Positions 1 through 52,953 of a stretch of DNA of 52,953 nt are shown piece after piece (position 1 is the stretch's first letter; the number at the start of each line of letters is the position of its first letter). Source of the DNA: a virus (lineage: Duplodnaviria; Caudoviricetes); IMG/VR virus record IMGVR_UViG_3300031565_000046, positions 1 through 52,953 of that record. One strand, written 5' to 3'. Under the pieces are notes generated by a model. That model saw nothing but the letters and a program-made list of their open reading frames with translations. It was not told where the DNA came from and did no database searches. The position numbers and the translations under genes were made by a program.

Positions 1-190
1 AAATAGCATGTGCTTCTCCGTATGAAACTTCTGTTTCAGGCTCATGGCTGTGATTATTTACATTCCAGCGTTTACCGTAGCTAAATTTAACACGGTATCC
101 ATCTCCTTGTTTAAAAAGGATGGCTATGTATACTTTATCTGAAGTACCTTCTCTATACTCCAGCTCAGTTCTTTCAACTTCTTCCATCAT
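1..190 (-). CDS. WGR-domain protein (partial, runs off window)
   Basis: Own translation MMEEVERTELEYREGTSDKVYIAILFKQGDGYRVKFSYGKRW..., similar to the N-terminal WGR domain of the adjacent ligase (SDKVY..F.YG[RK]R). Confidence 0.7.
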   Translation of the reverse strand, partial: MMEEVERTELEYREGTSDKVYIAILFKQGDGYRVKFSYGKRWNVNNHSHEPETEVSYGEAHAI

Positions 191-1247
191 CGGTTCCTTG
201 TTTAGTTTTCAATTTGCTTAATAAGCATTCATCTTTATTTACATCATCTCGGATGCCCAACAAGACTGGTTGGTAAAGGGATCCCATTGGGTAATAATAG
301 AGATACTTAACCTCGACTATGTCACCAACTTTAGGCTTAGTTTGATTAGGGTAAACTGTTACATTACCCACCTCTTCCGTTTGATCTGCTGGTCCGGGCA
401 TCATATCATTTAATACAGCTATTCCTATTGAACTCTTCACATCACTCACTGAACTAACTATGCAAGATGCGGATTCATAAAACTTACACTTAAATTGAGA
501 TCCTCCAGAAGCAGGTCTTCCTGCGGAATATGGTGCATCCTTTAATTTGAATACAACTCCTTCAGCTTTATTGATTTTCAACCTCATGAATAAATCACCT
601 TTCTGCATTGTTGTCCAAGCTGTTTCAACAACTTGCAAACTCTTTACATTATTGGGAATGATATCTTCCAATATTGCAAATCTTGCTTCGTATGCCATGT
701 TAGGATAAGAAAGCATATCAAACACACGTAATACATCTCCCATATCTTCACCATCTATAAGCGCTGCACCACGTATTTGCTGACAATCCTTCACCATTTG
801 TGTGATTACTGGGACTTCTAATCCTTTTTTATTGATACCCAGGACTGTTGAGCCTGTATAATGAAGAAGCTTTCTTCTACCGTCATTCTTTTCTTGCATG
901 CAATAACGGTCATCATTTAAGTATTTCTCTACATCTTTTTCATCTATTTCATTTAAGAGCTGAGGTCTGATTCCTGTATCTGATTTGTCAACTACATTGA
1001 TTGTATCAGCTGGTTCACCAACTGGATTATAACCTTTAGATGTTTTAGACTTAACGAGCTTGTCATAAGTCTTTTTAGCCAAGTCATACTCAATTGGCGT
1101 ATCTGTTTTAGTACCTGTTGCCATAGCACTTCCTCTACGACCATAGGCAAAGTTAACTACAAAACCATCACCCTCTTTTTTGAGTTCTGCTTTGTATACC
1201 TTATCTGAGCTTCCTTGTTTGAAAGCTAATTCTATTGATTCATTCAT
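174..1247 (-). CDS. ATP-dependent DNA ligase with N-terminal WGR domain
   Basis: KxDG motif (QEKNDGRR), IDGE, VFD, EGVVFK motifs, C-terminal OB fold; N-terminal SDKVY/YGRRG/K.SKGY. Confidence 0.85.
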   Translation of the reverse strand: MNESIELAFKQGSSDKVYKAELKKEGDGFVVNFAYGRRGSAMATGTKTDTPIEYDLAKKTYDKLVKSKTSKGYNPVGEPADTINVVDKSDTGIRPQLLNEIDEKDVEKYLNDDRYCMQEKNDGRRKLLHYTGSTVLGINKKGLEVPVITQMVKDCQQIRGAALIDGEDMGDVLRVFDMLSYPNMAYEARFAILEDIIPNNVKSLQVVETAWTTMQKGDLFMRLKINKAEGVVFKLKDAPYSAGRPASGGSQFKCKFYESASCIVSSVSDVKSSIGIAVLNDMMPGPADQTEEVGNVTVYPNQTKPKVGDIVEVKYLYYYPMGSLYQPVLLGIRDDVNKDECLLSKLKTKQGTDDGRS

Positions 1248-2077
1248 TATCCAAAAGGGTTAGGTTTTTCAATGACAACTATTGCTGTCTTTACTGTGGT
1301 GCCACTTTCTTTAAAAGTACCTGCATCTACCATTTCTAAATAAACACGGTCACCGTTTTTTCTATAAAACTGAGCATCTGTCCCGATTCTTGAGAATCTA
1401 TCCCAATCAAAACCATCAGTACCATTTTCTAAATCATCGCATAACCAGTTACGAAACTCAGTAGACTTTTTATTAGAACTGTGTATCCAAGATAAAGATG
1501 TAATGCATGCTACTAAACCTTCATCCTCCAGTAGATCATACATCTTTCTCAGATGTTCTATATCTTGCCCTTTAGTAAAAGGTGGGTTAGCTACAATACG
1601 ATCAAACTTATCATCACAATCTGTTAGGAAGTTTTCTCCCATAAATATAACACCACCTACACCCATTAAGATGCTTTGATTTTGAGGCATTAATTCATAA
1701 CAATCTACCATTATATTTGGTATCTGTCTTCTGATTGCTTCAACAATAGCGCCTTGTCCTGCACTTGGTTCTAGTATATTATGTTCAGGATCTAGTTTAG
1801 CTAGCTCTACTAAATGGTCGCATAATTCATCAGGAGTAGCAAAGAATTGGAAATCCTTCTTCAGGTTTACCTTTTCTCCTGCAGCTACTCTGCCTAATAA
1901 TTCACTAGGGTCATGCGGGAATACAAAGCCCGCTACTTTACCTCCTTTCCATTTTCCTCCAATGCCTTCTAGGTGTTTTTTAATGTCCATGTAGGCTTTA
2001 CGATCTAATTGACCGTCCGGTAACTTAACTACGGTACCATCAACGGTACACGCTTGTAATATTTCTTCTGTTGTCAT
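1247..2077 (-). CDS. N6-adenine DNA methyltransferase
   Basis: QFFATP, ILEPSAGQG (motif I), IVANPPF (motif IV); likely start MTTEE at 2077. Confidence 0.85.
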   Translation of the reverse strand: MTTEEILQACTVDGTVVKLPDGQLDRKAYMDIKKHLEGIGGKWKGGKVAGFVFPHDPSELLGRVAAGEKVNLKKDFQFFATPDELCDHLVELAKLDPEHNILEPSAGQGAIVEAIRRQIPNIMVDCYELMPQNQSILMGVGGVIFMGENFLTDCDDKFDRIVANPPFTKGQDIEHLRKMYDLLEDEGLVACITSLSWIHSSNKKSTEFRNWLCDDLENGTDGFDWDRFSRIGTDAQFYRKNGDRVYLEMVDAGTFKESGTTVKTAIVVIEKPNPFG

Positions 2078-2087
2078 AATATTAATT

Positions 2088-2426
2088 TTAACCAGCGTAG
2101 ATATTATCCCCACTGAATGTTTTAGTTTCTAAATTATCCCCAGTCATTTCTTCTAACTTTTCTATAGGATGTAATAACTTTATAATATCTTCATCTTTAT
2201 CTATTGAGTGGAATGACCAACCCATAGGACCAAGATATTGTGGTCTTTTTCCTACTTTTTCGCTGCTGCAAAAATGACATATAGAATTTCTTGCTAATAA
2301 CTCTGGATAACAGTTGCATTCGGTTTGTCCACCTTTGGATAATCCCATAAACCTATAGAGAGTTATTGCAAAACCTTTATCTTGACTTTGTCTTTTATGT
2401 GCTTTAAAATGCGTTGCCGTATTCAT
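2088..2426 (-). CDS. hypothetical protein
   Basis: ORF tightly packed with neighbours. Confidence 0.55.
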   Translation of the reverse strand: MNTATHFKAHKRQSQDKGFAITLYRFMGLSKGGQTECNCYPELLARNSICHFCSSEKVGKRPQYLGPMGWSFHSIDKDEDIIKLLHPIEKLEEMTGDNLETKTFSGDNIYAG

Positions 2427-2781
2427 TTTTTTTATAATTTAATAGTTCTGCTTCTGTTGTAAGACAGTTATAATCTACTTCAGTTTCAATGTAATTTAAC
2501 TCAGCTTTGATTGCTGCTAATGTTCTGTGATGACCGTTTGTAACATACCAAACTTCCTGATTCAGGTGTTCTGCAGTTACTTGTTCTCCGGTCATAAAGA
2601 AAAGGTCTTCATTCTCAATATCATCCTCATTTATGGTAGATGCATATCCGAGAATAGGTGGAAAACCGTTATGACCAGTATCTATGTCATTCCCTTTCAT
2701 TTCTATAGCATATGCTTCTACTACTGCATCATCTACAGGATTAGTAAAAGCACTGATGATACGATTAGTTGGATACATCAT
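2404..2781 (-). CDS. ParB/Srx-like domain protein
   Basis: FPPI...VTNGHHRTLAAIKA matches the ParB-N D/N-GHHR motif. Confidence 0.6.
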   Translation of the reverse strand: MMYPTNRIISAFTNPVDDAVVEAYAIEMKGNDIDTGHNGFPPILGYASTINEDDIENEDLFFMTGEQVTAEHLNQEVWYVTNGHHRTLAAIKAELNYIETEVDYNCLTTEAELLNYKKNEYGNAF

Positions 2782-2962
2782 TAGTTAGGGTTTTTACAGT
2801 TGCAATAGCCTCATCCCTGTTAGCTGCCATAAATGGACCAACTACTATTTCACAAAAAGGACTTTCATTAGCCTCTTGAATATCAAGTGGCTCAAAGTAT
2901 CTCTTTGCTTGGTAAGTACCTTCGGTGTGCTTATAGCCCCACCATTGATTTTTATCACTCAT
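2765..2962 (-). CDS. hypothetical protein
   Basis: Packed ORF with overlapping start/stop. Confidence 0.6.
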   Translation of the reverse strand: MSDKNQWWGYKHTEGTYQAKRYFEPLDIQEANESPFCEIVVGPFMAANRDEAIATVKTLTNDVSN

Positions 2963-3153
2963 AATCCAGCTTTTTTAATGAAGTGATTAGCTACTTCAGG
3001 TATATGTTTCTTATAGTAAGGTTGGTTATCCTTACACCAGTCACGTACTTCCTGCTTATCTTTAAATGTTTGGTGCTGAAAGAATATTTCTAGTTCATCA
3101 ATAAAGTCTTGAACTGTCCAGCCTTCCCATATATGTTTGCTTGTATCACTCAT
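2959..3153 (-). CDS. hypothetical phage protein
   Basis: Packed ORF (HIWEGWTVQDFI...WCKDNQPYYKK). Confidence 0.65.
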   Translation of the reverse strand: MSDTSKHIWEGWTVQDFIDELEIFFQHQTFKDKQEVRDWCKDNQPYYKKHIPEVANHFIKKAGL

Positions 3154-3156
3154 GAT

Positions 3157-3414
3157 TTAATTTTTAATTCTAAATACACTTATTTTCTTAGGATTACCGT
3201 CACCGTCTGTGGTATAGAGCGTATCATGTATTAGACAATACTCGTAAGGAAAACCTTGTACCCAACATTGGGTACGTGTTTCCTCTCTTACGCTATTTCT
3301 ATGCATTGTTATACTAGTTCCGAGTTGGTATTCACCTTCTTTTAAACGGACTGTTGGTTTATGGATTGGGTCTGATTGAGCTATATACTCGGTAAGCGTT
3401 AGCATGGAGCCCAT
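3157..3414 (-). CDS. hypothetical protein
   Basis: Packed ORF. Confidence 0.55.
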   Translation of the reverse strand: MGSMLTLTEYIAQSDPIHKPTVRLKEGEYQLGTSITMHRNSVREETRTQCWVQGFPYEYCLIHDTLYTTDGDGNPKKISVFRIKN

Positions 3415-3680
3415 CCTACAAAGCCATAAGATCCATCGCCTTTGTCATATGCAGCCACTTCACCTTTGTCCATATTATCTAAAGCCCATTCTTCAAAAGC
3501 TTCCTCACCTAACTCCTTGTATTTTGCTGTTTTATCAGCTCCGAATGTACAAGAGTTTATTTCTCCACTGTAGCCTTGTTGGTGACCGTATTCTTCAGCG
3601 GCTTCTTCTTTTGCTGTTCTAAAGGCTTGCATCATATTGTCACCTTTTTGGATTACGTGTATATTATTTGCTCCCATCAT
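3399..3680 (-). CDS. hypothetical phage protein
   Basis: Packed ORF (EYGHQQGYSGEI...FVGWAPC). Confidence 0.65.
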   Translation of the reverse strand: MMGANNIHVIQKGDNMMQAFRTAKEEAAEEYGHQQGYSGEINSCTFGADKTAKYKELGEEAFEEWALDNMDKGEVAAYDKGDGSYGFVGWAPC

Positions 3681-3966
3681 CTAAGTTTTTAACATAGCCT
3701 TCTGGATTCCATTCTGGATTCGTGCTATGTGAGGTTATTAATTGTTCTTTCTCAGCTGCCATTATACGCAGCTCTTTGTGATACTCTTCTTCTGAGTCAC
3801 GTTTATCTACTCCGGCATCAGAACCCTGTTTGAACTCAAACGTTGGATCCATATCCTCTACTATTACAATCAGACCTCCCTTTACTTCATCAGGTTGGGT
3901 AGTTATCCGAATGTACTTTATTTCCTTGATGTTATTATCAAACACCTTTAATGCAGTTACTGGCAT
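3664..3966 (-). CDS. hypothetical protein
   Basis: Packed ORF. Confidence 0.6.
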   Translation of the reverse strand: MPVTALKVFDNNIKEIKYIRITTQPDEVKGGLIVIVEDMDPTFEFKQGSDAGVDKRDSEEEYHKELRIMAAEKEQLITSHSTNPEWNPEGYVKNLDDGSK

Positions 3967-3967
3967 A

Positions 3968-4534
3968 TTAAAATTGATTTTCTAACCATTTGATAAACTC
4001 TGCAGTATCTAGTCCATCCTTGCCATGCTTGTATGCATTTAAAGCAATTTCTTTTATCTGCTGAGATGTTAATATCCGTGGTCTTCTTGGTTTAACTGTT
4101 TTATTGATTAGTATTTTAGCAGTACAGTTTTCAGTACAGCATTTCTTGCAGTCAGTTTGACTTCTTGCTGCCAAAAACTGTGCTGTACAGGTATCACATA
4201 CGCGTATGTGCTTACCTTCTTTAAACTTCTGTGGTACTAATTCAAATTCAATGAATTCATCAGAGTTTACCTCTTTACTACGAATTGAATTTGACCATTG
4301 ATTATACTTTAGGGGATAACTACCACTATCTCCTATTACAACTAATCTACATAACTGAGCATTTATTGGAACTGTATAATCATCAAAGCCTTGGCCCATG
4401 ACTACCCAATCTCCTGCCGGATCAATATGTTTAATGGTGATTATCTCCATTCTATTTTTTTCAAAGAGTACAGCAATTGAACCTGCTTCTAGCTCTTTGA
4501 CATTTAGTTCTTCTGTTTTGACTTGACCTACCAT
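3968..4534 (-). CDS. hypothetical protein with CxxC...CxxC zinc ribbon
   Basis: CDTC...CKKCC. Confidence 0.6.
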   Translation of the reverse strand: MVGQVKTEELNVKELEAGSIAVLFEKNRMEIITIKHIDPAGDWVVMGQGFDDYTVPINAQLCRLVVIGDSGSYPLKYNQWSNSIRSKEVNSDEFIEFELVPQKFKEGKHIRVCDTCTAQFLAARSQTDCKKCCTENCTAKILINKTVKPRRPRILTSQQIKEIALNAYKHGKDGLDTAEFIKWLENQF

Positions 4535-5097
4535 TCTTGATCTTCTGTTAGATGTGCAACACTAAATTTAAAAGTACCAGTTTCATTACCGTCTTCATCT
4601 TTATCAGGAACTAACATTGCTTCAGCATATATTTTGGGTTTATCACCCATTAATCTAGCTACATCTCCTGTTAAAGGACCTTCATATTCAAATTCTCTGA
4701 ATTCATCATATATAAGCATTGACTGTTCAGCTTTGTTACTGGCTAATGAACGTTGTATTTTAATGATTCTCATTTCTTCTTTCTTGATATCATCCTCTTC
4801 AACTTCAATAGGTTTATTATCTAACTTAGTTAAGTCTTCGGGTTTAAGGCCAAATACATTAATATGCGTAATGTTATCAGCTATCTTACCGGTTAGCTTA
4901 TCCATTTCGTTAACTTCCCGCACAACAGTTAATGTACCATCTTCAGCATAGCTATAAATAGAACATACATGACCGGTTTCTGTAATTTGATACTCATGTG
5001 TTGGTGGGACTTTTTCTATTAGTTCTTGTATTTTCTTAGGACGTGTCTTATAGAAAGCGGACTCTCGTATAAGCTCTATGGTTAAGTTTTTTTTCAT
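4528..5097 (-). CDS. hypothetical protein
   Basis: Packed ORF, 189 aa. Confidence 0.65.
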   Translation of the reverse strand: MKKNLTIELIRESAFYKTRPKKIQELIEKVPPTHEYQITETGHVCSIYSYAEDGTLTVVREVNEMDKLTGKIADNITHINVFGLKPEDLTKLDNKPIEVEEDDIKKEEMRIIKIQRSLASNKAEQSMLIYDEFREFEYEGPLTGDVARLMGDKPKIYAEAMLVPDKDEDGNETGTFKFSVAHLTEDQEW

Positions 5098-5333
5098 TTG
5101 CTTCGTATTGCGTCAATTGCTTTTGACAGTTCTACATACACCGTATTTTGCTTAGTGTTTACTTCCATTTTAGAATTACCCACTACACTTAATACAGGCA
5201 TTATTTTTCCTCCCACGTTTTGAAAGGTTTTTACTCTACATACTTGAATCTTTCCGCCTTCATTGGCTTCTTTCTTTACGTACTTATTATGTACAGCATA
5301 GACCATTGATCCTATTTTTAAATGTTCATACAT
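5094..5333 (-). CDS. hypothetical protein
   Basis: Packed ORF, ATGA overlap. Confidence 0.6.
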   Translation of the reverse strand: MYEHLKIGSMVYAVHNKYVKKEANEGGKIQVCRVKTFQNVGGKIMPVLSVVGNSKMEVNTKQNTVYVELSKAIDAIRSK

Positions 5334-5334
5334 C

Positions 5335-6795
5335 TTAATTCAATTTTTGATGGTTTTGTAAATAAAGCTCTTCAATTAATTTTTGAGCCATTAACGGAAC
5401 TACTGAGTTACCAATAGCTTTCTTTTGAATTTGCTGAGAACCGATTAGTTGATATGCTGGATCAAATCCCTGTATCAGCTTTAATTCATCAGCAGTTAAA
5501 AATCTAGTCTTAATGTCTATTAAATAATTCATCTTTTTATTTAATGTAACAAGACTCCCTTTAGGTACCGTCATTATAGTTGACAGTGGATCATTCACCG
5601 ATGCAACATTACTACCCGGATTATTGCCTGAGTTAAAATGATGTTGTATGAATGCTATTTTTTCCATAGTAACTAAGCTATGTATATTAGCTGTTGGAAT
5701 GGTTTTAAGTGGTTCTTTTAATGAACTAGCTCTTTCATTCCCTTCTCTTTTTGCAGTATAATTTTGCGTTGTAAAAGAGGCTTTTTCCAAGGTTACCATG
5801 TATTTTTGATCTTTGTATGCCATTATTGTAGGCATAGGTTGATTAACAGAACGGTTAGTGCCAAAATGTTCAGCTACAAACTGTTCCTTCTCAATGCTAA
5901 CAAGTACATGTCTGTCTTTTGTGGTAATGGTATGCAACGGTGTTTTTAATGAACTATTGTTATCTCCATTACCGTAATACTTCATGATGAAATTATGATC
6001 ATACATTAAATCACCATCTATGCAGAATTTTTTAATACCTGCAGCTATTCTTTTCTGAGTATTCTTAACAAGAGGTTTTCTGACATTCTTGGGTAAACTA
6101 TTGTTATAAGCTCTACCAAAGATGGAATTGCCTTCATCAGATAAGTTTATGTAATCTTTACATGGTAACCATTTAAGTTTACCATCTTTACCTGTTTTAG
6201 AATGAGTTGGTTTAGGAAATGTAATATCTTGGCCTACTTTAGCAAAGATACCAAAGTATCTACTGCGTGAAGTACGTGCTCCAAAATCAGCTGAGTTTAA
6301 AATAGCATAATCATATTCATAACCCATTTCCTTAATGTTATCAACCCAGTTCTTATAGTGAATACCTTTTTTGTCAGGATCTGCAACCGAGACTAGCTTG
6401 CCCTTTCTCTTTACCTCCATCAAAGGGCCCCATGTAAGGAACTCTTTTACATTCTCTATAATTATGAATGACGGATTTGTTTTTTCAATGTATCTGTACA
6501 TCTGTCTAGCTAGCATTCTACTGTCTGCATCACGACTTTGACCTCCTTTTGCTCCAGAAAAATGTGTACACTCTAAGCTAGCCCATAATAAATCTACTTC
6601 AGTTAACTTAGATATATCCATACTCACAATATCTTCCTCATAATGTTTTGTATTAGGATGATTGATTGTGTGAGCTTTGATGGCATTTTCATCATGATTA
6701 ATAGCCCAAGCAACTTCAGCGAAGTCACTATTAACTATTCCATGCGAAGTACCACCAGCTCCACAAAACATATCACCTACTCTGAGTTTTCTCAT
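5335..6795 (-). CDS. C5-cytosine DNA methyltransferase
   Basis: DMFCGAGG (I), WASLECTHFS (IV), IIENVKEF (VI), SRSRYF (VIII), IQGF and IGNSV (IX, X). Confidence 0.9.
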   Translation of the reverse strand: MRKLRVGDMFCGAGGTSHGIVNSDFAEVAWAINHDENAIKAHTINHPNTKHYEEDIVSMDISKLTEVDLLWASLECTHFSGAKGGQSRDADSRMLARQMYRYIEKTNPSFIIIENVKEFLTWGPLMEVKRKGKLVSVADPDKKGIHYKNWVDNIKEMGYEYDYAILNSADFGARTSRSRYFGIFAKVGQDITFPKPTHSKTGKDGKLKWLPCKDYINLSDEGNSIFGRAYNNSLPKNVRKPLVKNTQKRIAAGIKKFCIDGDLMYDHNFIMKYYGNGDNNSSLKTPLHTITTKDRHVLVSIEKEQFVAEHFGTNRSVNQPMPTIMAYKDQKYMVTLEKASFTTQNYTAKREGNERASSLKEPLKTIPTANIHSLVTMEKIAFIQHHFNSGNNPGSNVASVNDPLSTIMTVPKGSLVTLNKKMNYLIDIKTRFLTADELKLIQGFDPAYQLIGSQQIQKKAIGNSVVPLMAQKLIEELYLQNHQKLN

Positions 6796-6797
6796 AG

Positions 6798-7187
6798 TTA
6801 ATTATTTTGTACATTGTGAGATGTCCCGCCATTACCGGTTCGAGTTATTTCAAAATGCTTTTCTAACATCTTCATTGTTTCAATACATGCTAATGCTTGT
6901 GGCCCGATGGTATTGCAAAATATGTCAAACATATTTACAGTATCTTCTTGAGCTTTATTACGCTTAGCAGCATCGCCTCCAAAATCTTCTTGGAGGCGAG
7001 CTCTTACTCTTATCCCATTTACTCCTGGTGAATTATCTATAAATGCACATGAATAACTAGGATCTATTTTTAACAAATGTTCACCGTATCCCGGTGTATG
7101 AAGCACAATTGCTCCAGCAATGTCATGCTCATCAAGAATTGCCTTGATTTGTTCCATTGCTTTTTTAAGTTTAGGACTATATTGCAT
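6798..7187 (-). CDS. hypothetical protein
   Basis: Packed ORF. Confidence 0.65.
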   Translation of the reverse strand: MQYSPKLKKAMEQIKAILDEHDIAGAIVLHTPGYGEHLLKIDPSYSCAFIDNSPGVNGIRVRARLQEDFGGDAAKRNKAQEDTVNMFDIFCNTIGPQALACIETMKMLEKHFEITRTGNGGTSHNVQNN

Positions 7188-7197
7188 AATTTATTTT

Positions 7198-8316
7198 TTA
7201 GATTATTGGATGAATCCATTCTATTTTACTTTGATCAAACTGCTCTAATGCACTTGTTACCCAATCTTTATCAATACTATTTACATAGCATAAAATATGG
7301 ATGGTTGCTACAGCATCAGGATTCAATCTAAGAAATCTACCAATCTTTTGTGCAGCTTTCTTATTATTAGCATACGAGTGCATAATGATACCTGTTTCTA
7401 AGTTAGGTATTGTTACACCCTCACTAAGCTGTTCAACAGCACTTAGTTTTAAAATAGAACCATCCTTAAACATTTTCAAATTATCTTCTGACTTTTTGTT
7501 TTTAGAGTGAAAGCTATGATCACACAGTCTATCAGCTTGGTCTTGTGTATTAGTGAAGATTAATGTTTTCTTTGTCACCTTAGCCAATAGCTTTGCTGCA
7601 TAACGCTCTTTACTAGCAAAACCTTGTAACGCTTTCATTCTCTGAATTCGTGTTATTTGTTGTTGCTGAGGACTGTTGGCATTATAAACGCGAGTATCCC
7701 AATATTGATAGTTCTTTATTTCAGATGTCATAAAGTTTGGCCCCTTCTTATTTTCAATAGATATGTTTGGTTCACCATCTAAATACAATTGGTGCACGAA
7801 TATCTTATAATCATTGAGGATTCCATCATCTATAGCATCATCTGTAACGTACTCATATACTTTGGGACAGAAGTAATTACACATCTTACCTTTTTCAGTA
7901 TTTTTATAAACAGGATACGTCCCCGTAAGACCCACTATAGTACCACCTTTTGCTTCAAATTCCAACAACCATTCTTTGTGTGACATTTTTAAGGAATGAC
8001 ACTCATCTAAATAGACTATATCAAAATTATTAGGATCTAACTTAGTTAATGAACGATATGATGAGAATGTCATATGATCTAGTAAATTACTAAACCCGAA
8101 CTTTTCTGCATCTTCTGTCCATGATTTATAGATAGTCTTCTTGGGTGTTGCAATTAGATAGCTTACAAAATCATTATAGTTTTTATTCATATGTTTTAAT
8201 CCCAATAGGCATTTTCCAACGCCCATTGAGACAACTGTTCCTGATTTTTTAAGCGAACCTATTGCATTAAGCGCTTCCGTTTGGATTGCGTCTTTATCTT
8301 TAGTTTCTTCTTTCAT
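7198..8316 (-). CDS. superfamily 2 DExH helicase
   Basis: SMGVGK Walker A, LDECH, GLTGT, LSEGVTIP, QKIGRFLR. Confidence 0.85.
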   Translation of the reverse strand: MKEETKDKDAIQTEALNAIGSLKKSGTVVSMGVGKCLLGLKHMNKNYNDFVSYLIATPKKTIYKSWTEDAEKFGFSNLLDHMTFSSYRSLTKLDPNNFDIVYLDECHSLKMSHKEWLLEFEAKGGTIVGLTGTYPVYKNTEKGKMCNYFCPKVYEYVTDDAIDDGILNDYKIFVHQLYLDGEPNISIENKKGPNFMTSEIKNYQYWDTRVYNANSPQQQQITRIQRMKALQGFASKERYAAKLLAKVTKKTLIFTNTQDQADRLCDHSFHSKNKKSEDNLKMFKDGSILKLSAVEQLSEGVTIPNLETGIIMHSYANNKKAAQKIGRFLRLNPDAVATIHILCYVNSIDKDWVTSALEQFDQSKIEWIHPII

Positions 8317-8331
8317 GATAGGTTGTATTAA

Positions 8332-9054
8332 TTAATTATCAAAGCCAAACACAAGTCTGACATCTTCGTATTTTTCTTTCAGCTTTTCCATTGCTGGAAC
8401 AACTGCTTTAAGGTTATTTTCAAACCAATCTGAGTATAAAATAGGCCATCTATAATCTACATAGATATTCCAATCTTCAACAGCTCTTGTTTCTTCTGGT
8501 CTGCCGTACTTAGATTCTTTTGTTATTTTTTTGATTTTGCCATTAAGTATTTTATCTGCAGTTAAACTATCTACAGTAACTATGTTACCTCCGCTAATAC
8601 CACCAGACCATGAATCGGGTGTTTCCGCTGTATCTTTTAATTTCTTATATTGTTCAAGACTTATTACACCGGCTTTTATGGTTACTTGCGTCCAATCAAA
8701 GTTTTTAAATTCTTCAAGTGATAGATAACTATGAGAATGCATGTCACAATCCCATTCTTCTACATTCTTTTTCCATTCTTGAGTAGCGTCTTTAGGAACG
8801 CCTTTGGGAAAAGCTATAGGTGTAAATCCCTCACCTGTTTTTACTCCAGCAAAACCATAACCATTTCTTACATTAGCCAAAAGGCTAAACCAATCATAAT
8901 TACGATTACCCGGAGGAGTTTCACTAAATTCATTTTGAAATGGTTCATAATCATTTTTTGGATCAAAGTATGAATTTTTAAATACTTTATCGATATTAAC
9001 TTTCCATTTACCATTTTCTTTTACTTCTGCTATAATATGAATATCACATCCCAT
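8332..9054 (-). CDS. conserved phage protein (MGCDIH...RNY..F...FGFDN type)
   Basis: Characteristic terminal motifs; function unknown. Confidence 0.7.
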   Translation of the reverse strand: MGCDIHIIAEVKENGKWKVNIDKVFKNSYFDPKNDYEPFQNEFSETPPGNRNYDWFSLLANVRNGYGFAGVKTGEGFTPIAFPKGVPKDATQEWKKNVEEWDCDMHSHSYLSLEEFKNFDWTQVTIKAGVISLEQYKKLKDTAETPDSWSGGISGGNIVTVDSLTADKILNGKIKKITKESKYGRPEETRAVEDWNIYVDYRWPILYSDWFENNLKAVVPAMEKLKEKYEDVRLVFGFDN

Positions 9055-9078
9055 GTTATTAAGTTTTAGAGTTATTAA

Positions 9079-9285
9079 TTATTTATCAGATCTGTCCATG
9101 ATCATTACTTCATATCCATATTTCTTCAGATGATTAATTGGACCATTATCATCCTCTATGGGAGTTTCAACGCAAGCAAGTAAATCACATAGGATGTCTT
9201 CTGCGTTTTGAGATGGAGAAAGATTGTCTTCATCTATTTTGATTTGAACTTTAAGGGTTACTATTTTCATAACTTTATTCTTCAA
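9079..9285 (-). CDS. hypothetical protein
   Basis: Packed ORF. Confidence 0.55.
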   Translation of the reverse strand: MKNKVMKIVTLKVQIKIDEDNLSPSQNAEDILCDLLACVETPIEDDNGPINHLKKYGYEVMIMDRSDK

Positions 9286-9493
9286 GGAACTCTATTTTAC
9301 CAGGGGTTCCGGTTAAACGTTTATACATTATTTGAGTACGCGCAGTTCTGATTGCGCTATCGAATGCTTTAATTGCTGTTTTGGCTACATTAATATCATC
9401 AGTAGCTTTATATTTTTTATGCGCCTTATAACCAATGTGAATTAAATTCTTACGCACATCACTTGCTTTTACTGCTTGTTTTTTCTTTGACAT
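9275..9493 (-). CDS. small basic hypothetical protein
   Basis: Packed ORF. Confidence 0.6.
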   Translation of the reverse strand: MSKKKQAVKASDVRKNLIHIGYKAHKKYKATDDINVAKTAIKAFDSAIRTARTQIMYKRLTGTPGKIEFLEE

Positions 9494-10022
9494 TTCTTTT
9501 AAGTTTTAAATTCATTCTTGCTAGACTAATTAATTCTTTAGGTGTATCATCAGATTGAAAATCTGTAATACCATCCGTCCTTTTGATAGATTCATATATT
9601 AATTTCTTAATGTATGAATCAGTCATATTGGTTCTTCTTATCTGATCTCTTTTTCTACCATATGCATCTATTTTTTCTTTATTGCGCTCATAGTAATCTT
9701 TCCAATAATTCTGAACATATTCAAAATTATTATTGCGATAATTTTGCATATAAGCAGCTCGTTTTTTTTTATACTCGGGATTATTCTTAAGTAAATGATT
9801 ATAACGTTTTTTTGTTCTTTCATTACTGTTTTGCTTATGTTTTTCATAAGCTTTTGGGTTAGCAAGGAAGTACTTTTTACGAGATTGATTTTTAATTTTA
9901 TTTTCACAGTTTTTGCATTGGCCTCTAAGTCCATCATTAGATGTCTTTCTTAGGTGAAAATGTTCTTTATTCCTAGGGAAGACCTTTTTGCATTTGCTGC
10001 ATTGTTTAGTTTCCATGATCAT
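9459..10022 (-). CDS. Zn-finger/basic helical protein like the N-terminus of HNH homing endonucleases
   Basis: KQCSKCK...F...GLRGQCKNC followed by Y/K/R-rich helices; no HNH domain visible. Confidence 0.6.
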   Translation of the reverse strand: MIMETKQCSKCKKVFPRNKEHFHLRKTSNDGLRGQCKNCENKIKNQSRKKYFLANPKAYEKHKQNSNERTKKRYNHLLKNNPEYKKKRAAYMQNYRNNNFEYVQNYWKDYYERNKEKIDAYGRKRDQIRRTNMTDSYIKKLIYESIKRTDGITDFQSDDTPKELISLARMNLKLKRNVKEKTSSKSK

Positions 10023-10461
10023 CTGAGTTTGTAGTACGTTGACGTGAATAACCTAAATCAATGGCAGCTTCCGTATTAACCGTCACCCAATCATGACAGG
10101 GTCTACAAGCAGCTCTCCACCATTCCTCTTTGAGGAGTAGGTCATTCTCTTTACCGCCTTCGTGATGTACGTCATGTGTTTTATGCGTACATACACCGGG
10201 TATACCGATTTGACATAATGGGTTATTCTCTTTAAAGACCCTAGCCCGTTTATTATATTCTGTTTCTTGTTTTTGACGTTTGGGAGAGCGGGACGGAATT
10301 GGCTTAGGTATCTTGGTTGGCTTGTCTTCTTTTGGCTGATTTACATCATACAATTTAGAACACCAAGTACATAGCTTCTTCCGCACCCCATCTTCAGTAA
10401 CATTTTTAAAAATGTACTGTTGCTCTCCGCACCCATCACAAAGCTTTTTTTTCTTCTGCAT
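10006..10461 (-). CDS. HNH-type nuclease with N-terminal zinc ribbon
   Basis: CDGC...CTWC; CQI...C...DVHH...ACRPCHDWV. Confidence 0.7.
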   Translation of the reverse strand: MQKKKKLCDGCGEQQYIFKNVTEDGVRKKLCTWCSKLYDVNQPKEDKPTKIPKPIPSRSPKRQKQETEYNKRARVFKENNPLCQIGIPGVCTHKTHDVHHEGGKENDLLLKEEWWRAACRPCHDWVTVNTEAAIDLGYSRQRTTNSDDHGN

Positions 10462-10970
10462 CAGCGTGCGTTTATCTGGTGAAAATTCTTTGGTAGTACA
10501 TTGACTTCAATCAGCAGGTCTATTACGTGCTCTTTCTTTATCCCGAAGTCACTGAAGGAAAATTTATTTCCTAGCTTTGGGTCAATGAAAGGATTATCAA
10601 GTATATCTTTAGCCAATGCACTATTAGGGAATAAGCTAAAGAAATAATTAGACTGTTTGATGACTAATTGTTGCTTAAGTTTATTTAATTCCTTTCTGGT
10701 ACGATTATGTAAGCTTATTACTTTGCTTTTTTCTTTAGGTGTAAGCTCTTTAAGTTCTTGCTTATTATAAATCCCTAAGCCAAATAAGGCGCGTTTATAT
10801 AAGAAGTTTTGTACTTGATTGTAGTTCTGCCCTGTGTATTCTTGCTTTTCAACAAAGTATCTTTTCTTTTTGTTAAGATCTCCATAGAGTTTGTAATCTA
10901 GGAGTTTTCCATTAGAATATACTATTTCTGAGTGGCTACGTAGCAGCATTACTTTCTGTTCATTTGTCAT
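10461..10970 (-). CDS. hypothetical protein
   Basis: Packed ORF. Confidence 0.65.
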   Translation of the reverse strand: MTNEQKVMLLRSHSEIVYSNGKLLDYKLYGDLNKKKRYFVEKQEYTGQNYNQVQNFLYKRALFGLGIYNKQELKELTPKEKSKVISLHNRTRKELNKLKQQLVIKQSNYFFSLFPNSALAKDILDNPFIDPKLGNKFSFSDFGIKKEHVIDLLIEVNVLPKNFHQINAR

Positions 10971-11076
10971 GGTATAGAGTTTTTTATGTGATAGGTTAAA
11001 ATATCTGTCTTGTGTTTAAAAAAAAGAGACGGGATGTGAGCTATATAACTCACACCACATCTCTATTAGTATTTGA

Positions 11077-11553
11077 CTATAAGTTGAAGTCATCATTTGG
11101 CTTCACTACACCTTCTTCTTCTTTAAGTTCAGCGTAAGCTTGACTGATTTCTGCATCATTGTCATGCTCTTGCATAGAATCTTCTAAAGAAGCTTTAGGA
11201 GTCCAGAAGTGTTTTCTGTAGATTGGTTTACCATCGAAGGTACACACTATTCCACTTTTACCAGCAATTTTAATATCTCTGTCTGGTTCTTTTTTGTTAA
11301 AAGGATGGAACTGTTCTACGATACGGATTTTACCTTCAATTTCTTGTTGGTCAGTCCAACCGAAGCCTTTAAGTTCTTTAATGATTCCTGGAATTAATGC
11401 TGAAATCTTTTTCATTTTAGCAAATCCTGTTGTATCATCTACAACCATTCTTACTTGTTCAACACGGATGTGGCCATATTCTTCATTATTGCCACTCTTT
11501 ACGATTACGTGACCATCTTTGTTTGCGGTCACTTTAACTTTTGAATCACTCAT
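11077..11553 (-). CDS. putative single-stranded DNA-binding (OB-fold) protein
   Basis: Beta-rich 158 aa with acidic tail ending DDFNL; own terminator; inference. Confidence 0.45.
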   Translation of the reverse strand: MSDSKVKVTANKDGHVIVKSGNNEEYGHIRVEQVRMVVDDTTGFAKMKKISALIPGIIKELKGFGWTDQQEIEGKIRIVEQFHPFNKKEPDRDIKIAGKSGIVCTFDGKPIYRKHFWTPKASLEDSMQEHDNDAEISQAYAELKEEEGVVKPNDDFNL

Positions 11554-11796
11554 CTTGATTTGATTTTAGAGTTGGTATTTGAGCCATTTGGATTAAATCT
11601 AAGGAGGCTCTTACACTTAGATTATGTGATAACAGTAGAGGTTGCAACATATAGAGACAGTGATCCTCACCGTATGTTTCACCGTTATTGTTGGCAGTCC
11701 TTCCTATACTCTACTGTTATAGGTTAATATTATTTGGTAGTAAGAGGATTATTACTTGTCTCACAAAGCAGCTTCATCACCCAAACATTCCTGACG

Positions 11797-11810
11797 AGAG
11801 GGGGTTGGGG
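11797..11810 (-). promoter_or_regulatory. CCMCAACCCYYTCT motif, copy 1
   Basis: agagggggttgggg on + strand; one of six copies. Confidence 0.5.
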
Positions 11811-12285
11811 ATGTCTCCCATAAGACGACAACGAATTAGGCTAGTATTTAGTGTAGCAAAATATATTCAATACTAATTAAGGATGTTATCAACCACGTCT
11901 GGAAACCTTTTACAGTTTGACCCTAGTATCCACCTGAATTGTTGTCTAGCCCAATAGTTCACCGGCTAACGGTTATGTGTATACCTTGCTACCAGCCCCA
12001 GCATATAGGGGAATTGCTGCATACCTCATTAGTTATTGGAGTAAGATAACTCCGATTTCGGTTTTATTAATGCTGGCTTCAATTATTGACAATATGATGA
12101 GGTTAGTGAGGCACGCCATACAGCCCCTCTATTACTAAGTGATTTTTGGCCTACTTATACCTCAATGTTATTGTAGCCTGTCTGTATCCATAGGCAGTGC
12201 CCTACATCAAAACAAGCCGTGCTTGAATCTAGAAGTGATGACTATTTGCTCAGACATGGTATTACTGGTTAACTCTTCATACCGG

Positions 12286-12705
12286 CTACAATGCTTTAAA
12301 TTCCTGCATCTTACATTTATCAGGATTATTCTTATAGAACTGTTGGTCAAATTCTCTACCTAACTCATCAATACATTGCAGCCTAGACCAAACGGAATAG
12401 AGTGCGCTATTTGAATCATCTAAGTATCTTCCGATCCAATACTCTCCTGGTACATTTTCATCACTCTCAGCCTTGTTAAAGCCTTGTTGTGTTAAAGCTA
12501 ATTGATAAAAACTTGCTTTGATTTTCTTTACTACTGCTGGATCATGTTGTACATAACCAGCACCGTTCATGATTTCATCAGATCTTTCACCGAGAGCTCT
12601 AATTATTTCTTTGACACGTCCCATTAGGGTTTCGTGCACAGACGCTTCTTCTTCTGTATTCCAGATGCGCCCATCTGTTGTTTTATATTTAGTTACTTTT
12701 TCCAT
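12286..12705 (-). CDS. hypothetical phage protein
   Basis: ORF starting with YKTTDGRIW.TEEEA..HE motif. Confidence 0.65.
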   Translation of the reverse strand: MEKVTKYKTTDGRIWNTEEEASVHETLMGRVKEIIRALGERSDEIMNGAGYVQHDPAVVKKIKASFYQLALTQQGFNKAESDENVPGEYWIGRYLDDSNSALYSVWSRLQCIDELGREFDQQFYKNNPDKCKMQEFKAL

Positions 12706-12943
12706 GCGATTGGGTTTAAATAAATAATAGTTAAGGTGTCACGGACTGAACCCTATGTACTGCCACCGTGTGTTTTAACTGCTGGTTGTACCAAGATATT
12801 TCACTGAAGTATTTACAAGAAATTCACTTAGTTACGTATCACATAGGGTAGTCACTACAGACCTTATATAAAAATCCCCGCTTCACACTCATCACGGGGA
12901 GACATCATTTGCAGTGTACCACAAAGGGCTGATGACATTACTT

Positions 12944-13222
12944 TTATTCAAATGTATCTTGATCAGGTAGATTGTCTAAGTCAACTGGATAGTCAACTTC
13001 AATTTCTTCAGACTCAACTTGATAATCTAATGAATTATCATGTGGCTCATAATCTTCTTCACGAGCACTTCTTGGTTGTTTCATTGCTGTACCATGAAAT
13101 GGGTTATTGGGGGAGCTGCCGATTCCTGTACTGATTAGATACTGTATATCTTCTTCTGTTAAGCTTAGATATGTCTCTAAGGACATATAAACTATCTTAC
13201 CGGTTGGCAGTTGATAAATCAT
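12944..13222 (-). CDS. acidic hypothetical protein
   Basis: MIYQLPTGKIVYMSLE.YL; TATATTTG promoter element at 13245-13252. Confidence 0.65.
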   Translation of the reverse strand: MIYQLPTGKIVYMSLETYLSLTEEDIQYLISTGIGSSPNNPFHGTAMKQPRSAREEDYEPHDNSLDYQVESEEIEVDYPVDLDNLPDQDTFE

Positions 13223-13288
13223 AGACTTGTTAAAATTCCCTCAACAAATATATTAAAAATTAATTTGCAGAGGGAACTTAAACATTAA

Positions 13289-14572
13289 TTATTTACCAAA
13301 GAGTATCTTTTTAAAGTTAGAAGATCTAAGTATAATCTTAACTAAGCGCTTCAATAAATGATACATATTTGAACTTTGGCTATGCATAATTCCTATGACA
13401 ACAACTGCCTCAAGATCCTTATCCGATAATATATCTAATTCAGTATTAAATACTAATCCTGTTGAGCTTGGTACTATTTCAAACTCTTTATCAATGGCAG
13501 CTCCTATTACAAAGGGAGCGTCACATTTATATTTTCTCATCAATCTTTTGAGAGCTTTATTAAGAAAATCATTCTGAACTTCTTTATATGCTAATTCAGT
13601 TTCGTTATATCCATTCCCATCACCGCCATACCAACCTGTTCTATCGTTTCTTATCTTGATTTTTTCACAAGGTAATCCACAGCTTTCTAGGATATCATAT
13701 AGTCTTTGGGGAACACGAACAACCTTTCCTTTAGCTTGCTTAGTTGATTCCGGATGAAGAAATACATAACCCTGAAAGATCTTTTTGACCTGTTCAGCAT
13801 CATGGTTGTATCCAAACTCAATGATTTCTTTCTCAATGAATTTAGTATCTTGTAACGAGTTATACATTTCAAGATACATTTGTACCACTTTCTGGTTTGA
13901 ATTCAGAATAGCTTTACCTATATCAGAATAACAATAACCTCTATATTGCCTTAACTCATTAAGATCACATTGCTTCAAATCATAAATAAAGTATGAGTTG
14001 TGATATCCTGTATTATCAACTAATACATGGTTCTTATATAATCTCATCTTTGTTGCAGGATTCTTATAGATAGCAACCTTATCATCTTCATATAATGGTT
14101 TCATATCAATAAAATATTGATCCCACGCATCTACTACTTTCTGGATATCTTCGGTAACCTCAATATAAAAAGTTGTGCAATTCTCCTTACCGCAAATGCG
14201 GGAACGACTATCAACAACTTTCTTTATAGCACCTTCTTCATCAATAGCATTACACCATATTTCACGCAGGATCTCCCAAGCATTCCACTGGTATCCATAT
14301 TGAGTAGTGATGTTCATTGATTGTTCATTGCAGAAGATCTCTTGCATAGTGTTTCCACCTGCAATTATTTCTTTGATGTTAAATTTAATTTCTTCTTCAC
14401 CTACAAATATTCTGAACTGATTACCTGTTCTTAATAGGTAGCTAAGTGCATACTTTAATCCTGTACCAAACTGACCGATCTTAGCATGGTCATTTGTTTT
14501 AGTACTGGCTCCGATTAACTTCATCAAAGTGAGGTCAAGCAAGCCATTATTTCTTATTAATAAGTGTTTCAT
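13289..14572 (-). CDS. GHKL (Hsp90/MORC-like) ATPase domain protein
   Basis: IGQFGTGLKYA G-box and LREIWCNAIDE N-box, in reversed order. Confidence 0.65.
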   Translation of the reverse strand: MKHLLIRNNGLLDLTLMKLIGASTKTNDHAKIGQFGTGLKYALSYLLRTGNQFRIFVGEEEIKFNIKEIIAGGNTMQEIFCNEQSMNITTQYGYQWNAWEILREIWCNAIDEEGAIKKVVDSRSRICGKENCTTFYIEVTEDIQKVVDAWDQYFIDMKPLYEDDKVAIYKNPATKMRLYKNHVLVDNTGYHNSYFIYDLKQCDLNELRQYRGYCYSDIGKAILNSNQKVVQMYLEMYNSLQDTKFIEKEIIEFGYNHDAEQVKKIFQGYVFLHPESTKQAKGKVVRVPQRLYDILESCGLPCEKIKIRNDRTGWYGGDGNGYNETELAYKEVQNDFLNKALKRLMRKYKCDAPFVIGAAIDKEFEIVPSSTGLVFNTELDILSDKDLEAVVVIGIMHSQSSNMYHLLKRLVKIILRSSNFKKILFGK

Positions 14573-14587
14573 GGTATCTGAATTAAA

Positions 14588-14622
14588 TAAAAACAGTGAT
14601 GACTGATTTAGCCATCACTGTT
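14588..14622 (-). terminator. intrinsic terminator
   Basis: aacagtgatg...catcactgtt hairpin with U-run on the minus strand. Confidence 0.6.
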
Positions 14623-14632
14623 AAAAAATTGA

Positions 14633-15016
14633 TTAGTCCTGTTTGTATAGCAGGGTTAAGTTATAGTCATCTTGTGTCTCACTATAGCATAGTTGTGCGG
14701 CATCTTCTGTTTTAAAATCTATATCTACTTCCATTAAGCCTGGGTTGTCTGCAGTCACAAAAAGTTCTTTGACTACACCATCCTTCATAAACTTAATCAC
14801 ATACTCTTTACCAAGTTTTAGCTTGATTCTGTATGAGAAAGTACTAGATTTTGTCTGTACTACAACTCGGCTGGCATCATCATTGACGATGGCAACTTCA
14901 AATTTAACATTAGATTCAGAGATAAAGAAACCAGACAGTTTCAACTCTTCTTCTTTTTTACAATATGAGGTCATAGCTATCGCTAGACACATCATCATTA
15001 AGATAATCTTTTTCAT
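14633..15016 (-). CDS. secreted or lipoprotein-like beta-sandwich protein
   Basis: Signal peptide MKKIILMMMCLAIAMTSYC. Confidence 0.6.
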   Translation of the reverse strand: MKKIILMMMCLAIAMTSYCKKEEELKLSGFFISESNVKFEVAIVNDDASRVVVQTKSSTFSYRIKLKLGKEYVIKFMKDGVVKELFVTADNPGLMEVDIDFKTEDAAQLCYSETQDDYNLTLLYKQD

Positions 15017-15084
15017 TTTGATTTGATTTTTGGTTTATACTAATTGACTTGATATGTGAGCGTCCGATATACGGAACGGAATTT

Positions 15085-15924
15085 TTATTTGGGTTTAGAT
15101 TGACAGCATTTCTTATACTTCTTTCCAGAACCACAAATACATGGATCATTACGACCCGGTTCTTTACTATGTTCGATGCCACCAGCACTTGTTACAACTA
15201 CTTCATCAATACCTAACAGATGATTGATCTCATGTTGCCAAATCTGAGCTTCAAATCCCTCAGCGATAACTTCATGCTCTTTACCTGTTTCATCATAATA
15301 CTGTACAGTAACTGAGTAATGTCTATCAGCAACTACTACTTTACCGGGCCAAGTGAGACAATATTCTTTCTTCTCACTTAATAGTCCGTTTGTATCTATG
15401 ATAATAGGGTTTAGTATTAAAGACCACTCACCAGTTTCCCGATTCTTTTTAGCAAAGGCTGGTAACATAAAGCGATTAAGTTTATTGAATGTGCCATTAG
15501 GAAACTTATCCCAGATACCAACTTGATTAGCTGCTAAACCTATCCCTGTGGGATATGATTTGCTTGCGTGCAGTAAGAAATCCCGGAGAATCTCTTTATG
15601 ACCAAGTAACTCTTCAATATCCATTTGAGGTACCATAGGTGTTTGCTCACCTGTCATGATTGCCCATTCATTCTTACATTGTTCCAAATTACCTACTGGT
15701 TTTGGTCCATCATATTCTTGGATCATATCACTAACATTAACTTTGGGCGTAACGCTACCTTGTTTAGTAATGGTAATACCTCTTTCTTTTTCTTTTGGCT
15801 CTAGTCCTATTGGTTGTATGTGATGTTTACTAGTTGCTGCTACGATAGCTGCTGTTAATGTTGTTTTTCCGTGGTCAATGTGACCAATTGTGCCAATATT
15901 AGGCACTTTCTTTTTTTCAGCCAT
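15085..15924 (-). CDS. def: peptide deformylase with N-terminal EF-Tu-like segment and C-terminal SEC-C motif
   Basis: [22 protein letters not shown] motifs; [19 protein letters not shown]...EKERGITI; [18 protein letters not shown]. Confidence 0.85.
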
Positions 15925-15935
15925 GGTAGTTAATT

Positions 15936-16229
15936 TTAGATTAATAGTTCGTGAATATTCACAGTGACAAAGCCACTTAAGATTTTGTTTAATGGTGGTC
16001 CGATTATACCGCCTTCCATTAAGATATCAGTAATGCCCTCATTCTCTGAGTAATTTTTGATAATAACTTGGTTTGGTTCTAAATGAACATCTGGAAAGTT
16101 AACCGTAGCTACTAGTATTAATTCACCAGTATCAACATCCATTAATTGTAATGCTGTTCTACCGTTATTATACTGAGCTAACTTTATCTCACCTGTCCAA
16201 TGTTTGAATTGAAATTGTTTTGGTTTCAT
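15936..16229 (-). CDS. hypothetical phage protein (DUF4313-like)
   Basis: [10 protein letters not shown]...ATVN...IKNYSENEG...SGFV. Confidence 0.6.
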
Positions 16230-16249
16230 GGTAATGAAAGTTTAGTGAA

Positions 16250-16570
16250 TAAAAAAGAGGGCACTGACGTAGCCCTCAAGTCTCGTTAAAGATGGTCTGC
16301 TTATGCAGCCATTGCGTGCGCTCTTGGAGCTAACGCTTCTTCAATTAGGCTTATTACGGCAGCCTCTGCCTTTTGTTCGTCAATTAGACGACATGTATCA
16401 TTAGTGGTTCCATCATCTTACTAGTCTGTCAAAATCAAGTACGCCCCCATATTTTTTAAGAGATTGGCTTTATCCACAAGGGAGCCCTTATCTTGCTAAC
16501 AGGTATTCTAGTGGAGGCGGAGGGAGTCAAACCCTCGTCCAAACGTTGGATTGTTACTAATGGCTAACAA
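16250..16570 (-). ncRNA. ssrA: circularly permuted (two-piece) tmRNA
   Basis: 3' tRNA-like end GGAC-GAGGG-TTTGACT-CCCTC-CGCCTCC-A (16540-16512) lies upstream of 5' end GGGGGCG-TACTTGATTTTGAC (from 16448); G3.U70 pair; tag frame ending AHAMAA-TAA at 16301; terminator 16250-16277. Confidence 0.9.
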
Positions 16571-16588
16571 TACAATATTGTAAAAATA

Positions 16589-17233
16589 CTATAAATTTTC
16601 TTCAATCCATTTGTCAATATCAAAATCATACTCAAAGTTTCTAGCACACTTACCGCCTTCTATGAATATCTTTCTAAACATTGATTTTAATACTTCTCTA
16701 CTATACATCTTCTCTTTAGGTAAATGAATGATTACTTCATTGGATTCTGTTGTTTTGAGTTGTAATATTCTATCTAAAATACTAATTTTTCCATTTGTAT
16801 AATATTTACACTCTAACTCAACTTCAGTAATAGGATTACCTTCATTGTATGCTTTAACAAAGATTGGTAAGAATGATTTGGGGATTAGTTTAATCCCTGT
16901 TGGTCTTGTCTTAGGGAAAGGAACAGTATCATCGTGTTCTTTAGTTAAAGACTTATCTGTTGTAGCTATTACTTTTTTAATCTGATGTTTTCGTAAATCT
17001 CCAGTTTTCAAAGCATTTATTATCCATTTATCAGCCTGAAATAAATCCCAACCATCTCTAATACACCAATCACCTTCTTTAATCTCTTCATCTGATAAAA
17101 TATAGAGGTGTTGACATTGTGCTATTCCTCCGCCTGTTTGTTCTTTATGATAATAAAATAAAGTACCGTCATCACATGCTATAAGATTGCTTTTTTCTGT
17201 AGGTAGCATCACTATTGGGTGTAACTTTTTCAT
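16589..17233 (-). CDS. conserved Bacteroidota phage protein
   Basis: HLYILSDEEIKEGDW...KKVIATTDKSL motif pattern. Confidence 0.7.
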   Translation of the reverse strand: MKKLHPIVMLPTEKSNLIACDDGTLFYYHKEQTGGGIAQCQHLYILSDEEIKEGDWCIRDGWDLFQADKWIINALKTGDLRKHQIKKVIATTDKSLTKEHDDTVPFPKTRPTGIKLIPKSFLPIFVKAYNEGNPITEVELECKYYTNGKISILDRILQLKTTESNEVIIHLPKEKMYSREVLKSMFRKIFIEGGKCARNFEYDFDIDKWIEENL

Positions 17234-17264
17234 GGCTTTTGAGTTTTAGTTAATATTTATTATG

Positions 17265-17339
17265 AACTACATGCGGGACTCGAACCCGCGACTGCTCCCG
17301 TATTAAGGGGAGTCATCTAGCCGACTGATGTAATGTAGT
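17265..17339 (-). tRNA. atypical tRNA with 8-nt anticodon loop (CUUAAUAC), identity undetermined
   Basis: Acceptor ACTACAT/ATGTAGT, D stem CATC/GATG, anticodon stem CTCCC/GGGAG, T arm GCGGG-TTCGAGT-CCCGC. Confidence 0.8.
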
Positions 17340-17451
17340 TATTCCACCTTTTTAACCCTCTTCTGGTGATAGGTTCACCGCGATTCCTCAAGGGATTTGG
17401 GGCAGTCCTATCCGCTTACTCCTGCCATCTCTATACACGGAGAGATATATC

Positions 17452-17625
17452 TTAATTGAAAGTTAGAGTACTATGCTCTACTTTCTCACCAGTACGTGTT
17501 TCTACTTGAACATCGGTATCTTCATCTCTTCTAGTTACTGCGATATCTGCATTAGGAGTTGAACAAGTTTTACCATCTTTCTTGTAGTTGTACATTGTTG
17601 TTGTGCGTTCTGTATTATCGTACAT
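17452..17625 (-). CDS. small hypothetical protein (57 aa)
   Basis: Own translation MYDNTERTTTMYNYKKDGKTCSTPN...TFN; TATCTTTG promoter element at 17649-17656. Confidence 0.6.
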   Translation of the reverse strand: MYDNTERTTTMYNYKKDGKTCSTPNADIAVTRRDEDTDVQVETRTGEKVEHSTLTFN

Positions 17626-17677
17626 TTTAAATTGGTTTTAATGAGCAGCAAAGATAATAATCCTTGCTGCATCATGA

Positions 17678-18499
17678 TTAATCTAATTTTAATTTATTTT
17701 GGAAAGTTACCTTATCTGAATCATCATCATCCATATTTCCTCCTTTAATGAAATACTGGTTGATTAAAGTATTAATCATTCTAGCACCAAGAGTATTATT
17801 CTCATAGTTCTTTTCAATGATTGCTTTTAACTTATATTCTACAGTCTCCTTGTCAACATCTTCAAACAACTCTAAATAAGTGTTTAACAATGCTGACCTA
17901 TCAAGGATAGAATACAAATCATTCAAACTAAGACGATTAGTATTGTATACTAAACCTACTCTACCCAAGAATTCTGTCTTTAGCCCAAGTTCTCTAAGCC
18001 TATCTAAGGTGATATTCTCTTCACCATTGAATGCTCCGGCAAATACAAATAATACATTTTTAGTAGACGCATTGATGTACTTACCGTAATCTCCAAATAC
18101 AGCTGTTTCATCAGCTTCTAAGACTTTTAAGAATTCATTTTGAACTCCGTTAGTTGTCTCATGTGCATGATCACTGTTGGAATTACCAGAGATAAATAAC
18201 TTATCAAACTCATCCACGAATACTACTGTTTGCCTATTTCCGGCTTGTAGTAAAGGAGACAATGCTTTGCTTAAGCTATTGCCGGATGTTCCTTCTTTTG
18301 TTAATTGGGCAGCATTGATTTCAAAATAATGCAGGCCTAATAATTTACAGATTTCATTTATAGTAAAGGTTTTACCTGATCCACTAGGACCTGTTAAAAC
18401 AAAATGAGGTCTGATTGCACCTTCACTATTCTTAAAGATTGTAAAGATTTTGTTCATTTCTTTGACAAGTAGATCTTGTCCTACAATTTGGGTTTTCAT
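17678..18499 (-). CDS. ClpX/HslU-like AAA+ ATPase (truncated)
   Basis: LTGPSGSGKT, VFVDEFDKL, GVQNEFLKVLE, FVFAGAF, EFLGR, LGARMI. Confidence 0.8.
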   Translation of the reverse strand: MKTQIVGQDLLVKEMNKIFTIFKNSEGAIRPHFVLTGPSGSGKTFTINEICKLLGLHYFEINAAQLTKEGTSGNSLSKALSPLLQAGNRQTVVFVDEFDKLFISGNSNSDHAHETTNGVQNEFLKVLEADETAVFGDYGKYINASTKNVLFVFAGAFNGEENITLDRLRELGLKTEFLGRVGLVYNTNRLSLNDLYSILDRSALLNTYLELFEDVDKETVEYKLKAIIEKNYENNTLGARMINTLINQYFIKGGNMDDDDSDKVTFQNKLKLD

Positions 18500-18532
18500 A
18501 AGATTTGGTTTTAGACTTGGTTAATGACTTGA

Positions 18533-19018
18533 TTATTGACATACGTAAACTAAATCCAATGTATTAAGGATTGTTACGCATGATGTGCTAGATGTTGTGC
18601 CTTTAAAACACAACTGTTGTGATCCTCCTGATGTTGCGACTAATACATTATCCTTGTATATGTTTAATGTCACTCCATTTTGTATTGTTAAGTTAGGATT
18701 TCCACCGATTAAGCCAACAGATAGTTGTATACTCAGTATATTATATGAGCTTGTTATATTGACTGCTGTATCTAATACCATAGCTGTTGTTATAGCAGCA
18801 TAACCGCTGAGTTGATTATCTATATCTGTCCAGATTACATCAAGTCTATCACCAGATGCGAGTGGATTATCTAATATTACTTCATACAAATAGACAGCAT
18901 CACATACTGTGCTTTGTATTGGTGTTGGGTTAGGTGTTGCCACGATTGGCTGCGGTGTTTCCTGTTTACTACAAGACGTTAATAACATCATTATAGTCAC
19001 TATGATTAAATTCTTCAT
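18533..19018 (-). CDS. lipoprotein
   Basis: Signal peptide with lipobox LLTSC followed by a Pro/Thr linker. Confidence 0.7.
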   Translation of the reverse strand: MKNLIIVTIMMLLTSCSKQETPQPIVATPNPTPIQSTVCDAVYLYEVILDNPLASGDRLDVIWTDIDNQLSGYAAITTAMVLDTAVNITSSYNILSIQLSVGLIGGNPNLTIQNGVTLNIYKDNVLVATSGGSQQLCFKGTTSSTSCVTILNTLDLVYVCQ

Positions 19019-19046
19019 GGTTTTAATTGATTTAAGTGAATAATTG

Positions 19047-19124
19047 TACCACCTGAGAGACTCGAACTCCCGCGTTTGATTAGTTCCACGCTTCCGAATT
19101 GTCTCGTGATGAGTTTTAAGTGGT
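19047..19124 (-). pseudogene. degenerate tRNA-like element
   Basis: Acceptor ACCACTT/AGGTGGT and T arm GGGAG-TTCGAGT-CTCTC present; no clean anticodon arm. Confidence 0.5.
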
Positions 19125-19128
19125 ATAT

Positions 19129-19162
19129 GAAAAAAAGCCTCTACAAGATGAGAGGCTTTTTT
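19129..19162. terminator. bidirectional intrinsic terminator
   Basis: aaaaaaagcctct...agaggctttttt. Confidence 0.7.
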
Positions 19163-19238
19163 AAGATAATAGTAATATATGTTTACTTATAGTCGTGTTG
19201 ATCAGTATTTATTTGTGGGCTCCCTGATATAGAATGCT

Positions 19239-19529
19239 TTACGCAAGCTTACGGAGCTCCAGATAACCTGGATTCACCTCCTTCTCAGATCTCACCTTCG
19301 ACAAGTTCTTTACAGATTTAGTGTGTCTGCAGAAACTCTGGGTGTAGATGCTATAGCAAATAGGTGCTGGTAAAACGGCTAGCTCATTAAACTCAGCTAC
19401 GCTGTTTGAAATTGCATCATTGACCTGATTGTATTCCGATGCAGAACTCTTACGTTCAGTTGCATCTATAGAAGATGTTCCAATGAATATCATTGCTGTA
19501 AAGCTTAATATGTATGGAACTTTTTTCAT
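19239..19529 (-). CDS. secreted hypothetical protein
   Basis: N-terminal signal-like segment. Confidence 0.5.
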   Translation of the reverse strand: MKKVPYILSFTAMIFIGTSSIDATERKSSASEYNQVNDAISNSVAEFNELAVLPAPICYSIYTQSFCRHTKSVKNLSKVRSEKEVNPGYLELRKLA

Positions 19530-19636
19530 TTTTGATTTGGTTTAAGATTTGGTAAATATACAATTAAAATGCAATAAGATGAAATAGGATAGCTAAAAAC
19601 CATGCAGCAAGATAATATTTGGCTGCATTCATATTG

Positions 19637-19993
19637 CTATACCCAGCCTTTTCTTAAATTACGATTGCTTGTAAGAGCTGACGTATAGTTGTTAAAGTTA
19701 TCCCAATCATCTCCGCAATTATAAACTACACGAGTATTTTTGCGTGATTGGATCTCTTTAACGATTCCGTTTTCATATTCGGCTGGATTTTTACAATTAT
19801 CCCGAATATAGTGGACTTTTTCACCTACTTCAAACTGTTGAAAGTCATAAATTGTACGATGAAGCATGTGTAATTGGTCAGGAGCTAAAGAATTCAGTGA
19901 TCTTTCTCCGAATATATCTTGAAATTCAGTTAAATTCTTGTTTTTCCATTCCAATAACTCGTAATAAATTTCCTTTGGTACTCCATTTTTCAT
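19637..19993 (-). CDS. hypothetical protein with SH3/KOW-like C-terminal domain
   Basis: VGEKVHY...ENGIVKE...VVYNC; likely start MKNGVP. Confidence 0.6.
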   Translation of the reverse strand: MKNGVPKEIYYELLEWKNKNLTEFQDIFGERSLNSLAPDQLHMLHRTIYDFQQFEVGEKVHYIRDNCKNPAEYENGIVKEIQSRKNTRVVYNCGDDWDNFNNYTSALTSNRNLRKGWV

Positions 19994-19995
19994 AA

Positions 19996-20181
19996 TTATT
20001 GGATTTGAGTTAAGCAATAGAAAGTAGCCCATGCTAAACATGCTATGATTATAGCTGGTCCAGCTCCACTTTCATTTTCAAATTCTTTTATACCTCTTGC
20101 CGAATAGTCATAATAAATTACGATATAGCTAGTCAATAAAGCGATTGCTAATACTATAGCTTTTGTGATTAATAGTGTCAT
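19996..20181 (-). CDS. small two-TM membrane protein
   Basis: Two hydrophobic segments; likely start MTLLITK. Confidence 0.55.
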   Translation of the reverse strand: MTLLITKAIVLAIALLTSYIVIYYDYSARGIKEFENESGAGPAIIIACLAWATFYCLTQIQ

Positions 20182-20271
20182 GCGATTAGGTTTTAGTTGA
20201 TAGACTTGGTTATATAAAGGGCAGCACTCCGAAGAATGCCACCCATTATACCTCATCTACCATGATGTATA

Positions 20272-20349
20272 CTATTTACAGAAGCAGTAGCCTCCACAGA
20301 TATCACAATATTTACGATCCTGTGCTACGTATGTGTACTGAGTTTTCAT
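20272..20349 (-). CDS. 25-aa Cys-rich micropeptide
   Basis: MKTQYTYVAQDRKYCDICGGYCFCK; leader attcactaaact matches that of the gene at 16229. Confidence 0.45.
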   Translation of the reverse strand: MKTQYTYVAQDRKYCDICGGYCFCK

Positions 20350-20474
20350 AACGATTAAGTTTAGTGAATAATTAGATTACGTGATAAGTAAATACCCCAG
20401 ACGTTATTAGGAACGTCAATTCCTCTACACTATGCGACACAAGGTGCGGGTAGTTATTTATTTAGGGCATTGTA

Positions 20475-20813
20475 TTAGTGTCCGATACCGATTTGCGAGG
20501 TATCATCAGAATCCGTTTCGACATCCTCAAATGGAATATCCTCAAATGGAATATCTTGAGAGCCGGTAAATCTATCCATATGTTGTTGAATAAGGTAAGC
20601 CTTGTCATCCAGTTCTTTGCGCTGGATAATATGGCGTTTATTCTCGCGGTAGCTGCCTATGTTCATTGCTAAAGCAATAAGGCTAACGGTTACCATAAAT
20701 GTGCCCATAGCAACTTTACCAATTATGATGTTAAATACTCCCCAAACAATTAATGATAGGGATAATAATGTAGAAAGGATGATTAACATCCTGAATCTTT
20801 TTAAGTTTTTCAT
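20475..20813 (-). CDS. two-TM membrane protein with DIPFE repeat
   Basis: Two TM helices; QDIPFEDIPFED encoded by a 15-nt tandem repeat. Confidence 0.65.
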   Translation of the reverse strand: MKNLKRFRMLIILSTLLSLSLIVWGVFNIIIGKVAMGTFMVTVSLIALAMNIGSYRENKRHIIQRKELDDKAYLIQQHMDRFTGSQDIPFEDIPFEDVETDSDDTSQIGIGH

Positions 20814-20826
20814 GGTAGTGAATGTG

Positions 20827-21051
20827 TTAGAATGGGAGGATGTCCTCCTCATCGTTGTTAGTGCTATTATTTATGAGGTTGCGGTTTCTGTTTACCTCTT
20901 CATTCTTATCTAAAGGAAGAGAGAAATACATAGAGTCATTATAAGACTCATAATACCATAGAGGCATACCTGATTCTGTTACTTTATTTATGTAGTCAGA
21001 GTGTTGTTGTTCAAGTAAGTCTTCTTGTGTTGGTTGTCTAGTTAGTCCCAT
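20827..21051 (-). CDS. small protein with SSB-like acidic tail
   Basis: Ends NDEEDILPF. Confidence 0.6.
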   Translation of the reverse strand: MGLTRQPTQEDLLEQQHSDYINKVTESGMPLWYYESYNDSMYFSLPLDKNEEVNRNRNLINNSTNNDEEDILPF

Positions 21052-21256
21052 GTCAGAGTTGTTAAGAGTTATTATTATTAACTATAGCCATATCTTTATA
21101 ATGCTTATGATGTGACATATTTTAGGGATAGAGAGGATATGATGGTTTAGGGGGTGTGTGAACTCCTACTCACGTTTGCTTACACGCTTGAGTATTTCTG
21201 GTTTCTTTACCTCAAAACCGAGCTAGTAATTCAGAAAACTCTGTTAGCTTGTGTAG

Positions 21257-21290
21257 CAAAAAAAAACCCGTAGGGATTATCCTACGGGTT
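21257..21290 (-). terminator. intrinsic terminator
   Basis: aacccgtagg...cctacgggtt with U-run. Confidence 0.8.
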
Positions 21291-21306
21291 CTAATACTTA
21301 TGTGGA

Positions 21307-21705
21307 TTATAAATCCCCTAAGTCTCCATCTTCAGCAGAAGCTACTGAACTCTCTACTGACGCAGGAGCAGATTCAGTTGCTTTCACGCCTAAGATAGAC
21401 TGAGCAGCTTGCTTAGCTAACTCTTGTCCGAAGTTACCTCCGTACTGAGCTGCGATACTAGCTGCCTGATCAAAGGCACTCATATCCGGAACAATCTTCC
21501 CGTTTGTAGTGATGATCAACTTACCGTTGTCACCTACACAACGAGTGGTAAACCATAAAGGCTGACCTGTTGTTTCGTCTTCTCTATAATACTCACCTTG
21601 TGCTTCTTTATAAGCAGCAAGATCATTTGCACTTCCAGTAACTCCGTACACGAATGTAGCGTTACCATTTTTAGATCTGTAAGATCTGATCAATTTGATT
21701 TTCAT
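21307..21705 (-). CDS. hypothetical protein, paralog A of duplicated gene
   Basis: Near-identical to 22509-22910; start MKIKLIRSY. Confidence 0.8.
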   Translation of the reverse strand: MKIKLIRSYRSKNGNATFVYGVTGSANDLAAYKEAQGEYYREDETTGQPLWFTTRCVGDNGKLIITTNGKIVPDMSAFDQAASIAAQYGGNFGQELAKQAAQSILGVKATESAPASVESSVASAEDGDLGDL

Positions 21706-21781
21706 CTTGAATTGGTTTTGGTTAATAAATAATTGATTACGATTTGATAAGACTAACATAACTTAACTAGCCTTCCTTACA

Positions 21782-21795
21782 AGAAGGGGTTGGGG
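21782..21795 (-). promoter_or_regulatory. CCMCAACCCYYTCT motif, copy 2
   Basis: agaaggggttgggg. Confidence 0.6.
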
Positions 21796-21911
21796 GCTAC
21801 TGCCAATGGAGAGCTGGTAAGCTACTCCGAAGTTATGTAGTAAAGAGATGGTCGTTGGTTAACGTGGTGCTGATGCACATAGCTACATTAACTCAACAAT
21901 CATTTCTTGCA

Positions 21912-21925
21912 AGAGGGGGTTGGGG
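21912..21925 (-). promoter_or_regulatory. CCMCAACCCYYTCT motif, copy 3
   Basis: agagggggttgggg. Confidence 0.6.
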
Positions 21926-21996
21926 CGGCTTACATAGCCAAAATTAAGATGCCAGTGATAGCAAGGGATTGATTAGGATGTTACACGGGGTGGAGA

Positions 21997-22305
21997 CTAC
22001 TTCTTCTTAGGCTTATTGCCTTTTCCATTTCTGGCGCGGTTACTAGAGCGTGGCTCATTAACAATAGAACCTGATTTAGTGTGGCTCTTGTCTTGACCTT
22101 TACCATTAGGGTTAGAGCGGTTACTAGCGTTAAGCTCTGCTCTATACTTCTTACGCTCTGGTGTGGCGTGGTAAGCTTTGTTGTATGCATTCTTCTTCTT
22201 CCTTGCTTCAGGGTGAGAAGCGAAGTATTTAGCTGATGTACTCTTGCCAGTGCTTTTGCCTGCGTTAGAGTTACGTTTCTTTGGGTTAGTTCCTGATGCT
22301 GCCAT
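21997..22305 (-). CDS. small highly basic protein with HNH-like remnant
   Basis: DKSHTKSG...E..SSNRARNG; TATATTTG element at 22310-22317. Confidence 0.7.
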   Translation of the reverse strand: MAASGTNPKKRNSNAGKSTGKSTSAKYFASHPEARKKKNAYNKAYHATPERKKYRAELNASNRSNPNGKGQDKSHTKSGSIVNEPRSSNRARNGKGNKPKKK

Positions 22306-22467
22306 AAGACAAATATAAATAAAAATAATGAGAGTGTGTAATCAACGCTTGAGAGAAGAAGATGATAGTAAAAAATGCTGTCCCGTCAGGGGAGTTGGGG
22401 AAGCAGCGTGACACATAAGTCACGCGTAATAAAGACGTGAGCGTTAGCGAACACCTTTGTGTTTTGA

Positions 22468-22501
22468 GAAAAAAGAAACCCAAGCACGAAGCTCGGGTTT
22501 C
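22468..22501 (-). terminator. intrinsic terminator
   Basis: gaaacccaagc-acgaa-gctcgggtttc hairpin with U-run. Confidence 0.7.
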
Positions 22502-22508
22502 AATTAGA

Positions 22509-22910
22509 CTACTCAGCGTCTTCAATAGACGGAGCATCAACTGGTGCAGATGCAACAGGAGCAGAAGCAGGCTCTTCAACCGTAGGCTGTGTGCCCAAGA
22601 TTGATTGCGCAGCTTGTCTTGCAAGCTCTTGCCCAAAGTTTCCACCATATTGCGCAGCAATAGATGCAGCTTGGTCAAACGCTGACATATCAGGTACAAC
22701 CTTTCCGTTGGTTGTAATGATAAGCTTGCCGTTATCGCCTACGCAACGAGTTGTGAACCAAAGAGGACTACCAGTCTTCTCATCTTCTCTGTAATACTCG
22801 CCTTGTGCTGATTTGAAAGCCTCAAGGTCTGCTTGGTTACCGCTAACAGCGTATACGAAAGTTGCGTTACCGTTTTTGCTACGGTATGAGCGTAATAATT
22901 TGATTTTCAT
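22509..22910 (-). CDS. hypothetical protein, paralog B of duplicated gene
   Basis: Near-identical to 21307-21705. Confidence 0.8.
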   Translation of the reverse strand: MKIKLLRSYRSKNGNATFVYAVSGNQADLEAFKSAQGEYYREDEKTGSPLWFTTRCVGDNGKLIITTNGKVVPDMSAFDQAASIAAQYGGNFGQELARQAAQSILGTQPTVEEPASAPVASAPVDAPSIEDAE

Positions 22911-22960
22911 GGTATGAAAGTATTTAATTAATTAAAAGAGGTTAATCCCCTTTTTAAACA

Positions 22961-22974
22961 AGAAAGGGTTGTGG
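22961..22974 (-). promoter_or_regulatory. CCMCAACCCYYTCT motif, copy 4
   Basis: agaaagggttgtgg. Confidence 0.6.
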
Positions 22975-22991
22975 TGAGTTAAATAAGAAGA

Positions 22992-23231
22992 CTATGAAAG
23001 TCCTCTTATTATTCTGATTGCATCAAGCATATGCTCTGCTCTGTGCTTGTAGACTTTAGCACCTGCTTTCAGGTTGATGATTGTTTCCAATGACCTGTTC
23101 TTTAGGTGTTGGATTGCATCATCTGCTAAGCCTCCCTCCTCAACTGATTTCTTGGTAACATCTACTACCCAGTTGATGAAGTTCTTATTGTATTGCCAAT
23201 GTTTGTCTTGGTCTATTGCTTTGTTTGCCAT
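22992..23231 (-). CDS. hypothetical protein
   Basis: ORF with AT-rich leader. Confidence 0.6.
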   Translation of the reverse strand: MANKAIDQDKHWQYNKNFINWVVDVTKKSVEEGGLADDAIQHLKNRSLETIINLKAGAKVYKHRAEHMLDAIRIIRGLS

Positions 23232-23358
23232 AGTTATAAGTTTAAGTTATAGATTAATGAATAGTTTCTTTCAGGAAGTCTTGAGAAATCCCTTGTGTTC
23301 TTGTGCTTGTAATCATAAACAGCTGCCCACACAAGCAGGACAGCTGTTATGATGAAGC

Positions 23359-23619
23359 CTAACATTGTAGTAAAGAGATTAAATCGTCTGCCAAATCATT
23401 GGCAACTCTGACATCACGCTCTTCAATAAGCTCTTGCTTAAGCTCGTTGCATATTTGACACAAGTGATATTCTTCCTGTATCTCATATTGCTTGCGGATA
23501 TTATCTATCTCAAACAGCACAGCCTCTATTTTATCAGGAGTGTTGTACTGTATACATTGCCTGTAGTAAATTTCATTGATTAAATCTTTTAGTTCCGATG
23601 GTGCTAATACTTGTATCAT
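23359..23619 (-). CDS. hypothetical protein (UVR-like helical hairpin)
   Basis: EIQEEYHLCQICNELK. Confidence 0.55.
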   Translation of the reverse strand: MIQVLAPSELKDLINEIYYRQCIQYNTPDKIEAVLFEIDNIRKQYEIQEEYHLCQICNELKQELIEERDVRVANDLADDLISLLQC

Positions 23620-23652
23620 ATTATGTGAGTTTAAGTTAGTATTTTCCTTGTT

Positions 23653-23666
23653 AGAAAGGGTTGTGG
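23653..23666 (-). promoter_or_regulatory. CCMCAACCCYYTCT motif, copy 5
   Basis: agaaagggttgtgg about 34 nt before ATG. Confidence 0.6.
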
Positions 23667-23717
23667 TTTACGGCTGAGAAAAAAGAAAGCAGAGACTATG
23701 CTCTGCTCGTCTTCAGC

Positions 23718-23780
23718 TTAATGCTGTGTGACACCGTGCTCTATCAAGCTCAAGTAGTCATCGTATTCTTGCTCATCCAT
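23718..23780 (-). CDS. 20-aa micropeptide
   Basis: MDEQEYDDYLSLIEHGVTQH with typical leader and followed by a terminator (23678-23707). Confidence 0.35.
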   Translation of the reverse strand: MDEQEYDDYLSLIEHGVTQH

Positions 23781-23834
23781 AATGGTAGGTTTTAAGCTGT
23801 TGGTTATTTGTTCACGCTAACCAACTCTGCGTGA

Positions 23835-24017
23835 TTAATGATAGATTGCAGTAACAACAGGAGCATCCAAGTAAGCTTGAGCTTCCTCTTCAGTATCGAA
23901 GTATCCGCTGTCTCTTGAGTATGGGAAATCAATGTCTCCCATTTCGTTGTCTTGATATGTTCTGCCCACGTACCAGCCGCGGTTGTTGTGCATTACTTTT
24001 AAGTCTGATATAATCAT
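23835..24017 (-). CDS. small phage protein
   Basis: GWYVGR...PYSRDSGYF.TEEEA..L. Confidence 0.65.
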   Translation of the reverse strand: MIISDLKVMHNNRGWYVGRTYQDNEMGDIDFPYSRDSGYFDTEEEAQAYLDAPVVTAIYH

Positions 24018-24580
24018 AGTGTTATTTTTGGTTTGTTTCTATTTAACGCAGTTAACATTTCTCGTAATACTGAATCTGATAAAGCACCTTTTACGTTTTT
24101 GTATTCATCCTTTTGATTTTGATTATAATTAATAGCAATGAATGTGCAGTCACCTAATCCAGATAAGTGAATTAAAGGCTGCATGAAGTCAACACCGTTT
24201 GTAAAATAAGTAATCAAAATAATAATATCTTTTTTTACAACTATGTTACCGAATTGGGTTGGATACCATTGCTTATCAGGTGCTATAGCATTCATATGCA
24301 AGCTCGCCATATCAGTAATAGTTATTAATTCTTTGGTGAAATCAGATAACGCTTCTATATCATAATACTTAAAAGATTCCTGTTGCATATACTGTTCTTC
24401 GAGTGGTTCGTGCTTATTACACCAATTACACGTTCCGTCACAAGATTCATCACCACAGCCTTCGTTGTAATCATCTGAGCGATGTGGATTACCATCACAA
24501 CTTCCGCAATGAGCACCTTCTGAATCAGTGTAGATAGCTGCATTGCAACATTGTGATTTATATTCTTTTTTCTTTGCCAT
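24014..24580 (-). CDS. hypothetical protein with Cys-rich N-terminus
   Basis: SQCCNA...CGSC...C...C...C.WC. Confidence 0.65.
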   Translation of the reverse strand: MAKKKEYKSQCCNAAIYTDSEGAHCGSCDGNPHRSDDYNEGCGDESCDGTCNWCNKHEPLEEQYMQQESFKYYDIEALSDFTKELITITDMASLHMNAIAPDKQWYPTQFGNIVVKKDIIILITYFTNGVDFMQPLIHLSGLGDCTFIAINYNQNQKDEYKNVKGALSDSVLREMLTALNRNKPKITL

Positions 24581-24614
24581 AATATATAAGTTTAAGTGAA
24601 TATCTTTTCATCCT

Positions 24615-24628
24615 AGAAAGGGTTGTGG
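24615..24628 (-). promoter_or_regulatory. CCMCAACCCYYTCT motif, copy 6
   Basis: agaaagggttgtgg about 35 nt before ATG. Confidence 0.6.
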
Positions 24629-25003
24629 TAAGCGGCTTACTGTAAGGTATATGCTAACGATTGATGACTCACCAAACTAACAGATCGCACCAATGCTGTG
24701 TAATGTGTGAAAGCTGTGGGAAGCCTGTGTGGTGGCTGTGTGAAGGCCTTTGTTCTATGTAGGCAACTATCTTCTTCAAAAGAATTCTTTTTCTCTGCAG
24801 CTCAGCTATATGAAATCACTTCCATATATTTTAGGGGGGATACCCCCAAAAGCGTTTTGGCCCCGGGGGTTAAATAGTAATCATTACCCATCCTTGTGAA
24901 TACAGTACTTTTAAATTTACCCTTGTTAACTCCTAGTGAGCAATGCTAAGATAGTGATGAATATCTCTTTACTCCCAAGCTTGTTTATATGGTCCGTTAT
25001 GTA

Positions 25004-25011
25004 TATCTTTG
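25004..25011 (+). promoter_or_regulatory. Bacteroidota sigma70 -7 element (TAnnTTTG)
   Basis: TATCTTTG; further intergenic copies at 25475, 25600, 26780, 38624, 47133. Confidence 0.55.
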
Positions 25012-25017
25012 GTTCTT

Positions 25018-25200
25018 ATGAGCTCTATAGATAAATGGTATATTAAAGTTACTGATACTGATAGGATAGATACTAAGCGTGTTGAGATACATTGGTTCTA
25101 TAAGTTCCTTATCTGGCTAGAAATAAAGAAACAGCCAGTTATTAATCCACTTGACCTATTTAGCATTAAGAGAAATGAAAGGCGTAATGGTATGGCATAA
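25018..25200 (+). CDS. hypothetical protein
   Basis: First rightward ORF after the promoter element. Confidence 0.45.
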   Translation: MSSIDKWYIKVTDTDRIDTKRVEIHWFYKFLIWLEIKKQPVINPLDLFSIKRNERRNGMA

Positions 25201-25462
25201 CCTTCCTCCTGTTGGAGATATAGTGGAATATGTTCCTAATTATCTTTATGGAGTAATGGACTATCCGCTCAATATTAAAGATGGTGACACAGAGAATGGT
25301 CGCTGGTTAGCTACAATGATGTCACCTGCTGATGTTGATGCTTATCTCGATTGGTGCTGGCGAGAATGTGACCGCCTCATCTATAACAAGTGGACTAAGA
25401 AACCTGAAGATAAAGAATGGTTACCAGGAGATGAAGATAAATATCAAGATGATGATGATTAA
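25151..25462 (+). CDS. hypothetical protein
   Basis: ORF, start uncertain. Confidence 0.55.
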   Translation: MTYLALREMKGVMVWHNLPPVGDIVEYVPNYLYGVMDYPLNIKDGDTENGRWLATMMSPADVDAYLDWCWRECDRLIYNKWTKKPEDKEWLPGDEDKYQDDDD

Positions 25463-25636
25463 ATATTTTTTATGTACATTTGCCCCAGAGCATGTGCCAC
25501 TAGAAAATCGGAAGTATGTCTAACTTTAAAACATGAATGACATGAAAGAACAGATCTGAACTCCCTGTAATTAAATTTGCAGGGAGTTTTTTATTTTCAT
25601 AAGTTTGTCTCATATATAAATAAATACATACACATT

Positions 25637-25927
25637 ATGCTAGTACTAAGAAGATTCTCCGAAAACGGAGTAGAAATGAATCAAGTCATAGGTAAAGGTT
25701 ACACCTACATCCACAGAGAAATTAACCCAAAACAATTCAGAGAAACTTATCGCGAATATTTTAAGAAGGATCACGTTGCTGATGATGACCCAACTAGTGA
25801 TAAAGAAAGCAAGAACTGCTACGCCTTTGTTTGTGAGGGAGCTTTAATCCAAGCACTTTACAAAACTCAGAAAGCCTTTATGATGACTGAGTCAGGACAA
25901 ACGTTCTCCAATTTAACTTATAAATAA
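25637..25927 (+). CDS. hypothetical protein
   Basis: Start MLVLRRF; ends MTESGQTFSNLTYK. Confidence 0.65.
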   Translation: MLVLRRFSENGVEMNQVIGKGYTYIHREINPKQFRETYREYFKKDHVADDDPTSDKESKNCYAFVCEGALIQALYKTQKAFMMTESGQTFSNLTYK

Positions 25928-25989
25928 TAATACACCCGCCCTGCCTCTCAACGATTGCACACTGTGGCGGGTCTTTTTTTTAACTGACT

Positions 25990-26424
25990 ATGGCCAAGAA
26001 ACCGTTTCCTCTATTATTTATAGACCACATTCAAGTTCCTGTATTCAAGGAAAAAATTAATTTAGTGTTTGCCAAAGATGGTCCAATCACTGCAGCTAGA
26101 GAATTAGATTTACTTCAACCTTTTGCAGATAAGCACGAGGATGGGAATCTCAAGCGAGCTGAGGATTACTTCAAAGGTGCTAATGCTATGGTATTTCACG
26201 CTGATAATATACTCTTTGTCATACTACCATTTAATGTTACCAGAGGTGTGATTGCTCACGAGATATTCCATCTAGCGGTAAACATACTGGAACATAGAGG
26301 ACTTCATTTCAGCCACTCTAGTGAAGAAGCTTATGCTCATTTGATTGATTGGCTGACTGAAGAAATATATAGTTATCACGATAATCTAATAAAGAAACAA
26401 GCGAAATGGAAGGCAAAGAAATAA
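25990..26424 (+). CDS. zincin-like HEXXH protein
   Basis: IAHEIFHLA...EEAYAHL. Confidence 0.65.
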   Translation: MAKKPFPLLFIDHIQVPVFKEKINLVFAKDGPITAARELDLLQPFADKHEDGNLKRAEDYFKGANAMVFHADNILFVILPFNVTRGVIAHEIFHLAVNILEHRGLHFSHSSEEAYAHLIDWLTEEIYSYHDNLIKKQAKWKAKK

Positions 26425-26753
26425 ATATCAACGAGAATAATTACAAGTGTGAAAGCTGCAGTAATTACTTTGATCCTGAGAAAGAGGATTATGGTGCCGA
26501 TGATGATGGAAACTCTTTCTGTCAGAAATGCTGTGAAGAGATGCCTCAGTTTGGTGGGTGGGGAGTCTTTCAAGATTATCCTGAAGAGTGGCATATCCGT
26601 CCCATTAATGAACCAGATCATTTACACGACCAAGGATGTCATTGTCAACCAAAAGTTACTCAAGAGAATGGGATTGATATAGTCATCCACAATTCATTTG
26701 ATGGAAGGGAAGGAATGGAAAGAGCAATCGAGATTCTCAAAAGCACTAAATAA
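26406..26753 (+). CDS. Cys/His-rich metal-binding protein
   Basis: CESC...CQKC; H.RP..E..H...CHC.P...IHNSFDGRE. Confidence 0.6.
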   Translation: MEGKEININENNYKCESCSNYFDPEKEDYGADDDGNSFCQKCCEEMPQFGGWGVFQDYPEEWHIRPINEPDHLHDQGCHCQPKVTQENGIDIVIHNSFDGREGMERAIEILKSTK

Positions 26754-26828
26754 AAATTGTGTAAATAAAAAATGTTTACTACTTTTGACTCATCAACTTA
26801 CTGAGTAATAATTTTAAACCAACATAAA

Positions 26829-27140
26829 ATGAGTGAAGTAAAAGAAGTTACTGAAGTAACGTCAGTAAAATTAAAAGAAAATAGGGTCTTAATCAAAAAA
26901 TTTGAGAAAGAAGAAAAAAGTAAGGGTGGTATTATTTTACCAGATGACCAACAAGAAGCTCCTGAAGGGGGGACTGTTGTTGCTGTAGGTCCAGGTAGAA
27001 TGGAGAATAGCATCCTAGTAGAGAATGCGTGTCGGGCAGGAGAGAAAGTTCGTTATGTAAAACATGGTATGGAAGTGGAGATTGATGGTGAAGAATACTA
27101 TTTATTGAGAGACTCCGATGTGTGGGGTACAATAGAGTAA
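26829..27140 (+). CDS. groES: co-chaperonin GroES
   Basis: NRVLIK, SKGGIILPD, GTVVAVGPG, EIDGEEYYLLRDSD. Confidence 0.92.
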   Translation: MSEVKEVTEVTSVKLKENRVLIKKFEKEEKSKGGIILPDDQQEAPEGGTVVAVGPGRMENSILVENACRAGEKVRYVKHGMEVEIDGEEYYLLRDSDVWGTIE

Positions 27141-27161
27141 CTATTAAACCTATATAAAATC

Positions 27162-27764
27162 ATGACAAAATTAAGAGCTGATGGTCAAATTCAGAAGAAT
27201 GACTACGTAGAATTAATTGGGAAAAAACTCCCAGAAAGATTGCAAAAATCTCCTAAACCAATTTATGGAACGGTAATTAAAGTAAAAGGAAAAATTGCTA
27301 TTATAAAACCTAGATATAAAAGGTTCGAGATAGAAATCCCGATTACTGAATTAAAAGATGTTCCGTATGAAAAGTTTCACAATAAGCAGCGTAAACCAAG
27401 TAAAAAAACTAAACCTGTAACTCCAGTAACTGTAGTTGGTGAAGGTCCTGTTAAGGTTGTGCCTAAACCAAACGCCAAACCAACCTTTCCAGAAATAGTA
27501 AAGGAAAAGATTGATATGGCTGAGGCTGCTATTGATACTAACAAGCCTGCACCAAAAGTTCCTGAGAAAGTAGAGGCGGATAGCTCCTTTACCACAAAGC
27601 CAGAAGTAACTGAGCCATGTGAAACCAAAGCTGCTTTTGATGCTAATCCTGATCCTATGGATCCTGTAGAAGAATTAACCGAAGATGGTAATACTATGGT
27701 ATATGTTACAATGGGTATTTTAATACTTGCTGCAGCTGTAGTCAGTTACCTTCTTTTCTTTTAA
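27162..27764 (+). CDS. KOW/SH3-like protein with Pro-rich linker and C-terminal TM anchor
   Basis: GTVIKVKG domain; C-terminal hydrophobic helix. Confidence 0.6.
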   Translation: MTKLRADGQIQKNDYVELIGKKLPERLQKSPKPIYGTVIKVKGKIAIIKPRYKRFEIEIPITELKDVPYEKFHNKQRKPSKKTKPVTPVTVVGEGPVKVVPKPNAKPTFPEIVKEKIDMAEAAIDTNKPAPKVPEKVEADSSFTTKPEVTEPCETKAAFDANPDPMDPVEELTEDGNTMVYVTMGILILAAAVVSYLLFF

Positions 27765-27785
27765 TAATCATTAAACCAACAAAGT

Positions 27786-28115
27786 ATGTTTGAAGAAAAT
27801 AATCCGACAGCAGCGGGACATGATAGAGGTCCCGCATTGTCAGCTAAAACAAAGGTGGATGCATCGCATAACTTTGCTAACCTTCATGAAAGAACTAAGA
27901 GTAGTAATGAGCAATTGGCTGAACATGTCCTATGCTTGCGTAACATGATTGATGATTTAGCTGGATCCCAGATGAATAATAAATTATGCGAAGAACCTGA
28001 TAAAGTAAATTGTAGTAATGTATTAGATGCATTACATTCAGAAGCAGACACTAAATCAAAATTATTAATGGAATTAAATAACCAGTTAAGTAGATTACGT
28101 TCAGTAATACATTAA
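27786..28115 (+). CDS. helical hypothetical protein
   Basis: Packed ORF. Confidence 0.6.
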   Translation: MFEENNPTAAGHDRGPALSAKTKVDASHNFANLHERTKSSNEQLAEHVLCLRNMIDDLAGSQMNNKLCEEPDKVNCSNVLDALHSEADTKSKLLMELNNQLSRLRSVIH

Positions 28116-28132
28116 CACAAAACCAACATATT

Positions 28133-28540
28133 ATGAGTGAATCAACTTCACCAGGACCTTATGGTGCATTACACTTAGGTCGTGGTAATTATGGGCAAGC
28201 TATTGCTGCTTTAAAAAATGGTGAGCGTGTAGCGCGTTCAGGATGGAATGGTAAAGGGATGTTTGTATTTATGCAAATTCCCGCTAACATTGATATAGAA
28301 ATTGTTCCTAAGATGCAATCATTACCTCAATCAGTTAAGGATGAGTTTATTGCTAGAGCTAAATTAGAACAAGAAGCTGTTGAAGCTACTTCTCATTTAA
28401 TTAAGGGGCCTGCTGTAACAGTTGCACAATCAATTAAATATAGTAATCAGATGGCTATTGTAGATAGAGAAAATAATATTAATGGGTGGGTAGCATCATC
28501 TTCTGATACATTAGCTACTGATTGGAAAATTTTAGATTAA
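28133..28540 (+). CDS. DUF2829 / Tad2-family nucleotide-signal sponge
   Basis: AIAALKNGERVARSGWNGKGMF...WVASSSDTLATDW. Confidence 0.8.
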   Translation: MSESTSPGPYGALHLGRGNYGQAIAALKNGERVARSGWNGKGMFVFMQIPANIDIEIVPKMQSLPQSVKDEFIARAKLEQEAVEATSHLIKGPAVTVAQSIKYSNQMAIVDRENNINGWVASSSDTLATDWKILD

Positions 28541-28564
28541 TATTAACCAACAAAAATTATAATT

Positions 28565-29014
28565 ATGAATGATACAGCCGTTAACGGTAGTGCTATTGTA
28601 AGTCAAATGACTCAATACGCTGGAACAAAAAACATCAAAGCCGTAGAGATGACCAAGAAGGGATATTGTGCTTATAGAGGTTGGGATGTGCCTGAAGATG
28701 AAAATCCTGATGAGGTAGTTTATTTAGTGGAATATGAAGCAGATCCATTAAGTCAACCGAATCATCCTGATCATGAAGGGTATATTTCAATGAGTCCTAA
28801 ACATGTTTTTGATAAAGCATACAGACCATCTGCAACATTCCTTGATAGATTGAGAATTGAAAAGGAAGACCTTGACGTAAAGATAACAGCGTTGACTAAT
28901 GCACTTGAGGCAAAAAAAGTACCAGCTAGTGAAGTAAGCATTTTACAATTACAGCTAAGTACGATGCAACATTACTCTAAGATTTTAGAGACAAGGATTG
29001 ATAAAGCTGACTAG
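28565..29014 (+). CDS. two-domain putative anti-defence protein (YxGTK domain plus crAss001_48/Y16Q-like helical domain)
   Basis: YAGTKNIKA...GYISMSPKHVFDKAY; RLRIEKEDLD.KI.AL...LQLQLSTMQHYSKILETRI. Confidence 0.65.
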   Translation: MNDTAVNGSAIVSQMTQYAGTKNIKAVEMTKKGYCAYRGWDVPEDENPDEVVYLVEYEADPLSQPNHPDHEGYISMSPKHVFDKAYRPSATFLDRLRIEKEDLDVKITALTNALEAKKVPASEVSILQLQLSTMQHYSKILETRIDKAD

Positions 29015-29187
29015 TGACTGATATACCTCATAAACTAAGGTATATAGAAGCATATGTACATTATAGAAAGAATGTTCATGTGAAAATTCGTTTACCACAA
29101 AGTGACCGTGAGGTACATCTATTAAACTATTGTTTTACTAATGCTAAGAGTTATATGAACAGTATAGGAAAAAATTTGCATGTATAG
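29014..29187 (+). CDS. small hypothetical protein (57 aa)
   Basis: GTG start overlapping the upstream TAG; MTDIPHKLRYIEAYVHYRK... Confidence 0.45.
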   Translation: MTDIPHKLRYIEAYVHYRKNVHVKIRLPQSDREVHLLNYCFTNAKSYMNSIGKNLHV

Positions 29188-29247
29188 ATTTTATTATTAT
29201 CTTTACAGTCCCTGCTATTAATTAAATTCTGTTCATGGATTTAGATT

Positions 29248-29276
29248 AAGCCTCAAGTTACCTTGAGGCTTTTTTT
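29248..29276 (+). terminator. intrinsic terminator
   Basis: aagcctcaag-ttac-cttgaggctttttt. Confidence 0.8.
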
Positions 29277-29340
29277 ATTTGTATATCAAAAAGAATTTCA
29301 TTATATTATAAGTAATAGTATAACTACTAATACGAGAATT

Positions 29341-30234
29341 ATGTCTAAGGGAAATACAAATACATATGGTAACAAGAAGGTTAACTTTCCGTACCAACAA
29401 AGCGTTTTATTATTATTAGGTGCGTTAGAGAAGGCAGCCACGGCATCTGCGTCAGGTCTTGCTCAAGAATCTACACTTATTTCTGTACTTAATGCAATTG
29501 TTGCATCTGATCAAGATATAGAAATTTTATTAGTAAGAGATACAGGAAACGGAGATAAAGTTGTTCAGCAAATAACTAATTACGAAACTGGTGTACCAGT
29601 AGTAATATATAAAGATGTTAATGGAGCACTTTACATACCTGTTGGTCCTTTAGAATATTTAGATCCTTCTGCAGTATTGAATTTAATTCTTACACAATTA
29701 CAAGTATTAAATGCAGGTGGTCAATTGTTAACTGAAGCTACATTTACAGCTGAAGATTTTGCAACGGAATCTACATTAGGAGTTGTTAATACTAATCTTA
29801 GTACTATAAACACTAATGTACAATTAGGCAATATAGTACTTGGGAATTTACTTACTACATTAGCTACTGAAGCTACCTTGTTAGACGTTGAAACAGCTAT
29901 TGATACAGTTAAATTAGACACTGCCAATCTCGATGTAGCACTTTCTACAAGAGCATCTGAAGTTACTTTAGCTGCTGTAAATACAAAATTAACTTCAGTA
30001 GTAAGAACTCCTTCTTTACAAAGAATATCAGGAGTAGCTGCTGCAAGCATAGCTGCGGGTGCAAGATCAGCATCCTTCTTTAACGCGGGACTAACTGATG
30101 CCACTGTAGCAGGAGGTACACTTAAACCAGGAGAATCAATTTCTTTTGATGCAGGTGGACAAGGAGATACTTTAGGAGCTATTCCTTATGTAACAATAGC
30201 AACAGGAGACTTAGTGATAACTACAATAACTTAA
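29341..30234 (+). CDS. virion structural protein (fibre/trimeric type)
   Basis: Start MSKGN; ATExTL repeats; beta-sandwich C-terminus. Confidence 0.65.
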   Translation: MSKGNTNTYGNKKVNFPYQQSVLLLLGALEKAATASASGLAQESTLISVLNAIVASDQDIEILLVRDTGNGDKVVQQITNYETGVPVVIYKDVNGALYIPVGPLEYLDPSAVLNLILTQLQVLNAGGQLLTEATFTAEDFATESTLGVVNTNLSTINTNVQLGNIVLGNLLTTLATEATLLDVETAIDTVKLDTANLDVALSTRASEVTLAAVNTKLTSVVRTPSLQRISGVAAASIAAGARSASFFNAGLTDATVAGGTLKPGESISFDAGGQGDTLGAIPYVTIATGDLVITTIT

Positions 30235-30237
30235 GAT

Positions 30238-31344
30238 ATGGGAGGATTAACTGATATAAAACAATTATTACCTAAAAATGTATATGATGCAGCAGTAGGA
30301 GCTAATAGCCCTAGTGCGTCTAATGTATTTGCTACTATATCTGATTTGTCAGGTGGTGGTGGTATTTATGGTGGTTCTGGCTCAACACAAATAGGAACTA
30401 CTGTTGTTACTATGGCTGCCACAGACGTTGTTCGATTTGACTCATTGAATGGTCCACAAGCTGGTTTATTTACAATAGATGCTGTTAATAATAGAATAGG
30501 TGTTAATATAGCAGCTCCTGGTTATGCATTCCATTTAGGAAGTGGTGATGCTTATTTTCAAAATGGTAATGTTGCTATTGGAACAACTCCTACATTAGGA
30601 TATAAGTTATACCTTGCTACGGATAATACGGATGGAAATAATCATAGGGGTCAAAGGATTGTATTAGGTGGTGATAGCGTAACAGCAGCAGCACAAATAT
30701 CAGGACTTGAGATTAGAACATTAAACACTAAAACTGCTGCAGGTACAAATAATTATAGATTTATAGATATTAATGCTACAGGTGGTGCAACACAAGGAAC
30801 ATATAATTTATATGGTATGCGTGTTAAATTAGATGCTTTTTCTAATTTAGGTACCGCTACTATTAATAAATACATAGGTGAATTTGTAGATGGCACAGAA
30901 GGTTTAGGTAAAGTATTGAGTGATGTTACAGGTGGTGGTCTGGCAAGATGGGTTGATCCAAATACTTTAGTTAGTACTCCTGCTCTTAGTACAGTACTTG
31001 CTACAGGAAATACAACAGGAGCTAACAACTTAGTTATAAGTACAGGACAAAGAATTGTATATAACAATAGTACTTTTAATAGTGAAATAACAACTGCAAC
31101 ATTAACAAGTGATAGACTTATTACTTTACAAGATGCTGATGGTACAGTAGCTTTATTGAGTGATATAACAGGAACAAACTCTGGTACAAATACAGGAGAT
31201 CAAAATTCAGGAACAACATTTATAATAAGTAATGATAATACACTAAGAACAATAAATGCTAATTCAATCAATGGTGCTTCATTAAGAGATTTAGTTTGTA
31301 CATTAATAAGAGATTTAAACACAGCAGGAGTTTTAACAGTATAA
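30238..31344 (+). CDS. tail fibre protein
   Basis: G/T/N-rich; NRIGVN..P...FH and TLQDADGTVALLSDI fibre motifs. Confidence 0.7.
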   Translation: MGGLTDIKQLLPKNVYDAAVGANSPSASNVFATISDLSGGGGIYGGSGSTQIGTTVVTMAATDVVRFDSLNGPQAGLFTIDAVNNRIGVNIAAPGYAFHLGSGDAYFQNGNVAIGTTPTLGYKLYLATDNTDGNNHRGQRIVLGGDSVTAAAQISGLEIRTLNTKTAAGTNNYRFIDINATGGATQGTYNLYGMRVKLDAFSNLGTATINKYIGEFVDGTEGLGKVLSDVTGGGLARWVDPNTLVSTPALSTVLATGNTTGANNLVISTGQRIVYNNSTFNSEITTATLTSDRLITLQDADGTVALLSDITGTNSGTNTGDQNSGTTFIISNDNTLRTINANSINGASLRDLVCTLIRDLNTAGVLTV

Positions 31345-31348
31345 TATT

Positions 31349-32548
31349 ATGGGACAATTAGGAGATATAAATGTTAATGTAGATGTTTACACAGCTTCAG
31401 AAACAGATGTTCAATTACAGAACAGTGGTAAGTTTTCTGGTACAGCAGCTGGAACTGATACATATACAATAAGTTTTACACCAGCAGTTACAAGTTATGC
31501 ATCAGGGCAAAGATTCTTTGTAATCTTTACTAATGCTAATACAGGAGCTTCTACTATAAATGTAAATGGATTAGGAGCAAAAGCTCTTACTAAGAATGGA
31601 TCCGTAGCTTTAGCTTCAGGAGATATTGCTGCTGGTCAAGCTTATGTTATTTCTTATGATGGAACTAGATTCCAGATCTTAGGAAAAATAAGTGCTGGCG
31701 GAGGCGGAACAGTAGCAACAGCTGCTGAACTTAATACAGGAACTGATAATATCAAATATGCTTCACCTCTTGCCTTAGAGGGAAGTAAGTATACAAATCA
31801 ATCAGGTTCAAAAATATATGCTACAGCAGCAGGAACAAATACTTATACTGCAACATTAACACCTGCTATCATAGCTTATACTACAGGACTAGTTGTCAAT
31901 ATTTTATTTACTGATGCTTCTACAGCGGCAGCTACTTTAAATTTAAACGGACTTGGAGCTAAAGCAATAAAAAGAAATGGCTCTAAAGCTACTAAAAGTG
32001 GAGATATATTAGCAGGGCAATGTTTTAGTTTAATGTATGATGGTACTGACTTTCAAATGCTTGGTAGAGTTACTACTGATTGGAGTCCTACAGCATTAAG
32101 CTTAGGTGATGGTATAAGAAATGGAGCAACAGCATCTTTAAATGCAGGAGCAGGGATTTATATTACTTTTGATGCATCATCAGATGATGAAATTTTATAT
32201 AATGTTGCTTTAGATAGAAACGGAGTTCCTTATGACGGTTCAAATATTGATGTTAAATTATATTGGATGAAGTTTGGAGCTTCAGGAGGAACAGTTGGAT
32301 GGGAATTAGATTATGCTTTTGTTAATTTGGGTGATGATGCTTACACAGCAGTAGATGGAACTATAACGAATTTTGTTAATGTAACAGCTTTAGCTGATCA
32401 AACATTAACAAGCACTGTAGTTGGAACAATTAGTGGTCCAGCAGGAAGTAAAATTCTACAACTTACATTAAGAAGAAACTCTACAGGAGCAGGAGCAGAT
32501 TCTTACAATGGTGATGCAGAACTTTATGGTTTTAATTTAGAAAAATAA
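31349..32548 (+). CDS. tail fibre protein with duplicated module
   Basis: Two copies of TAAGT.TYT...P...Y...T.N.NGLGAK...GDI.AG...YDGT.FQ. Confidence 0.75.
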   Translation: MGQLGDINVNVDVYTASETDVQLQNSGKFSGTAAGTDTYTISFTPAVTSYASGQRFFVIFTNANTGASTINVNGLGAKALTKNGSVALASGDIAAGQAYVISYDGTRFQILGKISAGGGGTVATAAELNTGTDNIKYASPLALEGSKYTNQSGSKIYATAAGTNTYTATLTPAIIAYTTGLVVNILFTDASTAAATLNLNGLGAKAIKRNGSKATKSGDILAGQCFSLMYDGTDFQMLGRVTTDWSPTALSLGDGIRNGATASLNAGAGIYITFDASSDDEILYNVALDRNGVPYDGSNIDVKLYWMKFGASGGTVGWELDYAFVNLGDDAYTAVDGTITNFVNVTALADQTLTSTVVGTISGPAGSKILQLTLRRNSTGAGADSYNGDAELYGFNLEK

Positions 32549-32552
32549 TATT

Positions 32553-33053
32553 ATGTTTATACAAGAACAAAACTACAATTTAAAAGGTTACTATAAGGTA
32601 ATGACACCTAACCCTTTAGGTGATGCTCATATTATTGAATATTTTGCAGATTACAATGGTGGCAATCCAACTGGATTAAAGGTTAGAGAAACAAGAACAT
32701 ATACACGTAATGCTTTTACAGGTATTATTGAAACAATAACTGTTTTTATAGAATGGATAGGTAGTGATGGTGTTAGTTCTAAAGCTAATAAAACTATTGT
32801 TAAGCATTTAGATATAGGAAGAGGAATGGAAAAAAATGAAAAAGCAAGAAAAAGATTGCTTAATCAGGCTAAAGGAGCTGCCATTCAACTTATAGGTATG
32901 GAGGCAGGTAAAACATTTATGAGAAACTTTGGTTCAGAAATGAACTTGTACGTTGAAGGAGATAGACAACCTCTTATAGATGGTATTAATAATTCTGGAG
33001 AAACACAGTTATTTAAAGATACCTTGACGGGGATCTTGGATGTAGCATATTAA
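32553..33053 (+). CDS. hypothetical protein, possible fibre chaperone
   Basis: Position after fibre gene. Confidence 0.5.
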   Translation: MFIQEQNYNLKGYYKVMTPNPLGDAHIIEYFADYNGGNPTGLKVRETRTYTRNAFTGIIETITVFIEWIGSDGVSSKANKTIVKHLDIGRGMEKNEKARKRLLNQAKGAAIQLIGMEAGKTFMRNFGSEMNLYVEGDRQPLIDGINNSGETQLFKDTLTGILDVAY

Positions 33054-33072
33054 TAATTTATAAATAACCAAC

Positions 33073-33390
33073 ATGAAAACATTTAAAAACCAACAAACAA
33101 GTATCACTATAGGAATAGATGGTACTAAAGAAGTAAAAAAAATGACATATGCTGATCTTGCAGGATTGACTCTTAATATTCCACCACATGGGGGATGGAC
33201 AAAAGATGAGATGAAGATCAGATTTAAGATTGAAGCTAAATTAGAAAAACTGAATGTAGATGAGTCAGTTGAGTTAGAGGATGCAGAATTTGCAAAGGTA
33301 TTAGATGGTTCTAATCAACCTTGGCAGTTTAAACATAAAGATCTTGTAACTTACATGGATGACTTGGAAGCATGGAATAAAGAAGAATAA
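33073..33390 (+). CDS. hypothetical protein
   Basis: Packed ORF. Confidence 0.6.
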   Translation: MKTFKNQQTSITIGIDGTKEVKKMTYADLAGLTLNIPPHGGWTKDEMKIRFKIEAKLEKLNVDESVELEDAEFAKVLDGSNQPWQFKHKDLVTYMDDLEAWNKEE

Positions 33391-33824
33391 TGAAAGAGAA
33401 ATACCTTATCATCACTGGTGAAATCATTGCATTTTTATGCATGTTTTTTATGGATTTATGGCAAGCATGTGTTGCTGTTGGTTTCCTTATTGCAGCTGAT
33501 ACATTTACTGGTATTTGGGCTGCGTGGTCCAATGGACGTAAAATAGAAGGTAGTTGGTGGGCAGGTAAAAAACACGTTGAGTCACGTAAGATGGAACGGC
33601 TTTTGACCAAAGTGATCCTTTACCCCTTGGCTCTTATTGTTGCTAAGGTAGCCGAAGCATATTTAGCTCCTGTTATTCCGTGGATAGATATTACAGCAGG
33701 TGCGTTAGCTATGATTGAGGTACGTAGTATCTTTGAAAATATTGGTAAGTTACTAGGTTTTAATTTTTGGCAAAAGATTAAACAAGCTATTATTAAACAT
33801 CAAATAGAGGAGGATAACGTATGA
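33390..33824 (+). CDS. phage holin
   Basis: TM helices; LIAADTFTGIWAA, S.KM...LTK, EVRSIFENI. Confidence 0.75.
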   Translation: MKEKYLIITGEIIAFLCMFFMDLWQACVAVGFLIAADTFTGIWAAWSNGRKIEGSWWAGKKHVESRKMERLLTKVILYPLALIVAKVAEAYLAPVIPWIDITAGALAMIEVRSIFENIGKLLGFNFWQKIKQAIIKHQIEEDNV

Positions 33825-34354
33825 GTACCGAAGAAAAAACATGGGGTAAAAAGTTTAAAGAAGCTTTTGATACCAAGACAATTGTATTAGCATTAGCTAT
33901 ATTAGCCTACGCTGGTGAGAAAGTATGGGGTTTAATAGAAGTTGGTGCTGAAGTTGAGTTTCAAAATAAGATTATCGAGGCTTATAAAGCACCTGCTGTT
34001 AAAGAAGCTGTCAAGGCTGAATTTAAAGCTAACATTATTGATCCTGCTATATTGGGAGAAGTGTTAGCTTCACCTGAAGTACATGACTTCTCTAAAGAAG
34101 CCGGTGATAAGATTGAGAAGAAGATTGTTGCTGATGTACTTAAGGAAGACAGCACTAAGATAAGTCTTGTCTCTGGGTTAGGACAGAAATCTGGTATACG
34201 AGATGAAGTAATTATGGATAAAATGGCTACATTATTGAAGGCTTGGGATAAAGGAGAAATTATGACTAAAGATCAAGCAGATACTTACATTAAGAAAGCA
34301 TTGAAGAAAAACATTAAAACAAGTGCGTTAAAGCAACCTACAGCAATATTTTAA
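33821..34354 (+). CDS. membrane-anchored hypothetical protein
   Basis: N-terminal TM; follows holin. Confidence 0.55.
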   Translation: MSTEEKTWGKKFKEAFDTKTIVLALAILAYAGEKVWGLIEVGAEVEFQNKIIEAYKAPAVKEAVKAEFKANIIDPAILGEVLASPEVHDFSKEAGDKIEKKIVADVLKEDSTKISLVSGLGQKSGIRDEVIMDKMATLLKAWDKGEIMTKDQADTYIKKALKKNIKTSALKQPTAIF

Positions 34355-34366
34355 ATATAAAAGATT

Positions 34367-35890
34367 ATGTCACAAATAGATGATTTTGAAAGCGGCAAAG
34401 CTGCACCAGCTACGTTAACTAGAAACTATAATTCTGTATATATTCATCAGACTCCTAAAGGACCTATTACATATGTACAAAGTAGATATCCACGTGGTAA
34501 CTTTTGGGAACTTGCTAAAAATGGTGGTGGATCATTTCCTCCTGGTGTGGAAGTATTAAATGATTTAGCAGATGTTAATGCGTCAAATAATTCAGGAGAA
34601 GCTTTGGCTTACGATTCAGTTACTGGAGTATGGTCTTCACTAGAAATGTCACCAAGAGGTAATACGCTTATTGTAAGTACAAGAGGTTACTCTACTTTTT
34701 TTGGTGCAGCTAGAGAAAAATCTACTTTTCACTTTAACTCTTTAGCAGAGGCTCAGTCAGCTGCTCAAGCAGGTGATATGATCATTGTATATCCAGGAAC
34801 TTATACTAATCCTAACAACTTATGGATACCTGATGTAAACTATTACTTTTTTCCGGGAGCTACAGTAAGTAGAACATTTGGTCAAATGCTTAATTCAGCA
34901 GCAGGCGGAGAGTGTAATATTTATGGTAAAGGTGACTTTATATCTACAGCAACTATATCAGACAATTGGGATTTTCAAAATGGATGTGTGTGTAAGTTAG
35001 AAGCTAACAATATAGTTGTCAGAACTAACACTGGTTTAATATTTAGAGATACTGCAGATGTAATTATTGATTGTAATGAAATCAGAATGACATTTAGACA
35101 ATATCTAATTTACTGGAGAATATTTAGTGGAAGATCCCACATTAAAGCAAATAAGATTGTTATGGAAAATGGTGCCGGCATAGGTACCGCTAGAATCTTT
35201 ACTCAACGTGAGATTGCTGCAGAAGCTGATATTAAGGTTGAATGTCCATTTATGGAAACTTTGAGCAATCAATCTTTTGTTAGTGGTATATTTGGTATTG
35301 AGTTAACATCTCCGGGTGTTCCAAGATATTATGGTGATTTTTATGATAATAGGACTGGTGATTTAACAGATGCTACCATATATCAAAGAACTAGCCATTA
35401 TCACGAAGGTAATATTTATGTTAATCCTAATGTAAGGGCTATGAATATTGATTTTAGTATTCCTAAAGTAATTACCATGAAAGGTAATATCTATGCTTTA
35501 AATAATACTACTAGGCAGGCTATTACAACTGGAAGTGCTAATGGAGAATTAAACTTTGAAGGAAATATTTACTGCAGTAATGTAACAGCAGTAACTTTAG
35601 GTGGTAACAACTGGAAAACCGTATTTAAAGGTAATATCTTTAACACTGCTTTATCAGGTAGCGTTGTAAAAGGTATTGAAGTAAATAGTGCTACTCATGA
35701 TTTAATCATAGAATACTTTAAGGCTTATTTTGAAAATGCGCCTCATGTTGCAGGTAGTTATTCTATAACAGGTTCCAATCATAATATTAGAGTGTATGCC
35801 GATAGAGTATTAAGTAATGTGGATATAGATCCAGCAACAATTGATTTATTAACAGGAGCTGTACCAGCAGATTATCCTAATGTAATATAA
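34367..35890 (+). CDS. beta-helix tailspike-like protein
   Basis: SLAEAQSAAQAGDMIIVYPGTY start of parallel beta-helix; repeated GNIY/GNIF. Confidence 0.7.
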   Translation: MSQIDDFESGKAAPATLTRNYNSVYIHQTPKGPITYVQSRYPRGNFWELAKNGGGSFPPGVEVLNDLADVNASNNSGEALAYDSVTGVWSSLEMSPRGNTLIVSTRGYSTFFGAAREKSTFHFNSLAEAQSAAQAGDMIIVYPGTYTNPNNLWIPDVNYYFFPGATVSRTFGQMLNSAAGGECNIYGKGDFISTATISDNWDFQNGCVCKLEANNIVVRTNTGLIFRDTADVIIDCNEIRMTFRQYLIYWRIFSGRSHIKANKIVMENGAGIGTARIFTQREIAAEADIKVECPFMETLSNQSFVSGIFGIELTSPGVPRYYGDFYDNRTGDLTDATIYQRTSHYHEGNIYVNPNVRAMNIDFSIPKVITMKGNIYALNNTTRQAITTGSANGELNFEGNIYCSNVTAVTLGGNNWKTVFKGNIFNTALSGSVVKGIEVNSATHDLIIEYFKAYFENAPHVAGSYSITGSNHNIRVYADRVLSNVDIDPATIDLLTGAVPADYPNVI

Positions 35891-35896
35891 TAAGAT

Positions 35897-36232
35897 ATGA
35901 ATACAAATTTAGAATTAACAAAACAACCGGGCTTCAGACAATGTGCATACATGACTGACACTAATAGTGAAATCATAGTACATAGTGAATTAGCACCAGC
36001 TAATCAAACTATATTTGATGATTTAGTTAATGCTCTAAAGACAGAGTTTGGAAATAGAACTTTAGCGAAGCCTATAACTAATACTTCAGCTAATTTAGAT
36101 ATTCTATTTGCTGTAGAAGATGCTGATATAGATGCTGCTGATTATGATACAGATGTTACTGATTTTGCAGCAATGAGTCAACCAGCACAAGATGCTATGA
36201 CTGCATTTATTAATATGGCCAATAGCTTATAA
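35897..36232 (+). CDS. hypothetical protein
   Basis: Packed ORF. Confidence 0.6.
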   Translation: MNTNLELTKQPGFRQCAYMTDTNSEIIVHSELAPANQTIFDDLVNALKTEFGNRTLAKPITNTSANLDILFAVEDADIDAADYDTDVTDFAAMSQPAQDAMTAFINMANSL

Positions 36233-36660
36233 TGAATTATACACCTTATATCAATTGGACTAAGTCAGATTTCAGTTCACATCTGAAAAATCTGGCTAAT
36301 GTTTATGATATGGGTTTACCAATTAAATCATTAATAGAAGTTGCTTTATTAGATGAGAGGTGGGATCCGCTAGTTCAGTATGATGGTTGTACTTTGGTAC
36401 AAGATGTATATCATCCTTGTTTGAGTTGTTTTATCCATGATTATTTGTGGATTACTGGGCAAGGTGGTAAAGATGCAGATTATGTGTTTCTTTGGTTAAT
36501 GCATAAAGAAGGATTGACTGAAGGTAAAGCTAAACGTAGATACCTTGCTGTCAGGTTATATTGGCTTATGTGGGCTAAATGGGCTTATCTAGGTAAAAGA
36601 AATGTTAATCCATATAGTCCTGAATTTGGGGCTGTATTAAAATATATTAAAAAGAATTAA
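36232..36660 (+). CDS. DUF1353-like protein
   Basis: YDGCT...FIHDYLW...ADYVF...Y.AVRL. Confidence 0.55.
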   Translation: MNYTPYINWTKSDFSSHLKNLANVYDMGLPIKSLIEVALLDERWDPLVQYDGCTLVQDVYHPCLSCFIHDYLWITGQGGKDADYVFLWLMHKEGLTEGKAKRRYLAVRLYWLMWAKWAYLGKRNVNPYSPEFGAVLKYIKKN

Positions 36661-36671
36661 ATCTAATAATC

Positions 36672-38537
36672 ATGTCAGAGATAACTAACTTAAGAATACT
36701 ATTAAAAAATAATCCTTACGCAGGATATATTATACCGCTTATTGAGCATTTGAATGATCCTACTCGTTTACGAACTGGTGGTAGAACTCGTGCTGCTAAT
36801 TGGATTAACCCTAATTTAGTGAACCCATTTGAAGCATTAGTTGCCGCAGCTATTTTGAAAAATAGATTGGAAAACTGGAATGGTGGTTATACTCCATTGG
36901 AAAGTCAAAATTATGATGTGTGTTGTTGTCCATCAACAACTAATAGTGGTAATAACTGTGGATGGTGTAAGAATCACGTAGGTTCAGCCAGTAGTTGTTG
37001 TCCTAAGTGTCCTAGCGATGGTGGATCGGCAACTGCACGTACATCACCACCTACACCAGCTAAACAAATACTTACAGATTTTGCTGCATTTGCAAATATG
37101 CCAAATCCATTTACACCAACACTATCTGCATTTGAATTACAAATTGGTGGAATGAATATGGATTTACCTAATAGTTACGTATTCTTTAATCAAATGGTTG
37201 ATGTTTTTTATGCAAATGTTGACTTCTTGAATTTCTTTAGTGTGACTTATAATGAAGGTTATTATGGTTCTTTTGTAGAAACTTTATTAGGTGGAACATA
37301 TAGAACCGGTTATAGAGTAAGTGGTTTAGATGTTAGAACTGTACGTGATGGTTCTGCTGTACCTGAGAAGTTTGCAACAACTGTTATTACATCAGGTGGT
37401 TTAACTCCAGATGTATCACCAGGAACAGAGGCTCCTTATTTTACTGTATATGGTACATTAACTTACAGAAATATTGTTTGGATTAATCCGATAGGTAATG
37501 GTTATATTCAGCCAGTGGTTGCACCTATAGGTGGTGTAACAGATCATTATGTTGAAGTAACCATGACTAATACCGATAACGGTGTTAAATTTTCTCAAGA
37601 ATTAGAAGCTCAATTGGGAGCTGCGGCAGATACTTTCTTAGGGGCTGTTACACGAATCAATAATGTGGTTACTATAAATGCTGCATCAAGTGAGTCAGTA
37701 ATGGGTACTTTTGATTTTAGTACTCCAGCTACTTCAGCACCGGGTTGGTTATTTGATTATGTGCCTTATGTTCCAGCAAGTGGTAAAAGAGAAATAACAG
37801 CTATTGACTACTTGTATTCTAGCATACGGGATCTAGCGGGTAAATATTTTGTATTATATGACGGAACAGACTCTCATTTGTTTTATTACCAAGTAAACGG
37901 AGTTTTAGTAGATCCTGCAACATTGGGTTTTGCTTATGATTTTGCTCATGCTGTTAATGTAGTACGTAACTGCTTAGATGCACAAGGTAATGAACGTCCA
38001 TGTCCAGAAGCTAATGCTGAGATACAACGAATCACAGACCTTGTTGTTTTAGGCACAGGACTATTTATTTCTATTGGTCATGACGGTTGTTGTGATGAAC
38101 CTGGGCAACCTTGTCCGGAATGGCAGAACTGTTTGACTTCAGGATTTGCTACAGCAACAGCTAAAGAATCTACAGACTCATTTGGTGGAACTGTTCAGAT
38201 TGGTCCAGCTAATCAAGTTACTGAATTAATCGCTCCTTATAGTGGTACTAATTATGGTGGAAACTATGTAACGGATACCGATTACGTAAATGCTTACAAT
38301 AGCATTGTTGTTCCTGCAGAAAGAGCTAATGGTAATTTTATTGGTTATTTAAAAGCAGTGAGTGCTGGTAATGAATGTGTACCTAAGTGTAAATGTGAAA
38401 AACCTGAGTGTATTGATACTGATACAGGAAGTTTACTTTTACGTAGTACTTTCCCTGCAGTAACTACACAGTTAGCATTTAATAGACCAGCTTCTCCTTA
38501 TGCTGTTGTAAAGGAAGATCGCTGTAAGGATTGTTAA
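36672..38537 (+). CDS. large Cys-cluster-rich putative virion protein
   Basis: 621 aa; multiple Cys clusters; terminator follows. Confidence 0.65.
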   Translation: MSEITNLRILLKNNPYAGYIIPLIEHLNDPTRLRTGGRTRAANWINPNLVNPFEALVAAAILKNRLENWNGGYTPLESQNYDVCCCPSTTNSGNNCGWCKNHVGSASSCCPKCPSDGGSATARTSPPTPAKQILTDFAAFANMPNPFTPTLSAFELQIGGMNMDLPNSYVFFNQMVDVFYANVDFLNFFSVTYNEGYYGSFVETLLGGTYRTGYRVSGLDVRTVRDGSAVPEKFATTVITSGGLTPDVSPGTEAPYFTVYGTLTYRNIVWINPIGNGYIQPVVAPIGGVTDHYVEVTMTNTDNGVKFSQELEAQLGAAADTFLGAVTRINNVVTINAASSESVMGTFDFSTPATSAPGWLFDYVPYVPASGKREITAIDYLYSSIRDLAGKYFVLYDGTDSHLFYYQVNGVLVDPATLGFAYDFAHAVNVVRNCLDAQGNERPCPEANAEIQRITDLVVLGTGLFISIGHDGCCDEPGQPCPEWQNCLTSGFATATAKESTDSFGGTVQIGPANQVTELIAPYSGTNYGGNYVTDTDYVNAYNSIVVPAERANGNFIGYLKAVSAGNECVPKCKCEKPECIDTDTGSLLLRSTFPAVTTQLAFNRPASPYAVVKEDRCKDC

Positions 38538-38555
38538 TCATAAACTATTTAAAGA

Positions 38556-38587
38556 AAGCATCATCTAATTAGGTGATGCTTTTTTTT
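38556..38587 (+). terminator. intrinsic terminator
   Basis: aagcatcatcta-at-taggtgatgctttttt. Confidence 0.8.
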
Positions 38588-38658
38588 GCTCCATAAACTA
38601 TTTAATGTTTAAACATTTTTTATTACATTTGTTTATTATAAACCAACAATATTTAAAG

Positions 38659-38994
38659 ATGGATAACGAACCAAACATGGATCAGGAAAAAACACTTGAC
38701 CCAAATGCTCAACAAGAACTATCTCCTGAAGACTACAAAAAGGCCAGAGAGAATGCTATAAAGCATTTGAAAGGTGAAATCACTTTTCTAAAGGTGGAAG
38801 ATGAATACCAAAGATTACTTGCTGATATAGAAGAAAGTAAAACACGCAGAATTACTATGATTATGCAGCGTGCTCGTTTTTATGATAAGCAGGAACAACC
38901 AGCACCTAACGAAAATCCTGATATGGTGGCACCAGTGGACACACCTCCATCAGATGAAGTTAATAAAGGTCCACGCAAACTCAAAAAAGATTAA
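38659..38994 (+). CDS. coiled-coil hypothetical protein
   Basis: Start MDNEPN; EYQRLLADIEE; ends RKLKKD. Confidence 0.65.
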   Translation: MDNEPNMDQEKTLDPNAQQELSPEDYKKARENAIKHLKGEITFLKVEDEYQRLLADIEESKTRRITMIMQRARFYDKQEQPAPNENPDMVAPVDTPPSDEVNKGPRKLKKD

Positions 38995-38996
38995 TT

Positions 38997-39476
38997 ATGA
39001 AACTTAAAGTATTAAGACTAGGTGACAATGGGGATACTACAATGGATGCATTTTACATTAATGGTATATTGAAGTGTGGTGCTATTGAAGATGAAGAGCG
39101 TGCTATTAAAGTTAAAGGTGAAACTAGAATTCCTAATGGAACTTACAAAGTAGGTTTGCGTAAAGAAGGTGGTTATCACAATAAATATGCTGCAAAATAT
39201 GGTAGCATGCATAAAGGTATGTTGTGTATCTATAATGCACCTGATTGGAAAATTGAAAAAGATGGAATGACCTTTCAATATATCCTTATCCATACCGGTA
39301 ATACCGATGATCACACAGCGGGTTGTTTATTACTAAATGATATCTTAGATTTTAATAAGGATGTTGGTAGTGCTAGCGGTAGTGCATATAAAAGATTTTA
39401 TCCAGAAATAGCAGCTGCAATTGAAGCAGGCGAAGAGGTGACTATTGAATACATTGATGTAGAAACCGGTAAATAA
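38997..39476 (+). CDS. DUF5675 family (L,D-transpeptidase-like) putative endolysin
   Basis: KGETRIPNGTY, ILIHTGNTDDHTAGCLL. Confidence 0.75.
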   Translation: MKLKVLRLGDNGDTTMDAFYINGILKCGAIEDEERAIKVKGETRIPNGTYKVGLRKEGGYHNKYAAKYGSMHKGMLCIYNAPDWKIEKDGMTFQYILIHTGNTDDHTAGCLLLNDILDFNKDVGSASGSAYKRFYPEIAAAIEAGEEVTIEYIDVETGK

Positions 39477-39497
39477 ATCAAATTAAACCAACCAACA

Positions 39498-39872
39498 ATG
39501 TCAGAAAATAATTTAGTAACTAAACGCGTGAGGATGGGTCACAGAGACATTATTAAGTATCAATTGATAACTGAATGTTTCATTAACCATGTTCACATAA
39601 CTAATGCTGAACTTGACTGTCTTGCTTTATTGGGTGCTTATGGTGAATATGATATGGCTGATTTTTGTAATTCTATTGTTGATGAGAAGGTTTTTTCTAA
39701 TTCTCAGACAGTACGTAATTTTTTAAACAAAGCAGCTAAGTCTAAGTTAATATTAAAGAAAGGTATTAAAGGGAGTAATCGGAAGAAGGTAAAGTTAAAT
39801 CCTTCTTTTAAAATTCAAACTGAAGGTACTATAATATTAGATTATAAGATAGGTTATGTTGCCCAAAAGTAG
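39498..39872 (+). CDS. winged-helix-like protein
   Basis: SQTVRNFLNK...LILK..G...V.LNP. Confidence 0.55.
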   Translation: MSENNLVTKRVRMGHRDIIKYQLITECFINHVHITNAELDCLALLGAYGEYDMADFCNSIVDEKVFSNSQTVRNFLNKAAKSKLILKKGIKGSNRKKVKLNPSFKIQTEGTIILDYKIGYVAQK

Positions 39873-40242
39873 TAAACATTTCATACAACCCACTGCTGAT
39901 AAATTGGAATGTCCAGTAGAACTTGTAGAGGATGTTGTAAGTTTTTTTTACTCAGCTGTACGTAAAAGTCTAGTTGAGATGAAAGGTCCCAATATTCAGG
40001 TAGAGAATCTAGGTTCCTTTAAAGCGAAACCGGGTGAGTTACCTAAGTTAGCGGCTAAGTATCAGAAACATTTAGAAGTCCTGAAACCTGAGACGTTTAA
40101 TCAACGTACTCTTCAAGAGAACCTGACGGTAAAGTTGGAGAGAGTGAAAGGTCTGCAGAAGCAGATTTTAGCGGAACGGGTTAGGAAAGCAGAATTTATT
40201 CAACTCAAAAATGAAAGGAAAGCTAAACCAAATATGGAGTAA
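39856..40242 (+). CDS. HU/IHF-like DNA-binding protein
   Basis: VEDVVSFFY..VRK.L....NIQVENLGSFK; typical position before crAss-like head genes. Confidence 0.6.
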   Translation: MLPKSSKHFIQPTADKLECPVELVEDVVSFFYSAVRKSLVEMKGPNIQVENLGSFKAKPGELPKLAAKYQKHLEVLKPETFNQRTLQENLTVKLERVKGLQKQILAERVRKAEFIQLKNERKAKPNME

Positions 40243-40525
40243 TCGTGCAGCAATTCTGGAAGGTATTCAGAATTCTGTGTTTAAGGCGGAACACGTAGAG
40301 CAGATAGCAGCTGAGAGAAAGGCTATTTGTGACACATGTCCATTTCAAGATAAAGAAGGTACTTCTTGTCTAGTGCCTGGTACTCAACCCTGTTGCAGCA
40401 AATGCGGCTGCTCTGAAAAATTTAAAATAAGATCTCTTTCTTCTAGCTGTGGTGATGAAGAAAACCCAAAATGGCATGCTCTCCTTTCTCAGGAGGAAGA
40501 GGATGCACTTAATATTAATGAATGA
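40211..40525 (+). CDS. Cys-rich zinc-binding protein
   Basis: R..ICDTCP...C...CCSKCGC...K.RS.SSSC...KW. Confidence 0.65.
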   Translation: MKGKLNQIWSNRAAILEGIQNSVFKAEHVEQIAAERKAICDTCPFQDKEGTSCLVPGTQPCCSKCGCSEKFKIRSLSSSCGDEENPKWHALLSQEEEDALNINE

Positions 40526-40779
40526 ATGTTGATTTTAATATAGATATTGAAATTAAGGATCTCACGCCTAACTGGTATCTTCTAAGATTGCATAAGCGCA
40601 ATATAGTTGATTACTTGGGTTGGATGGCTGAAGTGAATCAAATCACTGAGCATGAGCGAAATTCTTTAGTAGATATGATTAATTCACCGGATAATGAAAA
40701 CTTTGAATTAGCAATAACAATAATGCAAACCAAAAAATCAAATCAAAATGGCAATAACGTTCACAGCGGAAACGCATAA
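40522..40779 (+). CDS. hypothetical protein
   Basis: MINSPDNENFELA motif; packed ORF. Confidence 0.55.
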   Translation: MNVDFNIDIEIKDLTPNWYLLRLHKRNIVDYLGWMAEVNQITEHERNSLVDMINSPDNENFELAITIMQTKKSNQNGNNVHSGNA

Positions 40780-41590
40780 ATACGAAAGCACAGAGGATGA
40801 GGTAAATAAAATTGACTGGCTTAGTGTGACTAGTTTAGTAGGATTATTCAAGAAACCATTTGACCAAGAGGCAATAGCTGAAAAGGCATCAAAGAATAAA
40901 AATGGTAAATGGTATGGGATGTCTCCCGAAGAAATCATTAAAGTATGGAATGGTGAAACCAATAGAGCTGTTAATTTGGGTAGTTGGTATCATGATCAAC
41001 GTGAAGCTGAATTGTTGATGTGTGATTCGTTAGAACGTTCTGGTTTGGAATTACCTATTGTTAACCCTATAGAACAAGATGGTGTAAAGATAGCGCCTGA
41101 TCAAACACTTGTTTCAGGTATTTATCCTGAACATATGGTTTATCTTAAGTCAGCTGGTGTATGTGGTCAAGCAGATAGGGTAGAAGTACTGCAGGATGTT
41201 ATTGACTTATATGACTATAAAACCAATAAAGAAATTAAAACTAAAGCTTTTACTAGTTGGGATGGTGTTACTCAGATGATGTTGGGTCCTTTATCTCACT
41301 TGGAAGATTGTAATTTTAATCATTATGCTTTACAACTAAGTGTGTATATGTATATTATGTTGAAGCATAATCATAATCTTAAGCCGGGTAAAATGCAAAT
41401 ACATCATATAGAATTTGAGAAAGCTTCTGTTGATGAACATGGTTATCCCGTTACTGCATTAGATCCAGTTGGCGATCCTATTGTAAAATCAGTAACTCCT
41501 TATGAGTTACCGTACTTAAAACGTGAAGTTCAGGCAATGCTTAAGTATATCAAAATGCATCCTGAAGAAATCAAAGCTAAGAAAAAATGA
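40748..41590 (+). CDS. PD-(D/E)XK (Cas4-like) exonuclease
   Basis: SVTSLV, G...H, GQAD...IDLYDYKTNK, HYALQLSVY. Confidence 0.8.
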   Translation: MAITFTAETHKYESTEDEVNKIDWLSVTSLVGLFKKPFDQEAIAEKASKNKNGKWYGMSPEEIIKVWNGETNRAVNLGSWYHDQREAELLMCDSLERSGLELPIVNPIEQDGVKIAPDQTLVSGIYPEHMVYLKSAGVCGQADRVEVLQDVIDLYDYKTNKEIKTKAFTSWDGVTQMMLGPLSHLEDCNFNHYALQLSVYMYIMLKHNHNLKPGKMQIHHIEFEKASVDEHGYPVTALDPVGDPIVKSVTPYELPYLKREVQAMLKYIKMHPEEIKAKKK

Positions 41591-42096
41591 TTAGACTATT
41601 TGACGTAAAAAACAAGACTATTGTACCTACAGAGCATTGCTATGCATTGCCTTGGTTAAAAGTTATTATGGATAAATATCCTGATAATTACATGCAGGTA
41701 TACGCTTACATTTTCTATATGAAATGTCCTAGTCCAGAAAATCCTTATTTCAATAGGCCTGAAGACGAAACAGAAGAACAGATCATAGAAGATTTGCAGA
41801 TTAGTTTTTCAGTAGAAGATGATGAAATCATTACAGCTCTTGAAAAAGCTGAATTATTGTATGAAACACCTAGTGTTAGGGCACATGCCGGTTTAAAGAA
41901 AGCTATGGATCATATAGCTATTTATATGGGTAATACACCTATTACAGATGGTAAAGATGGTAACATAGGACAGATTAGAGCTATGGCTAAAGATTTTGAT
42001 AACATTCGACAGTCTTATAAGGGTGTTTCCAAAGACCTTGAAGCAGAACAAGAAGCTCATGTTAGGGGTAGTCAAAATTTAGCATATGACCAGTAA
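41587..42096 (+). CDS. conserved protein upstream of terminase (possible small subunit)
   Basis: Position; ends VRGSQNLAYDQ. Confidence 0.55.
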   Translation: MIRLFDVKNKTIVPTEHCYALPWLKVIMDKYPDNYMQVYAYIFYMKCPSPENPYFNRPEDETEEQIIEDLQISFSVEDDEIITALEKAELLYETPSVRAHAGLKKAMDHIAIYMGNTPITDGKDGNIGQIRAMAKDFDNIRQSYKGVSKDLEAEQEAHVRGSQNLAYDQ

Positions 42097-44290
42097 GCCT
42101 TACATAGAAATACCTACGTGGGAAAAAGGCGTATGGACAACTACCAGTTATCATACCCGTGAGTTATTCACTACATATATTGAAAGTCAGTTTAAAGAAC
42201 CTGGTCAATATGGTTTTGATGAAGTTTCAAAAGAATTTAATAAGCAAGCTCGTATATTCCGAGAACAAGAAGATGTTTATTGTTTACATCCTTATAGAAG
42301 CCGTGACTTTATAAAATATTGGGATGATGAAAAACTAAAGTGCCGTATGGGTGCTATCTACAAGAGTGAAGATAGAGAATGGTATCTACCACGAGATTAC
42401 TATATGTGGATCAATTTCTTACCAATCTTTGATAAGATGAAAAACGACTTTGATTTCGCTGAAGTCTGGGATGTGCAGTTACATATAGCTCTTTATGAAC
42501 TCAAAGCAGAACTGCATTCCAATCACGGTTCAATACTTAAAAAAAGACAGATTGCATCTTCTTATTTCCATGCTGCTAAAATGATTAATCAATTGTGGTT
42601 TGAAAGAGGGGTTACTTTAAAGATGGGTGCATCCGAAAGTAGGCATATTGATATGGAAGGTACTTGGGGATTTCTTGATGAGTATAAGGATTTCTTAAAT
42701 GCAAATACTGCTTGGTATCGTCCTATGAATCCTGAAAAGGTTAAGAACTGGCAGCAAATGATTGAGGTGACTCAGAATGGAAGGACTAAAAAGGTTGGTA
42801 ATAAAGGGAGGTTATTAGGAATGTCCTTTGAGCAAACTCCTACAAAAGGTGTTGGGGGACCGTGTAAATTATTCTTTTATGAAGAGGCTGGAATTGCGCC
42901 AACTTTAGATATGACGTTTGAGTTTATCCGTCCCGCATTAAATGCTGGGGAAATTACTACAGGATTATTTTTAGCTGCTGGATCTGTTGGTAAGTTGACT
43001 GAATGTGAGCCATTAAAAGAACTTACCATGTTCCCTAAAGAAAATGGTATTGAACCTGTAACAACTAACTTGTTGGATGAAACAGGCGTTGTTGGTGAAA
43101 GCGGTTTGTTTATTCCAGAACAGTGGGGTATGCCACCGTATATTGATGAGTTTGGTAACTCTAAACCAGAAGAAGCTTTAGCCGCATTAGACGCTACTTT
43201 TGAAAAATGGAAGCGCGAGTTAAAACCTGAACTATATCAATTGAGAATATCTCAGCATCCTAGAAATATTAAAGAGGCATTTGCGTATAGAGATGAATCC
43301 AAGTTTCCGCAAAATTTAGTGGGGGATCAGAAAAGAAGAATAGATGCGAAAGAATATCCATATGAGTTAATTGACTTAGCTGAAGACCTTGAGGGTAGTA
43401 TTGTTGTAAAGAAGACTACTAAGATGGAAATTAGAGAATTTCCAGTAAATCCTAAGTTGGAAGATAAAACTGGTTCTATTGTGGTATGGGAAAGACCTGA
43501 TAAAGATGCAGCATGGGGAACTTATTATGGTTCAATTGACCCTGTTGGTGAAGGTAAAACCATAACTTCAGAATCATTATGTTCTATTTATATTTATAAG
43601 AATCCTGTGGAAGTAACTAGGATTACGGAAAATGGTCCAGAAAATTTTATAGAAGGTGATAAGATTGTTGCTGCTTGGTGTGGTAGATTTGATGATTTGA
43701 ATGAAACGCATCTCAAGCTAAGGTTGCTTATTGAATGGTATAACTCTTGGACATTAATTGAGAATAATATTTCATTGTTTATTCAGTATATGATAGCTGA
43801 GCGTAAACAGAAATACCTAGTGCCGAAGGATCAGGTAGTTTTCTTGAAAGAGTTACAGGCTAATAAATCTTCATATCAGGACTACGGTTGGAGAAATGTC
43901 GGTACTATATTTAAAACACACCTACTTAATTATTTAATTGAATGGGTTAAAGAAGTAATTGATACTAAAACATTAGAAGATGGTACTATAGTTCACAAAA
44001 CTTATGGTATCTCACGTATCCCCGATAGGATGGCTATGTTAGAAATGGAAGCTTATAGGAATGGTGTCAATGTGGATAGATTAGTTAGTTTAGCTTCATT
44101 AGTGGCCTTTGCTAAAATACAACAGGCTAACCGTGGTTACATGAAGCGTGTAGAAAATGAGAATGGAAAAGACTTGGAAAAGTCACCAGATTTGTTTAAA
44201 TTAAAGAGTAGCGCTTTCCGTAATATTGGAAAGGGAAGGCTACCCGCAGGAAATAATAAGAGAAGATCACCATATAAGAACTTACGTTAA
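42086..44290 (+). CDS. terL: terminase large subunit
   Basis: LKKRQIASSY Walker A variant, YEEAG Walker B, GSIDPV and IENN nuclease motifs, VDRLVS. Confidence 0.9.
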   Translation: MTSKPYIEIPTWEKGVWTTTSYHTRELFTTYIESQFKEPGQYGFDEVSKEFNKQARIFREQEDVYCLHPYRSRDFIKYWDDEKLKCRMGAIYKSEDREWYLPRDYYMWINFLPIFDKMKNDFDFAEVWDVQLHIALYELKAELHSNHGSILKKRQIASSYFHAAKMINQLWFERGVTLKMGASESRHIDMEGTWGFLDEYKDFLNANTAWYRPMNPEKVKNWQQMIEVTQNGRTKKVGNKGRLLGMSFEQTPTKGVGGPCKLFFYEEAGIAPTLDMTFEFIRPALNAGEITTGLFLAAGSVGKLTECEPLKELTMFPKENGIEPVTTNLLDETGVVGESGLFIPEQWGMPPYIDEFGNSKPEEALAALDATFEKWKRELKPELYQLRISQHPRNIKEAFAYRDESKFPQNLVGDQKRRIDAKEYPYELIDLAEDLEGSIVVKKTTKMEIREFPVNPKLEDKTGSIVVWERPDKDAAWGTYYGSIDPVGEGKTITSESLCSIYIYKNPVEVTRITENGPENFIEGDKIVAAWCGRFDDLNETHLKLRLLIEWYNSWTLIENNISLFIQYMIAERKQKYLVPKDQVVFLKELQANKSSYQDYGWRNVGTIFKTHLLNYLIEWVKEVIDTKTLEDGTIVHKTYGISRIPDRMAMLEMEAYRNGVNVDRLVSLASLVAFAKIQQANRGYMKRVENENGKDLEKSPDLFKLKSSAFRNIGKGRLPAGNNKRRSPYKNLR

Positions 44291-47061
44291 TGAAGGTATA
44301 TAACGCACTACAGTTAAAGAAGGGAGCTAAGGTTGAACAAAACCGCTTTCAAAGCATTACGCAACCGCTTCAGTTTCTTCCAGGTAAGGAGAAAGATGAT
44401 GATTGGGCAGCATGGAACATGGATTGGTTAGAGTGGCAAGGGTTAAAACAGCTGCGAATCAATGCAAGGCGCTTAATGAAGAATTATAAATTAGCTGAAG
44501 GAATCATAGATAAAAGTGATTACTTGGTTGAGAATGATAATGAGTTACGTGATCTAGTTCATACGCTTGCCGAAGAAGATGCTGGTGCTTTAGAATTAAA
44601 GTTCTATCCCATTATACCAAATGTTGTTAATGTGTTAGTTGCTGAATTTGCTAAGCGTAACTCACGAGTAAGTTTTAGAGCTCTTGATGAAACCACCTTC
44701 AATGAAGTTTTGAATAGAAAGAGAGATGAAATTGAAAATGTATTAGTTAAAAAAGCTGAGCAAAAGTTAATAACTAAGATGATTGAAGCAGGAGCTGATC
44801 CTGATGATCCAGAAGTACAACAAAAATTAGCAGAAGAAACATCATTAGATAACTTAAAGACTTTACCAGAATTAGAAGAATTCTTTTCTAAGAATTATGA
44901 AGTGCTTGCTGAGAAGTGGGCATCTAAGCAACATTTGATTGACGAAGAGCGATTCCATATGGATGAACTTGAAGAAAGAGCCTTTAAGGACATGCTTATC
45001 ACAGACCGTGAGTTTTGGCATTTCAATATGTTTGAAGATGATTATGAGCCAGAGTTGTGGAATCCAGTACTGACCTTTTATCACAAGTCCCCTGATGTAC
45101 GCTACATCTCTCAAGGGAATTGGGTTGGGAAAATTGAAATGATGACTGTGTCAGATATCATAGACAAATTTGGTTGGAAGATGACTGATGAACAATTACA
45201 ATCTCTTCAGTATTATTATCCCATAAGATCTGCTGCTTATCCTATTACAGGTCAGCAAAATGATGGAGCTTTCTATGATGCAACCAAGAGTCATGCCTGG
45301 AATGTTGAAGGGCCTTCATTGGCTATGCGTCAATTCACATCGATGCGTGAGAATTTTGTTTATAATGGGAATGATATAGTTGAATGGGTGATGGGTGAGT
45401 CTGAAGACTATAGTGATTTTGGTACAAGTAATATGATGCGTGTGACACAAGCTTATTGGAAGTCTCAGCGTATGTTAGGATACTTAACTAAAATTTCTGA
45501 AAATGGTGAAGTATCTTCTGGTATTGTGGATGAAACATATAAGATTACAGATAAGCCAATATACAACACTACTCTTATCAAGAATAAGAATAAGACTACT
45601 CTTGTATTTGGTGAACATATTGAATGGATTTGGAACAATCAGGTTTGGGGTGGTATTAAAATAGGTCCTAACCAACCTACATTCCAAGGAGCCAATAACC
45701 CTAGTGGTATTAACCCTATTTATTTAGGCATCAATCAAAATCAGATAAAACCACTTAAGTTTCAATTTAAGGGTGATAATTCTATTTATGGTTGTAAGCT
45801 ACCTGTAGAAGGTAGAGTATTCTCAGATAGAAATGTCAAGTCTACTGCATTAGTTGACTTAATGAAGCCTTTCCAAATTGGATTTAATCTGGTGAATAAT
45901 CAGATAGCTGATATCTTGGTTGATGAATTAGGGACTGTTGTTTTATTAGATCAAAACGCGTTACCTCAGCATTCTATGGATGAAGATTGGGGTAAGGGTA
46001 ATTATGCTAAGGCCTATACTGCAATGAAAGATTTTTCAATTCTTCCATTAGACACTAGTATTTCCAATACTGAAAATGCATTAAATTTCCAACATTTTCA
46101 GCAACTGGATTTATCTCAGACGCAACGTTTAATGAGTAGAGTACAATTAGCAAATCACTTTAAACAAGAAGCGTTTGCGGTAGTTGGTGTAACTCCTCAG
46201 CGAATGGGTCAGCAAATAGGTCAAACCAATACAGCTACAGGTATTGAACAAGCTGTTGCTGGTTCTTACGCTCAAACAGAAAGATACTTTATTGAGCATT
46301 CAGATCAATTGATGCCAAGAGTTCATCAGATGCGAACTGACTTGGCTCAGTTTTATCAAGCCACTAATCCTTCAGTTAGATTACAGCATATGACATCTAC
46401 TGATGAAAGAATAAACTTTGAGATAAATGGAGTAGATTTAATGCTTCGTGATATTAATGTTTATTGTACTACAAAGGCTGCTCACCGAAATATATTAAAA
46501 CAACTGCAAGACGTGTCCCTTAATAATAATACAACCGGGGCATCTATTTATGATTTAGGTGAGATTATGCAGGCTGATTCATTGGGTACTTTGAATGTAG
46601 CACTTAAGGCATCTGAGCAAAAGCAAACTAAACAACGTCAAGAAGAGATGGCGCATGAGCAACAACTTAAGCAAATGGAAATTGATAAGGCGCTTAAAGA
46701 GAAGCAAATGGCTATGGATTTTGAAGCTACGGAAAATGAGAAGAAAAACCGTAAAGATATTCTGGTGGCTGAAATTAGAGCTGCTGGATTTGGTGCTATG
46801 CAAGATATAGATCAGAATCAACAAAGTGATTTTAAAGATGCTATGGATGATATGAAAGCAACTGCAGAGTATCAAGATACAGTAAACTTAGGACAACAAA
46901 AAGAAAATAATCGTGTAGCTCAAGATGGCGTAAAAACCCAGCTTAAGCGTGAAGAGATGGCTTTGAAGAGAGATCTTAAGAATCAAGATGTTGTAATTGC
47001 CAGAGAGAATAAAAATCAGTATGATAAGCCGAAAACCTCTGAAACGAATAAAAAGAAATAA
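44290..47061 (+). CDS. portal protein
   Basis: 923 aa after terL; FYPIIPNVVNVL..E, GVTPQRMGQ; crAss-like synteny. Confidence 0.85.
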   Translation: MKVYNALQLKKGAKVEQNRFQSITQPLQFLPGKEKDDDWAAWNMDWLEWQGLKQLRINARRLMKNYKLAEGIIDKSDYLVENDNELRDLVHTLAEEDAGALELKFYPIIPNVVNVLVAEFAKRNSRVSFRALDETTFNEVLNRKRDEIENVLVKKAEQKLITKMIEAGADPDDPEVQQKLAEETSLDNLKTLPELEEFFSKNYEVLAEKWASKQHLIDEERFHMDELEERAFKDMLITDREFWHFNMFEDDYEPELWNPVLTFYHKSPDVRYISQGNWVGKIEMMTVSDIIDKFGWKMTDEQLQSLQYYYPIRSAAYPITGQQNDGAFYDATKSHAWNVEGPSLAMRQFTSMRENFVYNGNDIVEWVMGESEDYSDFGTSNMMRVTQAYWKSQRMLGYLTKISENGEVSSGIVDETYKITDKPIYNTTLIKNKNKTTLVFGEHIEWIWNNQVWGGIKIGPNQPTFQGANNPSGINPIYLGINQNQIKPLKFQFKGDNSIYGCKLPVEGRVFSDRNVKSTALVDLMKPFQIGFNLVNNQIADILVDELGTVVLLDQNALPQHSMDEDWGKGNYAKAYTAMKDFSILPLDTSISNTENALNFQHFQQLDLSQTQRLMSRVQLANHFKQEAFAVVGVTPQRMGQQIGQTNTATGIEQAVAGSYAQTERYFIEHSDQLMPRVHQMRTDLAQFYQATNPSVRLQHMTSTDERINFEINGVDLMLRDINVYCTTKAAHRNILKQLQDVSLNNNTTGASIYDLGEIMQADSLGTLNVALKASEQKQTKQRQEEMAHEQQLKQMEIDKALKEKQMAMDFEATENEKKNRKDILVAEIRAAGFGAMQDIDQNQQSDFKDAMDDMKATAEYQDTVNLGQQKENNRVAQDGVKTQLKREEMALKRDLKNQDVVIARENKNQYDKPKTSETNKKK

Positions 47062-47180
47062 CTGTAGCTATATAATGAGAAAATTATTTAGATGCAGGTA
47101 AATTAGATTAAACATTAAATATTTATATTAAGTATATTTGTTTATATTATTAATAACTCAATAACATTAAACCAACAATT

Positions 47181-48479
47181 ATGAGTGAAGAAATTATTGA
47201 CAAAACACAAGTTCAAAAAGTGAGTCAAGAAGATATTGACGCTATTTTTAACATAGGTGGTGACACAGTGATGTTGCCAGATGAAGAAAAAAAACCTAAT
47301 GTTTTTAGTAACTTAGGTCCTGATACATCGTTCCTTGACAATCCTCCAGAAGAGGATAATGATACACCCCCTGCACCAGGTACGCCACCTGCAGCTGTAG
47401 ATAATCCACCAGTGGATAATCCTCCTGCCGATGACGATATACCGCCTGCACCGCCTAAGCCAACTGACTTAGATGTTTTAGCACCTCCTTCAGATGATAA
47501 TCCTCCAGCACCAGCTGATGACGATGATGAGAAGAATAAAGGTGGTAGACCAACTGCGTTTGTTGCTGCAGCTAAAAAGCTAATGGAAAAGAAGATCTTA
47601 TTACCGTTTGATGACGGAAAGAAGATTGAAGACTATAGTTCTGCTGACTGGGAAGAGTTAATTGAAGCTAATTTTAATCAACATAAACAATCTTACCAAG
47701 AAGAATTACCTGAACAATTCTTTTCAGGAATGCCTACTGAAATGCAACAAGCTTATCAGTATATAGCTAATGGTGGTACCGATTTAAAGAGTCTATTTAG
47801 AGCTATGGGTCAAGCTAATGAAATCCGTGAAATTTCAATAGATACTGAAGCGGGACAGGAATTTGCTGTTCGCTCTTACCTCCAAGCCACAGGTTACGGA
47901 ACACCTGAAGAAATAGAAGAAGAAATTGCAGCATTACAAGATAGAGGTGACTTAGAAAAGAAAGCGGCTCAGTTTAAACCAAAGTTGGATAACATGCAAC
48001 AACAAATGGTTAATCAAAGATTGATGCAGCAGGAAGCAGCTAATAAGAGAAGGCAAGAGCAATCTCAGTTATATATGGATAATGTATATAACACTCTTAA
48101 AGAAGGTAAGCTAGGTGAAGTGCCTTTAGATAATAGAACTCAAGAAATGCTTTATGCAGGATTGGTTCAACCAAATTATCAGTCACAATCAGGGAAGCAA
48201 ACAAATTTATTAGGCCACTTATTGGAAAAATACCAATGGGTTGAACCTAATCATGAATTAATAGCAGAAACATTATGGTTATTGGCTGACCCTATTGGCT
48301 ATAGAGAAAATATTAGAAAAGGCGGTAAAGAAGCCGCTACTGTTGAAACTGTAAGAAAGCTTAAAACGGAACAGCAACACTTGAGTGCAAGTAGTGCTCC
48401 TGAAGAGCAACCTCTGGATGGTGGACGTAAACGTCCGGCTATCCAAAGGCCAAAGAAAAGTTTCTTCACAAGAGATTAA
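47181..48479 (+). CDS. putative capsid scaffold protein
   Basis: Acidic Pro-rich N-terminus, helical body, located between portal and capsid. Confidence 0.65.
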   Translation: MSEEIIDKTQVQKVSQEDIDAIFNIGGDTVMLPDEEKKPNVFSNLGPDTSFLDNPPEEDNDTPPAPGTPPAAVDNPPVDNPPADDDIPPAPPKPTDLDVLAPPSDDNPPAPADDDDEKNKGGRPTAFVAAAKKLMEKKILLPFDDGKKIEDYSSADWEELIEANFNQHKQSYQEELPEQFFSGMPTEMQQAYQYIANGGTDLKSLFRAMGQANEIREISIDTEAGQEFAVRSYLQATGYGTPEEIEEEIAALQDRGDLEKKAAQFKPKLDNMQQQMVNQRLMQQEAANKRRQEQSQLYMDNVYNTLKEGKLGEVPLDNRTQEMLYAGLVQPNYQSQSGKQTNLLGHLLEKYQWVEPNHELIAETLWLLADPIGYRENIRKGGKEAATVETVRKLKTEQQHLSASSAPEEQPLDGGRKRPAIQRPKKSFFTRD

Positions 48480-48516
48480 AAATTAAAATTAATAATAACT
48501 AAAACCCAAAACAAAA

Positions 48517-50136
48517 ATGAGTACTCCAAGTTTTAACAATGGACTATTTCTGAGAGACACAAATTACAATGCGTCCTCTCATGTAGATTCATACCATTTA
48601 TCAAACATGCTGAGGGATGCAGAACCTACTGATATGGGTCCTGTTGATATCTGGGCAATGTCTCAAAAGGTAGAAATGCCTTTATATCAAATGTCTTCAT
48701 TTGGTGGTAAAAATGTAATTGAAGTAGATAACATCCGTGGTGAATGGAAGTGGCAAACTCCGGTTAGTCAAGATCTTCCATATATCATTGAAGATATTGA
48801 GCCTGCTAACATTACTAAAGGTCAGGATGGAACACCATTCAAACTTAAGTTAAACATCCGTGAATTTGGTCATGGTGATATCATCACTTATGACAAATAC
48901 AATGGAGTTGAGCTTTATATCATTCCTGAAGAAGATATTCTTCCTATGGGTGATGGTGTTATCTACACTGTACAAATAGTGAATAATGATAGCTATAAAT
49001 TCTTAGATAATAAGTTCTTAGCGAACGGTACTAAGTTTTTCAGAAAATCTTCTGCTAGAGGGGAATACGGAGAGAGATTCTCTGATATCCAAACTAGATC
49101 AGGTTTCAGAGAATTTTACAACTATGTTGGTGGTGCTGAGGCTCACGTACATTATTCTGTATCTTCTCGTGCACAATTAGCTATCAAAGGTGGATTAAAT
49201 GCTGACGGTACTATACCTGTAACAGAAATCTGGAGAAACTTTGATAAAAACATGGATCCGTCTGTGTCAAGTATTGAAAGCATGGTTGCTGTAATGGGAC
49301 AAGATTATGTGAAAAAAGCTATTGCTAATGGAAACCTTAGCAGAACTTTCTTAACATCAATGGAGTCTGCTCACTTGACTAAAATTGCTACCGATATTGA
49401 AACTTACTTAATGTGGGGTCACGGTGGTAGAGTTAGACAAGATGGACCGGATGATGTAAGATTATCAGTAGGTCTTTGGAAGCAATTAGATAACTCTTTC
49501 AAAAGAGTATATAACAAATCTAGCTTCTCTCTTGAACTGTTCAGAGCTGAATTATATAACTTCTACAATGGTAGAGTTGAATTCACTGGACCAGATCCAA
49601 AACGTCAGATTATTGTACAAACCGGTATGGGTGGTATGAGAATGGTTAACGAAGCTATCAAGCGTGAAGCTAGTGGTGCTGGATTATTAATTGAAGCTGC
49701 TGACATAGGTGCTATTACAAATAAAGGAATGAACTTAGGGTTCGGATTTGCTTACACTAGTTATGTGATCCCATTCTTAGCTAATGTTCAATTTGTAATT
49801 AATCCTGCATTTGATAATGTTCATACTAATGACATTGAGAATCCAATTATTGATGGTCATCCATTAAGTTCTTATTCTTTCATCATCTTTGATGTAACGG
49901 ATAATGCTAATGACAACATTTATTTGTTGAAATTAAAATGGGATAATCAATTGAAATGGTGGTATCAAAATGGTACTATGGACTACATGGGAAGAACTCA
50001 AGGGTTCCAATCATCAGGTCAATTCAATGGTTATAGAGTGTACATGTCTCAAACAATGCCAGCTATCTGGGTGAAAGATCCTACGAAAGTATTGAAAATT
50101 GTAATGAGAAATCCAATTACTGGAGGTTCATTCTAA
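48517..50136 (+). CDS. major capsid protein
   Basis: 539 aa, strongly biased codons, own terminator, crAss-like synteny; IWVKDPTK terminal motif. Confidence 0.85.
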   Translation: MSTPSFNNGLFLRDTNYNASSHVDSYHLSNMLRDAEPTDMGPVDIWAMSQKVEMPLYQMSSFGGKNVIEVDNIRGEWKWQTPVSQDLPYIIEDIEPANITKGQDGTPFKLKLNIREFGHGDIITYDKYNGVELYIIPEEDILPMGDGVIYTVQIVNNDSYKFLDNKFLANGTKFFRKSSARGEYGERFSDIQTRSGFREFYNYVGGAEAHVHYSVSSRAQLAIKGGLNADGTIPVTEIWRNFDKNMDPSVSSIESMVAVMGQDYVKKAIANGNLSRTFLTSMESAHLTKIATDIETYLMWGHGGRVRQDGPDDVRLSVGLWKQLDNSFKRVYNKSSFSLELFRAELYNFYNGRVEFTGPDPKRQIIVQTGMGGMRMVNEAIKREASGAGLLIEAADIGAITNKGMNLGFGFAYTSYVIPFLANVQFVINPAFDNVHTNDIENPIIDGHPLSSYSFIIFDVTDNANDNIYLLKLKWDNQLKWWYQNGTMDYMGRTQGFQSSGQFNGYRVYMSQTMPAIWVKDPTKVLKIVMRNPITGGSF

Positions 50137-50148
50137 GATGGAAAACTA

Positions 50149-50172
50149 GGGGAGCAGTGATGTTCCCCTTTT
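50149..50172 (+). terminator. intrinsic terminator after capsid gene
   Basis: ggggagca-gtga-tgttcccc-tttt. Confidence 0.7.
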
Positions 50173-50256
50173 ACCATATAAGCCGGGTAATATAAACTAT
50201 GAAGGGATTGCACCCCTTACCCGGTTCAAATAACATAAACCAATAAATTAAAAGTT

Positions 50257-51435
50257 ATGAAAGAAGATCAACCAACAATTCAATTACCAAGAAACCTTTC
50301 TGATAATGTTACTCCACCTGAAGTAACCATGAAAGAAGGGCCATCGGCTCCAGTTACAGGTATACCTGAATCAAAACCATTAGAGCCTAAAGTACCTGAG
50401 ACATTGATAAATGCAACAGAGGGTAAAGGAAAAAAGAAGAAAACAGTTCTTGACAGTATTGTAGGAGCTATTTCAATTAAGCCATATATTGATGCTACAT
50501 CTGAAAATATGGGATTAGAAAATTACGGTTATGCTGTTTATCCTGGTACTTACCAAGTTGAACAGATTGCTGCGATTGAACGTAACGGTGTTGTAAGATA
50601 TATTACAGGTTTAGATGAATTCTCACCTGAAGTACAAAATTTAGATCCTGAAAAACGAGATGCTGTTATTCACAACATTCGATTTGTTGTATCTAAGTTA
50701 GAAAAAGAATTAGCAACTAATGTTATTGATATTAATGATGAGAAATTTTGGGAAAAGGTTCAGTTATTAAAACCTAATAACCATGAATTCTGGTCACAGA
50801 TTACAATACGTGTTGGTAATGAGTCTTTGTATTTGAATCCAAAAGCAGACCCTTATGATTTAATTAAGTTAATGGCGCTTGAAGCAGGTGGATTTGATTT
50901 AATAGCAAAGAGTTATGATGATGCTATGACTAAAGCTAGACCACCAAAATGGTTCTTAGATAAAGAAGTTAATACTGTTGCTACACGTACTGAATACAAA
51001 AAACTTAAGAATAAGGCTATTGGATTGCTTGATAAGCTTTTCACTAAAGATCCTAGAAGACTTATGTATATTGCTAAAGTACTTGATGGTAATAGTACGC
51101 AATATAAAAACTCAACTCCACAAGATGTTGTTTATGACAACTTAGATGAATTCATCAATGGTAGAGGAATTGAAGGGAATAAAGAGAGAGCTGCTCAAAG
51201 TTTTATTACTGCAGTAGAATATGACATGGAAACATTAAAGCTTAAAGCTGTAGTAAGAGATGCTAGTTTCTACAAGTTTATTGTTACTAAAGCAGATGGT
51301 ATGATTTATCATAATGCTAAGAATGCATTAATGGGTAGAAATGTGAGCGATGTTGTTGAGTATTTAAAGAACCCAATTCACGAAGATGTGCTTAAGGCAT
51401 TATTGGAGGAAGTGGAGCATTATTGGAATCAATAA
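50257..51435 (+). CDS. conserved virion-module protein downstream of capsid gene
   Basis: RYITGLDE, FW...L, YLKNP motifs; synteny. Confidence 0.65.
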   Translation: MKEDQPTIQLPRNLSDNVTPPEVTMKEGPSAPVTGIPESKPLEPKVPETLINATEGKGKKKKTVLDSIVGAISIKPYIDATSENMGLENYGYAVYPGTYQVEQIAAIERNGVVRYITGLDEFSPEVQNLDPEKRDAVIHNIRFVVSKLEKELATNVIDINDEKFWEKVQLLKPNNHEFWSQITIRVGNESLYLNPKADPYDLIKLMALEAGGFDLIAKSYDDAMTKARPPKWFLDKEVNTVATRTEYKKLKNKAIGLLDKLFTKDPRRLMYIAKVLDGNSTQYKNSTPQDVVYDNLDEFINGRGIEGNKERAAQSFITAVEYDMETLKLKAVVRDASFYKFIVTKADGMIYHNAKNALMGRNVSDVVEYLKNPIHEDVLKALLEEVEHYWNQ

Positions 51436-51446
51436 ATTTATATATC

Positions 51447-51593
51447 ATGAAATGTAAAAACAAATTCCCATCAGTAGTATCTAAGCCTACTAACGCAAAT
51501 AGAAGTATGAATGCTAATGTTAAAGTTAGTACTAAACCTTCTCCAGCTAATAGAAGTTTAAATCCTGCTGCTAAAGTAAAGCCTAGTAAATAA
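51447..51593 (+). CDS. 48-aa basic repeat peptide
   Basis: MKCKNKFPSVVSKPTNANRSMNANVKVSTKPSPANRSLNPAAKVKPSK; TAATG overlap with next gene. Confidence 0.6.
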   Translation: MKCKNKFPSVVSKPTNANRSMNANVKVSTKPSPANRSLNPAAKVKPSK

Positions 51594-52300
51594 TGAATAA
51601 CAATACCATATTACTCAAGATCCAGCAAAGGCTTAATAAGCTTGCAAGTAGTGACTATGATAACATAGAACCTTGGCAAGCTATAGAGGCTTTTAACAAG
51701 GGGCAAGTTGCATGGTGCCGTAGACAGTTACACGGAAGCAATAATAAGCAAGAAGGAGATGAACAATCAAAAAGAAGGATTGATGATCTCCAAATCATTC
51801 TTACTGATGTACCGGTGACTCTTGTGAAGAAAGATGGTTTCTTTACAACGAATACGGGATTACCTGCAGACTACTTTGAATGGAAGAGAATATCTGGTAA
51901 AGCTATTGATGATTGCTGTAAAAATCCTAGAAGAATGGTCATCACATTGGTAGAAGAAGCCAATGTTGATGAGCTTCTTCGTGATAAGATGAAGCAGCCT
52001 AGTTTTGAATGGGGTGAAACCTTTTGTACATTGAAAGATGGACAGGTTAGGATTTATACTAATGATGAGTTTGCTATACCTAATGCAATCTTGTCTTATT
52101 ATAGACAACCGCGTAGAATTGAGATAACCGGTGTAGTAGATCCTTACACAGGTGTGATATCTACTGTTGATGTTTTATCTGAATTTAAAGATGATATTAA
52201 TGAATTATTTGTAGATGAGGCAGCTAAAATACTAGCTGGTGATATTGAATCATTCAATCAAGCACAGACGGCTACACAACAAGTAGAAACTAATAATTAA
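51593..52300 (+). CDS. head-tail connector / tail ring protein
   Basis: RLNKLAS.DYD, RIDDLQ.L, LPADY, YYRQP; synteny. Confidence 0.65.
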   Translation: MNNNTILLKIQQRLNKLASSDYDNIEPWQAIEAFNKGQVAWCRRQLHGSNNKQEGDEQSKRRIDDLQIILTDVPVTLVKKDGFFTTNTGLPADYFEWKRISGKAIDDCCKNPRRMVITLVEEANVDELLRDKMKQPSFEWGETFCTLKDGQVRIYTNDEFAIPNAILSYYRQPRRIEITGVVDPYTGVISTVDVLSEFKDDINELFVDEAAKILAGDIESFNQAQTATQQVETNN

Positions 52301-52308
52301 AAAAAACA

Positions 52309-52866
52309 ATGGAAACACTACAACGTACTTTAGTAAAAAGAGATACCGCAGCTTCTACACCTAGTGTTAAAGCGCCTAACCCTTTGTTATCAGCAGATTG
52401 CATGGGTTACTTAAATTATCGTATTGAACAAGAAGAATATTCTTCTAGAATTTATTTAGCCATGTCAATGTGGTTAAATAATAAAGGTTACCAAGGTGCT
52501 GCTGCATTATGGAAAAAATATTCAGACGAGGAACAAACACATGCTGATTGGGCAAGAACATATGCTTTATCATTTGGTGTACAACCAGCTACTCCAGCAT
52601 TAACTACACCTCCTCAGAATTTTTTAGGATTACCGCAAATTATCCAAATGTCTTACGACCATGAGATTGAAATTTCATCTCAAATCAAAGATATGGCATC
52701 AGATGCATTGAAAAAAAGTGATCATATCTTGTATGAGTTATGTCTTAAATACTTGAAAGAACAGGTTGAAGAGCATGATAAAATGCAAAACTGGATGGAT
52801 CAACTAGAAGCATTCGGTACAGATAAAGTTGCGTTAAGACTTTTAGATAATAAAATGGGTGAATAA
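52309..52866 (+). CDS. ferritin
   Basis: Ferroxidase ligands E(EYSS)..Y, EE..H, HE, EQVEE. Confidence 0.85.
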   Translation: METLQRTLVKRDTAASTPSVKAPNPLLSADCMGYLNYRIEQEEYSSRIYLAMSMWLNNKGYQGAAALWKKYSDEEQTHADWARTYALSFGVQPATPALTTPPQNFLGLPQIIQMSYDHEIEISSQIKDMASDALKKSDHILYELCLKYLKEQVEEHDKMQNWMDQLEAFGTDKVALRLLDNKMGE

Positions 52867-52936
52867 TTATTGCGTATGTAATAATTATTTCTTATATTAT
52901 AATTAATTATTTGTTTGTAAACTAAATTTAAAAAAA

Positions 52937-52953
52937 ATGAGTTATTTTAATCA
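52937..52953 (+). CDS. start of next structural gene (partial)
   Basis: ATG AGT TAT TTT AAT after an A-rich leader. Confidence 0.4.

Follow-up and report, generated by a model that had tools for sequence, protein, structure and literature searches.

An EF-Tu-like N-terminal piece on a predicted phage peptide deformylase with a SEC-C tail

Peptide deformylases are recognized by three sequence motifs: motif 1 (GxGxAAxQ), motif 2 (ExC, which carries the metal cysteine) and motif 3 (HExxH). Passages of PMC12690207 agree with this description. The E. coli deformylase docks on the ribosome via its C-terminal helix, and viral deformylases lack this helix, according to passages of PMC5591237 and PMC12690207. 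Ribosome binding has also been described for the metal-binding domain of SecA, which corresponds to the SEC-C motif and interacts with 70S ribosomes and SecB (part of PMC6620043). Phage deformylases are abundant, and a zinc tail of the SecA type suggests a testable answer to the question of how they get to the ribosome when the docking helix of bacteria is missing.

Elongation factor EF-Tu is cut or used by several anti-phage systems, including Lit, type IV Thoeris and Avs7. Lit cuts EF-Tu at a Gly-Ile bond, in a reaction that requires the Gol peptide bound to domains II-III. Cleavage of EF-Tu by Lit is cited in passages of 10.1101/2024.10.24.620036 and 10.64898/2026.01.04.697583. Part of the former also describes cleavage by the type IV Thoeris caspase after R45 and R59, at EEKAR followed by Gly, and part of the latter puts EF-Tu at 6-10% of the E. 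coli proteome.

Here, we describe P0001, a protein encoded in an IMG/VR virus record (IMGVR_UViG_3300031565_000046, Caudoviricetes). The window, by which we mean the whole stretch of DNA analysed, covers this linear record over its 52,953 bases, with an estimated completeness of ~44% (CheckV). In open-access papers and bioRxiv preprints, searched without their supplements, we found no mention of peptide deformylase, SEC-C and phage together, of EF-Tu fragments in phage proteins, or of an EF-Tu head combined with a deformylase and SEC-C.

Domain make-up of P0001 and its deformylase core

The features of the P0001 gene are as follows.

15085..15924, minus strand: whole ORF, P0001 (279 aa), with an EF-Tu head piece, a linker, a peptide deformylase and a SEC-C tail
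15760..15924, minus strand: EF-Tu-like piece, residues 1-55, with strand 1, P-loop, helix 1 and a shortened switch I up to RGITI (Pfam GTP_EFTU, PDB EF-Tu chains)
15835..15900, minus strand: block 1, residues 9-30, G1/P-loop with the flanking strand and helix (18/19 positions as in the EF-Tu of locus L040)
15766..15798, minus strand: block 2, residues 43-53, end of switch I with the G2 threonine (9/10 positions as in the EF-Tu of L040)
15673..15759, minus strand: linker, residues 56-84, with a stretch common to the three piece-bearing proteins (alignment)
15190..15672, minus strand: peptide deformylase core, residues 85-245, including QHEINH (Pfam, invariant residues, AlphaFold2, Foldseek)
15100..15153, minus strand: SEC-C zinc motif, residues 258-275, with C262, C264, C273 and C274 (Pfam SEC-C)

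In Pfam, residues 5-55 of P0001 match positions 1-60 of the 188 in the GTP_EFTU profile (E 1.5e-10; 41.4 bits, cut-off 26.5), residues 118-239 match Pep_deformylase (E 1.5e-22), and residues 258-275 match SEC-C (E 6.9e-10; cut-off 20.4 bits). The PHROGs matches are phrog_2890 (peptide deformylase) and phrog_6880 (elongation factor), and two small PHROGs families of unannotated function also match residues 1-32. The ATG at 15924 lies 11 bases past the stop of the upstream ORF. Scans of the neighbouring ORFs (10 in Pfam and 10 in PHROGs) revealed no informative family, and an AAA ATPase alone stood out.

All three deformylase motifs are present in P0001, and Q134, E187, C189, Q230, H231, E232 and H235 are invariant in an alignment of 61 sequences. 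The AlphaFold2 model of the core has pLDDT block means of 90-98 over residues 91-240, and the top Foldseek matches of the model are all deformylases (E ~1e-8, probability 1.00). The SEC-C tail, a part of P0001 that the preliminary description of this DNA missed, has the zinc ligand pattern Cys-x-Cys ... Cys-Cys/His in C262, C264, C273 and C274, with the cysteines invariant or nearly so in the same 61 sequences. Proteins of this deformylase and SEC-C family are common in large phages, with 32 distinct IMG/VR loci on contigs of up to 363 kb. P0001 is most likely a phage peptide deformylase acting on nascent chains at the ribosome, with an activity predicted from its motifs and fold, and by analogy with SecA it probably docks there through the SEC-C tail.

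The EF-Tu-like piece and its history

A phmmer search of PDB sequences aligned residues 6-54 of P0001 to EF-Tu chains at ~11-65 (E ~5e-9), and the piece is therefore 6 residues shorter than the matching stretch of EF-Tu. Set beside the complete EF-Tu of locus L040, P0001 has the same residue at 18 of 19 positions in the P-loop block and at 9 of 10 in the block ending in RGITI, with an unrelated spacer between the two blocks. Counted on the sequences, the distance from the P-loop Lys to the RGITI Arg is 28 residues in P0001 versus 34 in L040. The G1 P-loop (GxxxxGK[ST]) is present as GHIDHGKT at residues 14-21 and the G2 threonine motif RGITI at residues 48-52, in a switch I that is 6 residues shorter. 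The G3 (DxPGH), G4 (NKxD) and G5 motifs and the rest of the G domain are absent from P0001, since the profile match stops at position 60 and the remainder of the protein is deformylase. EF-Tu domains II and III are likewise absent (no Pfam match to GTP_EFTU_D2 or GTP_EFTU_D3). Without G3 and G4, P0001 is not a GTPase, and judged by its motif content the piece is incapable, by itself, of GTP binding and hydrolysis. We also considered a split GTPase with a partner ORF and rejected it, as the P0001 match is the single Pfam GTP_EFTU match in the 52,953-base record, itself ~44% complete. These results bear out much of the preliminary description, which had placed an EF-Tu N-terminal segment at 15760-15924, noted the shortened spacer between its motifs, concluded from the missing G3 and G4 that it could not be a GTPase, and seen it joined in frame to a peptide deformylase. 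Pfam GTP_EFTU and the PDB phmmer search confirm the segment at those coordinates, and Pfam, the motifs and the fold identify a real deformylase core.

The base composition of the piece is phage-like (GC 0.364 compared with 0.355 for the window; GC3 0.20), and it is therefore no recent import. At the DNA level, the P-loop region of the window is 80-89% identical to tuf of many organisms. Look-alikes of P0001 residues 1-60 in the ESM Atlas were limited to short EF-Tu fragments.

In the AlphaFold2 models, the piece is predicted with low confidence and without secondary structure, with pLDDT below 50 in segments 11-55 and 57-59 of P0001 and in segment 83-128 of P0002, a relative that also bears the piece. 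The domains flanking it mostly have pLDDT above 90, and the 10-residue block means over residues 51-80 of P0001 are 47, 63 and 57. These models, in which only three sequences cover the region, hint that the piece may be disordered.

A word-indexed search of 5.8 billion proteins revealed only two relatives bearing the piece, P0002 (350 aa, 80% identical) and P0003 (360 aa, 64% identical). P0003 was also the only deformylase relative covering the head in a profile-free search of 1.84 billion cluster representatives, from which P0002 is missing because it lies inside P0001's own 50% cluster. None of the 32 IMG/VR relatives matches P0001 ahead of residue 82; their matches start at 82-89 in 30 cases and at 125 and 164 in the other two. 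In P0002 and P0003 the piece is internal, a point that the preliminary description also missed, and it follows an N-terminal domain of ~85 aa, which folds in the AlphaFold2 model of P0002 (pLDDT block means 77-95 over residues 1-70). The same domain is found in P0005 and P0124, where it comes without the EF-Tu piece.

The single origin of the piece is seen in a maximum-likelihood deformylase tree of 22 rows, which were hand-picked from the best matches with the remaining matches left out. Its topology is ((P0001,P0002) 100/97, P0003) 87/77, then P0004 (99/95) and P0005 (92/86), both of which are without the piece. On this topology, the simplest reading has a single gain of the piece, in the common ancestor of P0001, P0002 and P0003, followed by loss of the N-terminal domain in P0001. 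P0001 and P0003 have a derived spacer of equal length, and the shortening therefore predates their split.

Erosion of the piece is plain in the sister lineages, and P0001 alone among the three piece-bearing proteins keeps both motifs. P0002 has retained the P-loop block and lost the spacer (14 alignment columns, with 11 spacer and 3 block 2 positions gapped), and it reads QPITI at the place of RGITI. P0003 reads IGVIG--NHPGAVLQAAMIAAA: two residues are deleted within the P-loop, and RGITI is missing. Block 1 is identical to that of P0001 at 21/22 positions in P0002 and 10/20 in P0003, compared with 136/161 and 115/161 for the core and 17/31 and 13/26 for the linker. Between P0001 and P0003, the spacer is identical at 2/12 positions and block 2 at 3/8. 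The piece thus changes more quickly than the deformylase core, with the P-loop block of P0001 and P0002 as the exception. P0001 itself keeps 27 of 29 EF-Tu positions across the two blocks while its spacer is scrambled. Together with the 21/22 identity of block 1 to P0002, this fits constraint in the P0001 lineage, though the difference lacks statistical strength. From the ancestor of the clade to P0001, the tree path amounts to roughly 0.22 changes per column, over which the two blocks are not confidently separable from the core, and for this reason we make no claim of selection in P0001-P0003. The earlier proposal that both motifs had been kept by selection is weakened by this comparison: RGITI is present in one of the three piece-bearing proteins, P0002 has lost the spacer and RGITI, and P0003 has lost both motifs, so that conservation among homologues, which had been suggested as a check, speaks against a function requiring both. 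In this clade, taken as a whole, the piece resembles a leader or linker on which constraint has relaxed, with block 1 of P0001 and P0002 as a possible exception.

EF-Tu head pieces on other phage proteins and competing explanations

A tblastn search of P0001 residues 1-60 against 50,697 phage records returned two isolated phages with similar pieces. Vibrio phage Va2 encodes QPB08564.1 (195 aa, annotated as elongation factor Tu), in which the P-loop block, with Arg for Lys, is followed by EEKERGITV at the same 28-residue spacing as in P0001 and then by unrelated sequence. A search for relatives of this protein found itself and one EF-Tu. In Aggregatibacter phage S1249, the first 26 residues of D11S_2248 (phrog_27465), a 59-aa ORF of the nin region, are EF-Tu-like, and Haemophilus phage Aaphi23 has a match at the DNA level too.

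A scan of IMG/VR with an EF-Tu N-terminal motif gave 94 confirmed stretches, from which the best 80 loci were kept; since the pattern demanded [PIV]N[VI]GTIGH, that stretch is present by ascertainment. The best 80 loci comprise 46 whole GTPases, 12 loci cut by a contig end, 5 broken or truncated tuf genes (a class to which L065, with its other half on L128, was assigned by hand), and 17 mid-contig ORFs in which an EF-Tu head is followed by unrelated sequence. These 17 orphan heads among the best 80 fall into ~12 groups and include L083, L089, L094, L099, L100, L101, L105, L108, L109, L113 and L115. Their partners include the terminase large subunit (L100), DUF7220 (L083) and small nin-region ORFs, and they occur in nin-like or early regions, in a capsid module and in jumbo phages. 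As a control, an IMG/VR scan for EF-Tu G3 revealed no mid-contig fusion to unrelated sequence among 67 loci, which were whole or frameshifted tuf genes, contig-end cuts and one tuf cut at a provirus edge. A second control with the first 60 residues of E. coli EF-G found no orphan P-loop head among 29 loci, using exact E. coli words and hence with less sensitivity. Two phage proteins with an internal 12-residue copy of EF-G switch I were seen in this control.

The family of L083, L087, L089 and L098 together with nine database clusters has 34 invariant columns, and V12-L31 (20 columns) of the EF-Tu-like piece holds 17 of them. Within the family (alignment A5) the piece is invariant, though its two subfamilies are only 42-45% identical overall. 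Over their first 22 codons, L089 and L098 are separated by 6 synonymous changes and 0 non-synonymous ones, and L101 and L107, over their first 26 codons, by 11 synonymous and 1 non-synonymous. In the latter pair, 9 of the 11 synonymous changes fall in a 12-codon core, 2 in the preceding 12 codons and 0 in the last 13 of the gene. P0277, a member of the L083/L087/L089/L098 family, starts with ~14 residues of the canonical EF-Tu N-terminus. Given this canonical start and the bunched changes of L101/L107, patchy exchange with tuf may keep the orphan pieces EF-Tu-like.

Three general explanations of the orphan pieces were considered and set aside. A tuf attP or integration site was rejected on finding a PF00589 tyrosine integrase in 2 of 10 orphan-piece records, each time more than 14 kb off. 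Promoter capture was rejected on L101, whose similarity to E. coli tuf spans codons 4-27 only, with no upstream DNA, an argument that is weak in that E. coli may not be the host of L101. The synonymous changes within the piece speak against a function at the RNA level.

We regard it as an evenly balanced call whether the piece of P0001 is a captured tuf 5' fragment that now forms a flexible or disordered N-terminal leader, and this is the explanation we prefer. The donor would have been a tuf gene of the host or one borne by a phage, its 5' end captured once in the ancestor of the small clade and inserted ahead of the deformylase core. In P0002 and P0003 the fragment would form a linker between the older N-terminal domain and the core, and it would be under weaker constraint than the enzyme and eroding in the sister lineages. 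We infer a tuf origin of the piece by capture, and no function that requires both motifs. On this account the EF-Tu head of P0001 may be only a fossil, and if its recurrence reflects repeated capture of tuf 5' ends, debris of host genes would be recycled as leaders of phage genes.

Several observations sit uneasily with the leader explanation. Block 1 is closer between P0001 and P0002 (21/22) than the core is (136/161), and some dozen unrelated families of phage ORFs, in 17 of the best 80 loci, carry orphan heads. The piece is invariant in the L083/L087/L089/L098 family, where the first 22 codons of L089 and L098 show 6 synonymous changes and 0 non-synonymous ones, and in Va2 the two blocks persist at the 28-residue spacing.

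An alternative that we consider possible while leaning clearly against it is that the piece functions as a mimic of EF-Tu's N-terminal region. It would be a portable module, built of strand 1, the P-loop and helix 1 and reaching here to switch I, that engages a host factor recognizing EF-Tu. The excess of orphan EF-Tu heads over the controls (17 of the best 80 loci versus 0/67 for G3 and 0/29 for the EF-G P-loop head), the invariant piece of alignment A5, the synonymous to non-synonymous counts (6/0 in L089/L098 and 11/1 in L101/L107), the two equally spaced blocks of Va2 and the location of several orphan pieces in early or nin-like regions, which house accessory genes, are all in its favour. 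Patchy exchange with tuf, to which the P0277 start and the bunched L101/L107 changes point, could however mimic purifying selection. Further points against a mimic are that most orphans end after helix 1 and that Va2, L105, L108 and L115 carry other residues in place of the P-loop lysine or of those next to it.

The preliminary description had already raised a decoy for EF-Tu-targeting defence enzymes, and one possible form of such mimicry is a pseudo-substrate or decoy for defence enzymes acting on switch I. Examples are Lit, the type IV Thoeris caspase with its arginine specificity, and kinases. A cleavage-site sequence is present in P0001, where KEKER followed by GITI stands at the place matching the caspase site EEKAR. 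Among relatives, however, the site is poorly conserved, with RGITI in one of three proteins of the P0001 clade and in few orphans, and the caspase is promiscuous for arginine (passages of 10.1101/2024.10.24.620036). Simple substrate competition is unlikely because EF-Tu makes up 6-10% of the E. coli proteome, so that competition would need very tight binding. P0001 is also without EF-Tu domains II-III, the part that binds Gol. Conservation between P0001 and P0002 and in the orphan families concerns the P-loop block, in contrast to RGITI, and the decoy idea thereby loses its main argument. Since the head recurs on unrelated phage proteins and is invariant in one such family, the P-loop block, in place of RGITI, may have a function. 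For a tmRNA-docking role of the piece, we found no support beyond the neighbourhood. In its broadest form, the mimicry proposal would make the first ~25-55 residues of EF-Tu, which span strand 1, the P-loop and helix 1 and in some cases reach RGITI, a portable module grafted onto deformylase, terminase, membrane and small early proteins, with the longest version in P0001. We think this doubtful; were it true, phages would be using a new kind of host mimicry, directed at the most abundant protein of bacteria.

An improbable alternative is that the piece matters as DNA or is a by-product, with an irrelevant peptide, and forms a patch of homology left by capture of a tuf 5' end and possibly renewed by exchange. 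Such a patch would fit the origin of the orphan pieces from the 5' part of tuf only, the junction in P0277, where a canonical EF-Tu N-terminus meets the phage protein exactly at the piece, and the bunching of synonymous changes in the L101/L107 core. The cutting of tuf near codon 97 by provirus edges in L044/L180 and L181 and the 80-89% DNA identity of the P-loop region to tuf of many organisms are also consistent with it. It is weakened by the location of integrase genes, which are not adjacent to the orphan pieces (2/10 records, each more than 14 kb away), by the L101 similarity to E. coli tuf, which starts at codon 4 and excludes upstream DNA, by the 11 bases between the upstream ORF and the window ATG, which leave no tuf promoter brought in, and by the phage-like composition of the piece.

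Compared with the leader explanation, initiation at a downstream Met (M67 or M90), so that the EF-Tu-like stretch is not made, appears very unlikely. Both methionines are in frame, the piece-less relatives begin ~4-11 residues ahead of a conserved NEQTP stretch, and the sequencing runs listed as holding this DNA include no RNA run. Against this, the 66 codons upstream of M67 are open, for which the chance is 0.008 if stops occur as in the window, at 0.07 per codon. Conservation at the protein level of the linker upstream of M90 extends to all three relatives, and P0002 and P0003 hold the piece inside their ORFs. Initiation at M90 would moreover delete strand 87-89 of the confident AlphaFold2 model, and the ATG at 15924 abuts the upstream gene.

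An assembly chimera of a bacterial tuf and a phage contig, for which read mapping had been proposed as a check, has next to no probability. In its favour stands a depth spike at 15844-15901, which comes from tuf genes of other organisms in the same metagenomes. Against it, single contigs of three runs (possible source samples) cross the whole ORF from 15000/15010 to 16423/16584 with zero differences, a fourth run, belonging to another study, has a contig of 292 bases (15549-15840, zero differences) that bridges the junction between deformylase and EF-Tu piece, the P0001 protein is seen on 3 contigs, P0002 and P0003 show the same layout in other data, and phage sequence flanks both sides of a tuf-like patch of only ~58 bases.

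Comparison with known systems

The orphan heads of Va2, S1249 and the IMG/VR loci carry the same EF-Tu N-terminal stretch as P0001, mostly at the ORF start and followed by unrelated sequence. They differ from P0001 in their fusion partners, most of them end after helix 1, and common descent is seen only via EF-Tu. With EF-Tu itself, P0001 shares the start of the G domain in residues 5-55, namely strand 1, the G1/P-loop, helix 1 and the RGITI-bearing end of switch I. In contrast to EF-Tu, it is without G3, G4 and G5 and without domains II and III, its switch I is 6 residues shorter, and the piece mostly has pLDDT below 50. The tail of P0001 has the Cys pattern and belongs to the Pfam family of the C-terminal metal-binding domain of SecA. 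Unlike in SecA, this SEC-C motif sits on a deformylase, for which ribosome binding is predicted.

The closest described enzymes are the deformylases of Vibrio phage Vp16 (5mtc) and cyanophage S-SSM7 (3uwa), which have the same catalytic fold and the same three metal-binding and catalytic motifs as P0001. The 5mtc structure, of the Vibrio phage VP16T enzyme, is the best phmmer match of P0001 in the PDB (E 1.1e-9), and both structures are also found by Foldseek. Like these two enzymes, P0001 is without the ribosome-docking C-terminal helix that the E. coli deformylase has, as described in passages of PMC5591237. Unlike them, it carries a SEC-C zinc tail and an EF-Tu head piece, the latter unique to its small clade.

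Translational GTPase pieces on other phage proteins

N-terminal pieces of EF-Tu joined to unrelated phage sequence were found at 17 of the 80 IMG/VR loci kept as the best for the EF-Tu N-terminal motif, as well as in two isolated phages. These pieces span about residues 10-35, reaching RGITV in the Vibrio phage Va2, and their fusion partners include the terminase large subunit and DUF7220.

EF-Tu piece fusions
L034: 2501-3088
L035: 2474-2653
L083, L087, L089, L094, L095, L098, L099, L100, L101, L105-L109, L113 and L115: match near 2501 in most

A switch I stretch of EF-G was found inside the proteins of two phage loci; these proteins are homologous, both with a zinc-ribbon-like C-terminal end.

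Phage proteins with an internal EF-G switch I stretch
L211: 1883-2806, 308-aa open frame
L212: 1949-2788, 280-aa open frame

The L212 protein carries an exact internal copy of 12 residues of EF-G switch I (EVHDGAATMDWM), 11 of which are also present in L211. This stretch is another short piece of a translational GTPase within a phage protein.

Relationship of the pieces to tuf

P0277 (147 aa, known as a protein only) belongs to the family of phage proteins with an EF-Tu head piece typified by L083, and its first ~14 residues are the canonical EF-Tu start, which replaces the start typical of the family. The pattern resembles an exchange with tuf whose position coincides precisely with the piece. 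At the contig ends of L044/L180 and L181, the edge of the provirus record cuts tuf near codon 97 and is followed by unrelated sequence, which suggests that some prophages are located inside tuf. Whole EF-Tu-like genes were also found in mid-contig positions of viral records, in what may be phage or host DNA (L064, L066-L079, L082, L084-L086, L088 and L090), with some of these contigs exceeding 400 kb. In the printed sequences of L064, L069 and L076, the RGITI stretch of switch I is replaced by KGG[TI]VRD...VTI; switch I of the other whole-gene loci was scored by pattern only.

N-terminal additions in the deformylase family

Peptide deformylases with a SEC-C tail are widespread on large contigs of phages, occupying 32 distinct loci in IMG/VR (L002-L033; contigs up to 363 kb), and other members of this family have different N-terminal additions, for example zinc-ribbon-like ones in P0135 and P0172. 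Some are fused to an uncharacterised β-rich domain (residues 1-85 of P0002; also in P0003, P0005 and P0124) with the motif W.PY...YEK.E.DIKLHDG...YPNAG, for which AlphaFold2 gave pLDDT block means of 77-95 over residues 1-70. This domain is absent from the deformylase of the window, P0001.

Genes near the deformylase of the window

16301-16561 (-): permuted (two-piece) tmRNA-like stretch, Rfam; two genes upstream of the deformylase
17264-17339 (-): tRNA-Ile gene, anticodon AAT, ARAGORN
17678-18499 (-): AAA+ ATPase, Pfam AAA (E 8.7e-16) and phrog_5534 (E 5e-121)

The first of these stretches resembles a permuted tmRNA and is a candidate for one: it matches Rfam tmRNA_permuted at 46.9 bits versus a gathering score of 47, its tRNA-like part is covered by a partial beta_tmRNA match, and its tag frame ends in ...AMAA-stop. 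It was not called by ARAGORN or at the Rfam gathering threshold. The tRNA, which scored 50 bits in the Rfam E-value scan, was likewise missing from the gathering scan of the whole window. The AAA+ ATPase gene shares 68% DNA identity with a region annotated as ClpX in Chryseobacterium phage MA9V-3, which hints at a Flavobacteriia-type host.
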